Shown here in pieces: positions 1 through 52,626 of a stretch of 52,626 nt of DNA; position 1 is the stretch's first letter; each line of letters opens with the position of its first letter. The notes under the pieces are model-generated. The model saw only the letters and a list, made by a program, of their open reading frames with translations. It was not told the origin of the DNA and ran no database searches. Source of the stretch: Candidatus Gottesmanbacteria bacterium (GTDB taxonomy: Bacteria > Patescibacteriota > Microgenomatia > UBA10105 > UBA927). Position numbers and translations under genes: made by a program. Where the stretch lies: positions 334,114 through 386,739 of the forward strand of contig OY970230.1 of NCBI GenBank assembly GCA_963714095.1, written 5' to 3'.

Positions 1-156
1 GTTTCGCTCTGCACGCAGTTTTTCCGACGTACCGATGAGCTCGCGGCGTTTATCATCAAGCGCCAACAACCCATCCCAGTCTACATCGCGGTTCTTATTT
101 TTCGCGGCTTCTTTACAAATCTCTAAATTATCGCGGATAAATTTTATATCGAGCAT
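1..156 (-). CDS. serS: seryl-tRNA synthetase, N-terminal fragment (gene runs off left edge)
   Basis: Not in the ORF track because there is no stop in the window. Minus-strand ATG at 156..154 reads MLDIKFIRDNLEICKEAAKNKNRDVDWDGLLALDDKRRELIGTSEKLRAERN, a typical SerRS N-terminal arm. The start overlaps the rdgB stop by 13 nt. Confidence 0.75.
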   Translation of the reverse strand, partial: MLDIKFIRDNLEICKEAAKNKNRDVDWDGLLALDDKRRELIGTSEKLRAERN

Positions 157-764
157 ACTTTCAGTTTAAGAATAGGTTTTAATATTTCCAAAGCCTTCTT
201 CCTATGATTATACGTTTCTGTCTCGGTTGCGGTCAATTCGTCGTGATTGTAATATTTATTAATTTCAGGCAGAAACAGAAGCGAGCGGTACGGAAACCCT
301 TTCCAACGGTTTTTGGATGCGACCCTGGGAATTATCCCCCTGACTTTTTCTTCAGACGTAAATACTTCGCCTCCCGGCAACACCAACGCCAACACAAGCC
401 GCAGCTGCGCCCCACGATTAGCGTCTGAAATATCCTTCATCCGGTCCAGCGTATATTGGATAAGTTCCTCATCAGAATCCTCACGGTCATCATGTATCCA
501 CCTGTGTGATTTCACTCCCGGCTCGCCATTTAGAGCATCAATCTCCAGCCCCCCGTCATCAGCAAGCGTCGGAAGCTTGGATTTTTCCGCGTAATATTTT
601 GCTTTAAGAATCGCGTTCTCCTGGAAATTTATCCCTGTCTCTTCGGGAAAAACGGTAATACCGACATCATTCAGTCCGACAAGCGTCACGGGGAGGTCCG
701 ACAAAAAACTTTTTATTTCTGCCAACTTTCCGGGATTAGTGGTCGCGATAAGGAGCTTATTCAT
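144..764 (-). CDS. rdgB: RdgB/HAM1-family non-canonical purine NTP pyrophosphatase
   Basis: 206 aa. N-terminus LLIATTNPGKLAEIKSFL and DDGGLEIDALNGEPGV are typical of dITP/XTP pyrophosphatases. Confidence 0.9.
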   Translation of the reverse strand: MNKLLIATTNPGKLAEIKSFLSDLPVTLVGLNDVGITVFPEETGINFQENAILKAKYYAEKSKLPTLADDGGLEIDALNGEPGVKSHRWIHDDREDSDEELIQYTLDRMKDISDANRGAQLRLVLALVLPGGEVFTSEEKVRGIIPRVASKNRWKGFPYRSLLFLPEINKYYNHDELTATETETYNHRKKALEILKPILKLKVCSI

Positions 765-766
765 TC

Positions 767-2830
767 TTACATTCCCAGTTTCTCATGAATCCCCTGCAGA
801 GCTTTGAGCCCCAGTGCCAGAAACTCATCAATGGATAATCCGATCTGTTCACATTCCAGAATAATTTCTCTCCTGCAGTTTGCAGCAAATTTTTTAGTGT
901 TAAATTTCTTTTTTAATGATTCCGGTTTAAGGCTCAGTAATTTTTTATCCGGCTGGATGAGAGCCGAGGCGATAATTAATCCTGTTAATGTTTCTGCCGC
1001 GGCAAGCGCATGCTGCACGCGACCCTGACGCAATTTTCCTTTCAATGACTCAATTTGCCCAAATCCGTGAGATTGTATAGTTTCAACAAGATAATCACTC
1101 GCGCCGTTTTTCTTCAAAATTTCAACACATTTGATACAGTGTTTTTTGGTATCGGTTTTCGTTAATTCCCAATCAATATCGTGCAAAAGACCGATAATCC
1201 CCCATTCTTCCTCATTTTCACCAAAACGCTTCGCGAGCGCGCGCATAATCGCTTCTGATTCTTTACAATGCATGCGGGTTACGGGGTCTTTAATATATTC
1301 CTCCAATACGTTATTCGCTTTCCCGTAGGTAATTCCCAAGGACTGATGGCCTTCCAGCTTTTCTGATTTTACCGTAACGTTTTCCGGTTTAAGTGTCGGG
1401 AATAAAATAACGTCTTTGATATTCGGCTGGTCCGTAAGTATCGCAACAAGGCGGTCAATTCCCATTCCCCATCCTGCGGTCGGAGGCATGCCGTACTCAA
1501 GCGCCCTAATATAATCCTCATCAAATGCCTCGTGTTCGCTTTGTCCCTGTATCCCGAGCTTTTCGGACTCATGCCAACGTTTTGCCTGATCTTCCGGATC
1601 ATTCAGTTCGTTATAGGCATTAATAATTTCCTTACCGGCAACCAAAAGCTGGAACGATGCGGTTTTAGTAGGATCGGCAGGAAGCCGCTTGGCGAGCGCC
1701 ACAAATGCGGTCGGCCGGTCGGTTACATACAGGGGACCAAGTAATTGCGGACGCGCTGTTGCCTTATACAGCGTATCCAAAAGCGCTCCGTACCCGACAG
1801 CACCGGTCAAATCAAGTGTAATTTTTTTCGCTTTAATTTCCGCCAGTAATTTTTTCTCATCATTGGCTTTATTAATGTCTACGCCAGAATATTCCAATAC
1901 GACGTCACGGTACCGTACCCGCGGCCAGGGCGGCGTAAAATTCAGTTCCGTTCCCTGATAGGTAAATTTATATGATCCTTTAAGCTCTTTTACGAGACTG
2001 GCTATCATCGTCTCCGTATATTTCATAAGGTCATCATAATTGGCGTATGCCCAATAAAACTCCAGCATCGTAAACTCGGGATTGTGCTGCCGGTCTATGC
2101 CTTCGTTGCGGAAATCGCGTCCTATTTCATAGACACGGTCAAATCCGCCGACGATGAGCCGCTTGAGGTACAATTCATCGGAAATCCGAAGATACAAATC
2201 AACATCCAGCGCGTTATGGTGTGTGACAAAGGGTTTCGCCTGCGCACCGCCGTAAATAGGCTGCAATACCGGTGTATCCACTTCGATAAATCCGTCTCCG
2301 TCCAAAAACGCGCGCAAAAACGTGACGACTTTGCTCCGCGTGAGAAAAATATCGCGTACATCGGGGTTCACTGCCAAATCCACATACCGCTGACGGTAGC
2401 GCTCCTCAATATCCTTGAGCCCGCTCCACTCACTTGGCAAGGGCCGGACGGCTTTGGAAATGATCTGAAAATTTTTTGCGAAGACCGAACGTTCACCTGC
2501 CTGAGTATTTCCTACCTCCCCCTGTACGGCGAGAAAATCCCCGAGATCCATGCAGGTAGTCAGTGCAAACGCTTTTGCGCTGCACACATCGGACTTGAGT
2601 ACTACCTGAATTTTGCCGGTCCCGTCAATAAGATCCAAAAAGAAAATCTTCCCGTGTCCGCGCACTCCCATCACCCGACCCGCGACTGCCGCGTCTTTCC
2701 CGGTTAACCCGCGCGCTTTGGCAATGGTATATTTTCGTGTTATTGTGCCGGGGTACGGATCCACGCCGGCACCCCGAAGTTTCGCAAGCTTGGTTAACCG
2801 CATCTTCTTAAGATAATCGATAGTGGCCAT
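767..2830 (-). CDS. lysS: class II lysyl-tRNA synthetase fused to a C-terminal HD-type phosphohydrolase domain
   Basis: 687 aa. The first ~480 aa carry the OB-fold and class II core (RVMGVRGHGKIFFLDL, EIGRDFRNEGID, GWGMGIDRLV). The last ~205 aa carry an HD module (RMHCKESEAIMRALA, GLLHDIDWE, TGLIIASALIQPDKK). Confidence 0.9.
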   Translation of the reverse strand: MATIDYLKKMRLTKLAKLRGAGVDPYPGTITRKYTIAKARGLTGKDAAVAGRVMGVRGHGKIFFLDLIDGTGKIQVVLKSDVCSAKAFALTTCMDLGDFLAVQGEVGNTQAGERSVFAKNFQIISKAVRPLPSEWSGLKDIEERYRQRYVDLAVNPDVRDIFLTRSKVVTFLRAFLDGDGFIEVDTPVLQPIYGGAQAKPFVTHHNALDVDLYLRISDELYLKRLIVGGFDRVYEIGRDFRNEGIDRQHNPEFTMLEFYWAYANYDDLMKYTETMIASLVKELKGSYKFTYQGTELNFTPPWPRVRYRDVVLEYSGVDINKANDEKKLLAEIKAKKITLDLTGAVGYGALLDTLYKATARPQLLGPLYVTDRPTAFVALAKRLPADPTKTASFQLLVAGKEIINAYNELNDPEDQAKRWHESEKLGIQGQSEHEAFDEDYIRALEYGMPPTAGWGMGIDRLVAILTDQPNIKDVILFPTLKPENVTVKSEKLEGHQSLGITYGKANNVLEEYIKDPVTRMHCKESEAIMRALAKRFGENEEEWGIIGLLHDIDWELTKTDTKKHCIKCVEILKKNGASDYLVETIQSHGFGQIESLKGKLRQGRVQHALAAAETLTGLIIASALIQPDKKLLSLKPESLKKKFNTKKFAANCRREIILECEQIGLSIDEFLALGLKALQGIHEKLGM

Positions 2831-2836
2831 GGTTCT

Positions 2837-2865
2837 ATTATCCTATATTGACCGCATTCATTCAA
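2837..2865 (-). promoter_or_regulatory. sigma70-like promoter giving a leaderless lysS mRNA (TTGAAT-17-GATAAT-6-ATG)
   Basis: Minus-strand read: TTGAAT (2865..2860), 17-nt spacer, GATAAT (2842..2837), then 6 nt to the ATG at 2830. There is no SD. Confidence 0.45.
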
Positions 2866-3867
2866 TTATCCTAAAAATCCACTGACAAATGTTCGGGCGA
2901 TATCCCCGATAGTCCCGACGTTATACCCGCCTTCCTGAATCAAAACGGTCGGAATATTACATTTAGATATAAGAGAGGCAATCCGCCGAAAATAGTTAGT
3001 TGAAAGCTTTAATCTTCCAATCGGATCCGATTCGTGTGCATCAAATCCGACCGAAACAACCAAATAATTTGGGGCAAACTCATAAATTCGGGTCAACGCA
3101 GCAGACAACACAATGTCATACACCCTGTCTTTTGTGCCAAGCGGCACCGGTAAATTGACGGTATACCCGATTCCTACCCCACGACCACATTCTTCTTCCC
3201 TCCCTGTAAAATATGGAAACAGCTCATCAGGATTCCCGTGGATACTCACGAAAAGTACGTCGCGGCGGGAATAAAAAATCTCCTGTGTACCATTCCCGTG
3301 ATGTACATCTATATCCAAAATCGCCACCTTCCCTCTGGTGCTTAAATAATTCGCAGCAATCGCGGCGTTATTAAAATAACAATATCCGCCCATGCGTCCC
3401 CGCAGCGCATGGTGCCCCGGCGGCCGACACAGTGCATACGCCACCCGCTCACCGCGCCGGACCAATGAGGCAGCAGTAAGTGCTGCCATTGCCGAACCGC
3501 GGGCGGCTTCATAGGTGGTACTTGAAACCGGCGTGTACATATCAAAACTATATTGTCCGCGAAGACCCACGTCCTGCTTCGTGTATTGATCTGCAGCATA
3601 CGGGAAAACCGACGGGTACACATAGTGATTCCCTGCCCGTCTTCCCGCTTCGGCAAGATAATTAATATACGAAATGTCATGGACCTGATCAATCCACGAA
3701 CGGGGAAACCGGCGGGGAAGGACAACTTTTATCCCGTTCAATTGCTCCAGAGATGCCTTTATGCATTCTATCCTTTCCGGTACTTCCGCATGCGCATCGC
3801 GATCCCCGTTCACAATTTCATTCGGCGGCCGGTGCCTGACATGATAGGAGGGGTAAACAACAATCAT
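2866..3867 (-). CDS. histone deacetylase-family (arginase/deacetylase superfamily) amidohydrolase, AcuC/acetylpolyamine-type
   Basis: 333 aa. Contains RPPGHHA, CYFNNAAIAA and DIDVHHGNGTQEIFY, the classical HDAC zinc and active-site motifs. Confidence 0.85.
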   Translation of the reverse strand: MIVVYPSYHVRHRPPNEIVNGDRDAHAEVPERIECIKASLEQLNGIKVVLPRRFPRSWIDQVHDISYINYLAEAGRRAGNHYVYPSVFPYAADQYTKQDVGLRGQYSFDMYTPVSSTTYEAARGSAMAALTAASLVRRGERVAYALCRPPGHHALRGRMGGYCYFNNAAIAANYLSTRGKVAILDIDVHHGNGTQEIFYSRRDVLFVSIHGNPDELFPYFTGREEECGRGVGIGYTVNLPVPLGTKDRVYDIVLSAALTRIYEFAPNYLVVSVGFDAHESDPIGRLKLSTNYFRRIASLISKCNIPTVLIQEGGYNVGTIGDIARTFVSGFLG

Positions 3868-4970
3868 ACTTCCCTCCCTAAAATTTGACTGCGCTGTTCC
3901 GAAGAATAGTAATCCCGCACACTATCCGACGAAATATACATCATCGTAAAATCCCGGAGTCGTTCCGACCGCAACCCGTCACCAACAGCGACATTTTGCC
4001 GCAGCACCTGTGACACCAGAAAAGATGCTATTTTTCTATCCGCCACGATCATCCCTGAATTATGCCCGTTACGATCCGCCCTACTTGTAAAATTTGTCTC
4101 TGCGACAATAATTGGAGGACGTTCTAAAAATGCCAAATCTGTGAGTACCTGTGCGTGCACGTGTGACGGAGCTCCTGATCCTAATCCGAGACCTTCCCAT
4201 CCCCGCCGGACACACCATTCCGTACTTTCAATAATCGACTGATTATCTCCGCGGTGAAACGGGAGATCTAATCGTTCCGCCATTGCAAGAGCAACAACAT
4301 TATTCAAATCTGTAATTGCTGTGAACCATACTGATCGTCTTTTCGGCGATAAACTCTTCTGTTCTTGTAACCGTCCTCTTAAAGCGCCTATATCTTCTTC
4401 GGACCATTCGAAAATCGGATGCCAAAGCGAATATACCTGCGTCAAATCGATGTTATCTAAATTATCGACGAACCGATATCCTTGTTGACGCAATACATCT
4501 ACCCTTTCTGATGGAGATAACTGTGACGGGTGCTCATATACAGTTTCCCTCTCTATGACACTCACGGGATCAATTGTTTGTTCACGGTGGTTATTTATCC
4601 CCCACATCGCCATAACGATAGGAGATCCTTGATATTCACCCACGGGAATAACTGCCTCTATAGTATTCTGAAGGGTCTGTGAGCGTCGCATCGCCTCTGC
4701 AAACTGGGGTACGGTCATCATGATTCTCCCGACAATCCGCCGGTGCCTGTCCCTTTCTTCAAAACCCTCATCTTGTTCGACATGCGCCGCTGCCCAAGGA
4801 ACCATACGCGTCACAAAATAATCGACATTTCCCAGAAGTTCCCGGGCGTTATAATACAAACGCTCATAACTTCTTCGCCCCAAACCCAAAATCCCCGCGC
4901 CTGGCTGCATCGGCTGCTCGGTATTTTCTATTTGTATTATCGGGACGACCCGTTGTTCAATAAGTGTCAT
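3864..4970 (-). CDS. hypothetical protein; C-terminal half has a weak GNAT-acetyltransferase-like layout
   Basis: 368 aa. Strong SD (AAGGAGG, 4 nt before the ATG at 4970). The stop overlaps the HDAC start (ATGA). The segment VWFTAI..VALAMAE..IIESTEWCVRRGWEGLGLGSG resembles GNAT beta4/motif A, but this was not verified. Confidence 0.6.
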   Translation of the reverse strand: MTLIEQRVVPIIQIENTEQPMQPGAGILGLGRRSYERLYYNARELLGNVDYFVTRMVPWAAAHVEQDEGFEERDRHRRIVGRIMMTVPQFAEAMRRSQTLQNTIEAVIPVGEYQGSPIVMAMWGINNHREQTIDPVSVIERETVYEHPSQLSPSERVDVLRQQGYRFVDNLDNIDLTQVYSLWHPIFEWSEEDIGALRGRLQEQKSLSPKRRSVWFTAITDLNNVVALAMAERLDLPFHRGDNQSIIESTEWCVRRGWEGLGLGSGAPSHVHAQVLTDLAFLERPPIIVAETNFTSRADRNGHNSGMIVADRKIASFLVSQVLRQNVAVGDGLRSERLRDFTMMYISSDSVRDYYSSEQRSQILGREV

Positions 4971-4988
4971 ATATCCTCCTTTTTCCCA

Positions 4989-5014
4989 CGAAAAAACCCC
5001 TCCGGAGAGGGGTT
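4989..5014 (-). terminator. intrinsic terminator hairpin plus T-tract, about 20 nt upstream of the 4970 start codon
   Basis: Minus-strand read: aaCCCCTC-tccg-GAGGGGtt followed by TTTT (six consecutive T including the stem end). The stem is 8 bp (4995..5002 paired with 5007..5014). Confidence 0.6.
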
Positions 5015-5037
5015 CTGTGGAAAATAAAATTAATTGT

Positions 5038-5115
5038 TTACATTACGCCACAAGCACCTCTCCCGGTTAGGGATTGTTTCTTTGCTTTTTTGCTGATGAA
5101 ACAATAGGTACTCAT
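5038..5115 (-). CDS. possible 25-codon leader ORF (MSTYCFISKKAKKQSLTGRGACGVM)
   Basis: Below the ORF-track size cut-off. AGGAG lies 9 nt upstream of the ATG at 5115. It sits between a TTGACA-17-TATATG promoter and the terminator at 4989..5014. Confidence 0.3.
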   Translation of the reverse strand: MSTYCFISKKAKKQSLTGRGACGVM

Positions 5116-5130
5116 AGATATAAGCTCCTA

Positions 5131-5159
5131 CATATACACGTTGTTTTATATTCTGTCAA
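5131..5159 (-). promoter_or_regulatory. sigma70-like promoter (TTGACA-17-TATATG) downstream of the greA stop
   Basis: Minus-strand read: TTGACA at 5159..5154, 17-nt spacer, TATATG at 5136..5131. Confidence 0.4.
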
Positions 5160-5176
5160 TAGCCCAATCGAAAACT

Positions 5177-5644
5177 TTATTCAATTCCCAGAATCTTATA
5201 GATGACTTTGCCCGCCGGCGCTTCAACTTCCACACGGTCGCCGACTTTTTTGCCCATAAGAGCTTTCCCGAGCGGCGATTCGTGGGAAATCTTTTTCTGT
5301 TTCGGATCTGCTTCCCATTCACCGACCAGCATAAATTCATCCCTTTTGCCGTTGATATGCAAAATGACTTTGCATCCCACGTCTACCTGGGTTTTCTGGT
5401 GATTACCGGAGATGAGCTTAGCGCCGTGAATAATTTCCTCGAGTTCCAGAATTCTGCCGTCTATGAAAGAAAGGTCCTGTTTGGCTGCCGCGTACTCACT
5501 GTTTTCCGACAAATCCCCCAGCTCGCGGGCGTCGGAAAGGCGCTGCACCGCTTCGGGTCGCTTTACATCGAAAAGCTCTTTATACTCGCGCTTGAGCTCA
5601 ACGAGGCCATCTTTTGTCAGTAACACTTTATTATTCGGATCCAT
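5177..5644 (-). CDS. greA: transcription elongation factor GreA
   Basis: 155 aa. LTKDGLVELKREYKEL, ARELGDLSENSEYAAAK and the C-terminal FKBP-like domain are typical of GreA. Confidence 0.95.
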   Translation of the reverse strand: MDPNNKVLLTKDGLVELKREYKELFDVKRPEAVQRLSDARELGDLSENSEYAAAKQDLSFIDGRILELEEIIHGAKLISGNHQKTQVDVGCKVILHINGKRDEFMLVGEWEADPKQKKISHESPLGKALMGKKVGDRVEVEAPAGKVIYKILGIE

Positions 5645-5653
5645 AGGTGAGCT

Positions 5654-5690
5654 AAAAAAAACCTCCCTACAATCAATAGGATATAGGGAG
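5654..5690 (-). terminator. terminator-like hairpin plus U8 inside the greA 5' leader
   Basis: Minus-strand read: CTCCCTA-14 nt-TAGGGAG, then G, then TTTTTTTT, ending 9 nt before the greA ATG (5644). Confidence 0.45.
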
Positions 5691-5710
5691 CGACTAATAA
5701 ATACTGAGAA

Positions 5711-5739
5711 ATTGTATCGGATTTGTGTTGCTATGTCAA
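5711..5739 (-). promoter_or_regulatory. greA promoter, TTGACA-17-TACAAT
   Basis: Minus-strand read: TTGACA at 5739..5734, 17-nt spacer, TACAAT at 5716..5711. Near-consensus. Confidence 0.55.
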
Positions 5740-5756
5740 GACTAAGCTGGTAAAAT
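5728..5756 (+). promoter_or_regulatory. tRNA-Glu promoter, TTGCTA-17-TAAAAT
   Basis: TTGCTA at 5728..5733, 17-nt spacer, TAAAAT at 5751..5756, 11 nt before the tRNA 5' end. Its -35 abuts the divergent greA -35. Confidence 0.45.
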
Positions 5757-5767
5757 TAGCTTCAGTA

Positions 5768-5839
5768 GCCGCGTTCGTATAACGGTTAGTACGGTAGATT
5801 CTCAATCTATCAACAAGGGTCCGACTCCCTTACGCGGTA
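5768..5839 (+). tRNA. tRNA-Glu (anticodon CUC), no encoded CCA
   Basis: Hand-folded cloverleaf. Acceptor GCCGCGT/ACGCGGT (G1:U72). D-arm GTAT-AACGGTTA-GTAC. Anticodon arm GTAGA-TTCTCAA-TCTAT. 4-nt variable loop. T-arm AAGGG-TCCGACT-CCCTT. Discriminator A. Confidence 0.8.
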
Positions 5840-6201
5840 CTTTCATTAGGAAGCTCTTCTACCTTCAGAACTTTTGCAGCCCTATACCAGCCATCGTTAC
5901 ATTGAAACACGCGGTATTCAATTTCCAAACGGATTTTCTTCCCTGTTTTTGTATTACACAAAACTATCGTCGTCCCCTGCATTTTAATTAATTCTTCTGC
6001 CAGTTCGTTTCGATACGCTTCCGGATCAACACTTTTATCTAACGTGTCGTATGTATGAAGTTTTGAAAATTCATCAGCAGTATACCCCGCGGTATGAAGT
6101 ACTTTTTCGTTCGCCCACACAAAACTTTTGTCATACAAATCGATAACAAAATCTACCGTATCGAGATATTTTCTTGCCTCGGTAACGACCTGGTTATCCA
6201 T
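5830..6201 (-). CDS. small PAS-like domain protein
   Basis: I use the internal ATG at 6201 (MDNQVVTEARKYL...). The longer ORF-track start (6348) would overlap the degV start. The layout FVWANEKVLHTAGYTADEF...TKTGKKIRLEIEY is PAS-like. The 3' end overlaps the tRNA by 10 nt on the opposite strand. Confidence 0.55.
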   Translation of the reverse strand: MDNQVVTEARKYLDTVDFVIDLYDKSFVWANEKVLHTAGYTADEFSKLHTYDTLDKSVDPEAYRNELAEELIKMQGTTIVLCNTKTGKKIRLEIEYRVFQCNDGWYRAAKVLKVEELPNESTA

Positions 6202-6315
6202 ATATCCGGTAGTTACATTATATACACCCTTGTCAAACAAAATACTCCGGATTCTTGCCTTTTTAAAAAAATCCGCTACAATACATCGGTTCACCCTGTC
6301 CGTCTGCCTTAAACT

Positions 6316-7155
6316 ATGGCAACTACCGCAGAAGCACCACGAGTTCATGTCATCACCGATTCAACAAGCGATGTCCCCCCGCAGATGGCAAAAGACTGGG
6401 ATATAGACATTCTTCACGGGAGAATTATATTCGGGGAAACAACATATACAGACGGGATTGACATTTCCCCTCCGGAGTTCATCGACATGCTGAAAAAACC
6501 GCATCTTATCCTGAAAACCTCACAATGCACCCCGAAGGAATATACCGAAATTTTTAACGCTCATCCGGAACCGATTATTTCCGTCAATATAGCACGTAAA
6601 TTCAGCGGTTTCATAACGACAGGTCAGATGGCGGCAAAAGAGCTGGGACGGTTCGATATCAGCTTCTTTGATTCCGGAAACGCTTCGCTGGGAAGCGGCC
6701 TATTGGCTCTTGCCGCAGCCAGGTGGGCGCGTGAGGGATTAACACCACTCGATATTATGAAAAAACTCGAAGACATGAAAAGGCGGACGACTGTCTATGC
6801 GCTGGCCGATGTGCTGGAATACCTTCGTGAAAGCGGAAGAATCAGTCCGGCTGAATTAGCTTTTGGCAACATATTAAATATTAAACCGATTCTCCGGCTG
6901 AAAGACGGAGAAGCTCACTCGTACGCTAAAGCCAGAACTAGTAGTAAGGGCATAGATATGCTCATCGAAAAAGTTATCGAGCATGAACCGTTTGAAGAAA
7001 TCGGGGTTATGCAGGCGGATAATGAAGCAGGAGCCCGGCGCGTGGCGGAAGCATTACAGCCATACGTTAAAAAACCAATTGTTGTTGCCGAACTCACCCC
7101 CACAGTAACAGCCCATCTCGGGCCAGGTATCGGAGTCGCATTTGTCACCGAGTAG
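6316..7155 (+). CDS. DegV-family fatty-acid-binding protein
   Basis: 279 aa. VHVITDSTSDVP at the N-terminus and LGPGIGVAF at the C-terminus are DegV hallmarks. Confidence 0.9.
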   Translation: MATTAEAPRVHVITDSTSDVPPQMAKDWDIDILHGRIIFGETTYTDGIDISPPEFIDMLKKPHLILKTSQCTPKEYTEIFNAHPEPIISVNIARKFSGFITTGQMAAKELGRFDISFFDSGNASLGSGLLALAAARWAREGLTPLDIMKKLEDMKRRTTVYALADVLEYLRESGRISPAELAFGNILNIKPILRLKDGEAHSYAKARTSSKGIDMLIEKVIEHEPFEEIGVMQADNEAGARRVAEALQPYVKKPIVVAELTPTVTAHLGPGIGVAFVTE

Positions 7156-7164
7156 ATTTGAAAT

Positions 7165-7407
7165 TTACCGCGCCAGCGCCGTATAGACGACGGCCAAATC
7201 CCAGCCTATGATGAGGAGGTTCACCACAAGCGTCATTGGGGCCAAACGGTTACTCCGTTTGAGTTTATAGGTAACCAGCGCAATCAGAATAATTGAAACA
7301 ATAATCCCGATGATTTTATACGTCACGGACATGGGAACAAAGCTCACGAGTATTGCGATAATCCATACCGCGATCGTCATCTGATTCTCCATATCACCAG
7401 TGTACAC
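7165..7407 (-). CDS. small membrane protein (2 TM helices), hypothetical
   Basis: 80 aa with two hydrophobic helices. The ORF-track start is GTG; an in-frame ATG at 7392 is an alternative start. Confidence 0.5.
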   Translation of the reverse strand: MYTGDMENQMTIAVWIIAILVSFVPMSVTYKIIGIIVSIILIALVTYKLKRSNRLAPMTLVVNLLIIGWDLAVVYTALAR

Positions 7408-7430
7408 GACTCTAGTAGAATATAGAATAT

Positions 7431-7733
7431 ATGGTTACCCTCAACGTAAAAATCCTCTCAGGCCTGTGGGAAAAATCAAAGGGACTTATCGGCGTACAGA
7501 AAATAGAACCTATTTTCTTAACCACGCGCTGGGGCATCCATACATTCGGAGTCCGTTCCCCTATCGATATCTTGATTTTGGATGACAAAAACCTGGTTGT
7601 TTCACTTCGCACCCTTCCTCCTAACCGCCTGTTTTTCTGGAACCCGGTCTATAAAAACGTCATCGAACTCCCCGCGGGAGACGTTAAGAATAAAGGTATT
7701 AAAGTCGGAGAAAAAATACAGTTGCACGGATAA
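7431..7733 (+). CDS. DUF192 (COG1430) family protein
   Basis: 100 aa. GLIGV...WGIHTFGVRSPIDILILD...VIELPAG matches the DUF192 pattern. Confidence 0.8.
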   Translation: MVTLNVKILSGLWEKSKGLIGVQKIEPIFLTTRWGIHTFGVRSPIDILILDDKNLVVSLRTLPPNRLFFWNPVYKNVIELPAGDVKNKGIKVGEKIQLHG

Positions 7734-7757
7734 ACAATGTAACTTCAATGAGGCTGA

Positions 7758-8084
7758 TTATTTAAGATATCTATTCACCTTTGAAGATGCGCTTACACGT
7801 TTCAATTGCTTCAGGGTAATGGTTGCAGTCTCTCCGAATACAGCGTTGTTTTCGGCGACAATAAGTCTGGCGACATTCCAAGTGAGTGATTTGGCTTCTT
7901 TCTTACCTTTCCTGCTTCCATGTAGCAGTTCATTGTCCAATATGGACCATACCGCCGCCCAAATTTCTAAACCGGTACGGCCTCTTCCCATCGCCGCGCC
8001 GATAACACCTTCTAACTCATTCCGTTCGGAATGCGGATGGTCAGGCATAGGTAATTGAGTACCAAGAGGAGATTCTTTTATCAT
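7758..8084 (-). CDS. hypothetical protein
   Basis: 108 aa, no recognisable family. Supported by a well-formed leaderless promoter: TTGTAT (8119..8114), 17-nt spacer, TATAAT (8096..8091), then 6 nt to the ATG at 8084. Confidence 0.5.
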   Translation of the reverse strand: MIKESPLGTQLPMPDHPHSERNELEGVIGAAMGRGRTGLEIWAAVWSILDNELLHGSRKGKKEAKSLTWNVARLIVAENNAVFGETATITLKQLKRVSASSKVNRYLK

Positions 8085-8317
8085 GCTACTATTATAGGAT
8101 ATTTTGACCGGAAATACAAGGGTACCGGTCTTCCGTGGTATTATTGTTTTGCAATGAAAAATAACTCATCCTTCTTTTTCTTATCTCCGGCCCGTGGTTT
8201 GCAAAAAATCCCCGCCTACGTCGCCTACAAATCCTGCACAAAACGCCTCATCCCGTTTGTCTATTAATTCCCCAATCTCCGTGTAACAAAGTGTTTATCT
8301 TGCTATAATGCACACTA

Positions 8318-9439
8318 GTGCAAATTACCCACCCCTTGAACATTCTATTTGTCTACCTCGCCAAGCAGCGCGATAGCCGCGTGGACATGGAGATTGATAT
8401 CACCGAACTGTGGCACCTGGTTGAAACACTTGGAAACGCACGCGTCATAGATCTAATTTACCAAAAAGGTGAAGAATTCGCCTCAACCTATATCGGCCCG
8501 GGGAAGGCATCGGAGGTCGGTGAGTACCTCAAAACCCATCCCACGGACATCATCGTATGTAACGGCCAAATGAAACCCAGCCAAAAATTTAATCTGTTAA
8601 AGCTCTATTGGTCTCTTAGGCCGAATATCCAAATCTGGGACCGGGTAGACCTTATCCTCGCCATATTCTCCCGTCACGCGCGCACGACCGAGGCCAAACT
8701 CCAAATAGAGCTTGCTCGGATGTACAGCATGGGGCCCAGGATTTACGGCATGGGCATGGTGCTTTCGCGCCAGGGCGGCGGGATCGGAGGACGCGGCATC
8801 GGGGAAACAAATACGGAACTCATGCAGCGGCACTGGAAACGCGAAATTGCGCGCACCAAAAAAATGCTCGCGCAGTCCGCTGCCACGCGCCAACACCAGA
8901 TGGACCACAGAAAAAACCTCGGACTACAGACGATCTCCATCGTGGGATACACAAACGCAGGGAAAACATCGTTGTTTAACCTGCTCACGCATAAAAAACA
9001 TCTGGTGGAAAACGCTTTGTTTGCGACGCTGGACAGCACAGTCGGAGAAATATATATGCTGAGTCTCGGAAAAAAAGTGCTGATCTCTGACACCATCGGA
9101 TTTATCGCCAACTTGCCGCCATCCCTCATTGAAGCATTTAAATCAACGCTCATGGAGTCGGTCCACGCCGATGTAGTGCTCCATATCATCGATGCATCAG
9201 ATCCCCTGATGATGGAAAAGATCAAAATCGTGAATGACATCCTTACTCAACTTCACATTCCGCTTGAAAAAGAAGTATTGGTGTATAACAAAATTGATGC
9301 TATACCTGCCTTGGATAAACAAAAAATATCAGCGGCTGCCGGCGCCATTCCTCATGTCTTTATCTCCGCCAAAACCAAGGAAGGGATCGAAACGCTCACA
9401 TCAATAGTGCTTCCACAAATAATTCAAAAGGGTTTGTGA
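8318..9439 (+). CDS. hflX: GTPase HflX
   Basis: 373 aa. Contains GGIGGRGIGETNTE, the G1 motif GYTNAGKTSLFN, LFATLD and DTIGFI. GTG start 8 nt after an extended -10 (TGcTATAAT, 8301..8309). Confidence 0.9.
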   Translation: MQITHPLNILFVYLAKQRDSRVDMEIDITELWHLVETLGNARVIDLIYQKGEEFASTYIGPGKASEVGEYLKTHPTDIIVCNGQMKPSQKFNLLKLYWSLRPNIQIWDRVDLILAIFSRHARTTEAKLQIELARMYSMGPRIYGMGMVLSRQGGGIGGRGIGETNTELMQRHWKREIARTKKMLAQSAATRQHQMDHRKNLGLQTISIVGYTNAGKTSLFNLLTHKKHLVENALFATLDSTVGEIYMLSLGKKVLISDTIGFIANLPPSLIEAFKSTLMESVHADVVLHIIDASDPLMMEKIKIVNDILTQLHIPLEKEVLVYNKIDAIPALDKQKISAAAGAIPHVFISAKTKEGIETLTSIVLPQIIQKGL

Positions 9440-9468
9440 CCCTGATTCCGTTCATCTACTAATCCCAT

Positions 9469-10224
9469 TTATTTTTCAAACTTCCTCACAACCGCGCGGT
9501 ATTTGCAAAAGTCGCAATCCGGTCCTGGTGCGGGTAAATGCTCGCTTTGCAAGCATTTAATCGCATCGTAAATCGTTCCTGCGACCCATGAATCGTCACC
9601 GACGTAGGGAATGATTTTGATATCAAATTCCAGCTTCCCGTCGAACGCTTTCTTGTCGGTATTCCCGTTGCAGTACACAAAATATCCGGTATCGGAAACG
9701 GTAAACCCGTTCTTCCGGAACAGCCACTGGTAAATTTCCATCTGCCGCTTGTACCCTATCTGCCAATCGGCATCCAGCGTGACTTCCGCATCCTTAGCCG
9801 TGGATTTGTAATCTACAATACAAATCTCTCCGTCAGGCTTCACCCACACGTCATCCACCCCACCGGTAACCACGACATTCGTGCCCTCGATTCGGAATGT
9901 AATCCCCGCACGCAAAGAATCGCGCCACTCGTTCATCTTTTCGTGCGCGAGCGGCACGGCATCAATACCGTAATGTTCCATCAGTGGATGCCGCGTGCCT
10001 TTGGCCCTGTGGATATCAAATTCTTTTTTGAGGAGCTTATCGACCGCGGAATTGAGGGAAAACGGATATCCCGGCGGCTGCGCAACGCCCAATTTTCTAT
10101 CCAAATAAAAGCACCGCGGACAGTTGATAAACAAATCCACCTTCCCCCTGCTCAACCTAAATAGATCTTTAGAGGTTGAATCATACTTATTTCTCGCGCG
10201 GTTTGGATTGTAGTATTGAGACAT
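9469..10224 (-). CDS. Cas4/AddB-like PD-(D/E)XK nuclease with a putative Fe-S cysteine set
   Basis: 251 aa. N-terminal CPRC. Nuclease core GGVDDVWV..GEICIVDYKS and QMEIYQWL. C-terminal C-x13-CDFC. No cas genes or CRISPR array nearby. Confidence 0.75.
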   Translation of the reverse strand: MSQYYNPNRARNKYDSTSKDLFRLSRGKVDLFINCPRCFYLDRKLGVAQPPGYPFSLNSAVDKLLKKEFDIHRAKGTRHPLMEHYGIDAVPLAHEKMNEWRDSLRAGITFRIEGTNVVVTGGVDDVWVKPDGEICIVDYKSTAKDAEVTLDADWQIGYKRQMEIYQWLFRKNGFTVSDTGYFVYCNGNTDKKAFDGKLEFDIKIIPYVGDDSWVAGTIYDAIKCLQSEHLPAPGPDCDFCKYRAVVRKFEK

Positions 10225-10244
10225 ATATTTTAAATTACAAAAAA

Positions 10245-11015
10245 TTATTTTAACCGATAATTTCCTCTACCCGTAAATTCAAGATATCCCTTATCGCGTA
10301 ATACCTGTAGCTGCTGTCTGATTTTATCTTTAATATGATGATTATCTAAATGTTTAACGCTTAATTCGTTTTCGAATACATAGATGTCACTAAGCGAAAA
10401 ATCTCTGCGTCCAAGCCTTTCGACGCATAACATGACATCCAATAGCCACCCCTTTGCGCTTAATTCTTTTTCTTCCCGTAAAAATATCGTCTTTTGCCAG
10501 TCTGCCAATACCTTTTCTTTCGGCTCAATCTGTTTTTCTTTAACAAAAAATATTTTCCCAGCTTGCGGAATACTTTGTAAATTAATGGTGCATCCTACCC
10601 AACCCGCCCGCTCTGCTGTGGACGCAAGCGGCGGTCTTTTCTCAATAATTCCGGGGATAAAAAAATGTTTTGGTATGACAAAGAAATTCTGCACTTCAAG
10701 ATTTGGTAAATTGTAGTGAAGTAAAAATAGATTTGGATTGTTACTGCTATGCAACCGCTCAATCATGGTGCGATATGCGCCATCGACTATTTTTGCCCCA
10801 ATAGCGTTTTGTTTGCTTTTTAACTCATAATCTTCTTTGCAATTGCTGCAATAGAAATCAGCAACCGGCTGATTATTCGGATATTTATCAATATCCATGT
10901 GACCACAATTCGGACAAAAAACCGATTCATCAACCCAACGTTCCGTCAAAACACGGGCTTTCTGTGATAAACTTGTATAATTGACCGCAATCTGCTGATC
11001 AAATGCTAACTTCAT
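10245..11015 (-). CDS. DpnI-family methyl-directed (GmATC) restriction endonuclease
   Basis: 256 aa. From memory it is collinear with pneumococcal DpnI: SQKARVLTERWV, CPNCG, PVADFYCSNC, ELKSK, DGAY, NNPNLFLL, RAGWVGC, and the C-terminal winged helix NHHIKDKIRQQLQVLRDKGYLEFTGRGNYR. Confidence 0.85.
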   Translation of the reverse strand: MKLAFDQQIAVNYTSLSQKARVLTERWVDESVFCPNCGHMDIDKYPNNQPVADFYCSNCKEDYELKSKQNAIGAKIVDGAYRTMIERLHSSNNPNLFLLHYNLPNLEVQNFFVIPKHFFIPGIIEKRPPLASTAERAGWVGCTINLQSIPQAGKIFFVKEKQIEPKEKVLADWQKTIFLREEKELSAKGWLLDVMLCVERLGRRDFSLSDIYVFENELSVKHLDNHHIKDKIRQQLQVLRDKGYLEFTGRGNYRLK

Positions 11016-11084
11016 ATCAATTTATAATTACCCTCCCAGCGCAAGCGATGGTAAAATTATACTCCGCTCACGCACACGAATCGA

Positions 11085-11807
11085 TTATTTTGATACTGAT
11101 TCGAGCGCTTTTTGGATTTTATCAATTTGATCAACTGATAAGGATATTTTATTCACATTAGCCTGAATTCTTTCCAGTAACCATCTCGCGCCGATAACGC
11201 TAATACCATCGATAAGTTTCCTTCCGAAACGGACAGATGCAAACCTGCTAGAAAATACCAGAATCGGCTCGACAAGAGGAATTTCAATATTCAAATATTT
11301 AAAATAATTATATAACTCGCTTGCTTCGCTATTAGTTTGCCATAGAAAATCCTTTTCAAATTTTCTTCCATACCTGAGCAGTTGCTGCCCATCATACGAT
11401 ATACGACCTGCATGGCTTTTTACTTCAATAGCAAATATTCCGCTCGGACCAATTACAACAAAATCAATATTTGACTGTTTGTCCGGCAAAACTACGTTTG
11501 CTACTACTATATATGATTTTGGTAAACCTTCGAGAATCTTTTGGACAGATTCTTCGCCGCGAAGACCATATATGTAATCCCACCTTAGCATTATCTCCTC
11601 ATTTATCGGTTCCCTCATCACTAAGTAGATCAGAAGCACGATCACTCCGATAATATTGGCTTCTGGCTGTAAAAAGTGAAATTCTATAAGAAAAATTCCA
11701 TACGAAATTACCGCAATAAAATAGATATAAATAAAAAATAGGCCATATATCGAATGATCATTCTTCTGTTCTTCTAAATAAGTATCTTTTCCAATGATTT
11801 GGGCCAT
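11085..11807 (-). CDS. NERD (nuclease-related domain) protein with N-terminal TM helices
   Basis: 240 aa with two N-terminal hydrophobic helices. Then GLRGEESVQKILEGLP, IDFVVIGPSGIFAIEVKSHAG, the NERD signature. Leaderless-type promoter: TACTAT (11819..11814), 6 nt, ATG. Confidence 0.8.
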   Translation of the reverse strand: MAQIIGKDTYLEEQKNDHSIYGLFFIYIYFIAVISYGIFLIEFHFLQPEANIIGVIVLLIYLVMREPINEEIMLRWDYIYGLRGEESVQKILEGLPKSYIVVANVVLPDKQSNIDFVVIGPSGIFAIEVKSHAGRISYDGQQLLRYGRKFEKDFLWQTNSEASELYNYFKYLNIEIPLVEPILVFSSRFASVRFGRKLIDGISVIGARWLLERIQANVNKISLSVDQIDKIQKALESVSK

Positions 11808-11846
11808 ATTTTAATAGTACTCCCCTCATGCGGGAAAGACGAGAAA

Positions 11847-12260
11847 CTAATGTGCGGGCAGGGTGGGCAGAAGGGTGAGACGCGGATCCTGTGCATGAAT
11901 GCCGATAAGACTTAGCAGAAGCTGGCGCCGGGCATCGATGGACAACGCCTCTTTCGTCTCATCATACGCAAAACAAGTAGAGAGATCGACTTGAACTCCC
12001 ATAACCGCGGGTTGTTGAAAACTATCCGGATTATTTTTGAGGGACAGGAGTGCCCGCACCCCTTTCTGTACACATTGGTCCAGCCATGCTCCGGATAAAC
12101 AGACGGAAACCGGTTCGTGATACCCGGTCTTGGCGAGTAACTGCTCAAGCACGCCGTCGGAAGAACCGACAAGAATTGCACCGGACTCCTTCTTCTCCAT
12201 CGCCCACTGGCGGACAGTATCCGGACTTTCCGTGATGAAAAACTCAAACTCTTTAGCCAT
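11847..12260 (-). CDS. hypothetical protein, tandem paralog A (137 aa)
   Basis: Start set at MAKEFEFFI (ATG at 12260), with TTGCTT-17-TATACT-7-ATG immediately upstream. The upstream part of the ORF-track ORF is promoter DNA read through. Confidence 0.6.
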   Translation of the reverse strand: MAKEFEFFITESPDTVRQWAMEKKESGAILVGSSDGVLEQLLAKTGYHEPVSVCLSGAWLDQCVQKGVRALLSLKNNPDSFQQPAVMGVQVDLSTCFAYDETKEALSIDARRQLLLSLIGIHAQDPRLTLLPTLPAH

Positions 12261-12318
12261 GAACGGCAGTATATTACGCGCCGCAGGCAGAAGCAACCGC
12301 ACGCGGGAAAGACGAGAA

Positions 12319-12738
12319 CTAGCGCGGGAGCGGGATCGGGGCGGGCAAAAGGGTAAGCCGTGGGTCGTAGCCAGCATCCCAGAGCCTTATTTTCAACAGT
12401 AAACTTCGCTCTTCCGGAAGTATTTCTATTTGTCGTTCCGCTTTTGCCAGACACCTCGTCAGATCTACGGTCACACCGGACACGCGCCGGTCTGGGAGGT
12501 GCTTTGCAAGAAGACTGGGCGTAAGGAGAATGCCCGTGGCCCATGTGATGCACTGTTCCAGCCAAGCGCCGGAAATCCGGGTAGAGAAATCATCTGCAGG
12601 CGCGGTATGATCCTGCAAATATTCCAGCAACTGGTCGGAATTGCCTACGATGATGGCACCTGCCTGTTTTCGCTCAGCCGCCCATGCAACAACTTTCGGA
12701 TGCTCTTCCCGAATGAAAAACTCAAACTCCTTAGCCAT
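12319..12738 (-). CDS. hypothetical protein, tandem paralog B (139 aa)
   Basis: Start at MAKEFEFFI (ATG at 12738), with TTGATT-17-TATACT-7-ATG upstream. Homologous to paralog A along its whole length. Confidence 0.6.
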   Translation of the reverse strand: MAKEFEFFIREEHPKVVAWAAERKQAGAIIVGNSDQLLEYLQDHTAPADDFSTRISGAWLEQCITWATGILLTPSLLAKHLPDRRVSGVTVDLTRCLAKAERQIEILPEERSLLLKIRLWDAGYDPRLTLLPAPIPLPR

Positions 12739-12813
12739 GAGCGGCAGTATAGTACGGGCCGGGAGTAGAATCAACCTTGCATTTGTCCGTTTCGTGTGCT
12801 ACGTTCGGGGTAT

Positions 12814-13461
12814 ATGAATAAAAAAACTCTTGTTCTCGTTGTAATACTTGTTCTTCTGGTTCTCGGCGGCGGTGCGTATGTCATGAAGCACAAATCCGCC
12901 GGTGCACCCGCAGCTCCCACAACCGCGGTAACTGCAAGCCCCACCAAGGCAACAACAGCTGGGGTCCAGGGCACGCTGAAAAGCCTTTTAACCTCGGGTG
13001 AAACGCAAACCTGTACATTTACCAGCCAGAAACAGGCAAACACAACCGGAACCATCTATGTATCGGGCGGCAAAATGCGGGGCGATTTTACCTCAACAAA
13101 CCAGGGACAAACCGTCACCGGTCATATGATTGTTGATTCCGGATACAGCTATATCTGGACGAACCTCATCAAACGGGGTATGAAAGTAGCCATTTCCGAA
13201 ACGCAGGCTACCGCAAGCGCCAACAGCCAGGGCATGGATGTGAACCAGGCGGTCTCCTACATATGCAAACCGTGGGTTGCGGATGCATCCGAATTTACCC
13301 TGCCAGCTGATATCACATTTACGACATTTACCATGCCGCAGAGAGCTGCAGGCGGAACCGGGGCTAGCCCGGGAATTACCGCCACGTCCGAATGCAGCGC
13401 ATGCGACAGCTTACCTGCCGCAGCGCAAAGCGCGTGCAAGACGCAGCTGAATTGCCAGTAA
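12814..13461 (+). CDS. membrane-anchored/secreted hypothetical protein
   Basis: Start moved to ATG 12814 (MNKKTLVLVVILVLL..., a signal anchor). Ala/Thr-rich linker and Cys-containing C-terminal domain. No family recognised. Confidence 0.6.
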   Translation: MNKKTLVLVVILVLLVLGGGAYVMKHKSAGAPAAPTTAVTASPTKATTAGVQGTLKSLLTSGETQTCTFTSQKQANTTGTIYVSGGKMRGDFTSTNQGQTVTGHMIVDSGYSYIWTNLIKRGMKVAISETQATASANSQGMDVNQAVSYICKPWVADASEFTLPADITFTTFTMPQRAAGGTGASPGITATSECSACDSLPAAAQSACKTQLNCQ

Positions 13462-13524
13462 ACGGAATAGGCCTCTTGACGGTGTTGACTGAACGCTGCT
13501 CCTCGACTACTATGGACTTAAAAC

Positions 13525-14295
13525 ATGGACAAATCAGCTGAGCCGGTACAGGAAGACAACACGAAACAAACAATCATCGTACCTCCTCTGCCCCTCCCGT
13601 GGTACCGGCGGATCCTCAATAAATTCCGGACGAACAAAAACATCGGGATCTACCTCGGTGGTCTCATTTTACTGATAACAGGGTACATTATTAGCCAGGC
13701 CACGCTGCACCAGCAGGGTTTGCCGATACGGGCCGGAACCAACACCGTCAGGATTTCCATCCAGCCGGCAACCAATTCCATGCCACCGAAGACTATATTT
13801 CAGATCTGGGCAACGGCAAACAATCCTGTTGCATTCGTTACAATAAAAATAGTCTTTGATCCCACAGTTGTAAATCTGACCGGCGAAGTCTCCACCGGTC
13901 CTTCCCCCTTAACCCGCGTGATAAAAAAAACATCCATGAATGAGGCTAATACCACAGGTATTATCAATCTCACCCTGGCTCTGGATCCCGCGAAGCGTTC
14001 ATCGCCGCCACGGGGCACCTTTGAGGTGGCTACCCTTCCCATGGCTCCCAACACCAATCAGAACGTTATAACCACCCTGCACATGGATGCTTCCGTCATG
14101 CAGGTCGTCAATCCTGATTCGACAATCTTCACTATAACGACGATCGACAGTACCCTCACCCTCAATCCTCCTCCTCCGACCGCTACCCCGACCGCGACAC
14201 CGACACCAACCGCCGCCGCGACCGCAACACCAAGGGCGTCACATACGCCCACACCCACCCCCGCCATACCTCCTCTCAAACGGAATAATAGATAA
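13525..14295 (+). CDS. membrane-anchored surface protein, possible cohesin-like beta-sandwich plus PT-rich tail
   Basis: 256 aa with a TM anchor. IFQIWATANNPVAFVTIKIVFDPTVVNLTG is cohesin-like (weak call). The C-terminus is made of PTATPTATPTPT repeats. Promoter TTGACT-17-TACTAT lies 11 nt upstream. Confidence 0.6.
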   Translation: MDKSAEPVQEDNTKQTIIVPPLPLPWYRRILNKFRTNKNIGIYLGGLILLITGYIISQATLHQQGLPIRAGTNTVRISIQPATNSMPPKTIFQIWATANNPVAFVTIKIVFDPTVVNLTGEVSTGPSPLTRVIKKTSMNEANTTGIINLTLALDPAKRSSPPRGTFEVATLPMAPNTNQNVITTLHMDASVMQVVNPDSTIFTITTIDSTLTLNPPPPTATPTATPTPTAAATATPRASHTPTPTPAIPPLKRNNR

Positions 14296-14318
14296 CAGAG
14301 TTACGCGGCACGATGAGC

Positions 14319-16007
14319 CTACCAGCCCCCGCCGCCCCCCCCGCCGCCCCCGCCGCCGGAGAATCCTCCCCCGCCGGAGAAACCGGAGGAAAAGCCTGTC
14401 GAAGATCTGGTCGTCACCGACTGTGCAAACGACACCGCTGCCGTGCGGCCGAGACTGTTGGCAAAAATAACCGTATTGAACGGACTGCCTGTCGGAGAAA
14501 CGTACCATGTGGGTTGTGTGATACCCAGGTCCGCAAACCTCTTTGCCCAAATTTCTTCTACGCCGAAAGCGATGGCATAGGGCAGGAGTTTTTCAAACAT
14601 CATCTGCTTACTTGCCTGAAATTTCAATTCGCTCTTCTGGCTCACGAGAAAATTCTTGAGTGACCGCGCAATGGCAGCCTGTTGCGACCCATATTCGGTC
14701 TTTCGCGGCATGTTTTTACCGAAAATGAGGGCAATAAGAAACAAAAGGAGATTGCCGGACAGAAGGGCAAACCCCGCCAATACGTAATATTTCGTGCGCT
14801 GTGTCTGCGGATTCTCGGGGAAAAAACCGTCGGCAACAAGCGAAGAATAAATGTCCTGTTTCACGGCGTCAAACGGAACAGACAGGTCCAGATCCGCAAA
14901 AGAAACGCGTTTCTTCTTCCCGAAAATCCCCTTCAGAAGCTCGGTCTCAAATGGTTGAATTTCCGAATCCGCAGGAGCGTTCCAATCCTTCTGTTTTTCA
15001 AACTCGAACACTCCTTTTGTCTTCTCGATAATATTGAGATATCCACGGCGTGCCAGATCCACAATGGTCGCGTATATATCACGCAAATCCGCCGACTCAT
15101 CAATCAGCGTGCCTGTCTCCGCAGGCGTTAGCTCCCGCAGTTTCTGGTTTTTCGGCGGGCTAAACCACGCGGGGACCTCCCCCATCGCGGGCTTGGGATC
15201 GCGGCCCGATACCCACCATTTGCGGATAACAAAAATAGGAGCGACAACATACCACACCAGTGCCGCGATACCGAAAATGGCAAGGGTAATTTTCCCGGCC
15301 ATGGTTGAAAGGAACGGTACAACTTCGAGCGGCTCCAACTGGGCAGCTATTCCTTTCGGAAACCCGACGACCATGGTCGCGCCTTCATATGCCCCAAGCG
15401 GCCGGCTCACGCTCACCGTCACGCCGCTATCCGTTTTTGAAATCAGACAGTCCTTCCCCGTTGAACCCTGCGCCCCTACAAAGCAGGAAACGTTTAAATC
15501 CGCGGCGGCGACTGGGCGCGGCAGCGTCACGGTTGCAGACGCTTCACCAACCGGTACCTGCCAGCTGGTGCCCACGGCATTCCAGTAAAGTTCATCATGC
15601 CCGGGAAAATACGTAAGGGCCCCGGCAACACGGTAGGAAATAATGTACCAGTGCAGGCCGGTTATCGTTTTATACGGATCACCTATTTTTAACTCATCCG
15701 TATCTGAATTCTGCGACTGTGTATACTGATACGCATTTCCCTGTTCATCGGTAACGGAAACGTTCGTGATGGTCATCGCGTACTTTTTTCCGTCAGCATT
15801 GGTTTTTATGTACGGGATATCACGGTAAATGCCGTGCCGCTGCGTATCAAAAAAATAATCGATGCGTTCGGTGACATCGATAGTGCCGTCGGGTTTGATG
15901 GCAACGGAGGTATCGTAACTCTGGATGTGTTCCCCGCTTTGGGCCCGAACAATCCCGGGTAGTACGAAACAAAAAAGTGAGAGAGTGAAAATAAATACTT
16001 TTTTCAT
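14319..16007 (-). CDS. DUF2207-family membrane protein
   Basis: 562 aa. Signal peptide, N-terminal IQSYDTSVAIKPDGTIDVTERIDYFF...HGIYRDIP, central TM helices and a Gly-rich tail GFSGGGGFSGGGGGGGGGGGW are typical of DUF2207. Confidence 0.85.
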   Translation of the reverse strand: MKKVFIFTLSLFCFVLPGIVRAQSGEHIQSYDTSVAIKPDGTIDVTERIDYFFDTQRHGIYRDIPYIKTNADGKKYAMTITNVSVTDEQGNAYQYTQSQNSDTDELKIGDPYKTITGLHWYIISYRVAGALTYFPGHDELYWNAVGTSWQVPVGEASATVTLPRPVAAADLNVSCFVGAQGSTGKDCLISKTDSGVTVSVSRPLGAYEGATMVVGFPKGIAAQLEPLEVVPFLSTMAGKITLAIFGIAALVWYVVAPIFVIRKWWVSGRDPKPAMGEVPAWFSPPKNQKLRELTPAETGTLIDESADLRDIYATIVDLARRGYLNIIEKTKGVFEFEKQKDWNAPADSEIQPFETELLKGIFGKKKRVSFADLDLSVPFDAVKQDIYSSLVADGFFPENPQTQRTKYYVLAGFALLSGNLLLFLIALIFGKNMPRKTEYGSQQAAIARSLKNFLVSQKSELKFQASKQMMFEKLLPYAIAFGVEEIWAKRFADLGITQPTWYVSPTGSPFNTVIFANSLGRTAAVSFAQSVTTRSSTGFSSGFSGGGGFSGGGGGGGGGGGW

Positions 16008-16074
16008 GACAAGCTGATGAAATTATACCCCATTGAATTGCAAATTGGCAGATATGAGGTATACTGGCGGCACG

Positions 16075-16326
16075 ATGGATGACATACTGACGGTTGGCGA
16101 GGCTGCCCAATTCCTGAAAAAACATCCGGGGACGATCCGGCGGTGGATTATTGCCAAAAAGCTGAAAGCCAAAAAAATTCCTGCCGGAGGGACGGGCGTG
16201 TTTGTCATCCTCAAAACCGATCTCTTAGAATTTTCGATCGCAAAGATGGTGAAGGTTGAGCACAAACCCAAAAAAGAAACGAGGCAACCGGCTCCCCCGT
16301 CGGGGCAGGAATCACTGCCGATCTAA
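16075..16326 (+). CDS. helix-turn-helix (excisionase/MerR-type) DNA-binding protein
   Basis: Start set at MDDILTVGEAAQFLKKHPGTIRRWI (ATG 16075). TTGCAA-16-TATACT lies 9 nt upstream. Confidence 0.7.
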   Translation: MDDILTVGEAAQFLKKHPGTIRRWIIAKKLKAKKIPAGGTGVFVILKTDLLEFSIAKMVKVEHKPKKETRQPAPPSGQESLPI

Positions 16327-16667
16327 AAACCCGCATCTATGCTGTTGAGGCCGTTGATCTGGCCGCCGACAGAAGAGCTGATCTTGTTGATGTAATCCAC
16401 CAGCCAAATCGATGTCGCGATAAGCGATACCGTCGTGAGAAGTATACAGAGAATCCCTATCCGTTTGCTTGCCGTATCCGTCTGTTTGAGATACTTAACC
16501 CCCCACCAATACCCCAATGGCGGCAGGAGGATGCTGCCGAGGTAATACATAATCTCCGTCGCAGGCTTAGTGGATAATAATTTGGGTTTTAAATTCTTTC
16601 CGCAGTTATAACAGAAATAATCGGTATCATGTACCATCACATGGCACTGCGGGCACGTAGGTTCCAT
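16323..16667 (-). CDS. zinc-ribbon membrane protein, hypothetical
   Basis: 114 aa. CPQC...CYNCG zinc ribbon followed by two TM helices. Extended -10 TGcTACAAT lies 6 nt before the ATG. Confidence 0.65.
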   Translation of the reverse strand: MEPTCPQCHVMVHDTDYFCYNCGKNLKPKLLSTKPATEIMYYLGSILLPPLGYWWGVKYLKQTDTASKRIGILCILLTTVSLIATSIWLVDYINKISSSVGGQINGLNSIDAGF

Positions 16668-16732
16668 ACACCTATTGTAGCATGACAGGAATACTGTGAG
16701 TCAGACTGATATTTGATACAATAGAAAGTTGT

Positions 16733-17422
16733 ATGAATCAAGACATCGATAATCCTGCTCCTTCCGCGACTCCGCCGCCGCCGCAGCCGGGACTGCCGAA
16801 GCCGTCGGTCTTTGACCGGATAAAAGGGTGGTACCACGCCCTGCCGGATAAAAAGCGTTATGTGGAATTTTTCAGTGCTCTGCTTTCCATACCGGTACTG
16901 GTGACTGTCATCATCCTCAACATCAACAATCTGAAAAGCGAAAGCCAGCAAAAACTACCCTCCCCCACGCAACCGCCGGCCGTGGTCACCATAATCCAAC
17001 GCCCTCCCCGCGTATCCTCGACGCCGGCTCCCGTGCCGACCGCCACAATTACTCCGACCCCATCTCCAACGCCGACTGCATCCTGCATACAGGCGGTGGG
17101 GCCGGTCAGCATCTCCGCTCCGGATGAAGGCGATGTCGTAACCGGCGATCCTGTGTGTTTAGTTATCGATAGACAGGGTGAGGACTACTGCGGTGTCGTG
17201 TGGAGTTATCAGATAAACGGCGGTCCGTGGAGTGACTTTACCGATAATACGATCTGTATGTACGGTCTTACGCCGGGCGCAAAAACGCTCAATTTGCGGG
17301 TACAAAGTCTGGTATCTTCCGATGAGGTATCGTTGTCACGAAATTTCACGGTCGCAGGCGGCGGACCGGCACCGACAACAGCTCCCACACCTGCAAGCGC
17401 TTCCGCAACCCCGACTAATTAA
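16733..17422 (+). CDS. Pro-rich membrane-anchored hypothetical protein
   Basis: 229 aa with a central TM helix, PT-rich linkers and a Cys-containing globular segment. Confidence 0.6.
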   Translation: MNQDIDNPAPSATPPPPQPGLPKPSVFDRIKGWYHALPDKKRYVEFFSALLSIPVLVTVIILNINNLKSESQQKLPSPTQPPAVVTIIQRPPRVSSTPAPVPTATITPTPSPTPTASCIQAVGPVSISAPDEGDVVTGDPVCLVIDRQGEDYCGVVWSYQINGGPWSDFTDNTICMYGLTPGAKTLNLRVQSLVSSDEVSLSRNFTVAGGGPAPTTAPTPASASATPTN

Positions 17423-17428
17423 TTATTG

Positions 17429-17935
17429 TTACCGCGTGACGGTTGTCTGAGTCGCGTCGTCCCAACATTGCGGCACCATCGTCGTAGGGAAATTATACGG
17501 ATTAACAGTGGCGCATAAAATCGATCCGTTGCCGTCCCAAACCAGTTTCCATGTGCCTGTTAATTTGGTGGCCAGCCACATGCCGCCGCCCGCACTCGCC
17601 GATGCGCTACCTTGGGCAAAATTGCCGACAATTTTGGATACGGTAACTGTCAGGCTTGCAGCGTCTGGCCCGTGTTCTGCCACCAATCCCGCTTTCACGG
17701 CAGCAATAACCGTTGCCGTTTCATCCACAGTAGGAGTTACCACGGCGGCGCTGGGTGTACCCGTATTCGCCATGACTTCCGTCATCGGTGTCGGTGTCGC
17801 TGTGGGGGTTGTAACTGTCACGTTTTCCGCTGTCTGCGGCTGAAGAGTGAGTTTATAATTTGCTCCCAGATAATACCCGCCCGCAATCCCTAAAAGAATA
17901 AGAATAATAACAAGAACTGTGGTTTTTCCGTTCAT
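17429..17935 (-). CDS. membrane-anchored hypothetical protein
   Basis: 168 aa with an N-terminal signal anchor and a TPTATPTP linker. Strong SD (AAGGGGG). Confidence 0.6.
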   Translation of the reverse strand: MNGKTTVLVIILILLGIAGGYYLGANYKLTLQPQTAENVTVTTPTATPTPMTEVMANTGTPSAAVVTPTVDETATVIAAVKAGLVAEHGPDAASLTVTVSKIVGNFAQGSASASAGGGMWLATKLTGTWKLVWDGNGSILCATVNPYNFPTTMVPQCWDDATQTTVTR

Positions 17936-17974
17936 ATATTCCCCCTTATGCGTAATATACTATACTAATTACTG

Positions 17975-18880
17975 ATGTACAAAGCGACGCTCAACACCAG
18001 TAAACTTTACCTCGGACTCCAGCGCCAGTCGGAAATCAGCGAGAAGAAACTCCGTACCAGACATCCGCACGTGGTGACATTTTTTGAGAAGCACGGGATC
18101 ACGCCGTCCCGTATCCGTGAGTATGCCGCAAAGGCCGCGGCAACTGCGGGCGTGACCGGCGCACTTCTTTTTGCCCAACCCCTTACCCAGCAGGTCCTCT
18201 CAACGCCGACCCACCAGATGGCGGCGCTTTCCGCCGATCAGCTACGAACACAACTATCAAACCAACTGGCTACACTGCTCCCGAAAGATGCGACTCTGTC
18301 GACGCCGCTGACTGACACTCAGGAACAAGCAATCAGTAACGAAATTAAAACCACCTGGGGAATAGACGCCAGTGCAACACTTTATGGTGAACGGCTCAAC
18401 CGCAGTTACGGATATATCGGCGCGGAGCAGCATCTCCCCCGCTTCCCCGGCGATTCGGTTCCTGATATGGCACCCGGCACGGGCGCGTGGGGCTATTTTG
18501 CACAAACCGAAGACAGTTTGACACAGGATCTTATCCAAAAAGAAAAATGGTACGTCGCGGTTCAGACCTTATATTTGCCGGACTGGCAAACCAGACTCAA
18601 TTATTTGAGAGACTGGTATAAATACCGGAAAGTTCTCGTTATAAATCCGGTAAACGGAAAAACAGTGGTTGCGGACGTTGCCGATTCCGGCCCTGCCCAG
18701 TCAACAGGTAAACAGTTCGGCGGCTCACCGGAAATCATGGCATATCTGGGCCTTAACACAGGCCCGCAGAAAGGCGCGGTCGTACTGTTTTTCGTCAACG
18801 ACCCGAATAATCAAATACCCTTGGGGCCCGTGGAGTACAATGTACGTACGGGCACGCCGCAGGTTGCGGACAAACTATGA
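17975..18880 (+). CDS. secreted protein with possible RlpA-like double-psi beta-barrel C-terminal domain
   Basis: 301 aa. The C-terminus KVLVINPVNGKTVVADVADSGP...GGSPEIMAYLGL resembles DPBB/RlpA-type domains (moderate call). Confidence 0.55.
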   Translation: MYKATLNTSKLYLGLQRQSEISEKKLRTRHPHVVTFFEKHGITPSRIREYAAKAAATAGVTGALLFAQPLTQQVLSTPTHQMAALSADQLRTQLSNQLATLLPKDATLSTPLTDTQEQAISNEIKTTWGIDASATLYGERLNRSYGYIGAEQHLPRFPGDSVPDMAPGTGAWGYFAQTEDSLTQDLIQKEKWYVAVQTLYLPDWQTRLNYLRDWYKYRKVLVINPVNGKTVVADVADSGPAQSTGKQFGGSPEIMAYLGLNTGPQKGAVVLFFVNDPNNQIPLGPVEYNVRTGTPQVADKL

Positions 18881-19206
18881 ACCAACTCTTTTATGACCAT
18901 TTAATCGTTATCGAAGAAATAGTCGCGGTACTTGATGACCATACGGTAAGCACCAAAGACAAAACAAAAATACTTGAACTGATGGATGCCACCCTCCAGC
19001 ACGAGATATTGGACGTAATCTTTACGTATCTTCCCCGCGAGTATCATGAGGAATTTCTGGAAAAATTCCGTGCGGCCCCCGGCGATACGGCGCTCATGCA
19101 ATACCTGAAGGATAACTCGCCCGTTAATATCGAGCTGGCGATTTTAGACCGCGCCAACAAAACCAAACGGAAGTTCCTTGCACAGGTTCGTAAACACTCC
19201 CTGTAG
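18877..19206 (+). CDS. hypothetical protein
   Basis: 109 aa. ATGA overlap with the upstream gene suggests coupling. No family recognised. Confidence 0.5.
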   Translation: MNQLFYDHLIVIEEIVAVLDDHTVSTKDKTKILELMDATLQHEILDVIFTYLPREYHEEFLEKFRAAPGDTALMQYLKDNSPVNIELAILDRANKTKRKFLAQVRKHSL

Positions 19207-19246
19207 ACTTGAAAAATAGCTTATAGTGTGATATCATTTAGCTTCT

Positions 19247-19888
19247 GTGAACACACTATTTGCCCTTGTCATCCATGCCATTATGGCCTCAAAATCAGCT
19301 GCCGGCGGTTATTTGCTCGGCACCCAAAACGTGCGTGCAGAGCGGAGCTTCAGCCTTACCGACCGCTACCCAAATCCGTGGGTAAGCGGCATCTTCCGCG
19401 ACAACATTCTGCTCACCCTGAGTTACATGGATCATGAGGTCAAAAATCCGGCCTCAGTGGACTGGTCTCTCATCGATAAACCGCAATCTTATAGTTTTAC
19501 GTTAAATCCCGGGAAAGTGTTTGCATTCCACCCCGACGTTTTACCCCAGTTTGAAGGGAAAGTCAGTGTAACCATGAGATCACACTTTAACTATCAAGAT
19601 GGTTTCAAATCCGACGGATATTTAACCGGCGACGGCGTGTGCCATCTTGCATCCCTGATCTATTGGGCGGCAAAAGACGCAGGGCTCGCGGCACTGGCCC
19701 CTACCAACCACAACTTTGCCTCCATTCCCGAAGTACCTAAAAAATACGGAGTGGCAATTTATTATATCCCGGGCTCCCATGACACAAACGCACAACAAAA
19801 TCTCTACATCACCAATACATTTGATAAACCCGTACACTTCGCGTTTGCCTACGACGGCACCGATCTTACCGTCAAAGTCATTGATTAA
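19247..19888 (+). CDS. VanW-like domain protein
   Basis: 213 aa. GDGVCHLASLIYWAAKDAGL...NHN...YGVAIYY...NLYITNT is a VanW-type motif order. GTG start 9 nt after TTGAAA-17-TATCAT. Confidence 0.65.
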   Translation: MNTLFALVIHAIMASKSAAGGYLLGTQNVRAERSFSLTDRYPNPWVSGIFRDNILLTLSYMDHEVKNPASVDWSLIDKPQSYSFTLNPGKVFAFHPDVLPQFEGKVSVTMRSHFNYQDGFKSDGYLTGDGVCHLASLIYWAAKDAGLAALAPTNHNFASIPEVPKKYGVAIYYIPGSHDTNAQQNLYITNTFDKPVHFAFAYDGTDLTVKVID

Positions 19889-20336
19889 GAAGAAGAAGTG
19901 AAAAATTGAGAACGCTGGCAAAGGACACCCAGGCAAGATACGGGAGTAAAAGATACGCAGCCGCACGGTTTATCCGGTAAAATTCGCGGATAACAGCAAC
20001 GATGAGACCCCACAGGATAAGAATCATGAACATCCCTCCTCCAATTGAATGAAGCCCAAAAAATACCACGGACCAGCCGGCATTGAACATAAGATGAATA
20101 AGGAAAAGTGTCAACGACTTCCTCTTTATCCACACGAGATACATCGCAATACCCATGAGTATATACAGTGTCGTCCAGACAGGCCCGAAGACCCAGTTCG
20201 GCGGATTAAATGCGGGTTTTGCAATAGCCGCGTACCATGTCGGAATGGCGGAAAACGTAAACAGTGAACCGATCAACCCTGCTGATAAACAAATGATAAT
20301 CGAAAGGAATAATTTTCCTGCGTTCAGTTTTTTCAT
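19878..20336 (-). CDS. tspO: TspO/MBR tryptophan-rich sensory protein
   Basis: Start set at MKKLNAGKLF (ATG 20336). Contains FNPPNWVFGPVWTTLYILMG and LLPYLAWVSFASVLN. Confidence 0.85.
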   Translation of the reverse strand: MKKLNAGKLFLSIIICLSAGLIGSLFTFSAIPTWYAAIAKPAFNPPNWVFGPVWTTLYILMGIAMYLVWIKRKSLTLFLIHLMFNAGWSVVFFGLHSIGGGMFMILILWGLIVAVIREFYRINRAAAYLLLPYLAWVSFASVLNFSLLLLNQ

Positions 20337-20374
20337 ATCTTTTCTATTATACCAAGCGTGATACAATTTGTTTC

Positions 20375-21274
20375 ATGCTGAAAAGATGTATTTTCCTGAT
20401 GGTTGTGTGTTTCATCGTTGCCTGCGGCGCATACATATTTACCAAAGAAAAAACCAAATCTTTCGTATCCCCCATCCAGAGCGATGCATATACCAGGATT
20501 CTCGGAATTTTTTCGGTACGTAAGGATCCGGAAGTGTTAAAAAAACAAATACAGTCTGCTATCGGCGATACGTTTAAAAATTATTCCGTCTATATCGTGG
20601 ATTTCCATTCCAACTTCTCCATGGGTATCAACGAATCGGAACAATTTACCGCCGCGTCCGTCAATAAAATTCCGATTCTGGCCACGCTCTATGATCAGGC
20701 GCAAAACGGTAAAGTCAATTTTGACCAGATAATTACTCTGCAACCTGATGATATACAGGATTACGGCACCGGCAGTATCCGCTACGACCCGCCGGGAACG
20801 ACGTACACGGTAAAAACACTCGCCCGTCTCATGATGCAGAAAAGCGACAATACGGCAGCTTTTTTACTGGGTAACTATGTCGTCGGACTTCCGACCGTGC
20901 AGTCAATCATCAACAGCTGGGGACTCACACAAACGGATATGGCAAATAACCAAACGTCAAATAAAGACATGGAGCTTCTTATGCATAAAATGTACAGTAA
21001 TAACGTTACAAATCCCGCAGCGACCACGGAAATGCTCGGGTTTATGCGCGACAGCGATTTTGAAGACCGCATACCGGGAGATTTGCCCCACGATGTAACG
21101 GTCTATCATAAAATCGGCAACGGCGACAACGGAGAGATCCATGACGTGGGCATCGTCGTGCACGGCAATACGGTTTATTACATCGGCATACTCACAACTG
21201 ACGCGGGCGACGAGGACACGGCGGATAAACTGGAGGCCAAAATTTCGAAAATCGTGTATGATTTTATGAAATAA
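20375..21274 (+). CDS. class A beta-lactamase-like serine hydrolase
   Basis: 299 aa. SxxK (ASVNK), SDN (KSDNTAA) and a KTG-like HKIG motif, plus an N-terminal signal anchor. Leaderless-type TGaTACAAT lies 7 nt before the ATG. Confidence 0.8.
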   Translation: MLKRCIFLMVVCFIVACGAYIFTKEKTKSFVSPIQSDAYTRILGIFSVRKDPEVLKKQIQSAIGDTFKNYSVYIVDFHSNFSMGINESEQFTAASVNKIPILATLYDQAQNGKVNFDQIITLQPDDIQDYGTGSIRYDPPGTTYTVKTLARLMMQKSDNTAAFLLGNYVVGLPTVQSIINSWGLTQTDMANNQTSNKDMELLMHKMYSNNVTNPAATTEMLGFMRDSDFEDRIPGDLPHDVTVYHKIGNGDNGEIHDVGIVVHGNTVYYIGILTTDAGDEDTADKLEAKISKIVYDFMK

Positions 21275-21277
21275 CCG

Positions 21278-23683
21278 TTACTTTCTGATAAGAGGTTTTA
21301 TGAGGGCAAGCTTCAGGACTTCGTCCATGTGCTCGACAAAGTGAAACTTGAGATCCGTAGAAACGCTTTTGGGAATATCTTCGAGATCTTTCTTATTATT
21401 TTTCGGCAGAATGACGGTGGAGATGCCTGCCCGGTGGGCGGCTATCACTTTTTCCTTCACGCCGCCGATTTCCAGAACTCTCCCCCGCAGGGTAATTTCC
21501 CCTGTCATTGCAATGGTGCGATGGGTCGGAATTTTTGTAAGCGCGGAAACAATTGCCGTTGCAATTGCGGCCCCGGCAGACGGTCCATCTTTGGGCACTG
21601 CCCCTTCCGGCACGTGTACGTGAACGTCTATCTTCTGGAAAAACTTTTCCGGTAACCCCAATAGTTTCCAGCGGCTCCGCACATAAGACATGGCGGCAGT
21701 CGCGGATTCTTTCATTACATCACCGAGTTGGCCGGTTAGTGTAAGATTGCCTCGCCCAGGCATGAGCGCACATTCAATAAAGAGAATATCGCCGCCCGCC
21801 TCGGTCCAGGCAAGACCCGTGGACATACCGACTTCATCCTTCGTCTCCGCGAGCATGGAAGTAAATTTTGTCGGCCCAAGATATTCATGCAACACAGCAG
21901 GCCCGATTGTGAATGTGGGCCGTTTTCCTTTAACATCCGCAATCTTTTTTGCAACCTTTCTGAAAATCGTCGCTATTTCCCGCTCGAGGTTGCGGACTCC
22001 TGCCTCACGCGTATATTGCCGGATAATTTCATACAGTCCCGGATCTGTAAGCTTCACCGTATTTATCGGCACACCATGAATTTCCCGCTCTTTTTCAAAA
22101 AGAAAATCGCGCCCTATGTGGAACTTTTCATCTTCCGTATAGCCGGGGAAATGGATGACCTCCAGGCGGTCACGGAGCGCCGGCGGAATGGTATCCAGTA
22201 CATTGCAGGTGGTAATAAAAAATACGTCGGACAAATCAAACGGTACTTCCAGATAATGATCAGAGAATGAATAATTCTGTTCCGGATCAAGCGCCTCAAG
22301 AAGTGCCGCCGACGGATCACCGCGGAAATCAGTCCCCACTTTATCAATTTCATCCAGCATAAATACCGGATTTTTAGTACTAGCCTGCTTAATACCCTGG
22401 ATGATACGGCCCGGCAACGCCCCGACGTAGGTTCTGCGGTGGCCGCGGATTTCCGCTTCATCCCGGATGCCCCCGAGGGACATTTTGACGAATTTACGGC
22501 CTAAACTTCTTGCGATGGACTTGCCGATGGACGTCTTGCCTACTCCGGGCGGACCCACAAAACACAGGATGGTCGGCGCGGATTTCGCCTTCCGAGGCTT
22601 GTCCTCCGAAGCCCCGCTCTTCGGTACGGAGGAGGATGCTTCCACCGCTGCCGTTCGAAGTTTCATGACGGCAAGATATTCGAGTATCCGCTCTTTAATT
22701 TTCTTGAGTCCGTAGTGATCGTGATTAAGAATTTTTTCCGCGTCGGCAATTACGACGTTGTTGGGACTGGCCACAGCCCACGGAAGATCAACGAGCCAGT
22801 CCAGGTACGCACGCACGTAGGAGGACTCAGGGTTGTATTGGGACATCTGGATAAGCCGCGACAATTCTTTCTCCGCTTTGGCGCGGACGTCCGGCGGCAT
22901 ACCCGCTTTTTTAATTTTATCGGCTAGCTCTTTGTATTCTTTGTTCCCGTCATCTTCGCCGAGTTCTTTTTCAATGGTCTTCATGCGCTCACGCAGCACC
23001 TGTTCACGCACGTTTTTATCAAATTTTTCCTGAGTCTTATTAGCGATTTTCTTTTCCAGCTCCAAAATCTTGACTTCACGCGACAGGTACGTAATTTCTT
23101 TTTCAAGACGCATTTTAATGGACGTCATTTCGAGGAGTTCCTGCCGTTCATTGGGCTTGATATCAAGTACACCCGCCACCTGGTGGGAAAGTAACTGGGG
23201 AGAAACGCCCGACATAATGTTCATGAACGTGAGGAAATCCATGGTTTTCCCCAATTTGACTGCCTGCCGCAGTTCATTGGTCAGATGATTAAACAGTGCC
23301 TTGGTCTCTTCATCTTCCTCAATAGTGTCAGTGAGCGTTAACGCGCGTGCCACAAAAAACGGCTCTACTGCTTCATAGGAGAGAATCTCGACTTTGGACA
23401 CACCGCGGACCAGGGCATTGATTTCACCCTCATTTTTCATCATCTGGACAATTTCACCGACCGTGGCGATAGAATAGAGATCAGACGGTGTCGGATCATT
23501 CACGTTGGGATTCCGTTGCATAACGAGGATCACGCGTTTGCCCGAAGTCTGGCCGGCTTCAATCGCCGAGACGCTTCGCTGCCTGCCGAAGGTAAGGATC
23601 ATCTCCGTACCGGGAAAAACGATCCCGTCACGAATGGGAACTACCGGTAAAACCATTTCAGATGGATTGAGTATTTCGTCCAT
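21278..23683 (-). CDS. lon: ATP-dependent Lon protease
   Basis: LON N-domain, Walker [10 protein letters not shown] and protease motif [14 protein letters not shown]. Start set at MDEILNPSE (ATG 23683), which has a GAAGGA SD. The ORF-track GTG at 23701 lies inside the operator. Confidence 0.95.
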
Positions 23684-23694
23684 TGTATCCTTCT

Positions 23695-23721
23695 CTAGCA
23701 CTCGAGTATAACAAGTGCTAG
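23695..23721. promoter_or_regulatory. CIRCE-like inverted repeat (putative HrcA operator) overlapping the lon promoter
   Basis: CTAGCACTC-gagtataac-AAGTGCTAG compared with the CIRCE consensus TTAGCACTC-N9-GAGTGCTAA. The core TAGCACT/AGTGCTA is a perfect inverted repeat. The lon promoter TTGACG (23733..23728)-17-TATACT (23710..23705) is embedded in it. Confidence 0.6.
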
Positions 23722-23750
23722 AGCTTGCGTCAAGAGGCGCGGATCTAACA

Positions 23751-24611
23751 TTATATAAACTCGCTGAGGAGCTCCTGAAGATTTACGATGGTAAGCGGGC
23801 TGTCTTTCAGCGGGCCGGCGGAAAGGGCCGACTCGTGATCTTCGCTGGTCGGTTTATCCTCTTTGTAAAAGATGCCGACGGGGATTTTGTCACCCCACTC
23901 CAGGGCTTTTTCCATGGCATTCAATTTATTATCCGGTACGTACCCCGCCTCTTCCAGCTTGTATAGGCGCGGACGGTACCATTGGTACGTATGCACTTTA
24001 TCAAACGTCACACATGGCTGGAGGATATCAATAACTGAAAATCCTTTGTGCTGCACCGCGGCGGCAATCAGCGCTGTAAGTCCCTGTGCATCCCCAGAAA
24101 ATCCGCGGGCCACAAAAGTCGCACCGGCGCCGATTGCAAGCGCCAGCAGATTGACCGGTTCGTCTACGACTCCTTCCGGCGTGGATTTAGTTTTAAATCC
24201 TGCTTTGGCCGTGGGCGACGCCTGACCCGTCGTAAGGCCATACACCTGATTGTCATGGATAAGAACCGTGATATCTGGATTCCGTTTGGCCGCGTGAAGG
24301 AAATGGTTTCCGCCCTCCCCCAGCCCGTCGCCGTCACCGGATGAAACAATCACCGGCAATTTGTGATTGGCAAGTCGTAGTCCCTGAGCGACAGGCAATG
24401 TCCTACCGTGAAGGGCTGCAACACCGTACATTTTCATCCAATCGTACATATTGCCGTGACACCCGACGCCGTACACAATGACACCGTCATCCGTACCGAT
24501 ACCCAAACTCGCCAGTGCATTTTTCAAAGACATCCAGATGCCGAAGTTGCCGCACCCCGGGCACCAGGTAGGAGAAAATCCCGATTGAAACGTATCTGCA
24601 GTTACAGTCAT
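23751..24611 (-). CDS. korB: 2-oxoacid:ferredoxin oxidoreductase, beta (TPP-binding) subunit
   Basis: [14 protein letters not shown] and SGDGDG TPP motifs. Start set at ATG 24611, which forms an ATGA overlap with the alpha-subunit stop. Confidence 0.9.
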
Positions 24612-26353
24612 ACTGTAGTCACTTTCTCCACAATTTCTTCCGGATACCAAATTCTTCCGTCATTTTTCAGTAATTTATCTTTTATGAGAATTCCGGTATT
24701 TTCGCGGATTAATGATGCCATCTGTCCTGTGGCATTCTGCTCCACATCGATAATGCGTGGCGCCGGGGACAATAATTTCATCGCTTCTTCCGTCGGAAAC
24801 GGATAAATCCAGGAGAAATGAACAAGTCTGGTTTTTTTGCCTTGTGCAGCAAGTAGCTTCATCGCCTCAAGTACCGGCCCGCGGGTACTGCCCCATGTGA
24901 CAAAGGTAATTTCCACGTTCGTGTCCGCATCACCAAATACTTCGGGTGCCCTGACGTCTTTTTTCATCGCCTCAAATTTCTTCATACGTTTCTCCGACAT
25001 CGCGACACGCACGTCGGACTTTTCCGTCACATGCCCTATTTCATCGTGTTCATAGGAATTTGCGTAATAAAATCCGCCCTTTTGTCCGGGAACGCTTCGC
25101 GGTGACACGCCATCGGAAACTGACAAATCATATCGTTTAAACGATCCGTCGGTCGGCAAATCCGCATCTTTGACTAATTTCCCACGGTCTATTTGTATGT
25201 CCCCTGATACATGAGATTTTGGTACACACCATTGGCTTTCGTTTAAATATTTGTCCGTAAGAATAAATACCGGTATTTGATAGCGGTCGGCAAGGTTAAA
25301 AGCTTCCACGGTAAGGGTATACGCCTCCGCTCCGTCAGCGGGCGCAAGCACTATTCGCGGAAACTCACCATGGCCTGCGTGGATGACAAACTGCAATTCT
25401 CCCTGTTCACTCCACGTCGGCATGCCGGTTGATGGACCCACACGCATCCCCAGATCAATAACCAGCGGCGCTTCGATCATACCCGCCCAGGACAAACCCT
25501 CCACCATAAGCGCAAATCCGCCGCCAGACGTGGCTACCATGCTGCGGACGCCGCCCAGTGACGCCCCGATTGCCATATTGATACCCGCTATTTCATCCTC
25601 CGGCTGCTTATACACGATATGTAACTGTTTTGCATGGTCCGCCAGAAAGGTAATGAGCGCGTTAATGGGTGTCATGGGATATATGGCGGCAAATTTTAAT
25701 CCCGCCCGGACTGCCCCCAAACCGATTGCTTCGCTTGCATTCACAATAAGTTGGTCTTCTTTTTTAGTTATGGGAGAAAGATTCAAAGATTGTTCGTTTA
25801 CATGATTTTGTTTCACAAAATCATAGCCTGCGCGCGCAATATCAACGTTATTTTTAATAACTTCCGGTCCTTTCCTCTTAAACTGGTCGGCTATGACGGT
25901 TTCAAAATGAGTAAACGGCGCACCCAACAGCGCGATGCTTGCACCGATTGCAACAGTATTGCGCATCACAGGATCGCCATTGAATTTGGTCACGAGTTCC
26001 GTTAATGGCACGCCAATGAGTCTGACGGGTTTGGAGAAATCACCAGCTGACTGATCTCCGTCTTTCGGATCGAAAATTACCAGGGCATTTTCACTCAATT
26101 CCTCCTTATAGAGATCAACTGTTTCCTTATTTAATGCCACCAACAAATGAAGGTCGCGGTTCATCGCCTCAAATTTTTGTGTACCAATGCGGACTGTTAC
26201 GAGATTGTGCCCTCCGCGGATACGTGACGGGTATTCGTTGGTCGCCAGTACATGATACCCTGCGCGGGAAAATGTGCGCGCCAACATGGCTCCGCTTGCC
26301 ATTATCCCAAACCCTGCTTCACCTCCGATTTTCCAAGTAACAGAATCCATCAT
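24608..26353 (-). CDS. korA: 2-oxoacid:ferredoxin oxidoreductase, fused gamma/alpha subunit
   Basis: 581 aa. N-terminal gamma-like GGEAGFGIM, then the alpha core AAIYPMTPI...GASLGG. Confidence 0.9.
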   Translation of the reverse strand: MMDSVTWKIGGEAGFGIMASGAMLARTFSRAGYHVLATNEYPSRIRGGHNLVTVRIGTQKFEAMNRDLHLLVALNKETVDLYKEELSENALVIFDPKDGDQSAGDFSKPVRLIGVPLTELVTKFNGDPVMRNTVAIGASIALLGAPFTHFETVIADQFKRKGPEVIKNNVDIARAGYDFVKQNHVNEQSLNLSPITKKEDQLIVNASEAIGLGAVRAGLKFAAIYPMTPINALITFLADHAKQLHIVYKQPEDEIAGINMAIGASLGGVRSMVATSGGGFALMVEGLSWAGMIEAPLVIDLGMRVGPSTGMPTWSEQGELQFVIHAGHGEFPRIVLAPADGAEAYTLTVEAFNLADRYQIPVFILTDKYLNESQWCVPKSHVSGDIQIDRGKLVKDADLPTDGSFKRYDLSVSDGVSPRSVPGQKGGFYYANSYEHDEIGHVTEKSDVRVAMSEKRMKKFEAMKKDVRAPEVFGDADTNVEITFVTWGSTRGPVLEAMKLLAAQGKKTRLVHFSWIYPFPTEEAMKLLSPAPRIIDVEQNATGQMASLIRENTGILIKDKLLKNDGRIWYPEEIVEKVTTV

Positions 26354-26403
26354 ATATCTAGATTACCACAGTTATTCAGTCGAGGGGGTGAAGAAAAATC
26401 ATT

Positions 26404-26658
26404 CTACGGAAAAATTTGTTTACCCGTGTCGTCGGTGATGAAGATTGCCATGACCGGACAACCTTTTGCCGCTTCGATAAGCACTTCGTCAGACTCCTGA
26501 TCGGCCGTATCCAGAATTATTGCTTTCGCCTCGTTATCCAGCGCCCAGGCTTTGGGCGCAATCGCCACACAGGTTGCCGCGCCGATACAGAGATTTCTAT
26601 CAATGCGCATCGTGAGTTTCCGGATAGTACGTTTTACTTTCGGGTCGTTATCATCCAT
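26404..26658 (-). CDS. small single-cluster ferredoxin, probably [3Fe-4S] type
   Basis: 84 aa. Cluster motif CIGAATC (CxxAxxC) plus a distal CP (GCPVMAI). Only three Cys ligands. Confidence 0.8.
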   Translation of the reverse strand: MDDNDPKVKRTIRKLTMRIDRNLCIGAATCVAIAPKAWALDNEAKAIILDTADQESDEVLIEAAKGCPVMAIFITDDTGKQIFP

Positions 26659-26662
26659 AAAG

Positions 26663-27028
26663 TTATTTCAATGATACCACAGCTTTTTGTAACACCTCAA
26701 GCGGGAGTGTTGCACATTTTATCCGTGAAGGCGTAAGCGTTGTGCCAAGCATATCAATAATATTTTTTGCGTTAAGCTTCATAACCTCAGTCTGACCCAT
26801 CCCTTTCACCTTTTCCGTAAGCATCGACGCAGAAGACTGACTTATGGCGCAGCCAACTCCGGAAAACCGGATGTCCTTAATTTTATTATTCTCAATAGAG
26901 ATTTCCATAATTATTTTATCCCCGCACGTTGCGTTAAACGCATTTGCGGAGGCAGTTACGTGAGGCAAGTGCCCGAAATTGCGCGGATGTTTATAGTGAT
27001 CGAGGATAATCTCACGATACATGTCCAT
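26663..27028 (-). CDS. sufU: SufU/IscU-type Fe-S scaffold
   Basis: Start at MDMYREIILDHYKHPRNFG (ATG 27028, 1 nt after the sufS stop). Contains NATCGD, GVGCAIS and KCATLP. Confidence 0.9.
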   Translation of the reverse strand: MDMYREIILDHYKHPRNFGHLPHVTASANAFNATCGDKIIMEISIENNKIKDIRFSGVGCAISQSSASMLTEKVKGMGQTEVMKLNAKNIIDMLGTTLTPSRIKCATLPLEVLQKAVVSLK

Positions 27029-27029
27029 A

Positions 27030-28229
27030 TTACGAAAATATTTTGATGACCTTCTGAAGTCCTCCACCCAATGCATCAATATCAGCTTTTGTTGTATATA
27101 CATAAAATGATGCACGGGCGGTTGGTCCTATGTTCAGATATTCATGGAGCGGCTGGGCGCAGTGAAACCCCACGCGGATACAAATATTATCCTCATCCAG
27201 AATCTGCGCAACATCATGGGGATGAACACCGCGAACGGTGAACGTAATCACTCCCCCACGCTTCTCCGGATCTTTTGTTCCGATAACCGAAACATCTTTG
27301 ATTGACGAGAGTACACCAAGTGCATATTTCGTGATTTCTCTTTCATGCGCACGAACAAAGACCATGCCTATCTTCGAAAGATAGGTAACAGCGGCGCCCA
27401 GTCCGATAGCGCCGGCAATATGCGGCGTCCCAGCTTCAAACTTGTGCGGGACATCGTTAAAGACAGTAGATTTTTCATGAACTTCCTTAATCATGTCTCC
27501 GCCGAAATTAAACGGCGGCATACTCTCAAGCAGTTCCCTTTTCCCCCACAACACGCCAATGCCTGTCGGCCCCAGCATTTTGTGACCGGAAAAGGCGACG
27601 AAATCAGCGCCCCACCCTCCAACATCAACCGGCATATGTGGGACCGCCTGGGCGGCGTCAACTAGCACCAAACACTGCGGGTTAATATGTTTCACAAATC
27701 TGACGATCTTCTCAATCGGATTGATTGTCCCAAGCACATTGGATGCAGCTGTGATTGCGAGTAATTTTGTTCTTCGGGTAATTAATTTGTCCAAGTCTTT
27801 AAGATTTAATTGTCCTGACTTGTCACAATACCAAATTTTAAGTTTTCCTCGTTGTTGCCAGGGAACAAAATTAGAATGATGTTCCATGACCGAAGCAACT
27901 ATTTCATCTCCGTGGATTAAACCGTAGCAAACAAGATTAATTGACTCCGTCGTATTCCTGGTAAAAATAATTTCTTCTGACGCTGGTGCTCCTATAAATT
28001 TCGCAATTTTTACGCGGGCATCTTCGTATTCTTTCGTCGCTTCTTCGCTTGTCGTATAAATACCGCGGAAAATATTTGCTGTATACCTCGTGTAATATTC
28101 TGTTTCTTTATTAATTACCGCCATCGGCTTCAAAGAAGTTGCTGCAGAATCAAGATAAATGATAGGTTTACCGTTTATATTCCGTTTAAACTGAGGGAAA
28201 TTCTGCCGGAGACACGAAGTGTCCATCAT
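27030..28229 (-). CDS. sufS: cysteine desulfurase SufS (PLP-dependent)
   Basis: 399 aa. Contains FSGHKMLGPTGIG (PLP lysine) and RVGFHCAQP (active-site Cys). Confidence 0.95.
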   Translation of the reverse strand: MMDTSCLRQNFPQFKRNINGKPIIYLDSAATSLKPMAVINKETEYYTRYTANIFRGIYTTSEEATKEYEDARVKIAKFIGAPASEEIIFTRNTTESINLVCYGLIHGDEIVASVMEHHSNFVPWQQRGKLKIWYCDKSGQLNLKDLDKLITRRTKLLAITAASNVLGTINPIEKIVRFVKHINPQCLVLVDAAQAVPHMPVDVGGWGADFVAFSGHKMLGPTGIGVLWGKRELLESMPPFNFGGDMIKEVHEKSTVFNDVPHKFEAGTPHIAGAIGLGAAVTYLSKIGMVFVRAHEREITKYALGVLSSIKDVSVIGTKDPEKRGGVITFTVRGVHPHDVAQILDEDNICIRVGFHCAQPLHEYLNIGPTARASFYVYTTKADIDALGGGLQKVIKIFS

Positions 28230-28537
28230 ACCAAAACCAATACATTATCCCCTTCTACTTTAACTGTGTAGGTTTGCACATCCTTCACTGGGGGTGCTTT
28301 AAGTACTTTTCCGTTTGTAACATTAAATTGCCCCCTGTGACAGCCGCACGTAATTGTTGATCCCGACAAAGACCCTTCTGTTCCCAATGAACACCCGACA
28401 TGTGTGCATGCATCATCTATCGCAAAAAATTCTCCTCCGATATTCGCAATCATCAGATGTTTCCCCGCAACAACGACCGTCTTCTTTTCTCCGCTTGCCA
28501 ATTCCGATTTTTTTAATACATTCGTATATTGCGCCAT
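28226..28537 (-). CDS. Rieske [2Fe-2S] domain protein
   Basis: 103 aa. CTHVGCSL (CxH) and CGCHRGQF (CxxH). Confidence 0.85.
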   Translation of the reverse strand: MAQYTNVLKKSELASGEKKTVVVAGKHLMIANIGGEFFAIDDACTHVGCSLGTEGSLSGSTITCGCHRGQFNVTNGKVLKAPPVKDVQTYTVKVEGDNVLVLV

Positions 28538-29130
28538 AGGGATATTATACCGCGTTTCGCATCCTTGTCTATCATGCGGTCCAACGCGCTTTCAATAAAA
28601 CCTTTAGCGATCATATGTACTGCTTGTTTTTTTGAAATCCCGCGGCTCGTAAGATACCATAGCTGATCCTCATTTATCGGCCCCACGGTCGCACCATGTG
28701 TGCAGCGGACATCATTGGCGAGTATTTCAAGAGACGGCTTGCTTTCTGCATATGCATGATCGGAAAGCAACAGATTTTCATTGCGTTGATACGCATCGGT
28801 TTTTTGAGCCGTATGATCGACGCGGATACCGCCGTCATACAGAAACGCAGCATGACCTGATAAAACGGTTTTTACTAATAAATCACTCGTCGTCTCCTGC
28901 GCCTCGTGGATCTGCATGGTATGAAACTTTATGCGTGAATCCTTTTTCCCTATAACAATACCAATAATCTTCACTGATGCGCCTATGCCAACGAGGGTCA
29001 CGGTTACCGAAACATCAGTAACGCCGACAGTGTTGACGAACAATACAAGAGTGAGTGATTCATGCGATTTTACTGAGTGTTTAAGCTCGGATTTTCCAGC
29101 AACAATTGTTTCAACGATGGTTTTATTCAT
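28513..29130 (-). CDS. sufD: short SufD-like Fe-S assembly protein
   Basis: 205 aa. The beta-helix C-terminal part is homologous to SufB/D ([22 protein letters not shown]). ATGA overlap with the sufB stop. About half the usual SufD length. Confidence 0.75.
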
Positions 29131-30530
29131 CCTACTGATCCTTCCATTTGCAATTCAATAAGTCTATTCATTTCCACCGCATACTCGAGCGGCAATTGTT
29201 TCACGATCGGTTCTATAAATCCGTTTACAATCATTGATTCTGCTTGTGATTTGTCAATCCCACGACTTTGTAAATAAAATAATTGTTCATCACCGATTTT
29301 TGATACTGTCGCCTCGTGCTCCATCTGTACATGTTGCTCGTCTATTTTCATCGTGGGATAGGTGTCACTTCTGGATGATTCATCTAAAAGTAATGCATCA
29401 CAAACGACTTTGCTCTTAGAATTTATTGCCCCGGAGTACACCTGAACCAAACCGCGGTATGATGTGCGCCCTCCTCCGCGGCTGATGGATTTGGAAATAA
29501 TCCGCGACGTAGTTTCAGGGGCAATATGGAACATTTTTCCTCCTGCATCCTGATGCTGACCTGGGCCAGCGTACGCAATGGAAAGCAATTCGCCGCGGGA
29601 TTTGCGGCCAGCAAGAATGACGCTCGGGTATTTCATCGTCAGTTTGCTGCCTAAATTTCCATCCACCCATTCCATGATCGCTTCCTCTTCAGCTCTGGCT
29701 CTTTTGGTTACAAGGTTATACACGTTATTGCTCCAATTTTGAATGGTCGTGTAGCGGACGCGCGCGCCCTTTTTTACGATAATTTCGACTACAGCAGCAT
29801 GCAAAGAATCTGTCGTATAAATCGGAGCAGTGCAACCCTCAACATAATGCACGAAACTGCCTTCATCCGCGATAATGAGTGTTCGTTCAAACTGGCCCAT
29901 GTTGGCTGCATTAATCCGGAAGTACGCCTGCAGCGGCAACTCTAAACGCACCCCTTTTGGTACGTAAATAAATGATCCACCACTCCAAACTGCACTATTT
30001 AACGCAGCAAATTTATTATCAGTTGCGGGAACGACGGAAGCGAAATATTGTTTCACCAACTCGGGATACTCACGGAGACCCGAATCCATGTCCAAAAACA
30101 CTACGCCCTTTTTATTGAGCATTTTATTAATGCTTTTGTAGACAACTTCCGATTCGTACTGTGCTGAAACACCAGCGAGAAATTTTTTCTCCGCCTCGGG
30201 AATACCGATTTTATCGTAGGTTCTCCGTATTTCTTTCGGGAGGTCATCCCACGAACTTACTTTATTTTTCGTCGGCTTAATATAGTAAAAAATATTGTCG
30301 AAATCTATGTGCGTCAAATCCCCGCCCCACGTTGGAAGATGTTTTTGTTGAAAAATCCTCAGCGCTTGAAGACGAAACTCAAGCATCCAAACGGGCTCCT
30401 TTTTATGCCAACTTATATCGCGAACAACAGACTCGTCGAGCCCCCGCTTGGATTTGAATACGTAGTTTTCTAAATCATGAAATCCATATTTATACTGATC
30501 GTTGATAATCGGCATATCCTTTGTCCTCAA
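29127..30530 (-). CDS. sufB: Fe-S cluster assembly protein SufB
   Basis: 467 aa. Contains [11 protein letters not shown] and [21 protein letters not shown]. Confidence 0.95.
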
Positions 30531-31272
30531 TAATTTTTGCCAGATTCGCAGTGCCCGTTTTTACAATTTTTCCGCTCACCAGTATGTAAACCACATCCGG
30601 TTTTACATATTTCAAAATCCGCTGATAGTGCGTCACAATAATAACACCGGTTCCGTGTTTAACGAGAATATCAATTCCTTTTGCCACGACTCTCAGTGCA
30701 TCCACATCAAGTCCTGTATCAATTTCATCAAAAATTGCAAACTTCGGGGACAGCACCAATGCTGTAAGCATTTCTATTTTCTTTTTTTCTCCGCCGGAAA
30801 ACCCATCATGAATTCCGCGGGATAAAAAAGACTCATCAATATGTAATTGTTTCGCGAAATTGTTCAGCATATTCATAAATTCAATGATCGATAGCGATCC
30901 AACGTTGCGTCTTGCCAAAATAGGGTTTTGGACAACATCCTTTTTTGTGGGATACCGCACTTCATACGCGGTTCGAAGAAGACTCCGAACAGTTACACCC
31001 GGTACCGCAATCGGATTTTGTAAAGCCAAAAATAATCCCAATTTCGCCCGTTCTTCTGTTGGTAAATTGTCTAGTCTTTTTGTTCCGATTTTTATACTTG
31101 CGGTTACGTTATAACCCGGATGTCCCATGAGTGCATACGCCAACGTTGATTTTCCTCCACCGTTGGGGCCCATTACTGCATGTACCTCTCCGGAACGAAC
31201 CGTAAGGTTAATACCCCGTAGAATTTCTTTACCGTCGGCAGAAGCGTGGATGTTAGAGATTATTAGCGACAT
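30490..31272 (-). CDS. sufC: Fe-S cluster assembly ATPase SufC
   Basis: Start at [10 protein letters not shown] (ATG 31272). Walker [10 protein letters not shown], signature FSGGEKKK, and DEIDTGLD. Confidence 0.95.
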
Positions 31273-32038
31273 GATCGTTTTTCCCCATAAAAACTTCCGT
31301 AGTCCCGTACATACGAAGAATAAAATATTCATGTTTCAACATCGGCTGGGACGACAGGGATAAAAACCTGTCCACATCTTCCTGTTGTGATACGTGGGAT
31401 GCAAGCGCTTTCTTTTTCGTCGAAGCAAATTTCATAATGTTTATCACCGTTGTAATATTTTTATCGGGAGTCCCCTCCCATGGCTTGCCGAACGACTCAG
31501 CGGGCAAATTCTTTTTTTTCTTTAAATATTGAACTGTACTTTCCGGCATGCACGCGTAATAGAGTTTAGGAAATACCTGAGCTGCTTCTTCCTGATCTTT
31601 CAGTTGTTCCTCGATCCATGCAGCATATTTCTGAAATGCGTAGGTGGTGACGAAACACATTTTAATGTGATCAGGGTGATTACTTATTCCGGTTGTATCC
31701 ATGGTCACGACAGCGTCCGGTACCAACTCTTCCATTTTTTTATAAACGATATCTTCCAATTTCCCCGGGGTTTGCGAAACGAGTGTCCCATCCCTGTATC
31801 CCAGAAATGTTACGGAACTTATACCGAGTGTTACACCTGCTTTTTGCAATTCTTTTTGCCGTATTTGACCCAAATCACTCTGAGGAAGATCTGTATACGG
31901 GCCACGGCTCCCCTCTTCGCCGCGCGTGGCGCAGATGAGGTCCACGTGCCAACCGGCGGCCACGTATTTTGCCACCGTCCCGCCGCAGCTGAACGATTCA
32001 TCATCCGGATGTGCAAAAACCAAAAGTAGGCGTTTCAT
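31253..32038 (-). CDS. PIG-L/LmbE-family N-acetylglucosaminyl deacetylase
   Basis: Start at MKRLLLVFAHPDDESFSCGGT (ATG 32038). Contains HPDH. Extended -10 TGgTACTAT lies 7 nt before the ATG. Confidence 0.85.
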   Translation of the reverse strand: MKRLLLVFAHPDDESFSCGGTVAKYVAAGWHVDLICATRGEEGSRGPYTDLPQSDLGQIRQKELQKAGVTLGISSVTFLGYRDGTLVSQTPGKLEDIVYKKMEELVPDAVVTMDTTGISNHPDHIKMCFVTTYAFQKYAAWIEEQLKDQEEAAQVFPKLYYACMPESTVQYLKKKKNLPAESFGKPWEGTPDKNITTVINIMKFASTKKKALASHVSQQEDVDRFLSLSSQPMLKHEYFILRMYGTTEVFMGKNDHVANNL

Positions 32039-32111
32039 AGGCTTAATAGTACCACAAACATTGCACACATATCTCAAGTGTGGTTGTATAGATATAAGGG
32101 GGTGACAATTC

Positions 32112-32312
32112 ATGAAAAAATTTAGCAAATCTGCAAGAAAATACCTTGGTGCTCATACGCAGTTCAGCGGGCTCGTTCACCTGCTATTTGGTATCGGAAT
32201 CGGGGTAATACTTACCTACCCAATTGCAGGCGTTCACCCGCTTCGATTCGGGTTCATGTTTCTCGTACTCGGGATTTTGGGATACGTCTGGGCGGGAATG
32301 CAGAAGCCCTAA
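32112..32312 (+). CDS. small membrane protein (2 TM helices), hypothetical
   Basis: 66 aa. SD AAGGGGG lies 8 nt upstream. Two hydrophobic helices. Confidence 0.5.
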   Translation: MKKFSKSARKYLGAHTQFSGLVHLLFGIGIGVILTYPIAGVHPLRFGFMFLVLGILGYVWAGMQKP

Positions 32313-32881
32313 CGGCTATACACTCCGACAAGAAGCGCCTGCGTTATCACATGGCCGCGCATAGAGTTTTCGATATCCGCTTTCGTTGCCTTCCCGTCCA
32401 ACCCTAACTTCACGTCCATAGCATACAGCGTAAAAAAATATCTGTGCTCGCCGCTGGGCGGACACGGCGGCGTATACCCAATCTGTCCGGCTGAATTGGT
32501 ACCCTCTTGCGATTTTTCGGGAATCACCCCTTCACCGATATCTTTCGTTAACGGATTAATATTCCAAATAACCCAATGGGTAAATATACCTCCCGGAGCA
32601 TCCGGATCGTCTATAATAATAACCAAAGATTTTGCCGATGACGGAACCCCTGTAATTGCAAATGGTGGATGCAACTTTTTACCGTCACAGGTGTAGGCGG
32701 CGGGAATTTTTTGATAATTTTCAAATGCAGAACTTATCAACTCCATGCTTACCTCTGTCATAGTTGGAGTCGGAGAAATATTCGGAATATTTTTTGTGAG
32801 AAACGGATGCCCAACGTAATAAATCCCGACTATGACGACTAAACAAAGTATAGCACCGATGACGACTGCTTTTATATTCAC
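32309..32881 (-). CDS. YbhB/YbcL (PEBP/Raf-kinase-inhibitor-like) family protein with N-terminal anchor
   Basis: Contains DDPDAPGG.FTHWV.WN and GYTPPCPP.GEHRY.FTLYA. I favour the GTG at 32881 (GTGA overlap with the permease stop). The ORF-track start at 32929 is also GTG. Confidence 0.85.
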   Translation of the reverse strand: MNIKAVVIGAILCLVVIVGIYYVGHPFLTKNIPNISPTPTMTEVSMELISSAFENYQKIPAAYTCDGKKLHPPFAITGVPSSAKSLVIIIDDPDAPGGIFTHWVIWNINPLTKDIGEGVIPEKSQEGTNSAGQIGYTPPCPPSGEHRYFFTLYAMDVKLGLDGKATKADIENSMRGHVITQALLVGVYSR

Positions 32882-33624
32882 AACTGTATGGTAGAAAATA
32901 GATAGCTCCCGATAGCAAGAATGATACACGCCATGACAGATAACACCCCAAAATCCGTGGCGAGACCGAAATGAGACACGCCCTCAAGAGCTCCGCGCAT
33001 CCCGTCAACTCCGTAAGACAAGGGGTCAATCGAGATAATTACTTTCAGAAGCTGCGGCAGATTTGTAAGGGGAAACAGCGCGCCAGATAGGAAGAAAAGC
33101 GGCATGATAAGAAAATTCATAATGAGTTGAAATCCCTGCATGTCCTCAAGGCGGGACGCAATTGCCGTGCCTAAAGCCGTAAAAAGTACCGCCGTCAGAA
33201 ACATAAAAACAAACGCAAATGCAAGGTGCCCCACGCTGGACGGACGGAATCCCGCAAAAAAAGAAATGACAAAAACGATGCATCCCTGAATCATCGCAAC
33301 GGTCGCTCCGCCGATTGTCCGCCCTATCATAATTTCCATACGCGATACGGGCGCAACAAGCGTCTCCTTTAAAAACCCGAATTGCCTGTCCCAGATAATT
33401 TCAATACCGGAAAATACCGCAGTGAAGAGTACACTCATAGAAACAATACCCGGAACTAAAAACTGGATATAGTTGCCCTGCCCGGCTTTTTGAAATGTCG
33501 GTCCCAAACCGAATCCGAGTGCCAGTAAAAACAAAATCGGTTGCCCGAGGGACCCGATCATACGCGAACGGCTGCGAAAATACCGTTTCAATTGTCTCAA
33601 CCATAAAATATATATTGTGTTCAT
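32878..33624 (-). CDS. ABC-2-type transporter permease
   Basis: Start at MNTIYILWLRQLKRYFRSR (ATG 33624, 7 nt after the ATPase stop). Six TM helices, ABC-2 pattern. Confidence 0.85.
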   Translation of the reverse strand: MNTIYILWLRQLKRYFRSRSRMIGSLGQPILFLLALGFGLGPTFQKAGQGNYIQFLVPGIVSMSVLFTAVFSGIEIIWDRQFGFLKETLVAPVSRMEIMIGRTIGGATVAMIQGCIVFVISFFAGFRPSSVGHLAFAFVFMFLTAVLFTALGTAIASRLEDMQGFQLIMNFLIMPLFFLSGALFPLTNLPQLLKVIISIDPLSYGVDGMRGALEGVSHFGLATDFGVLSVMACIILAIGSYLFSTIQL

Positions 33625-33631
33625 AAAAATG

Positions 33632-34435
33632 TCACCCGTGCCGTATGCGGTGACGCAGCCGCATGCGATCAGCAGCAGACGCGTCTTCATCCCTGATGGC
33701 ATGACCGGTAAACTGTAAAAACGCCTCTTCAAGCGTAGCGGTTTTTGTTGTTACTTTCAGCTCATCCGGTGTCCCGGTAGCAACAATCTTCCCGTTATCG
33801 ATGACGATGATACGCCGCGCGACCTTTTCCGCTTCTTCGATGTAATGGGTGGTAAAAAAAATGGTAATCTGTTCTTTTTTATTTAAATCGATGACGTAGT
33901 CCCACATGGCATTTCTGGTTTGCGGGTCGAGCCCTATCGTCGGCTCATCAAGGAAAAATATTTTCGGGTGATGCAGAAGCCCGCGCGCAATTTCCAGGCG
34001 CCGCTTCATGCCGCCGGAAAATGTTTTGACCAATGCATTTTTCCGGTCCCACAATTCCACGAATTTCATAAGCTCTTCGATTCTCGGACGGCGGATATTT
34101 TTAGGAACGCCGTAGAGGACCCCATGGAACTCCAGATTCTCCCATGCGGTCAGTTCGTCATCAAGACTGGGATCCTGAAATACGATACCGAATGTCCGGC
34201 GCGCATCCTCCTGATGCGTCACCACGTCACTGCCGTTCAGAAGTACCGACCCGCTGGTCGGAGCAAGAAGCGTCGTGAGCATTTTTATGGTTGTCGTTTT
34301 TCCGGCGCCGTTCGGGCCCAAAAACGCAACAATCTCGCCTTTTTCAACCGTAAATGAAATATCATTCACGGCCGTAAAATCGCCGAATTTCTTGGTCAGA
34401 TGGTCAACCGATATGATTGCATCATTCATAAGCAA
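33632..34435 (-). CDS. ABC transporter ATP-binding protein (DrrA/ABC-2 type)
   Basis: Walker A GPNGAGKTT, signature FSGGMKRR, Walker B FFLDEPT. Confidence 0.9.
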   Translation of the reverse strand: MLMNDAIISVDHLTKKFGDFTAVNDISFTVEKGEIVAFLGPNGAGKTTTIKMLTTLLAPTSGSVLLNGSDVVTHQEDARRTFGIVFQDPSLDDELTAWENLEFHGVLYGVPKNIRRPRIEELMKFVELWDRKNALVKTFSGGMKRRLEIARGLLHHPKIFFLDEPTIGLDPQTRNAMWDYVIDLNKKEQITIFFTTHYIEEAEKVARRIIVIDNGKIVATGTPDELKVTTKTATLEEAFLQFTGHAIRDEDASAADRMRLRHRIRHG

Positions 34436-34583
34436 GAATATTTATTATAATACACTTTTTCATTAAATTTTACTGTATCAGTCTTCTAAGCTTATCATCA
34501 GTATTCATCATATAAAATGGGTCTTATTGCATTAATCGCTGTATTCATGCATGATAAATACAGACCTTATAAAGATATAACGT

Positions 34584-35984
34584 ATGGCGAATAAAAAACA
34601 GCAGGATACTGAAATTATTTCTTCAGCTGTGTCTCAGAACCATGATATACACTCTATCCATATGTCGTTCAAAGACAGGGCTGGAGCATTGAAAAAGTGG
34701 CTCTTCGGGCTTTCACTCATCTCAAAGATTGCAATTCTAATCGTCATCGTGGCGATTGGCTGGTTTACGGTTCCCAAACTTTTCGGAGGCGGCACCAAAA
34801 CTACCTATCAAACGGATACGGCAACTAAGGGGACACTTATCGTGACCGTCACGGCCTCCGGAAACGTATCAAGCGCCAACAGCGCATCAGTGACGACGCA
34901 AACATCAGGCGTCGTATCGAAAATTTACGTCAAAAACGGGGATACTGTAAAATCCGGCGATCCTATCGCGGATGTTACCCTGGACATGGACGGTCAACAG
35001 CGCGCATCCCAGGCGCTTGGCTCCTACCAAAGCGCCAAAAATCAACTTTCAAGTGCACAGGCTGCTATGTATTCTTTACAATCAGGGATGTATTCCAAAT
35101 GGTTAATTTATACGAATATTGCAGAAAACAGTACGTACCAAAATCCCGATGGCAGTCCAAATACGAGTAACCGTACCCTCACCCAATTTACAACGGTACA
35201 GGATGATTGGCTTGCAGCCGAAACCCAGTATGCTAATCAGCAAAATGTTGTCATTGCGGCACAAACGTCTGTAAACAGTGCCTGGGCCAACTACCAGCAG
35301 GCGTCTCCGACTATCTACGCCCCAATATCGGGAACTATTAGCGGACTTTCCCTCCAGGTCGGATCCGTACTCACCTCACAAACAAGTTCAACAGGCAACT
35401 CTACATCACAGCGGATCGCAAACATCAAAACAGTTGCCACACCGGTTGCTGTCGTCAATTTAAACGAAGTGGATATTCCTAAAGTGAGCGTCGGAAACAA
35501 AGCAACCTTGACAATGAATGCGTTCCCGACACAAACATTTACGGGAAAAATCGTGAGCATTGATACCACCGGATCTGTTTCATCAGGTGTCACCACATAC
35601 CCTGCCTATATCACCTATGATTCTGCCATTGACGGTATTTATCCGAATATGGCGGTGGACGCCAGCATTATAACGCTGGTAAAAGATAATGTTGTTTTGG
35701 TTCCGAACGCTGCCGTGCAAACGTCATCGAGCGGCCAGTCAACCGTCAGCATTATGAAAAATGGTACAGTAAGCACGGTGAACGTCACCGTCGGTGATGC
35801 CAATGATACCCTAACGGAAATCGACTCGGGCGTGAATGAGGGCGATACCGTCGTCACCGGTACCGTGACCACGGGAGGGTCTACAACGACAACCGGCGCA
35901 TCGCCTTTCAGCTCTCTCGGCGGCGGGCGCGCGGGATTTGGTGGCGGCGGAGCGGTCAGGGCGGTAACGACAGGAGGCCGGTAA
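34584..35984 (+). CDS. HlyD/MacA-like membrane-fusion (periplasmic adaptor) protein
   Basis: 466 aa. TM anchor, lipoyl-like VSKIYVKNGDTVKSGDPIA, coiled-coil segment, IYAPISGTISGL, beta-barrel and a Gly-rich tail. Confidence 0.8.
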   Translation: MANKKQQDTEIISSAVSQNHDIHSIHMSFKDRAGALKKWLFGLSLISKIAILIVIVAIGWFTVPKLFGGGTKTTYQTDTATKGTLIVTVTASGNVSSANSASVTTQTSGVVSKIYVKNGDTVKSGDPIADVTLDMDGQQRASQALGSYQSAKNQLSSAQAAMYSLQSGMYSKWLIYTNIAENSTYQNPDGSPNTSNRTLTQFTTVQDDWLAAETQYANQQNVVIAAQTSVNSAWANYQQASPTIYAPISGTISGLSLQVGSVLTSQTSSTGNSTSQRIANIKTVATPVAVVNLNEVDIPKVSVGNKATLTMNAFPTQTFTGKIVSIDTTGSVSSGVTTYPAYITYDSAIDGIYPNMAVDASIITLVKDNVVLVPNAAVQTSSSGQSTVSIMKNGTVSTVNVTVGDANDTLTEIDSGVNEGDTVVTGTVTTGGSTTTTGASPFSSLGGGRAGFGGGGAVRAVTTGGR

Positions 35985-35987
35985 CCT

Positions 35988-36716
35988 ATGGCACCCAAGC
36001 CTATTATCGAGGTCTCTCATCTATCCAAGGTATACAAAACGGAAATGGTCGAGACCACGGCTCTTGATGATGTTTCATTCAACATACAAAAAGGTGAATT
36101 TGTTGCCATTATGGGTCCGTCCGGAAGCGGCAAATCCACACTCATGCACATCCTGGGCGCCCTTGACCGTCCGACCAGCGGTACCTACATCCTCGACGGA
36201 GAAAATGTGGAAAATCTTTCCGATGACGCACTCGCAGATATCCGGAACCGGAAAATCGGCTTTGTATTCCAGGCATTTAATCTACTTCCGCGGACTACGA
36301 CCTTGAAGAATGTCATGCTGCCGATGATGTATGCCGGAATCCCCAAACCCCAACGGGAGGAAACGGCAAAAAAATTTCTGGAAATGGTGGGTCTCGGGAA
36401 CCGGCTTACTCACACGTCCAATCAAATTTCCGGAGGCCAACAGCAGCGTGTGGCGATTGCCCGTGCACTCGTTTTAAACCCCGCCCTGCTTCTTGCCGAC
36501 GAACCGACAGGCAATATCGCAAGCGCCCAGGCGGAAGAAGTTATGGCTATTTTCCAAAAACTGAATAATGAAGGACACACAATTGTCATGATTACCCATG
36601 AACCGGATATAGCAGAACATGCCAAGCGCATTATCCACGTCCGCGACGGGAAAATTATACAGGACGGCAACGGACATACACAAAGAAAGGTGACACTTAA
36701 ACATGGAACCGATTGA
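35988..36716 (+). CDS. MacB/LolD-type ABC ATP-binding protein
   Basis: Contains GPSGSGKST, ISGGQQQRVAIARAL and LLADEPTGN. Confidence 0.9.
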   Translation: MAPKPIIEVSHLSKVYKTEMVETTALDDVSFNIQKGEFVAIMGPSGSGKSTLMHILGALDRPTSGTYILDGENVENLSDDALADIRNRKIGFVFQAFNLLPRTTTLKNVMLPMMYAGIPKPQREETAKKFLEMVGLGNRLTHTSNQISGGQQQRVAIARALVLNPALLLADEPTGNIASAQAEEVMAIFQKLNNEGHTIVMITHEPDIAEHAKRIIHVRDGKIIQDGNGHTQRKVTLKHGTD

Positions 36717-37926
36717 GCTCGTATTGGAAAGCTTACAGACATTCTCGGTAAATAAACTCCGGACCGGACTTGCAATGCTGGGAATCGTGATCGGCATCGG
36801 CAGTGTCATTGCCTTGGTCTCCTTGGGTGAGGCAACCTCACAATCCATACAAAATCAGATACAGTCGCTAGGAGCTAATCTCCTGACGGTCCAGCCGTCC
36901 GCACAGCGCACGGGAGCAGTCCGCGGCGCAATCGGCGGGGGAACGACATTGACCCTTGATGATGCGATAGCAATCGAAACGTCTCCCCAGACAACCGATG
37001 TAATGAACGTTTCACCTGAATATTCCAAACGGGCACAGATTACCACGGGAAGCAATAACACAAATACTCAAGTGATCGGTGTAACACCGATCTATACGCA
37101 GGTACACAAAGTTACTATTGACTCAGGCGCCTTTATTACGCAACGGAACGTCGACTCCCTCTCGAAAGTCGCGGTCGTCGGACCGCAGGTGGTAACGGAT
37201 TTATTCGGTACCGGAGCAACGCCGCTCGGGCAAACCCTGCGCATCAGCGGGCAAACATTTACCATTATCGGTATCACGGCATCCAAAGGAGGATCGGGAT
37301 TCCAGAATCAGGATGATATCGTCCTTGTGCCGCTCACCACGGCGCAGCAACAGTTATTCGGCGTCGACTATTTAAGTTCCATCGCCCTCGAGGCAAAAAG
37401 TTCTGACGTTATGACTGCAGCAGAAAATGAAGTCGGGTACCTCCTTCTTCAACGGCATAAGTTTAATGATCCGACACAAGCTGATTTTTCCATATTTTCC
37501 CAGCAGGATATTTTAAATACGGCAACCTCCACGACCGGAACATTCACGTCACTTTTGTCGGGTATCGCGGCAATTTCCCTTCTGGTCGGCGGCATCGGTA
37601 TTATGAATATCATGCTCGTCACTGTCACGGAACGCACGCGGGAAATCGGTCTTCGTAAAGCCTTGGGTGCAAAGAAAAAAACCATAACAACACAATTCTT
37701 AGCTGAATCAATTATGTTGACGTTCACCGGAGGCATAATCGGAATTTTACTTGGGATTCTCGCGTCTTATATCATTTCCGTCGTTGCTGGATCACTCTTT
37801 GTCATATCGCCGTCTGCCATACTTCTGGCTTTTGTCGTTTCCGCCGCAATTGGAATACTCTTTGGCTGGTATCCGGCCAAAAAGGCGTCTGATCTGCAGC
37901 CTATTGAAGCACTGCGGTACGAATAA
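36703..37926 (+). CDS. MacB/FtsX-like ABC permease with extracytoplasmic domain
   Basis: 407 aa. N-terminal TM helix, large loop (MacB_PCD-like), and the C-terminal FtsX 3-TM block with ERTREIGLRKALGA. Confidence 0.9.
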   Translation: MEPIELVLESLQTFSVNKLRTGLAMLGIVIGIGSVIALVSLGEATSQSIQNQIQSLGANLLTVQPSAQRTGAVRGAIGGGTTLTLDDAIAIETSPQTTDVMNVSPEYSKRAQITTGSNNTNTQVIGVTPIYTQVHKVTIDSGAFITQRNVDSLSKVAVVGPQVVTDLFGTGATPLGQTLRISGQTFTIIGITASKGGSGFQNQDDIVLVPLTTAQQQLFGVDYLSSIALEAKSSDVMTAAENEVGYLLLQRHKFNDPTQADFSIFSQQDILNTATSTTGTFTSLLSGIAAISLLVGGIGIMNIMLVTVTERTREIGLRKALGAKKKTITTQFLAESIMLTFTGGIIGILLGILASYIISVVAGSLFVISPSAILLAFVVSAAIGILFGWYPAKKASDLQPIEALRYE

Positions 37927-37927
37927 A

Positions 37928-37961
37928 TACTCAGGAATTCCTCAGAATATTCCCGTATACT
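37928..37961 (+). promoter_or_regulatory. promoter with 7-4-7 direct repeats (TACTCAG-gaat-TCCTCAG), 10 nt, then TATACT
   Basis: CTCAG cores at 37930 and 37941 (11-bp phasing). The -10 TATACT is at 37956..37961. SD GGAGG precedes the ATG at 37983. Confidence 0.45.
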
Positions 37962-37982
37962 ACGGTAATTGAATGGAGGTGA

Positions 37983-38435
37983 ATGAAGTTTATGAAAAAT
38001 AATATTGCGTTAATAGCTATTCTTGCAGTAATAGTTGGCGGCGCCGCAGGATTCTTCGGCGGTGTGCAATACCAGAAGAGTCAACGTCCGTCGTTCGGAC
38101 AATTTGCAGGTGCAGGAGGTGGATTTGGTACACGGGGAGGAAGCGGTGCAACCGGAGCACGAAGAGGCGGAAACGGAGCAGCCGGAACAATTCTCAGTGT
38201 CGATGCCAATTCAATGACCGTAAAACTCAATGACGGCAGTTCAAAAATCGTTGTGCTGACAGGAACGACATCCATTAATAAAGCGGCGGCGGCAGCGGTG
38301 AGTGATCTCTCTGTTGGTGAAACTGTTTCTGCATTTGGTACGACTAATTCCGATGGCAGCATTACGGCAACTAATATACAGATTAATCCCATGATGCGGG
38401 GTCCGGGTGGTCCAAGCGCGACACCTACTCCTTAA
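37983..38435 (+). CDS. Gly-rich secreted/anchored protein, DUF5666-like
   Basis: 150 aa. Signal anchor, Gly-rich linker, and the beta-rich module SMTVKLNDGSSKIVVLTGTTSI...VGETVSAFGTTNSDGSITATNIQI. Confidence 0.65.
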   Translation: MKFMKNNIALIAILAVIVGGAAGFFGGVQYQKSQRPSFGQFAGAGGGFGTRGGSGATGARRGGNGAAGTILSVDANSMTVKLNDGSSKIVVLTGTTSINKAAAAAVSDLSVGETVSAFGTTNSDGSITATNIQINPMMRGPGGPSATPTP

Positions 38436-38449
38436 GCATGTTCTCAGAC

Positions 38450-38467
38450 AGAAAGCGTACGCTTTCT
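38450..38467 (+). terminator. perfect 18-nt palindrome downstream of the 37983 gene (possible terminator stem)
   Basis: AGAAAGCGTACGCTTTCT. The downstream T-tract is weak (cttttagg). Confidence 0.3.
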
Positions 38468-38520
38468 AGACATTCATAAACTTTTAGGTAGCTGGAAAGG
38501 ACACTTGAAAAGCCTATGAG

Positions 38521-38580
38521 TTGGTTGACAGTTAGATGTTTCAACCAAAGATGGCCCCGCCGAGATGGCGGGGTTGTCGT
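38521..38580. terminator. two hairpins in the convergent intergenic region (possible bidirectional terminator)
   Basis: TTGGTTGA-12 nt-TCAACCAA (38521..38548) and CCCCGCC-gagat-GGCGGGG (38555..38573), followed by ttgtcgtattt on the plus strand. Confidence 0.4.
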
Positions 38581-38582
38581 AT

Positions 38583-39272
38583 TTACTGAGCTGTCATTTT
38601 TTTAAACCACTCATGCGCAACAAGTGAGGGTGCGCCGGTTTCGATGGCTTGAAGAATTAATTTTGCAATGTGCTCCGGCGGGTCGGGCGGCGGAAGATTG
38701 CCTCCTCCACCCCAATCAACGGAAATTTCTTTTCCTTTGATCGTATTTTTTTCGAAATTTGTATCCGTGCTATACGGGAAAATGACGGAAACGCTGATAT
38801 GATCTTTTTTTAATTCTTCATTGGCGGTGAGCGATAATCCTGCAAGTGCCCTCTTTAGCGATGAATAGCCGCCCATATTCGGCAAAGCCATAAGAGCCGT
38901 ACCGCTACTGATATTTACGATCGCCCCCCCGCCCTGTTTCCGCATAAAAGGAATAACCTGCTGCATCGCCAGAAGCGGGCCGACGACATCCAGCGTAAAA
39001 ATTTCCTGTAATGTTTTAATGTCCGTATACTCTATAGCTGCATCGTATCCTTGGCCGGCATTATTCACTAAAATATCAATCCGACCGTAATGCTCTATTG
39101 TATATTTCACCATTTTTTCTATATCCCGGGGTTTAGTCATGTCAGCAACAACAGAACCATGACGTGATACGCCTACGACAATTGCTCCTTTTATTGTGAG
39201 TAAACTCGCTGTTGCTTTTCCGATACCAGACGAAGCTCCTGTGACGATCGCTACTTTCCCTTTACAATTCAT
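38583..39272 (-). CDS. short-chain dehydrogenase/reductase (SDR) family oxidoreductase
   Basis: 229 aa. VAIVTGASSGIGKA cofactor motif, NNAG, and a Y..SK catalytic motif (YSSLK). Confidence 0.9.
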   Translation of the reverse strand: MNCKGKVAIVTGASSGIGKATASLLTIKGAIVVGVSRHGSVVADMTKPRDIEKMVKYTIEHYGRIDILVNNAGQGYDAAIEYTDIKTLQEIFTLDVVGPLLAMQQVIPFMRKQGGGAIVNISSGTALMALPNMGGYSSLKRALAGLSLTANEELKKDHISVSVIFPYSTDTNFEKNTIKGKEISVDWGGGGNLPPPDPPEHIAKLILQAIETGAPSLVAHEWFKKMTAQ

Positions 39273-39714
39273 ATTGTTTTATATCCCGTATAATTTCCCC
39301 CGCATGAATTGTCGGATTTACGTTGTTATACACTTTTTTGATATCACCATCGGGATTAATGACATAGGTTTTTCGCAATGTCCCCTCAAACTGCTTTCCT
39401 AAGAACTTTTTTACTCCGCACGCATCATACTCTTGAATCGTTTTCTTCGATGCATCGCTGAGTATCGGAAAATTCAGGTGATATTTTTCGGCAAACTTTT
39501 TATGAGAGGCAACGGAATCTTTTGAAATACCCAGTATGATGACACCGAGAGTCTGAAGCTCGTGGAATGAATCGCGAAACTTGCATGCCTCTATCGTACA
39601 CCCCGGTGTGTCATCTTTAGGATAAAAATACAGGACGACCCAACTCCCCCGGTACTGTTTGAGCGTATGCATGGCATTATTTTGATCCGGCAATGTAAAA
39701 TCTTCCGCTTTCAT
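39262..39714 (-). CDS. bcp: peroxiredoxin Bcp (thiol peroxidase, AhpC/TSA family)
   Basis: Start at MKAEDFTLPDQ (ATG 39714). Contains VVLYFYPKDDTPGCTIEAC (CxxxxC). Confidence 0.9.
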   Translation of the reverse strand: MKAEDFTLPDQNNAMHTLKQYRGSWVVLYFYPKDDTPGCTIEACKFRDSFHELQTLGVIILGISKDSVASHKKFAEKYHLNFPILSDASKKTIQEYDACGVKKFLGKQFEGTLRKTYVINPDGDIKKVYNNVNPTIHAGEIIRDIKQYEL

Positions 39715-39758
39715 AGATGATATACTGGTATTATACAGCACGTGTACAGGAGGAATTT

Positions 39759-39792
39759 TTCTCAGCAAATATTCAGCAAAAATAGATAAAGT
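39759..39792 (+). promoter_or_regulatory. promoter with 7-4-7 direct repeats (TTCTCAG-caaa-TATTCAG), 10 nt, then TAAAGT
   Basis: Repeats at 39759..39765 and 39770..39776. The -10-like TAAAGT at 39787..39792 lies 9 nt before the ATG at 39802. Confidence 0.4.
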
Positions 39793-39801
39793 AGCTTCAA
39801 C

Positions 39802-40245
39802 ATGAAGAAATTCTTACTTTCCGCTTTTGTGGTCATTACATTCGCGGGATATGCCCTCCAACAGCGCTTTGGAAGTGAAGGAGTACCGGTCGGAACAAAT
39901 TCTATCACCCTTGTAGATACTCCGACACCGGCAACCGCACAGGGGTCCTCAACTCCGACAGGAAACTATCGCGACGGCCAATATACCGGTACTGTTGTAG
40001 ATGCGTATTACGGAAACGTGCAGGTAAAAGCAATAATAACAGGCGGGAAAATATCCGACGTACAATTTTTGCAGTATCCCAGTGACCGACAAACGTCACG
40101 GATGATTAATTCCCAAGCTATGCCGTACCTCACTCAGGAAGCCATACAGACACAGAGCGCAAATGTGAACGGAGTTTCAGGCGCCACGGCAACAAGCCGT
40201 GCATTTATCCAGTCCCTCACGGCCGCGTTAACCCAGGCAAAGTGA
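39802..40245 (+). CDS. FMN-binding domain protein (NqrC/RnfG-like, flavinylation substrate) with signal anchor
   Basis: 147 aa. N-terminal MKKFLLSAFVVITFAGYAL. FMN_bind domain with the flavinylation motif NGVSGATATS. Confidence 0.85.
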   Translation: MKKFLLSAFVVITFAGYALQQRFGSEGVPVGTNSITLVDTPTPATAQGSSTPTGNYRDGQYTGTVVDAYYGNVQVKAIITGGKISDVQFLQYPSDRQTSRMINSQAMPYLTQEAIQTQSANVNGVSGATATSRAFIQSLTAALTQAK

Positions 40246-40248
40246 TAT

Positions 40249-40983
40249 ATGAGACAGACGCAGCTCATCATGGACATGCCGGTCATCGTAGAAATTCCAG
40301 GACCGTCGAAACCGGAAATTTTCAAGGAGGTATTTGATTATTTCCGTTATGTCGATAACACGTTCAGCACATTTAAAGAAACAAGTGAAATAACAAAAAT
40401 AAATAACGGACTATTTGCTGCATCAAATTACAGCAATGATATGAAGGAAATTTTTCGCCTAGCGGAGCAAACAAAGAAAGAAACAGACGGATATTTTGAT
40501 ATACGGCGGGACAGCTACAGAGACCCCTCAGGTATCGTCAAAGGCTGGGCAATTCACCACGCCGCCTCTCTGCTTCGTACAGCCGGGTACAACAATTATT
40601 ATGTGGAGGCCGGCGGCGATATAGAGGTCGCAGGCAATAACCCTGACGGTGAAACGTGGACTATCGGTATCCGCAACCCGTTTAACGTGAATGAAATAGT
40701 AAAAAAAGTTACACTTCGTGACCGCGGCATTGCAACGAGCGGAACCTATGAACGAGGGAAACATATTTATAATCCGAAAACGAATACGCCGGTTTCGGAA
40801 ATTGTGAGCCTTACCGTCATCGGACCTGATGTATGCGAGGCAGACCGCTTTGCAACCGCCGCCTTCGCCATGGGAAGTAAAGGAATTCAGTTTATCGAAC
40901 GTCTCAATAAATTTGAAGGATATATGATAGATACAAAGGGGATCGCGACATTTACGGGCGGATTCCATACATATGTCGTATGA
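40249..40983 (+). CDS. apbE: FAD:protein FMN transferase (ApbE family), short form without signal peptide
   Basis: 244 aa. Contains DPSGIVKGWA, EAGGDI, WTIGIRNP, ATSGTYERG, HIYNP and EADRFATAAF. Confidence 0.85.
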   Translation: MRQTQLIMDMPVIVEIPGPSKPEIFKEVFDYFRYVDNTFSTFKETSEITKINNGLFAASNYSNDMKEIFRLAEQTKKETDGYFDIRRDSYRDPSGIVKGWAIHHAASLLRTAGYNNYYVEAGGDIEVAGNNPDGETWTIGIRNPFNVNEIVKKVTLRDRGIATSGTYERGKHIYNPKTNTPVSEIVSLTVIGPDVCEADRFATAAFAMGSKGIQFIERLNKFEGYMIDTKGIATFTGGFHTYVV

Positions 40984-42500
40984 AAAAAGCTCTCGATGAT
41001 TTTTTAAATTCTACCACAATGTACAGACTGCTTCTGTATTATCTTACCGTTCTTGTTCTTGTTGCGGCAGTATTTTCTCTGTTCGGGTTCCTATCATTTT
41101 CGTTTTTACCGTTCGTCATATCCGTTTTTTTCCTATTAGCCATATCATTACTTGTCAACGAAGTGTTTGCAAACGTTTTTGGTGCACAGACAAATGTGGA
41201 ATCCGTCTATATATCAGCACTTATTCTTGCCCTTATTATTTCCCCTGCAAAAAATCTTCAAGACCTCATATTTCTGGGCTGGGCAGCGACACTTACCAGT
41301 GCCTCAAAATATATTCTCGCCATAGGCAAACGACATATCTTTAACCCCGTCGCTATCGCAGCAGTTCTGACCGCTTTCGTATTAGGAGATTCGGCGACGT
41401 GGTGGGTAGGAACACTTCCGATGCTGCCGATTGTTCTGGCAGGCGGAGTATTACTCGTAAAAAAAATCCAGCGGACTGATGTATTTTTCAGTTTCCTGGG
41501 AACCACGATCATCATCATTATGGCATTCGCCATATACAACGGGACGTTTACGTTGTCGATATTCCGGCAAATATTCATCGATTCACCGATAATCTTTTTC
41601 GCCTGTGTCATGCTTACTGAACCTCTCACAACACCGCCGACTTCCCGCCTGAGGATCTGGTACGGCATACTTATCGGAATATTCTTTGCCCCACAAATCC
41701 ATATCGGCGCCCTTTACAGTACTCCGGAATTAGCACTCGTCATAGGAAACATATTCTCCTATATCGTCAGCCCGAAGGAAAAATTATTGTTGACACTGAA
41801 AGAAAAAATTCCCATCGGGCAAAACCAATATGATTACTTATTCACCGCTGACAAACGATTTTCATTTAGCCCGGGCCAATATATGGAATGGACACTTGCC
41901 CATCCGCATCCGGACGACCGCGGGGTCCGAAGGTATTTTACCCTTTCTTCCTCCCCCACCGAACCGGCGGTCCGCGTAGGAATCCGATTCAACAATCCTC
42001 CGAGCTCATTTAAAAAAACTTTGCTAGAAATGAACACGGGCAGTCAGATAATTGCTGGATACAGGAGCGGAGATTTTGTCCTGCCCCGTGATCCGGCACA
42101 AAAACTGGTGTTCATTGCCGGCGGCATCGGGATCACGCCTTTCCGGAGCATCATCAAATATCTTATCGATACCGGAGAGAGGCGAAATATTATACTTATC
42201 TACTCGAATAAAACGGCGCAGGAAATCTGTTACCGCGATGTATTTGATGAAGCTCAAAAACGGATCGGAACGAAAACGCTGTATACACTCACCGACCGAG
42301 AGCACGTTCCTGCCGGTTGGACCGGACACGTGGGCAGAATTGACGGGTCCGCCGTCGAATCAGAAATACCGGATTATGGAGAACGGCTTTTTTATATATC
42401 CGGTCCGAATTCATTGGTACAGGGATTCAAAAATACCCTTAAGAGCATGGGTGTACAGGAAGGCAGTATAAAAACCGACTTTTTCCCCGGATTCGCGTAA
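40980..42500 (+). CDS. fusion of an NqrB/RnfD-like polytopic membrane domain with a C-terminal FNR-type FAD/NAD(P)-binding reductase
   Basis: 506 aa. About 8 TM helices with KRHIFNPVAIAAV (the RnfD/NqrB FNPA-type motif). Then RRYFTLSS (RxYS/T FAD motif), GGIGITP and ISGP. ATGA overlap with apbE. Confidence 0.8.
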   Translation: MKKALDDFLNSTTMYRLLLYYLTVLVLVAAVFSLFGFLSFSFLPFVISVFFLLAISLLVNEVFANVFGAQTNVESVYISALILALIISPAKNLQDLIFLGWAATLTSASKYILAIGKRHIFNPVAIAAVLTAFVLGDSATWWVGTLPMLPIVLAGGVLLVKKIQRTDVFFSFLGTTIIIIMAFAIYNGTFTLSIFRQIFIDSPIIFFACVMLTEPLTTPPTSRLRIWYGILIGIFFAPQIHIGALYSTPELALVIGNIFSYIVSPKEKLLLTLKEKIPIGQNQYDYLFTADKRFSFSPGQYMEWTLAHPHPDDRGVRRYFTLSSSPTEPAVRVGIRFNNPPSSFKKTLLEMNTGSQIIAGYRSGDFVLPRDPAQKLVFIAGGIGITPFRSIIKYLIDTGERRNIILIYSNKTAQEICYRDVFDEAQKRIGTKTLYTLTDREHVPAGWTGHVGRIDGSAVESEIPDYGERLFYISGPNSLVQGFKNTLKSMGVQEGSIKTDFFPGFA

Positions 42501-42518
42501 GCGCATTAGGAGAGCGTA

Positions 42519-42552
42519 TTCTCAGGATATTCTCAGTCCATTCTGCTAGACT
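42519..42552 (+). promoter_or_regulatory. promoter with 7-4-7 direct repeats (TTCTCAG-gata-TTCTCAG), 10 nt, then TAGACT; leaderless response-regulator gene
   Basis: Repeats at 42519..42525 and 42530..42536. TAGACT at 42547..42552, then 6 nt to the ATG at 42559. Confidence 0.5.
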
Positions 42553-42558
42553 ACAGCT

Positions 42559-43239
42559 ATGCGTATATTAATCGTCGAAGACGAACATAAAATCGCAAAC
42601 TCCATTAAAAAAGGCCTGGAACAGGAATCCTACGCCGCCGACGTTTGCTATACCGGTACGGACGGATTTGACCTTGCCACTACCGAAGACTACGATGTTA
42701 TCGTTCTTGACCTGCTCCTCCCCGGTATGGACGGGGTCACCGTCTGTAAAAAACTCCGCGCGGATAAAATCCATACGCCAATTCTCATGCTCACGGCCAA
42801 AGGACAAACCGGCGATAAAGTTGAGGGGTTGGATGCGGGTGCAGACGATTATCTCACCAAGCCTTTTGCATTTGAAGAACTCTTAGCACGTATCCGGGCC
42901 CTCATGCGGCGACCACGAAACGCTACTGGAACGACTTTAAAAGTCGAGGATTTGACACTCGATACGTTAGTGTATGAAGTCAGACGCGCAGGCATAATCA
43001 TCCAACTCTCGAGCCGTGAATTTGCACTTTTGGAATATCTTATGAGACACCCGAACACGACGGTCACCAAAGACCAGATCATCGGCCATGTATGGAATTA
43101 CGATGCCGACATATTACCCAATACGGTTGAGGTGTATGTCGGATACCTGCGGAATAAAATTGACAAGCCATTCCATGGGAAACCCATGCTTATCCATACG
43201 ATCCGCGGATTCGGGTATAAAATAGGGAAAAAGGAGTGA
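42559..43239 (+). CDS. OmpR/PhoB-family response regulator
   Basis: 226 aa. Receiver domain (ILIVEDE, DVIVLDLLLPGMDG, LTAK) plus a winged-helix trans_reg_C domain (LSSREFALLEYLM, RGFGYK). Confidence 0.95.
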   Translation: MRILIVEDEHKIANSIKKGLEQESYAADVCYTGTDGFDLATTEDYDVIVLDLLLPGMDGVTVCKKLRADKIHTPILMLTAKGQTGDKVEGLDAGADDYLTKPFAFEELLARIRALMRRPRNATGTTLKVEDLTLDTLVYEVRRAGIIIQLSSREFALLEYLMRHPNTTVTKDQIIGHVWNYDADILPNTVEVYVGYLRNKIDKPFHGKPMLIHTIRGFGYKIGKKE

Positions 43240-43240
43240 T

Positions 43241-44278
43241 ATGTTTCATTCAGCTCGGATTAAATTAACGGCATGGTATCTGCTGATCATTATGACGATC
43301 AGCATTTCTTTTAGCGTCGCGATCTATCGTGTCCTCACATCCGAATTGGACAGGTTGGAGAGAGCGGAACAGTCGCGTGTTGCACGCCGTCTCCCTGAAT
43401 TCCAGATCAATCAGACGGCCCCGGGCGTACCAGATGTTATATTGGATCCGGATCTTCTTGCGGAAACGAAAAACCGCGTCGAAATTATTTTGATTTTTAT
43501 TAATCTCTTTATTCTCGGAGGATCTGCATTTGCCGGATATATGCTTGCGGGCAGAACTCTCAATCCTATCGCTGAGATGGTTGATGAACAAAACCGGTTT
43601 ATTACCGATGCATCCCATGAACTGCGCACACCGCTGACATCCCTTAAATCAGAAATCGAAGTAAACCTGCGGGATCCGAATTTATCACTGGAACAGACAA
43701 AAACCCTCCTCAAAAGCAATTTAGAAGAGGTTAACTCTCTCCAGGTATTATCCGACGGCCTCATCAGACTCACACAATATCAGCAGGGACACAACACATT
43801 ACCATTTACAACTGTTCAACTTGCCCCTATCGCGAAAGAGGCAATCCGTAAAGTAACGAACGCCGCCAAAGAAAAAAAGATCACGATCACCAATGATATA
43901 CACAGCAGTACCGTACAGGGAAATCAAACCGCTCTTACCGAACTGCTTGTTATCTTTCTGGATAACGCAATAAAATACAGCCCGAAACAAAAAACTGTTC
44001 ATATTATGAGCAAAAAAACCGACGGCCATATACTCATTGAAATTGCTGACCGCGGGTTTGGCATAGACGAAAAAGATATTCCGCATCTGTTTGACCGCTT
44101 TTACCGGGCAGACAAATCGAGAACGAAAACCGGTGTGGCGGGTTATGGATTAGGGCTTTCCATTGCAAAACAAATCGTTGATCAACATGACGGATCTATC
44201 CGTGTTCAGAGTCAGCTCAAAAAAGGTACAACGTTTACGATAGAACTACCTATCAAACACTCTGAAAATTTTGTATAA
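43241..44278 (+). CDS. sensor histidine kinase (2 TM helices, HisKA plus HATPase_c)
   Basis: 345 aa. H-box SHELRTPLTSL, N-box LDNAIKYS, and G-boxes DRGFGI and GYGLGLSIA. Confidence 0.9.
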   Translation: MFHSARIKLTAWYLLIIMTISISFSVAIYRVLTSELDRLERAEQSRVARRLPEFQINQTAPGVPDVILDPDLLAETKNRVEIILIFINLFILGGSAFAGYMLAGRTLNPIAEMVDEQNRFITDASHELRTPLTSLKSEIEVNLRDPNLSLEQTKTLLKSNLEEVNSLQVLSDGLIRLTQYQQGHNTLPFTTVQLAPIAKEAIRKVTNAAKEKKITITNDIHSSTVQGNQTALTELLVIFLDNAIKYSPKQKTVHIMSKKTDGHILIEIADRGFGIDEKDIPHLFDRFYRADKSRTKTGVAGYGLGLSIAKQIVDQHDGSIRVQSQLKKGTTFTIELPIKHSENFV

Positions 44279-44287
44279 TCATACAGA

Positions 44288-45199
44288 ATGAAAAAATCTA
44301 TATTTCGTAATAAGCTCCTCTATATCATCCCAATCGTCTATATTTTGGCGATAAGCGTCTACATGATATGGCACCGGGCATGGCTCTCACCTGATCAGTT
44401 TTTCGCATTCGCCATTATCGCGACGCTGGTCATCGGGAAAATTAAGCAATTTCTCCAGGATTGGGTTCCGGTACTGCTTCTACTTTTCAGTTATGAATAC
44501 CTGCGCGGCGTTATCCCGATGCTTGCCATGAAGCCGCATATTTTCCCGATGATTCACGCAGACACATTTTTGTTCGGCTATATACCGACAATCAAACTGC
44601 AAAGCGCACTCTTTCACTCCGGTGTCAATCATTGGTACGATTATGTTGCCGTCACGCTCTATATTTCCCATTTTGTCGTTCCCATGATGGTTGCGTTTCT
44701 CTTTTGGTTATTTGACCGAAAACATTTCAAATCCTTCACAACGGCATTTCTTATTCTTTCCTATCTTGCATTTTTTACCTACATCATTTTCCCTGCTATG
44801 CCGCCATGGATGGCAAGCAGTCAGGGATATCTGCCGCCGCTGGATAAAATTATGGATCAGGTGTTGGGTTCATTTGCCCATCCGATCAGTGTTCCGTCAA
44901 TTTATCAATTCTTCGGAGCTGATCTGGTCGCTGCCATGCCGTCACTTCATGCAGCGTATCCGTGGCTTATATTTCTTTTTGTCTTTAAAAAATTCCGTTA
45001 CTGGGCACTTCTCATTCTTCCCTATGTCTTCGGCGTGTGGTTTGCTGTTGTATACCTTGGAGAACACTACGCAATTGATGTTATATTTGGCATATTGTAT
45101 GCCAGTGTTGTATTTTTAGCCGTTTCGTATTTTGAAAAAAAACGGTCAAAGAAACTCGCTGTTACAGAACCAGTGTATGCCCAAAAAAATACGGAATAA
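44288..45199 (+). CDS. PAP2-superfamily membrane protein (AUR1/IPC-synthase-like PAP2_3)
   Basis: 303 aa, polytopic. Contains MPSLHAAYP and GEHYAIDVIFG. TATAAT lies 8 nt before the ATG. Confidence 0.8.
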   Translation: MKKSIFRNKLLYIIPIVYILAISVYMIWHRAWLSPDQFFAFAIIATLVIGKIKQFLQDWVPVLLLLFSYEYLRGVIPMLAMKPHIFPMIHADTFLFGYIPTIKLQSALFHSGVNHWYDYVAVTLYISHFVVPMMVAFLFWLFDRKHFKSFTTAFLILSYLAFFTYIIFPAMPPWMASSQGYLPPLDKIMDQVLGSFAHPISVPSIYQFFGADLVAAMPSLHAAYPWLIFLFVFKKFRYWALLILPYVFGVWFAVVYLGEHYAIDVIFGILYASVVFLAVSYFEKKRSKKLAVTEPVYAQKNTE

Positions 45200-45875
45200 T
45201 CCAACCGTCCGCAAAATACTTCTCTCTATTGCCATCCTTATCGGCGTAGCAATAGTGGTCTACCTTATTATTCAGGGGCGGCATTATTTTAACCGCCGGG
45301 GTATCCGGCAAATGCAGACCGTCATTAATTCGTACGGATCATTGTCACCGTTTGCTCTCATATTTCTTATCGTCATAAGTACCGTCATTCCACCGCTTCC
45401 CCTCCCCATCCCGCTTATCGAAATGGCGGCAGGACTCATATTCGGATTCGGTGAAGGATTTCTCCTGGTGTGGGTATCACAAATTATCGGATCGGTTGCC
45501 GCGTTTGTCATGACGCGAATAGTAGGCAAAAGCATATTCCGCCGTATGTTAGAAAATAAAATCTTTAATTTTTACCGACGATATATCCATGATAAAGGTC
45601 CGCTGGCAATATTCACGATCCGGGCAACGATGGCTTCACCGTTTAACGTGGTAAGTTTTCTTGCAGGTCTCACGCAAATGAAAATCCTTAATTTTACCAT
45701 CGCAACAATCCTTGGCACCATCCCCGAATCGTTATTGTTCTCTTATGTCGGCAGTCTGTTACAGAGCACGCGTTTACGGCTGTGGTATATATTTATTTTG
45801 ACTGTGCTTCTGGGGGCCATCGGGCCGATCTTTATGTATCTGGAGTCGAAATACCTGACGAACGAAAAACGCTAG
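45177..45875 (+). CDS. TVP38/TMEM64 (DedA-superfamily) membrane protein
   Basis: Start at ATG 45177 (MPKKIRNNP). Contains PPLPLPIPLIEMAAGLIFG and SQIIGSVAAFVMTRIVGK. Confidence 0.85.
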   Translation: MPKKIRNNPTVRKILLSIAILIGVAIVVYLIIQGRHYFNRRGIRQMQTVINSYGSLSPFALIFLIVISTVIPPLPLPIPLIEMAAGLIFGFGEGFLLVWVSQIIGSVAAFVMTRIVGKSIFRRMLENKIFNFYRRYIHDKGPLAIFTIRATMASPFNVVSFLAGLTQMKILNFTIATILGTIPESLLFSYVGSLLQSTRLRLWYIFILTVLLGAIGPIFMYLESKYLTNEKR

Positions 45876-45917
45876 CCTCCTCTTGCCCCTGACTATTCCT
45901 TGGGATACTATAGCCAT

Positions 45918-46427
45918 ATGCGGCGATCAGTGGCGAGGCTTAAAGGAATCGGATTTATTTTATGGCATACCAGACATGAATTTTACCATATGCTCCTGGG
46001 GCTTATTTGGGCATGGTTTCTGCGGGAAATTTGGCGGCAACTCAATGCAGAGTGGATTGCTGTTTCCGTGATCGGATCGCTCATACCGGACCTTGATCAT
46101 TTCTTCTATTTTTTCATTTATGGTAGGAAAGACATGTATTCAGAACAGGTGAAAAATTTCTTCAGAAGCCGCGAGTGGCGTATATTATGGAAATTCCTGG
46201 AAACCGGCCATAAATACCAGACAGAGTTAGCTACCCATAATTATTACTTTATGATAGTTCTTCTGCTTCTGTCTCTCACGTCATTTCTTTATAACTGGAA
46301 AATAGCGGTCGTTCTGTTTGGCGCAATGCTCATTCATTACCTTTTCGATGTATTTGACGATATCGTAACACTGGGATATATCAATACGAATTGGAAGCGA
46401 TGGTGGAAACCGAAGAGATTAAGGTAA
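45918..46427 (+). CDS. membrane protein, YdjM/DUF457-like metal-dependent hydrolase (tentative)
   Basis: Start set at ATG 45918, preceded by TTGCCC-17-TACTAT-6. Contains SLIPDLDHF and HYLFDVFDD with His/Asp in TM-flanking loops. Confidence 0.55.
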   Translation: MRRSVARLKGIGFILWHTRHEFYHMLLGLIWAWFLREIWRQLNAEWIAVSVIGSLIPDLDHFFYFFIYGRKDMYSEQVKNFFRSREWRILWKFLETGHKYQTELATHNYYFMIVLLLLSLTSFLYNWKIAVVLFGAMLIHYLFDVFDDIVTLGYINTNWKRWWKPKRLR

Positions 46428-47399
46428 CGGCCGTCGCTTCTTCATCTTCAAATAAAATACGGCCCCGAATACGGCACAAACAACACCAACTGCAGTTGCC
46501 CCGAGCATAATATAATTCACAAAAGAATGAGACGCACCGGTTGCCCCAGGAGTCGGTGTAGGTGCTTCCGTTGGCGTCGCTCCGGCGGTCGGCGTATCCG
46601 CTGTTATATCAGGTGTAGGTGTATCGGTCGGTGTGTCTATTATAGGCGCGGGCGTAGGTGTAGGAAATCCGCCGGCCACCTCTGACATCTCGTTGGAATA
46701 GCTACCGGCTGTGCATCCGTTATTTGCCATCACAGCGAAATAATATTTCGTCCCTGTATTCAATCCCCCGACGGTAAATGATGTCGTCCCCTGCCCGCCG
46801 ATATTCGGGTCTCCGTAAATATAGTTACCGGAGGAAAGACCGTATGAAACTACGTAATTCGTCACAGGATTTGATGCATCCGTCCACGTGAGCGTTATAT
46901 CATGGGCATCTGTAGATACCGCGGATGTCAGCTGTACGGTGCTTCCCGGCACCGAATCCGTACATACTCCGGGAGCGGGAGGTGTCGGCGTTGGGGTTGC
47001 AGATCCCGGCTGATAAAACGTGACGCTTCCGGTAAGCGTGGTGTTCGTTGTCGTATCGAGGACTGTAATATTGACGCCTCCTACGCTCGTTGTTGTCATG
47101 CTGAAAGTAAAATTTCCGCTGCCATCTACCTGCGATTGCAGTGTTGTCTGTGAATTAAATCTGGTCGTTGAATCGCTTGAGGTTATTGTCACGTTGTCAT
47201 TGGGCACCGCGGCATCATTTGAATCGTGAAGTGTTATCTGAACGGTTGACGCTGTCGAGCCGTCCGCAGGAGCGGATGTCGCGGATATATAAAAATGGCC
47301 CTGATCCGGCGAGTTACCTGCAAATACACGGGCCGGAGAATGTAAACCACAAAGAATAAGAAAAACCGCGATGATTCCTGCTACAACTCTTCCCTTCAT
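46419..47399 (-). CDS. cell-surface protein: signal peptide, Big-like Ig domain, FN3-like domain, PT linker, C-terminal TM helix plus basic tail
   Basis: 326 aa. ADGSTASTVQITLHDSNDAAVPNDNVTITS is Big_1-like. ITLTWTDASNPVTNYVVSYG...GTKYYFAVMA is FN3-like. The C-terminus is a hydrophobic helix followed by KMKKRRPLP. Confidence 0.7.
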   Translation of the reverse strand: MKGRVVAGIIAVFLILCGLHSPARVFAGNSPDQGHFYISATSAPADGSTASTVQITLHDSNDAAVPNDNVTITSSDSTTRFNSQTTLQSQVDGSGNFTFSMTTTSVGGVNITVLDTTTNTTLTGSVTFYQPGSATPTPTPPAPGVCTDSVPGSTVQLTSAVSTDAHDITLTWTDASNPVTNYVVSYGLSSGNYIYGDPNIGGQGTTSFTVGGLNTGTKYYFAVMANNGCTAGSYSNEMSEVAGGFPTPTPAPIIDTPTDTPTPDITADTPTAGATPTEAPTPTPGATGASHSFVNYIMLGATAVGVVCAVFGAVFYLKMKKRRPLP

Positions 47400-47464
47400 A
47401 TGGTGATGATACGAATTAAGACGAGTATAGGCAAGTTTTCTGATAAAATGCTGAGGAAACTCAA

Positions 47465-48103
47465 TCAGTGTGTCTTCGTATACACGACCATTTTTGCGGA
47501 CATGCCGTTTTTTATGGCAGGATACCGGATTGAATCAAATTTGGCATACACGGTAAATTGCTGCGTAGCGCGCTCTGTTGAGGTGGAAAATGAAAAGGCA
47601 GGCGCGACAGCTGAGGGTGAAATTTCATCAACATACCCCCAATAGGTATTCCCGGACAATGCATCAACCGTAAATGAAACAACTTGCCCGACCCGGATGT
47701 CATTTAAACCTTTATTCTCGTCGATGGTACCCGCAACCCGGATATTTACCGGCCGGATCATCTGGATAAGCTGTGTCGCTGGATTTACCGTAGAACCTGT
47801 AAGATCCGCAGCCGATATAATAAGGCCGTCTGTGTCTGCGCGAAGCGTCTCGCTTCCGACGACTGCCAATGTATCACCGTTTTGTACCGTTTGCCCCTCC
47901 TTGACATCAATTTCAGTAACCTTACCGGAAGACGAAGGTGAAATGGTAATAACCGGTGCCTGTATCAGTGAATTATCAATAAATACTCTACCGGTTGTTT
48001 TGGCGAAAATAATATATAAAACACCCACGACAATGACCCCGCATATGCTGCCTGCAATTGTCAGAAATTTTCGGTTTTTGAATAAAGAAACTATTTTTTT
48101 CAT
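47465..48103 (-). CDS. HlyD-family secretion/adaptor protein (short, no coiled coil)
   Basis: 212 aa. TM anchor, lipoyl-like SGKVTEIDVKEGQTVQNGDTLAV, and a beta-barrel VGQVVSFTVDAL. Confidence 0.8.
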   Translation of the reverse strand: MKKIVSLFKNRKFLTIAGSICGVIVVGVLYIIFAKTTGRVFIDNSLIQAPVITISPSSSGKVTEIDVKEGQTVQNGDTLAVVGSETLRADTDGLIISAADLTGSTVNPATQLIQMIRPVNIRVAGTIDENKGLNDIRVGQVVSFTVDALSGNTYWGYVDEISPSAVAPAFSFSTSTERATQQFTVYAKFDSIRYPAIKNGMSAKMVVYTKTH

Positions 48104-49200
48104 AGCATCTGATACTTGAGAGTCGGAATAAATTTCGGATCAATGATTATTTTGTCATCCGACGACAATCCTTTCGTGATTTCTATTTCATTTCCATGAA
48201 TTTTTACTGCCGTCACCTGCCTTAAAGCAGGCGTTCCGTTATTGTCAATCCATATATATTTACCGGCAAGTACGGTCCAGGCGGGAACAAGTGCAACATG
48301 CTGTGCATTCGTACTGATGATTGCCGTACCGTTCTCATCCAACTTTGCCAGTTTTTTTAAATCACTACTTACTATATCCACCTGGTACACGGCCTGTCCG
48401 CTTGGTAAGAGAACTTTTGAGGGATAAATTTTTATAACCGTACCGGATATCTTATTCTGTATGCCGTCTATGGCAAGAGTAACAGCGCTTCCCTCGGCAA
48501 TGTAATAAATACTTCCTGTCGGTACATTTGCACGAAACACCATCGTACTCGGATCAGCCACAATGAAGGTGGTGGCAGGCGTAATGTTTATTCCCGGAAG
48601 ACTGACGTCTTCATGCGTAATGATGCCGTTTATCGGAGACGTCAGGCTGGAAAGCTGCACGGCATACTTAGCAAGATCTACATTTATCTGCGCTGAATTT
48701 TGAGCCAGCAAATCATTGTCTACTATTCGAGTTACCGCATCATACACAACCGCTGCTTCTGTGATGGCAGCATATGCCTGCTTGTTGGACGTATCAAGAG
48801 CATACCGGGTTTGTCCTTCGATAATTCCCGCCTGGTTATTTTCAAGTGCCTGGTCAATATTGTTTTTTGTCGCCTGATAGGCGTTTGAGGCAAGCTGTAA
48901 TTCCTGCCTAAGTGCGTAAGTATCCAACGACGCGATAGTCTGTCCCTGATACACCGTATCTCCTTCTTTAAAAGGCATGTACACTAATTTGCCCGGCGTT
49001 TGGAAATTAAGCATTGCTTCATCCTGGGCTGTTACTGTCCCGTCGGCGCTGATTGTGGAACTGACAAATTGCACTGATGTCGTGGTAGTCGGCCCGGAAC
49101 CCGGACGCGAAGATACCTGCACATATTTGTTCCCTACTAGTATGCCACTGGCAACGAATACGACAAGACACGCGGTCAGGATAATACGTTTACGACTCAT
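48100..49200 (-). CDS. efflux periplasmic adaptor (HlyD/membrane-fusion family)
   Basis: 366 aa. TM anchor, FKEGDTVYQGQTIASLD, coiled-coil region, and LTSPINGIITHEDV. ATGA overlap with the downstream gene. Confidence 0.75.
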   Translation of the reverse strand: MSRKRIILTACLVVFVASGILVGNKYVQVSSRPGSGPTTTTSVQFVSSTISADGTVTAQDEAMLNFQTPGKLVYMPFKEGDTVYQGQTIASLDTYALRQELQLASNAYQATKNNIDQALENNQAGIIEGQTRYALDTSNKQAYAAITEAAVVYDAVTRIVDNDLLAQNSAQINVDLAKYAVQLSSLTSPINGIITHEDVSLPGINITPATTFIVADPSTMVFRANVPTGSIYYIAEGSAVTLAIDGIQNKISGTVIKIYPSKVLLPSGQAVYQVDIVSSDLKKLAKLDENGTAIISTNAQHVALVPAWTVLAGKYIWIDNNGTPALRQVTAVKIHGNEIEITKGLSSDDKIIIDPKFIPTLKYQML

Positions 49201-49201
49201 G

Positions 49202-49630
49202 TTATTTTTGTAATTTTGTGTTTAATGTTTTAATGATATTAAATAATTCAGCTTTTTCGTTCCCTGATAAATAGGATAGCATCTTTTCGAGTTTATTTCT
49301 GCGGTCATGCATTGCCTGTTCGAGTAATTTTTTCCCTTCATCCGTGAGTGAAATGAGCACAAGTCTCCGGTCTTCTTTGTCTGCGCGGCGTTCGATGAGC
49401 GCAAGATCACATAACTTCGTAATTAAACTTGTTGCCGATGGCAACTCTATTCGGAAATATTCTGCGATATCACTCATGGATGTTACGGCACGATTCTTCA
49501 GAAAAAAGAGTGTCTGAATTTGTAATATACTGAGATGTATTAAATGATTTGTATACGACATCTCGTCTTTCATAAGGCGGGAAACCGCAAAAATCATCTC
49601 GACTAATTCATTAGGATTGTCTTGTTTCAT
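49202..49630 (-). CDS. MarR-family transcriptional regulator
   Basis: 142 aa. Winged helix: SILQIQTLFFLKNRAVTSMSDIAEYFRIELPSATSLITKL...DRRLVLISLT.EG. Confidence 0.9.
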   Translation of the reverse strand: MKQDNPNELVEMIFAVSRLMKDEMSYTNHLIHLSILQIQTLFFLKNRAVTSMSDIAEYFRIELPSATSLITKLCDLALIERRADKEDRRLVLISLTDEGKKLLEQAMHDRRNKLEKMLSYLSGNEKAELFNIIKTLNTKLQK

Positions 49631-49632
49631 AT

Positions 49633-49653
49633 ATAGTTAGACTATCTAACTAT
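49633..49653. promoter_or_regulatory. perfect 9-3-9 palindrome, putative MarR operator overlapping the -35 of the divergent ABC operon promoter
   Basis: ATAGTTAGA-cta-TCTAACTAT. The plus-strand promoter TTAGAC (49638..49643)-17-TATAAT (49661..49666) overlaps it. Confidence 0.55.
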
Positions 49654-49702
49654 TTTAGAGTATAATATATTCGCGGAAGCGTGTCAATTACGCATAGCGT
49701 AT

Positions 49703-51442
49703 ATGATTAAACTTTTACGATTCCTAAAACCATACCGCTGGCTCCTTGTCCTTGTCTTTGTTCTTGCCATCGGGCAATCCGTCGCGAACCTGTATTTGCC
49801 GACACTCATGGCTGATATTGTCAATAACGGTATTGCCAGCTTTAATACTGCTTATATTTGGCAAACAGGCGGCTACATGGTACTTGTCGCCATCGGAGGA
49901 ACGCTTTGTGCCGTGGTAGGCATTTATTATTCTTCCCAGATTGCCACAGGGATGTGCACTCTGATTCGCGCCGATATATTTAAAAAGATCCAGCAATTTT
50001 CACTCCATGAGTTTGATACCATCAGTACTGCATCGCTTATCACCCGCACGACCAACGATTCCAATCAGATTCAACAAGTCATGGTGATGATTTTTAGCAT
50101 GCTTATTACTGCCCCAATTACGCTCGTCGTTGGTGTCATTTTGGCACTTCATGAAGATGTAGGTCTCGCGTGGGTCCTTGTCGCTCTCATGCCGATCCTT
50201 ATCGGATTCATTATTTTTCTCCTGATCAAGGCCATCCCGCTCTTTACCGTCATGCAGGTTAAATTAGACAAATTGAACTTAATTTTGGATGAAAATCTCA
50301 CCGGAGTTCGTGTTGTTCGAGCATTTAACCGGATTGCTCACGAAGAAGAACGGTTTGACGTGGCAAATCATGATGTGACCAATGTTGCCATTAAAGTGAA
50401 CCAACTCATGGCCTCGATGATGCCGATGATGATGCTCATGATCAATATGTCGAGCGTTGCAATAATCTGGTTCGGAAGTCACCGCGTTGCGGCGGATAAA
50501 CTCGAAATCGGGGCCATGTTTGCGTTCTTACAGTATGCGTTCCAGATTCTGTTTTCACTGCTCATGGTTGCCGTCACGTTTGTTATGATTCCGCGGGCGG
50601 AAGCGTCGGCAAAACGCATCAACGAAGTGATGGATATGGAACCGGAAATCAATGATCCGAAACAAGCAAAAGGCGCCGCAAAAACGAAAGGGTATGTCCA
50701 ATTCCAGGGTGTGTCCTTCAGTTATCACGGGGCAGAAAAGCCTGCCCTTTCGGATATTTCATTTGCCGCCGCCCCGGGAGAGGTAACCGCAATTATCGGC
50801 GGCACAGGATCGGGTAAATCGACGCTCGTGAACCTTATTCCGCGGTTTTACGATGTGGATAAAGGGAAAATACTGGTTGACGGCGAGGACACACGCGAAA
50901 TGACGCAGGAAGCTCTACGGACTAGAATCGGATTTATCCCGCAAAAAGCGATTCTATTCTCCGGCACGATCAATGACAACATCCGCTACGGAAAAGAAGA
51001 CGCCAGTGAAAAAGAAATTCAGCACGCCGCAGACATTGCCCAAGCCACGGAGTTTATTTCAAAAATGCCGGAGCAGTTTAACTCCCAAATTTCCCAGGGG
51101 GGTACCAACGTGTCCGGCGGGCAGATGCAGCGGCTTTCGATTGCCCGGGCGCTCGTTCGCAAACCAGAAATCTACATCTTTGACGACACCTTCTCCGCCC
51201 TCGACTTTAAAACCGATGCTCGCCTCCGGGCAGCTCTCAAAGGAGAAACCAAAAACGCAACCGTGCTTATTGTTGCCCAGCGGGTGAGTACTGTGATTGA
51301 TGCGGATCAGATTATCGTCCTTGACGACGGACACGTCGTCGGGATCGGGAAACATAACGAGTTAATGAAAACCTGCGAGGTCTATAAAGGAATTGTCACG
51401 TCGCAGTTATCAGCTGCAGAAATTAAAGAGGAGTCTGCATGA
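49703..51442 (+). CDS. ABC exporter, fused TMD-NBD half-transporter (multidrug type, subunit 1)
   Basis: 579 aa with 6 TM helices. Walker A GGTGSGKST, signature VSGGQMQRLSIARAL, Walker B IYIFDDTFSALD. Confidence 0.95.
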   Translation: MIKLLRFLKPYRWLLVLVFVLAIGQSVANLYLPTLMADIVNNGIASFNTAYIWQTGGYMVLVAIGGTLCAVVGIYYSSQIATGMCTLIRADIFKKIQQFSLHEFDTISTASLITRTTNDSNQIQQVMVMIFSMLITAPITLVVGVILALHEDVGLAWVLVALMPILIGFIIFLLIKAIPLFTVMQVKLDKLNLILDENLTGVRVVRAFNRIAHEEERFDVANHDVTNVAIKVNQLMASMMPMMMLMINMSSVAIIWFGSHRVAADKLEIGAMFAFLQYAFQILFSLLMVAVTFVMIPRAEASAKRINEVMDMEPEINDPKQAKGAAKTKGYVQFQGVSFSYHGAEKPALSDISFAAAPGEVTAIIGGTGSGKSTLVNLIPRFYDVDKGKILVDGEDTREMTQEALRTRIGFIPQKAILFSGTINDNIRYGKEDASEKEIQHAADIAQATEFISKMPEQFNSQISQGGTNVSGGQMQRLSIARALVRKPEIYIFDDTFSALDFKTDARLRAALKGETKNATVLIVAQRVSTVIDADQIIVLDDGHVVGIGKHNELMKTCEVYKGIVTSQLSAAEIKEESA

Positions 51443-52626
51443 GCGAAGCAAGTAAAACTGAAACCAAGAGCAACCCGATGAACCGTGGCGGGTGGGGCGC
51501 CATGGGCCGGCCCGTGGAAAAGGCAAAAGATTTCAAAGGCACGCTCAAACGGCTGCTTCTGTATTTCGTACCGGAAAAAATCCGGTTGGGGGTTGTGGTT
51601 GCCTCGGCCATCATCGGCACGGTATTTACGATCGTGGGGCCGAAAATTTTGGGGCTTGCGACTACCAAACTGTTTAATGACCTCATCGCCAGTTTCATAA
51701 TCCAGGTGAAAAATCACGTGATGCCCGCGGCCCATTCACCGGTACCGGGCATCGAATTCGGCTATATCGGACACATCATGCTCATTTTGCTCGGGCTCTA
51801 CGTGTTGAGTTCTGTTTTCATATACATCCAGCAATATCTCATGGCAGGCGTGGCTCAACGGACGATTTATACATTGCGGAAAGAGGTCGACAAGAAATTG
51901 TCGGTGTTGCCCCTCAAATACTTTGACGGCCGGACGCACGGAGAAATTCTTTCCCGCGCAGTGAATGACATGGATAATATCGGCTCGACGCTCCAGCAAA
52001 GCGTCACCCAACTCATTACCTCCGTCATCCAGCTCATCGGCGTCCTTATCATGATGCTCACCATCAGTTGGTTACTGACGCTCATCGTGCTAACGACGCT
52101 TCCCTTAAGCATTTTTGTCGTCACTGGGATAGCCAAACGCTCACAGGATTTTTTCAGGAAACAGCAAAGCTCGCTCGGAGACCTTAATGGCCATGTGGAG
52201 GAAATGTATTCCGGGCACAAAATCGTCAAAGCCTTTGGGCACGAAGGAAAAGCAATTGCCCAGTTTGAAGTGCTCAACAACAATCTCTACGATGCGGGGT
52301 GGAAAGCCCAATTTGTGTCCGGCGTCATTATGCCGCTCATGCGGTTTGTGGGAAACCTAGGCTACGTGTTTGTTGCGGTCGCGGGCGGCATTATGGCAAC
52401 CCAGGGCAGTATCTCCATCGGCGATGTGCAGGCGTTTATCCAGTATTCGTCCTCATTTTCCCAGCCTATCACTATGCTTGCCAATATCGCAAACGTGATC
52501 CAGTCCGCCATCGCCTCGGCGGAGCGAATTTTTGAGCTCTTGGATGAAGAGGAGCAGGTGAAGGAAATTGCCAACCCCATCGTCATTAAAAATCCACAGG
52601 GCGCCGTGAAATTTGACCATGTACAT
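51439..52626 (+). CDS. ABC exporter half-transporter subunit 2 (partial, runs off right edge)
   Basis: Not in the ORF track because there is no stop in the window. The ATG at 51439 forms an ATGA overlap with the upstream stop. Reads MSEASKTETKSNPMNRGGWGAMGRPVEKAKDFKGTLKRLLLYFVPEK..., a typical heterodimeric partner N-terminus. The frame stays open to 52626. Confidence 0.9.
   Translation, partial: MSEASKTETKSNPMNRGGWGAMGRPVEKAKDFKGTLKRLLLYFVPEKIRLGVVVASAIIGTVFTIVGPKILGLATTKLFNDLIASFIIQVKNHVMPAAHSPVPGIEFGYIGHIMLILLGLYVLSSVFIYIQQYLMAGVAQRTIYTLRKEVDKKLSVLPLKYFDGRTHGEILSRAVNDMDNIGSTLQQSVTQLITSVIQLIGVLIMMLTISWLLTLIVLTTLPLSIFVVTGIAKRSQDFFRKQQSSLGDLNGHVEEMYSGHKIVKAFGHEGKAIAQFEVLNNNLYDAGWKAQFVSGVIMPLMRFVGNLGYVFVAVAGGIMATQGSISIGDVQAFIQYSSSFSQPITMLANIANVIQSAIASAERIFELLDEEEQVKEIANPIVIKNPQGAVKFDHVH

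What the first reader, a model, noticed from the sequence alone, without database searches (positions are those of the whole stretch)
9469..11807. Three-nuclease cluster: NERD protein, DpnI-family methyl-directed endonuclease and Cas4-like Fe-S nuclease, with no methyltransferase
Three consecutive minus-strand genes encode:
- A membrane-anchored NERD-domain protein.
- A full-length DpnI homolog, which cuts only Dam-methylated GATC. The PD-(D/E)XK N-domain with CPNCG/ADFYCSNC and the winged-helix C-domain are both intact.
- Twenty nt downstream, a Cas4/AddB-like PD-(D/E)XK nuclease with a 4-Cys set (CPRC...C-x13-CxxC).

No methyltransferase, cas gene or CRISPR array is present. The dpnI and NERD genes (about 10245..11807) are visibly much more AT-rich than the flanking hflX and downstream genes; I did not compute the values. 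This suggests recent horizontal acquisition.

GATC is frequent in this window, so the host must be Dam-negative and the enzyme would target modified invader DNA. In pneumococcus the DpnI cassette carries a second gene of unknown role (dpnD). Here the co-transcribed partner is a second nuclease. That raises the possibility of a composite system: methyl-directed cleavage, then end-processing or degradation, plus a NERD effector. Such a system has not been characterised.
Basis: partly seen in the sequence, partly recalled or inferred. Interest (0 to 1): 0.7.

Follow-up and report, generated by a model that had tools for sequence, protein, structure and literature searches.

The report
Lone DpnI enzyme in defence hotspot
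The three nuclease genes are real, but they are not one machine: a horizontally acquired DpnI-type enzyme that cuts methylated GATC sits between a membrane NERD protein typical of defence islands and a nuclease gene found across this whole bacterial phylum, so the locus is a fairly ordinary small defence islet.

Summary
Three consecutive minus-strand genes encode:
- a Cas4-like PD-(D/E)XK nuclease (9469-10224);
- a full-length DpnI homologue (10245-11015), with every experimentally validated catalytic, zinc-binding and methyl-pocket residue intact;
- a NERD protein (11085-11807) with a hydrophobic N-terminus.

DpnI and NERD are AT-rich (GC 0.38 and 0.35; window 0.47). No methyltransferase motif or CRISPR array was found in the window.

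The "composite three-nuclease system" is not supported.
- The Cas4-like gene has host-like GC (0.49). It is 65-89% identical across Patescibacteria and was found in at least 582 species genomes. None of the 80 best loci has DpnI within 6 kb.
- Of 80 DpnI loci, 3 have a Cas4-like gene nearby and 1 has a NERD-domain gene.
- In relatives, the 5' side of the Cas4-like gene carries different defence genes: OLD/Gabija-like, GmrSD, Shedu, and Type I, III, IIG and ISP restriction enzymes.
- In one syntenic genome, NERD and the Cas4-like gene bracket a 6.5-kb Type IIG island instead of DpnI.

Best reading: a solitary Type IIM enzyme inserted as single-gene cargo into a defence hotspot. A defence-island NERD gene lies on one side and a vertically inherited solo Cas4-like nuclease on the other.

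Interest is low to moderate.

The parts
10245..11015 (-). Solitary DpnI-family Type IIM restriction endonuclease, predicted to cut Gm6ATC. It is the horizontally acquired single-gene cargo.
   Evidence: - Domains: PF06044 plus PF17726; PADLOC mREase_II 3.4e-111.
- 48% identical over 252 residues to S. pneumoniae R.DpnI (4ESJ, E 1.2e-82).
- Conserved residues (PMC3424567, PMC4117772): E25, D53, E64, K66; zinc ligands C34, C37, C56, C59; N48, R126, L129, R135, W138, G140; winged-helix K229, R231.
- GC 0.38, GC3 0.36.
11016..11084 (-). 69-nt spacer between NERD and DpnI. It holds a TATAAT (11061-11056) and a GGGAGGG Shine-Dalgarno-like run (11037-11031).
   Evidence: Read directly from the sequence. 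No terminator-like site lies here. Promoter function is inferred only.
11085..11807 (-). NERD-domain protein with a hydrophobic N-terminus. It is a defence-island-associated gene of unknown mechanism and sits at the far edge of the variable segment.
   Evidence: - PF08378 at 2.2e-19.
- Hydrophobic stretch at residues 19-68; conserved D115...E128-x-K130.
- Syntenic homologues occur in L161 (71% identity) and L164 (43%) without DpnI.
- GC 0.35.
10225..10244 (-). 20-nt AT-rich junction between the DpnI stop codon and the Cas4-like start codon.
   Evidence: Sequence TTTTTTGTAATTTAAAATAT. Nothing upstream of the Cas4-like ATG is conserved in 22 relatives. Homology to relatives therefore ends at the start codon.
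9469..10224 (-). Solo Cas4-like (RecB-family, PF12705) nuclease with conserved cysteines. It is a vertically inherited gene found across Patescibacteria and is not part of the acquired block.
   Evidence: - More than 8000 homologues, the best 120 at 77-89% identity.
- At least 582 species genomes.
- 81 of 251 positions are at least 97% conserved, including D125, D138-x-K140, Q161-x3-Y165, C35, C38, C237 and C240.
- GC 0.49, like the host.
- AF2 model (pLDDT 74) matches the AdnA nuclease domain, Cas4 SSO0001, EXO5, RecE, MGME1 and AddB.
9429..9443 (-). Terminator-like hairpin with a T-run, about 25 nt after the Cas4-like stop codon.
   Evidence: Consensus scan. The count of such sites in the region is no higher than in shuffled sequence, so this is weak evidence.

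Best explanation
The locus is a small defence islet in a Patescibacteria (Gottesmanbacteria-like) genome. It consists of three independent genes.

1. **DpnI homologue.** A stand-alone Type IIM enzyme, acquired horizontally as a single gene. By homology it binds fully methylated Gm6ATC through both its PD-(D/E)XK domain and its winged-helix domain, and cuts within the site. It would therefore destroy incoming DNA from Dam-positive sources. The host's own GATC sites must be unmethylated at adenine. This is inferred.
2. **NERD protein.** A separate defence-island resident with an intact D...ExK nuclease motif and a hydrophobic N-terminus. Its trigger and substrate are unknown.
3. **Cas4-like nuclease.** A vertically inherited gene found across the phylum, probably a housekeeping enzyme for DNA-end processing or repair. 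Its 5' flank is a recurrent insertion site for defence genes, and it is probably transcribed by read-through from whatever lies upstream.

Adjacency and likely co-transcription of DpnI and the Cas4-like gene follow from that hotspot. They do not reflect a dedicated partnership.
For: **DpnI identity and integrity**
-, with residue roles taken from PMC3424567 and PMC4117772.

**Foreign origin of DpnI and NERD only**
- GC3 is 0.36 and 0.32, against 0.55-0.60 for neighbours including the Cas4-like gene.
- DpnI genes in related loci are also low-GC: mean 0.36 against 0.41 for their flanks, and lower in 40 of 50 loci.

**Cas4-like gene is conserved and unlinked**
- 65-89% identity across Microgenomates, Parcubacteria, Saccharibacteria and Gracilibacteria.
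- DpnI in 0 of 80 loci, hflX in 0 of 80, NERD in 1 of 80.
- 543 neighbouring proteins fall into 442 clusters.

**Hotspot on the 5' side**
- Position -1: OLD/GajA-like 6, GmrSD 3, Shedu 2, AlbA_2 2.
- Position -2: Type I REase 3, Type III REase 4, Type IIG 2, several methyltransferases.
- The 3' side is mostly housekeeping, including RpoB and FtsK.

**Synteny**
- L164 has DUF2207 (71%) ... NERD (43%) - [Type IIG plus 4 genes, GC 0.34] - Cas4-like (88%).
- L015 has Type ISP plus OLD directly upstream of the Cas4-like gene, then GreA-LysS downstream, as in the window.
- L161 keeps NERD between DUF2207 and GreA-LysS, without DpnI or the Cas4-like gene.

**DpnI loci**
- Cas4-like in 3 of 80 and NERD in 1 of 80.

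**Literature**
- Solo Cas4 is over-represented in CPR and DPANN genomes, is vertically inherited and is sometimes next to RM genes (PMC5704561).
Against: - All three genes are co-oriented with short gaps (20 and 69 nt), with no predicted terminator until after the Cas4-like gene. They may be one transcript.
- Two recurrences exist: DpnI-63aa-Cas4-like in L125 and DpnI-63aa-NERD in L171-L173.
- The Cas4-like gene lies at the 3' end of defence genes in roughly a quarter of the species examined. That could also mean a general functional link rather than only a hotspot.
- No activity, methylome or transcript data exist.
- Only 52 kb of a roughly 1.09-Mb genome could be checked for a Dam methyltransferase.
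Confidence: 0.78

Rival explanations
1. This is the first reader's model: a dedicated composite system. DpnI cuts methylated invader DNA, the co-transcribed Cas4-like nuclease processes or degrades the ends, and the NERD protein acts as a further effector.
For: - The genes are co-oriented with 20-nt and 69-nt gaps, and the only terminator-like site follows the Cas4-like gene.
- L125 repeats DpnI followed by the Cas4-like gene.
- L171-L173 repeat DpnI followed by NERD.
Against: - DpnI is within 6 kb of the Cas4-like gene in 0 of 80 Cas4-like loci, and a Cas4-like gene is nearby in 3 of 80 DpnI loci. NERD is in 1 of 80 DpnI loci.
- The Cas4-like gene has host GC, while DpnI and NERD do not.
- The Cas4-like gene is 65-89% identical across the phylum, unlike a mobile defence component.
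- In L125 the usual 63-aa ORF and a 457-bp gap separate the two genes.
- NERD persists at the same position in relatives without DpnI.
Confidence: 0.05
2. General accessory model. The phylum-wide Cas4-like nuclease is a shared back-end for whatever restriction or defence genes sit upstream. It would act like RecBCD or AddAB, degrading DNA after restriction cleavage. Its placement at the 3' end of defence operons would ensure co-expression. DpnI is simply one of many front-ends.
For: - Defence genes are enriched at positions -1 and -2 but not at +1 and +2.
- The upstream gene is co-directional in 59 of 75 loci, and 28 gaps are 20 bp or less.
- No conserved promoter sequence lies upstream of the ATG.
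- The fold resembles the AdnAB and AddB nuclease domains and EXO5.
- PMC5704561 raised a defence role for solo Cas4 next to RM genes in DPANN archaea.
Against: - Many upstream neighbours are housekeeping genes: AlaRS, YceG, NDK, SOD and peptidyl-prolyl isomerases.
- Very strong conservation, adjacency to ftsK and fusions to the FtsK gamma domain point to chromosome metabolism.
- Defence genes clustering beside conserved anchor genes is a general property of hotspots and needs no functional link.
Confidence: 0.12
3. NERD-restriction partnership. This NERD family is a functional accessory of restriction endonucleases in general, for example as a membrane-located sensor or second nuclease. NERD plus DpnI would then be a two-gene unit, and only the Cas4-like gene would be unrelated.
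For: - In 10 NERD-family contexts examined, the adjacent gene is a restriction enzyme in at least 6: DpnI (window, L171-L173), Type IIG (L164), Type ISP (L165), Type III Mod/Res (L166) and a ResIII protein (P0259 contig). Others carry AAA_15 or PLD genes.
- NERD and DpnI share low GC.
Against: - The partners are of four unrelated restriction types, and the gene order differs between cases.
- L161 and L170 have no restriction enzyme next to NERD.
- Only 1 of 80 DpnI loci has any NERD-domain ORF.
- Ten contexts is a small, non-random sample. The pattern is what plain defence-island co-localisation produces.
Confidence: 0.08

Closest known systems
R.DpnI of Streptococcus pneumoniae (Type IIM, PDB 4ESJ/4KYW)
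   Same: - Same two-domain architecture: a PD-(D/E)XK domain with a Cys4 zinc site, plus a C-terminal winged helix.
- 48% identity over the full length.
- All validated catalytic, zinc-binding, base-contact and methyl-pocket residues are conserved.
   Different: - It is found in a Patescibacteria genome as a lone gene.
- It lacks the 63-aa ORF, the methyltransferase remnant and the MutH-like ORF that accompany most homologues in this phylum.
- Whether the 63-aa ORF corresponds to pneumococcal dpnD was not tested.
Solo Cas4 / PF12705 Cas4-like nucleases of CPR and DPANN genomes (Hudaiberdiev et al. 2017, PMC5704561)
   Same: - A stand-alone RecB-family nuclease with conserved cysteines, in a small-genome bacterium with no CRISPR array in the window.
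- Its conservation pattern fits vertical inheritance.
- It is sometimes adjacent to restriction-modification genes.
   Different: - It matches PF12705 rather than the Cas4 equivalog (TIGR00372 36 bits against a cut-off of 65).
- The cysteines are arranged as CxxC at the N-terminus plus C-x12-CxxC at the C-terminus. From my own knowledge, Cas4 and AddB have one N-terminal and three C-terminal cysteines.
- Whether it belongs to the clades in that paper was not tested.
Defence islands and hotspots anchored by conserved core genes
   Same: - Conserved flanking genes: DUF2207 ... NERD on one side, and Cas4-like ... GreA-LysS on the other.
- Different defence cargo in each genome: DpnI here, Type IIG in L164, Type ISP plus OLD in L015, PLD-like plus Shedu-like in L007.
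   Different: - No integrase, tRNA or flanking direct repeats mark the insertion.
- The cargo here is a single 771-bp gene.
NERD-domain modules in BREX PglW and MADS MAD6
   Same: The NERD domain aligns to the N-terminal NERD regions of PglW and MAD6.
   Different: - This is a 240-aa stand-alone protein with a hydrophobic N-terminus and no kinase or other domains.
- Its scores are far below those families' cut-offs.

Membership tests
DpnI family (Type IIM, PF06044 + PF17726) | Full-length match to both the catalytic and the winged-helix domain models, above the gathering scores | tested here: met
   PF06044 267.7 bits (cut-off 26.7) over residues 1-181. PF17726 110.3 bits (cut-off 23) over residues 187-254. 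PADLOC mREase_II 3.4e-111.
DpnI family (Type IIM, PF06044 + PF17726) | Catalytic residues E25, D53, E64 and K66, plus the four zinc-binding cysteines | tested here: met
   All are identical in the alignment to 4ESJ. Residue roles are from PMC3424567.
DpnI family (Type IIM, PF06044 + PF17726) | Methyl-binding cleft and base contacts (N48, R126, L129, R135, W138, G140) and winged-helix DNA-binding residues K229 and R231 | tested here: met
   All are conserved. Residue roles are from PMC4117772.
DpnI family (Type IIM, PF06044 + PF17726) | Cleavage only of adenine-methylated GATC, in a host that lacks Dam methylation | not testable with these tools
   No methyltransferase motif occurs in the 52.6-kb window. 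The rest of the roughly 1.09-Mb genome and the methylome are not available.
CRISPR-associated Cas4 (TIGR00372 / PF01930) | Score above the equivalog cut-off | tested here: not met
   TIGR00372 scores 36.2 bits against a cut-off of 65. The only Pfam hit is PF12705.
CRISPR-associated Cas4 (TIGR00372 / PF01930) | Location in a cas1/cas2 adaptation module or next to a CRISPR array | tested here: inconclusive
   No spaced repeats occur in the window. Cas families are not among the common neighbour families across 80 loci. cas genes were not searched for as such in the window: only 12 of its roughly 65 predicted ORFs were scanned against family libraries.
RecB-family PD-(D/E)XK nucleases (PF12705 PDDEXK_1) | Model match above cut-off, with conserved D...D/ExK and QxxxY motifs | tested here: met
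   54.1 bits against a cut-off of 22. D125, D138-x-K140 and Q161-x3-Y165 are at least 97% conserved. The fold matches AdnA, Cas4, EXO5 and AddB.
RecB-family PD-(D/E)XK nucleases (PF12705 PDDEXK_1) | Iron-sulfur cluster bound by four cysteines, as in Cas4, AddB and EXO5 | tested here: inconclusive
   Four invariant cysteines exist (C35, C38, C237, C240) plus C224. The 2+2(3) arrangement differs from the classical 1+3 arrangement. The metal, Fe-S or Zn, cannot be decided from sequence.
NERD domain proteins (PF08378) | Model match above cut-off, with a conserved D...ExK core | tested here: met
   70.4 bits against a cut-off of 22.1. D115, E128 and K130 are at least 90% conserved in 33 homologues.
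Multi-gene defence system (conserved operon) | The component genes co-occur and stay adjacent across unrelated genomes | tested here: not met
   DpnI beside the Cas4-like gene: 0 of 80 and 3 of 80. DpnI beside NERD: 1 of 80 DpnI loci and 2 of 10 NERD contexts. The Cas4-like gene beside NERD: 1 of 80, plus L164 at 7 kb.

The most novel reading that the evidence does not exclude
The Cas4-like nuclease, conserved across Patescibacteria, may be a shared end-processing or degradation partner for whatever restriction or defence genes are inserted at its 5' side. It would stand in for RecBCD or AddAB and be expressed by read-through from those genes. The DpnI-to-Cas4-like junction in this window would be one example. 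The NERD family may likewise be a general accessory of restriction enzymes.
Probability: 0.12. Interest if true: 0.7.

Novelty: new member of a known kind. Interest (0 to 1): 0.3.

Why it matters
An apparent three-nuclease system turns out to be a known Type IIM enzyme dropped into a defence hotspot, next to a conserved gene.

Three things may still be useful:
- It documents intact DpnI-type enzymes as common, mobile, low-GC genes in Patescibacteria. That implies pressure from Dam-methylated DNA, for example phages or host-derived DNA from Dam-positive bacteria.
- It identifies the 5' flank of a phylum-wide solo Cas4-like nuclease as a recurrent defence-gene insertion site. That flank could be used to look for new defence genes in CPR genomes.
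- It raises the testable question of what this extremely conserved nuclease does.

Tried and rejected
- **Exact-protein look-up of the window's DpnI.** Not on record, so the source contig could not be inspected beyond the window.
- **hflX adjacency.** hflX is not next to the Cas4-like gene in any of 80 relatives, so hflX linkage is not the argument. Conservation and variable neighbours are.
- **Mobile-element signatures around the low-GC block.** No flanking direct repeats and no integrase were found. The only tRNA is 3.6 kb away.
- **Sequence search of the PDB with the Cas4-like protein.** This gave only noise. A structure prediction followed by Foldseek was needed.
- **Phage database.** It holds no full-length DpnI or Cas4-like homologue, only a winged-helix-domain match to the HHPV4 enzyme.
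- **Conserved promoter upstream of the Cas4-like gene.** None was found in 22 relatives.
- **Sigma-70 promoter and terminator scans.** Site counts are no higher than in shuffled sequence. They are used only as weak support.
- **First gene-calling pass.** It missed many Cas4-like genes. I redid it with the tblastn anchor.
Full report
**What is there**

The window (52.6 kb, GC 0.471) carries three consecutive minus-strand ORFs at exactly the reported coordinates.

- **9469-10224 (251 aa).** It matches PF12705 PDDEXK_1 (54 bits). It hits Cas4 models only below their cut-offs (TIGR00372 36 bits against 65).
- **10245-11015 (256 aa).** It matches both DpnI domains (PF06044 5.8e-80, PF17726 5.2e-32) and PADLOC's Type II methyl-directed REase model (3.4e-111).
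- **11085-11807 (240 aa).** It matches PF08378 NERD (2.2e-19). Residues 19-68 are hydrophobic, enough for two membrane segments. The D115...E128-x-K130 motif is conserved in its family.

The gaps are 20 nt (DpnI to Cas4-like) and 69 nt (NERD to DpnI). The window has no spaced-repeat array. No long ORF carries a [DNS]PP[YFW] methyltransferase motif, apart from a chance TPPW in the lysyl-tRNA synthetase. cas genes were not searched for as such: only 12 of the roughly 65 predicted ORFs were scanned against a family library.

**DpnI**

The protein is 48% identical over 252 aligned residues to S. pneumoniae R.DpnI (4ESJ, E 1.2e-82). Residue roles come from two papers.

- PMC3424567 shows that D53, E64 and K66 are essential. 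It also identifies E25 and a zinc ion held by two CXXC motifs.
- PMC4117772 identifies L129, R135 and W138, with G140, as the cleft for the two methyl groups. N48, R126 and R135 read the guanines, and K229 and R231 matter in the winged helix.

All of these residues are identical in the window protein. I therefore predict an active enzyme specific for Gm6ATC. This is an inference from homology, not a demonstration.

GATC occurs 189 times in the window. That is 0.76-0.79 of expectation, so it is common but mildly depleted. The host must leave these sites unmethylated at adenine. I could check only the window for a Dam-like gene.

**Composition**

| Gene | GC | GC3 |
|---|---|---|
| DpnI | 0.38 | 0.36 |
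| NERD | 0.35 | 0.32 |
| Cas4-like | 0.49 | 0.59 |
| hflX | 0.49 | 0.58 |
| genes beyond NERD | 0.52-0.54 | 0.56-0.58 |

The low-GC block is 10245-11807 and excludes the Cas4-like gene. DpnI genes in related loci are also low-GC relative to their flanks (0.36 against 0.41; lower in 40 of 50 loci).

**The Cas4-like gene is conserved across the phylum**

- A protein search returned more than 8000 homologues. The best 120 are 77-89% identical and come from Gottesman-, Davies- and other Patescibacteria.
Identity falls with taxonomic distance: 88% in Gottesmanbacteria, 78-81% in other Microgenomates, and 65-74% in Parcubacteria, Saccharibacteria and Gracilibacteria.
- 81 of 251 positions are at least 97% conserved. 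They include D125, D138-x-K140, Q161-x3-Y165, C35, C38, C237 and C240.
- An AlphaFold model (pLDDT 74, pTM 0.75) matches the AdnA nuclease domain, Cas4 SSO0001, human EXO5, RecE, MGME1 and AddB.
- Some homologues carry a C-terminal FtsK-gamma domain. ftsK lies just downstream in three species.
- This fits the "solo Cas4" of CPR and DPANN genomes described as vertically inherited and of unknown repair or defence function (PMC5704561).

**Linkage tests**

- In the 80 best Cas4-like loci (6 kb each side), tblastn finds DpnI in 0, hflX in 0 and NERD in 1. A NERD-family HMM also finds 1.
- In 80 DpnI loci from metagenomes, 57 have at least 1 kb downstream. A Cas4-like gene is nearby in 3 and a NERD-domain ORF in 1.
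- The recurrent DpnI neighbours in this phylum are different:
  - a 63-aa ORF 2-9 nt downstream, in 34-35 loci;
  - a DPPY N6_N4 methyltransferase directly upstream, usually only a 65-100-aa N-terminal fragment, in about 20 loci;
  - a MutH/Sau3AI-like ORF, in 13-16 loci.
- None of these has a homologue in the window. The window's DpnI is therefore a bare single gene.

**A hotspot, not an operon**

- The 543 proteins encoded within four genes of the Cas4-like gene in 80 species fall into 442 clusters.
- The upstream gene is co-directional in 59 of 75 loci, with a median gap of 30 bp. The 20-nt junction is therefore typical and says nothing about DpnI.
- No sequence upstream of the ATG is conserved in 22 relatives.
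- Upstream neighbours are rich in defence genes:
  - position -1: OLD/GajA-like 6, GmrSD 3, Shedu 2, AlbA_2 2;
  - position -2: Type I REase 3, Type III REase 4, Type IIG 2, several methyltransferases.
- The downstream neighbours are mostly housekeeping.

Synteny with close relatives makes the structure explicit.

- **L164 (GCA_936414605.1).** It has DUF2207 (71% identical to window 14319-16007) ... NERD (43%) - [MmeI-like Type IIG plus four genes, GC 0.34] - Cas4-like (88%).
- **L015 (a complete Gottesmanbacteria chromosome).** It has Type ISP plus OLD directly upstream of the Cas4-like gene. Downstream it shares the window's 7165-7407 homologue, GreA and LysS.
- **L161.** It keeps NERD (71%) between DUF2207 and DUF192-GreA-LysS-Ham1, with neither DpnI nor the Cas4-like gene.

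NERD and the Cas4-like gene therefore behave as framework genes that bracket variable cargo. Here the cargo is DpnI alone.

**NERD**

The family is small in the database: 36 hits. I examined ten genomic contexts.

| Context | Neighbouring genes |
|---|---|
| window | DpnI |
| L171-L173 | DpnI, with order DpnI-63aa-NERD |
| L164 | Type IIG |
| L165 | Type ISP plus OLD |
| L166 | Type III Mod/Res |
| P0259 contig | ResIII plus SMC-like |
| L169 | AAA_15 and PLD genes |
| L170 | AAA ATPase, S8 peptidase and a PLD gene |
| L168 | DUF559 |
| L161 | RhuM and Fic |

This is the behaviour of a defence-island gene. The partners are too varied to support a specific DpnI partnership. The repeated adjacency to restriction enzymes is nevertheless worth a proper census.

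**Mechanism**

- *Shown.* The domain content, the conserved residues, the composition and the lack of conserved linkage.
- *Inferred.* DpnI restricts Dam-methylated incoming DNA. NERD is an independent membrane-associated nuclease of unknown trigger. The Cas4-like enzyme is a housekeeping DNA-end nuclease transcribed by read-through from upstream genes. A terminator-like hairpin follows it at 9443-9429 (weak evidence).

**Verdict**

The "three-nuclease composite system" is not supported. The locus is a new instance of known kinds of gene. Interest is 0.3. The residual novel reading is that the Cas4-like nuclease acts as a shared back-end for upstream defence genes. I put its probability at about 0.12.

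Noticed in passing
L081-L160 (for example L098 5799-7294, L105 3948-5629, L103, L111, L155): Most Patescibacteria DpnI genes sit in a fixed mini-cassette: a truncated 65-100-aa DPPY N6_N4 methyltransferase fragment (full length, 263 aa, in 3 loci) overlapping the DpnI start, then DpnI, then a 63-aa ORF 2-9 nt downstream, then a MutH/Sau3AI-like ORF. It looks as if DpnI lies within the remnants of an older methyltransferase-plus-endonuclease cassette, reminiscent of the pneumococcal DpnI/DpnII cassette swap. The window lacks all of these parts.
   Followed up: partly
window 9469-10224; L001-L080: The solo Cas4-like nuclease is extraordinarily conserved across Patescibacteria: 81 of 251 positions are at least 97% conserved. 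It has no conserved upstream sequence, and its 5' flank is a recurrent insertion site for defence genes. Some homologues are fused to an FtsK-gamma domain (P0003, P0009, P0113), and ftsK lies just downstream in three species.
   Followed up: partly
window 11085-11807; L161-L173: In at least 6 of 10 contexts examined, this small NERD family (hydrophobic N-terminus) lies directly beside restriction enzymes of four different types (IIM, IIG, ISP, III).
   Followed up: partly
window 11847-12774 (minus strand): Two tandem paralogous genes of about 138 aa each (MAKEFEFF...) form a 478-bp repeat unit. Their 5' flanks (71 nt, 83% identical) and 3' flanks (22 nt, 91% identical) are duplicated. A TATACT box lies 7-8 nt before each ATG, which suggests leaderless transcripts. 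GC is 0.53. There is no Pfam hit, and the genes are absent from the syntenic loci L161 and L164.
   Followed up: partly
whole window: Palindromic tetramers are under-represented: CTAG 0.60, GGCC 0.66 and GATC 0.76 of the Markov expectation. This may reflect past or present restriction pressure at GGCC and GATC.
   Followed up: no
window 8318-9439 (hflX) and 5100-8300: hflX lies convergent to the Cas4-like gene here, but it is not near the Cas4-like gene in any of 80 relatives. The stretch between the Cas4-like gene and GreA-LysS is rearranged among close relatives: L015 has a two-component system there, and L161 has MFS and DUF5674 genes.
   Followed up: partly
window 49202-49630 (minus strand) and 5830-6348 (minus strand): Two further low-GC ORFs (GC 0.37 and 0.40) stand out from their neighbours. 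The second has a weak PAS_9 hit and overlaps the end of tRNA-Glu (5768-5840). These may be other acquired genes.
   Followed up: no

Follow-up and report, generated by a model that had tools for sequence, protein, structure and literature searches.

A probable Patescibacteria member of the NQR/RNF-like flavinylation-associated systems encodes an ApbE without an export signal

The three-gene cluster described here is quite probably a Patescibacteria member of the published NQR/RNF-like flavinylation-associated systems, with their proposed electron-export mechanism, because its four Pfam domains stand in the arrangement that defines the class. It lies in the window (the whole 52,626-nt stretch of DNA from a soil Candidatus Gottesmanbacteria bacterium that was analysed) and is a further member from Patescibacteria for a class that was first described in 2021 and for which a model followed in 2024. 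The question that the cluster raises, of how covalent FMN could be supplied by a transferase without an export signal, applies to the whole family.

In the sections on class definition and electron path, Méheust et al. 2021 (eLife, PMC8238504) count 127 clusters of "NQR/RNF-like systems", mainly from Actinobacteria and CPR, in which PF03116 and PF00175 occur in one ORF and ApbE and/or FMN_bind lies no more than five genes away. The corresponding sections of Huang et al. 2024 (mSystems, PMC11334425) describe a membrane subunit in which the conserved, flavinylated threonine of NqrB and RnfD is missing. They also present an AlphaFold-Multimer model of both subunits from Ktedonobacter racemifer, with FMN_bind docked closely against the extracytosolic side of its membrane partner. 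In the window, PF03116 and PF00175 are found together in a 506-aa protein, and both ApbE and FMN_bind are encoded immediately upstream of it. Compared with the class as set out in those sections, the cluster shares an FMN_bind protein with a predicted membrane anchor, apbE and a protein with PF03116 at its N-terminus and PF00175 at its C-terminus; CPR is one of the two groups in which the class was first found, and we see no structural difference here.

The original prediction, made from the sequence alone, held that ApbE-linked extracytosolic redox systems had been surveyed bioinformatically and that this particular fusion had no experimental characterization. The latter stands, in that we found no experimental work on NQR/RNF-like systems in the literature searched, but the novelty was overstated, as the architecture goes beyond a general survey and is an already named class with a published multimer model. 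The minimal NAD(P)H-to-extracytoplasmic-flavin conduit of Nqr/Rnf-like parts that it proposed is supported; the literature on the class already puts forward this hypothesis. Relative to the defining sections of both papers, in which we found no discussion of the leaderless ApbE of the cluster, what is new is the leaderless ApbE across the family, two co-varying ApbE/motif subtypes, and a shared operator that connects the cluster with a two-component system.

Architecture of the three-gene cluster

An ORF scan returned three genes on the plus strand, the third of which encodes two domains:

39802..40245, + strand: FMN_bind protein, 147 aa (Pfam PF04205, E 5.6e-9; anchor and motif conserved in relatives)
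40249..40983, + strand: short leaderless ApbE (FAD:protein FMN transferase), 244 aa (Pfam PF02424, E 2.8e-44)
40980..42500, + strand: fusion protein, 506 aa
40980..41780, + strand: RnfD/NqrB-like polytopic domain, fusion aa 1-267 (Pfam PF03116; RnfD profile match; AF2 and Foldseek)
41781..42500 including the stop codon, + strand: FNR-type FAD/NAD(P)H reductase, fusion aa 268-506 (PF00175, E 5e-15; NCBIfam, PDB and Foldseek)

The first junction reads TGA, TAT (a 3-nt gap), ATG and the second is an ATGA overlap, which bears out the tight linkage and the coordinates originally predicted. The expected domains were all matched (PF04205, PF02424, PF03116 and NAD_binding_1 PF00175), as were the motifs SGAT (Thr129), KRHIFNP, RRYFTLSS and GGIGITP. 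The FMN_bind and ApbE ORFs lie in one reading frame with only TGA-TAT between them, a point absent from the original prediction. Contigs from an environmental sequencing run, which may be the source sample, are identical to the region, including the FMN_bind/ApbE junction. The gene trio is kept in two relative loci (L001 and L002), and of 83 loci compared (82 and that of the window) 70 have an ApbE ORF; 69 of these 70 ORFs are upstream of the fusion gene on the same strand, and most directly abut it.

From its N-terminus onward, the FMN_bind protein has a signal anchor (MKKFLLSAFVVITFAGYAL), then a linker rich in Pro, Thr and Ser, and then the FMN_bind domain (aa 69-143). Flavinylation is predicted at S126-G-A-T129 (Thr codon 40186-40188), which ends 18 residues before the C-terminus; the motif VSGAT is conserved in relatives, and covalent attachment of FMN to T129 is predicted. 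The closest solved structure of the domain is a multi-FMN protein from Streptomyces azureus (8p2a_A, E 6e-12). The SGAT motif and the FMN_bind assignment of the original prediction are therefore upheld, but the specific likeness to NqrC/RnfG is not, given that there was no NCBIfam match and that the nearest structure is 8p2a.

The reality of the 506-aa fusion is well supported. It has 7730 homologues, the best 120 of which are all about 485-520 aa long with at least 53% identity, and the public contigs match it without differences; it is a single fused gene, as predicted, and not two genes joined by a sequencing error. The AF2 model of the full-length protein has a pLDDT of 93.3 and a pTM of 0.88, and the top 50 Foldseek matches to this model are all of FNR type.

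In the reductase domain, NAD_binding_1 (PF00175) covers fusion aa 378-482 (E 5e-15) and the motifs RRYFTLSS (317-324), GGIGITP (381-387) and YISGP are present. The first two are invariant or nearly so among 112 homologues, and the FAD-binding RxY[ST] barrel and the GGxGxxP NAD(P)H fold are thus represented. NCBIfam matches were to flavohaemoprotein, PaaE and NqrF reductase modules, with the flavohaemoprotein type best (E 1.8e-24, against 8.6e-12 for nqrF). PDB sequence matches also support an FNR-type reductase, and Foldseek returned FNR and NqrF FAD domains with target-normalized TM-scores of up to 0.84. The fusion has no NqrF-type 2Fe-2S domain. The domain had been likened to the reductase part of NqrF; it is of FNR type, but what the matches describe is a generic FNR module rather than NqrF specifically.

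The membrane domain has about 10 helices and carries the motifs KRHIFNP and TEPLTTPPT. Its assignment to the NqrB/RnfD type, on which the original prediction depended, is confirmed by PF03116 (NQR2_RnfD_RnfE; fusion aa 148-261, 30.2 bits with a cut-off of 27.7), by a match of the family profile to RnfD (8ahx_D, E 1.6e-5) and by an AF2 model of the domain alone (pLDDT 83.6), for which the top 15 Foldseek matches are RnfD/NqrB chains only (TM-score 0.47-0.72). When the profile is aligned to 8ahx_D, WWVG corresponds to RnfD 95-99 and query residues 152-251 to RnfD 222-321, leaving RnfD residues ~100-221 with no counterpart. A motif scan of the 506-aa protein found no [ST]GA[ST] anywhere. By this alignment and scan the membrane domain is without the covalent-FMN loop and flavinylated threonine of RnfD/NqrB, as described for the class, the threonine being one that is expected, from the V. 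cholerae numbering, to fall within RnfD ~100-221. We considered D-S-A-T (aa 137-140; family consensus xSA[ST]WW) as a cryptic flavinylation site and rejected it: the motif glycine is missing and the stretch aligns with WAPWW of RnfD. It also lies at a helix turn that, judging from loop charges, would face outward, and even if used it would leave a cytoplasmic ApbE unexplained.

A leaderless ApbE and the site of FMN attachment

One codon before the ApbE ATG the frame is interrupted by the TGA that ends the FMN_bind gene, and the N-terminal residues (MRQTQLIMDMPVIVEI) form the first beta-strand of the catalytic fold and are neither hydrophobic nor a signal peptide. The 244-aa enzyme thus begins directly at its catalytic domain, as had been proposed, and the secretion or lipoprotein signal typical of bacterial ApbE is absent. 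It aligns with ApbE from E. coli (4xgw) and V. cholerae (6nxi), including the SH(I/V)xxP histidine (H172), with an internal deletion of ~54 aa relative to the E. coli protein. Its score against the NCBIfam ApbE equivalog is 77 bits, and because this falls under the cut-off of 498 we regard it as belonging to a divergent short subfamily. We judge the enzyme functional because the catalytic and FAD/Mg motifs (K98-G-W-A, G123-D124, A162-T-S-G, H172, D199/T203) are at least 97% conserved among 120 ApbE homologues. Across related loci, an ApbE type of ~245 aa pairs with the substrate motif [ST]GA[ST] (36:0) and a type of ~290 aa with [SA][GS]SS (12:1). We accordingly predict from these patterns that the window ApbE is functional and dedicated to the neighboring FMN_bind substrate.

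The topological mismatch pointed out in the original prediction, a cytoplasmic ApbE with an exported substrate, is real. In all 70 loci with an adjacent ApbE (from Patescibacteria, Chloroflexota, Mesorhizobium, Spirochaetota and Agreia, spanning five or more phyla) there is no room for a signal peptide, and its FMN_bind partner carries in every case an anchor that is predicted to be N-in. As far as sequence can tell, the mismatch is common to the whole family and not peculiar to the window genome. Literature searches for ApbE in Patescibacteria, or for cytoplasmic ApbE, gave no match.

The simplest account of a leaderless ApbE would be that the FMN_bind domain is itself cytoplasmic and the module an NAD(P)H-dependent reductase that acts internally, on a membrane quinone or some other acceptor in the membrane, in which case there would be no mismatch. 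Such a pairing of cytoplasmic ApbE and cytoplasmic FMN_bind client exists in the fumarate reductase of Klebsiella pneumoniae (PMC12052999). The anchor argues otherwise: Lys-Lys precedes a 17-residue hydrophobic segment, an arrangement kept in relatives (consensus MKKxxLSxFVI..F..YA, with positive charges N-terminal of the hydrophobic stretch), and the C-terminal flank is neutral or acidic in nearly all homologues. Pro/Thr/Ser-rich stalks then follow, and in the homologue from Agreia there is a lipobox (LLGVVTGC). To our knowledge Patescibacteria generally lack quinones, which also counts against an internal reductase. In the published AlphaFold-Multimer model of a homologue, as presented in the section on the complex, the subunit is placed on the extracytosolic face (PMC11334425). 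By the positive-inside rule, the linker composition, the one lipobox and this model, the FMN_bind domain is predicted to face outward on an N-in anchor, and we consider a cytoplasmic domain improbable.

If the domain does face outward, flavinylation could take place outside the cell, the leaderless ApbE leaving by a route that is not recognized (non-classical secretion or piggy-backing) or a second, exported ApbE acting in its place. Wherever a characterized ApbE client has an extracytoplasmic FMN_bind domain, it is modified outside; in Salmonella a cytosolic ApbE gave no complementation (PMC12052999). Against this, in 70/70 loci from five or more phyla, the diderm Mesorhizobium among them, the ApbE N-terminus is non-hydrophobic and opens with the first strand of the fold. 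Mesorhizobium presumably encodes a canonical periplasmic ApbE as well. No twin-arginine motif for hitch-hiking was found in the FMN_bind partner, either in the window protein or in its relatives, and the local ApbE looks like the modifier because its subtype co-varies with the neighboring substrate motif. On balance we think modification outside the cell unlikely, if less so than a cytoplasmic FMN_bind domain.

We tentatively favor a third possibility, without regarding it as established or even probable: that across the NQR/RNF-like family flavinylation comes first and export afterwards. While still unfolded in the cytoplasm, the FMN_bind precursor would receive FMN from ApbE at its C-terminal motif, and Sec would then translocate the flavin-bearing chain. 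An FAD exporter would be unnecessary, and bacteria with tiny genomes could assemble a flavin wire outside the cell with no need to export FAD. We know of no precedent for pre-export flavinylation of a Sec substrate, and this would be the first known covalent flavin cofactor to cross in such a way. An unfolded chain seems feasible as a substrate because ApbE modifies 7-residue terminal tags and truncated ApbE works in the cytosol (PMC12052999). The Salmonella result, in which cytosolic ApbE failed to complement, counts against it (PMC12052999).

The common reading frame would also allow FMN_bind and ApbE to be made as a single exported protein, by readthrough of the in-frame TGA (40243-40245) or if this TGA were erroneous, with TGA-TAT alone separating the two. 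However, the two frames differ in L001 and L002, and they are shared in 13 of 47 relatives, where about one-third would be expected by chance. TGA is an ordinary stop in the window genome, ending 13 of 44 long ORFs; the public-run contigs, possibly from the source sample, reproduce the junction exactly; and stand-alone ApbE homologues of 235-260 aa number in the thousands. From these comparisons the shared frame is a coincidence, and readthrough seems scarcely credible.

Proposed electron path and comparison with known systems

In the path that we envisage, NAD(P)H would reduce the FAD of the cytoplasmic FNR domain, and electrons would cross the membrane via a flavin held in the trimmed RnfD/NqrB-like domain, whose own covalent-FMN loop appears to have been lost. 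They would then reach the FMN that ApbE is predicted to place covalently on Thr129 of the outward-facing FMN_bind protein, which could in turn reduce an extracellular acceptor such as ferric iron, a free flavin or quinone, or O2. Flow would be one-way, in a cluster where the Pfam scan described below found no other Nqr or Rnf subunits. Its direction, the membrane-bound flavin and the acceptor are what we infer from homology. If electrons from NAD(P)H do leave the cell through the complex, fermentative bacteria without a respiratory chain could use it to re-oxidize NAD(P)H or to reduce iron.

The resemblance to Na+-NQR and Rnf lies in the RnfD/NqrB fold of the membrane domain (Foldseek TM-score 0.47-0.72), in the single N-terminal helix that anchors NqrC and RnfG as it does the FMN_bind protein, and in the FAD/NADH part of NqrF, which is similar to the FNR module. 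The differences are considerable. Those complexes have six subunits (NqrA-F; RnfABCDGE), whereas here there are two; a Pfam scan of 10 genes (37983-45875) found no NqrA, RnfB, RnfC or NqrF-type ferredoxin domain, an absence that covers only subunits with Pfam domains other than PF03116, which NqrD/E and RnfA/E share with NqrB/RnfD. Neither the 2Fe-2S domain nor the RnfD-type covalent-FMN site of those systems is found in the fusion, their electron flow is semicircular whereas flow here is presumed to be one-way and outward with no sign of ion pumping, and their ApbE is a lipoprotein rather than leaderless.

Two further systems share single features with the cluster. The cytoplasmic ApbE of K. 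pneumoniae likewise has no signal peptide and is encoded beside its client, but that client is a soluble cytoplasmic fumarate reductase (PMC12052999), whereas for the client here both export and a membrane anchor are predicted. SaFMN3 from S. azureus (PDB 8p2a, PMC10339131) is an extracellular protein with FMN bound covalently to the Thr of an SGAT-type motif. It carries several FMN, whereas the FMN_bind protein of the cluster is a one-domain protein with a transmembrane NAD(P)H-dependent donor of its own. The redox potential of SaFMN3 is -184 mV, and the protein is reactive toward O2 (PMC10339131); by analogy, both observations are likely to be a guide to the properties of the FMN_bind protein.

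The flanking genes identified by Pfam encode a peroxiredoxin, an SDR, a DUF5666 protein, a response regulator, a histidine kinase, a PAP2 protein and a VTT protein. The flanks of related loci are heterogeneous (histidine kinase 9, response regulator 4, Nramp 3 and VIT1 2, of 124), and the metal transporters among them, Nramp and VIT1, give a weak hint as to the acceptor.

Operator-like repeats and two-component control

The original prediction placed the module under the neighboring two-component system, and this is supported by a shared operator-like motif that is present in three copies with identical spacing. The elements concerned are as follows:

37928..37945, + strand: operator copy TACTCAG-N4-TCCTCAG, then 10 nt and TATACT; upstream of the DUF5666 gene
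37983-38435: DUF5666 gene (PF18914, E 5.1e-7)
39759..39776, + strand: operator-like direct repeat TTCTCAG-N4-TATTCAG, then 10 nt and TAAAGT (39787-39792), 9 nt before the FMN_bind ATG
42519..42536, + strand: operator copy TTCTCAG-N4-TTCTCAG, then 10 nt and TAGACT, 6 nt before the response-regulator ATG
42559..43239, + strand: OmpR/PhoB-family response regulator, 226 aa (Pfam Response_reg and Trans_reg_C)
43241..44278, + strand: sensor histidine kinase, 345 aa (Pfam HisKA and HATPase_c)

At all three sites the 18-nt repeat is spaced 10 nt from a TAnnnT -10-like hexamer. In the window we counted 3 occurrences of the pattern TNCTCAGNNNNTNYTCAG where 0 would be expected, a count that is partly circular as the pattern was derived from these same sites. 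An operator is found at the same place in L001, where two of the three copies are conserved, and the order of genes around the response regulator is the same in close relatives. The OmpR/PhoB-family response regulator is the likely regulator of the module, and the motif arrangement indicates that the operon is probably switched on by this adjacent OmpR-type two-component system, with the direct repeat standing in for a -35 element. The copy before the response-regulator gene suggests autoregulation. Given the position of TAAAGT, the FMN_bind mRNA is predicted to be near-leaderless. With three genes, a regulator that appears to be its own and transcripts predicted to be near-leaderless, the locus offers a compact test case for the class. 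The DUF5666 protein also contains SGAT (aa 54-57, in a Gly-rich region) and was considered as a second ApbE client; the L001 orthologue has SGAA, and the match is probably due to chance.

The gene trio and its fused membrane reductase

The trio consists of three ORFs whose coordinates and Pfam domains agree with the positions and junctions originally predicted:

39802-40245, + strand: FMN_bind protein, 147 aa (PF04205, E 5.6e-9)
40249-40983, + strand: ApbE, 244 aa (PF02424, E 2.8e-44)
40980-42500, + strand: fusion protein, 506 aa (PF03116 and PF00175)

The first two genes adjoin as TGA-TAT-ATG and the last two through an ATGA overlap. Every sequence motif quoted in the original prediction was found, and the predicted flavinylation threonine is T129 (codon 40186-40188), 18 residues before the C-terminus of the FMN_bind protein. 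The FMN_bind and ApbE ORFs lie in one reading frame, with TGA-TAT alone between them (40243-40251). Readthrough of this TGA was ruled out on four lines: the two frames differ in the close relatives L001 and L002; among 47 relatives a common frame is seen in just 13, as chance alone would give; TGA closes 13 of the 44 long ORFs in the window; and thousands of homologues consist of ApbE alone, at 235-260 aa. On these comparisons the shared frame appears to be a coincidence.

The 506-aa protein is a genuine fusion and not the product of an erroneous join, as homologue lengths and a confident AF2 model both indicate. It has 7730 homologues, the best 120 of which are ~485-520 aa long with at least 53% identity, and when just the membrane domain was used as a profile, 641 clusters at 50% identity reached E <= 1e-30, with the fused form (~480-515 aa) in the majority among the best 150. 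The whole chain was modeled with a pLDDT of 93.3 and a pTM of 0.88 (112 sequences). Contigs of a soil-metagenome run also carry almost all of the stretch 39700-42600 (69% of sampled words), with zero differences, FMN_bind/ApbE junction included, although this run may be the source sample and so not independent support. From the same study, a freshwater-sediment run holds short pieces of the stretch (10% of words), and no RNA runs matching it were among the public runs returned.

Pfam places NQR2_RnfD_RnfE (PF03116) at aa 148-261 of the fusion (30.2 bits, cut-off 27.7) and NAD_binding_1 (PF00175) at aa 378-482 (E 5e-15). A 20-sequence profile of aa 1-275 matched a single solved protein, Azotobacter vinelandii RnfD (8ahx_D, E 1.6e-5), with TEPLTxPPT opposite TDPVTSP and WWVG opposite RnfD 95-99. 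In contrast to RnfD, the fusion family has no counterpart of residues ~100-221, a segment that, by the V. cholerae numbering, presumably holds the FMN-bearing threonine. When the membrane domain was modeled alone (pLDDT 83.6), the top 15 Foldseek matches were exclusively RnfD and NqrB chains (TM-score 0.47-0.72), followed by urea transporters at E > 0.2. The reductase part, aa ~286-502, matches whole FNR-type modules in NCBIfam. Its proposed likeness to NqrF holds insofar as it matches nqrF (E 8.6e-12) and the domain superposes on the FAD domains of FNR and NqrF (Foldseek), but the flavohaemoprotein type scores better (E 1.8e-24).

Méheust et al. 2021 named this architecture the "NQR/RNF-like system" and defined it as a flavinylation-associated cluster with a PF03116-PF00175 protein (PMC8238504), as is the case here. 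Huang et al. 2024, who modeled the Ktedonobacter racemifer pair with AlphaFold-Multimer, noted that the flavinylation site of NqrB/RnfD is missing from the membrane subunit, and suggested that the covalent flavin of the outer subunit samples a site there that binds flavin non-covalently (PMC11334425). The original functional idea is therefore correct in its essentials, but it had been published before, as had the architecture; the locus is a further example that adds a member, not a new system type. The system was also said to lack experimental characterization, and our literature search found no experimental study of it.

ApbE without an export signal

A scan of relatives (one genome per species) returned 433, of which 80 were kept, spanning many Patescibacteria lineages, Chloroflexota (Ktedonospora, Dictyobacter, Anaerolineae), Mesorhizobium, Kaistia, Spirochaetota, and Agreia; the nearest named homologues are from Daviesbacteria, Amesbacteria, Levyibacteriota, and Woesebacteria, and the genome holding the window is itself a Patescibacterium. 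Of 83 loci (82 fetched and the window), 70 have an ApbE ORF, which in all but one precedes the fusion on its strand and mostly abuts it directly, and the gene ahead of ApbE encodes an FMN_bind protein in 37 of the 49 loci scanned.

As predicted, ApbE lacks a signal peptide: its frame is shut by a stop one codon upstream of the start, and its N-terminus, MRQTQLIMDMPVIVEI, forms the fold's first strand. Alignment to E. coli ApbE (4xgw) pairs query 27-85 with chain 45-104 and query 88-232 with chain 159-313, a spacing that implies an internal deletion of ~54 residues by which ApbE here is the shorter. KGWA, GGD, ATSG, H172, and ADxxAT are retained, each at least 97% conserved (120 homologues). 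ApbE is leaderless in every locus examined (70), including diderm Mesorhizobium and actinobacterial Agreia, and in none of these does the stop-to-stop frame hold a hydrophobic extension ahead of the start codon.

The FMN_bind partners share an N-terminal anchor, MKKxxLSxFVIxxFxxYA, with positive charges on its N-terminal side and no twin arginine among the relatives compared, followed by Pro/Thr/Ser-rich linkers. The clearest single case of the predicted mismatch is that of Agreia pratensis (L077), whose FMN_bind gene (2552-3142) encodes a lipobox (LLGVVTGC) beside an ApbE without a signal. Together with the leaderless ApbE in all loci, these features indicate that the mismatch noticed in the original prediction is a trait of the family. 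An inward-facing FMN_bind domain would remove the mismatch, and cytoplasmic ApbEs are known with cytoplasmic clients only (Klebsiella, trypanosomatids; PMC12052999); given the conserved anchor, linkers, and lipobox, we consider this very improbable. The FMN_bind protein here had been called NqrC/RnfG-like, but by sequence this is not specifically so: the solved structure closest to it is neither NqrC nor RnfG but one domain of a multi-FMN protein from Streptomyces azureus (8p2a, E 6e-12). The S. azureus protein bears its FMN on the same threonine, with an Em of -184 mV, and is reactive toward O2 (PMC10339131).

Two ApbE types could be distinguished, one of ~245 aa that invariably begins M(K/R)xT(R/K)(I/L)(I/L)MGMP(I/V)TVE and one of ~290 aa that invariably begins F(E/x)A(I/L)GTxW. 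The latter marks a second module subtype (L034, L035, L044, L047, L053, L062, L063, L072, L077, L078, L081, and L082), in which a divergent, leaderless ApbE of ~290-330 aa starting FEAIGTxW accompanies an FMN_bind protein with [SA][GS]SS(L)T in place of SGAT. Type and neighboring substrate motif co-vary (~245 aa with [ST]GA[ST], 36:0; ~290 aa with [SA][GS]SS, 12:1; the loci are not phylogenetically independent), which argues that the local ApbE is the true modifier of its neighbor. Modification by a second ApbE, or export of this one by an unrecognized route, would also reconcile the topology; set against this co-variation and the missing hydrophobic extension, either seems unlikely. We tentatively propose that the leaderless ApbE may modify the unfolded FMN_bind precursor ahead of export. 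We know of no precedent for this order of events. It is chemically plausible in that ApbE accepts terminal tags of 7 residues as substrates and truncated ApbE works in the cytosol (PMC12052999).

The leaderless ApbE is the sole part of the module not already explained, and its family-wide occurrence is a real puzzle that is cheap to test. Méheust et al. 2021 applied a filter on predicted signal peptides and noted CPR as "strikingly underrepresented" (PMC8238504); the available portions of that paper and of Huang et al. 2024 do not comment on ApbE localization in this class.

Putative operator and neighboring genes

The window contains three copies of an 18-nt direct repeat, TNCTCAG-N4-TNYTCAG, where chance would give 0 in 52.6 kb, a comparison that is partly circular as the pattern was derived from the same sites:

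37928-37945: operator-like repeat upstream of the DUF5666 gene
39759-39776: operator-like repeat upstream of the FMN_bind operon
42519-42536: operator-like repeat upstream of the response-regulator gene

A TAnnnT -10-like hexamer lies exactly 10 nt after each repeat, a layout that would be that of a PhoB/OmpR-type activator site standing in for a -35 element. The hexamer ends 9 nt (39759 site) and 6 nt (42519 site) ahead of the ATG, so the FMN_bind and response-regulator transcripts would be near-leaderless. Two of the three repeats recur at equivalent places in L001 (2302 and 3465). The putative operator common to the trio, the response-regulator gene, and the DUF5666 gene supports the predicted control of the trio by the adjoining, apparently autoregulated two-component system.

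Flanks outside the trio are heterogeneous (HK 9, RR 4, Nramp 3, VTT 3, and VIT1 2 of 124), suggesting that the trio acts as a self-contained module whose link to metal transport is weak. Metal or iron transporters stand beside a few modules (Nramp in three loci, VIT1 in two, and FTR1 in L002 at 7975-8738), which weakly suggests a role in reductive metal uptake for some of the family; no such transporter is present in the window.

In the DUF5666 protein (37983-38435), an N-terminal anchor accompanies a disordered, Gly-rich stretch with GGSGATG (SGAT at aa 54-57), which resembles an ApbE motif but is probably a chance occurrence, as the L001 orthologue reads GGSGAAG and the threonine is not conserved. 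The Bcp/AhpC-TSA ORF (39262-39768, - strand) is listed as 168 aa with a TTG start; since its orthologues are 142-150 aa, translation probably begins instead at the ATG at 39714 (MKAEDF...), leaving an 87-nt divergent intergenic region that contains the putative operator. The bcp stop and the SDR start overlap, which points to a bcp-SDR operon divergent from the trio.
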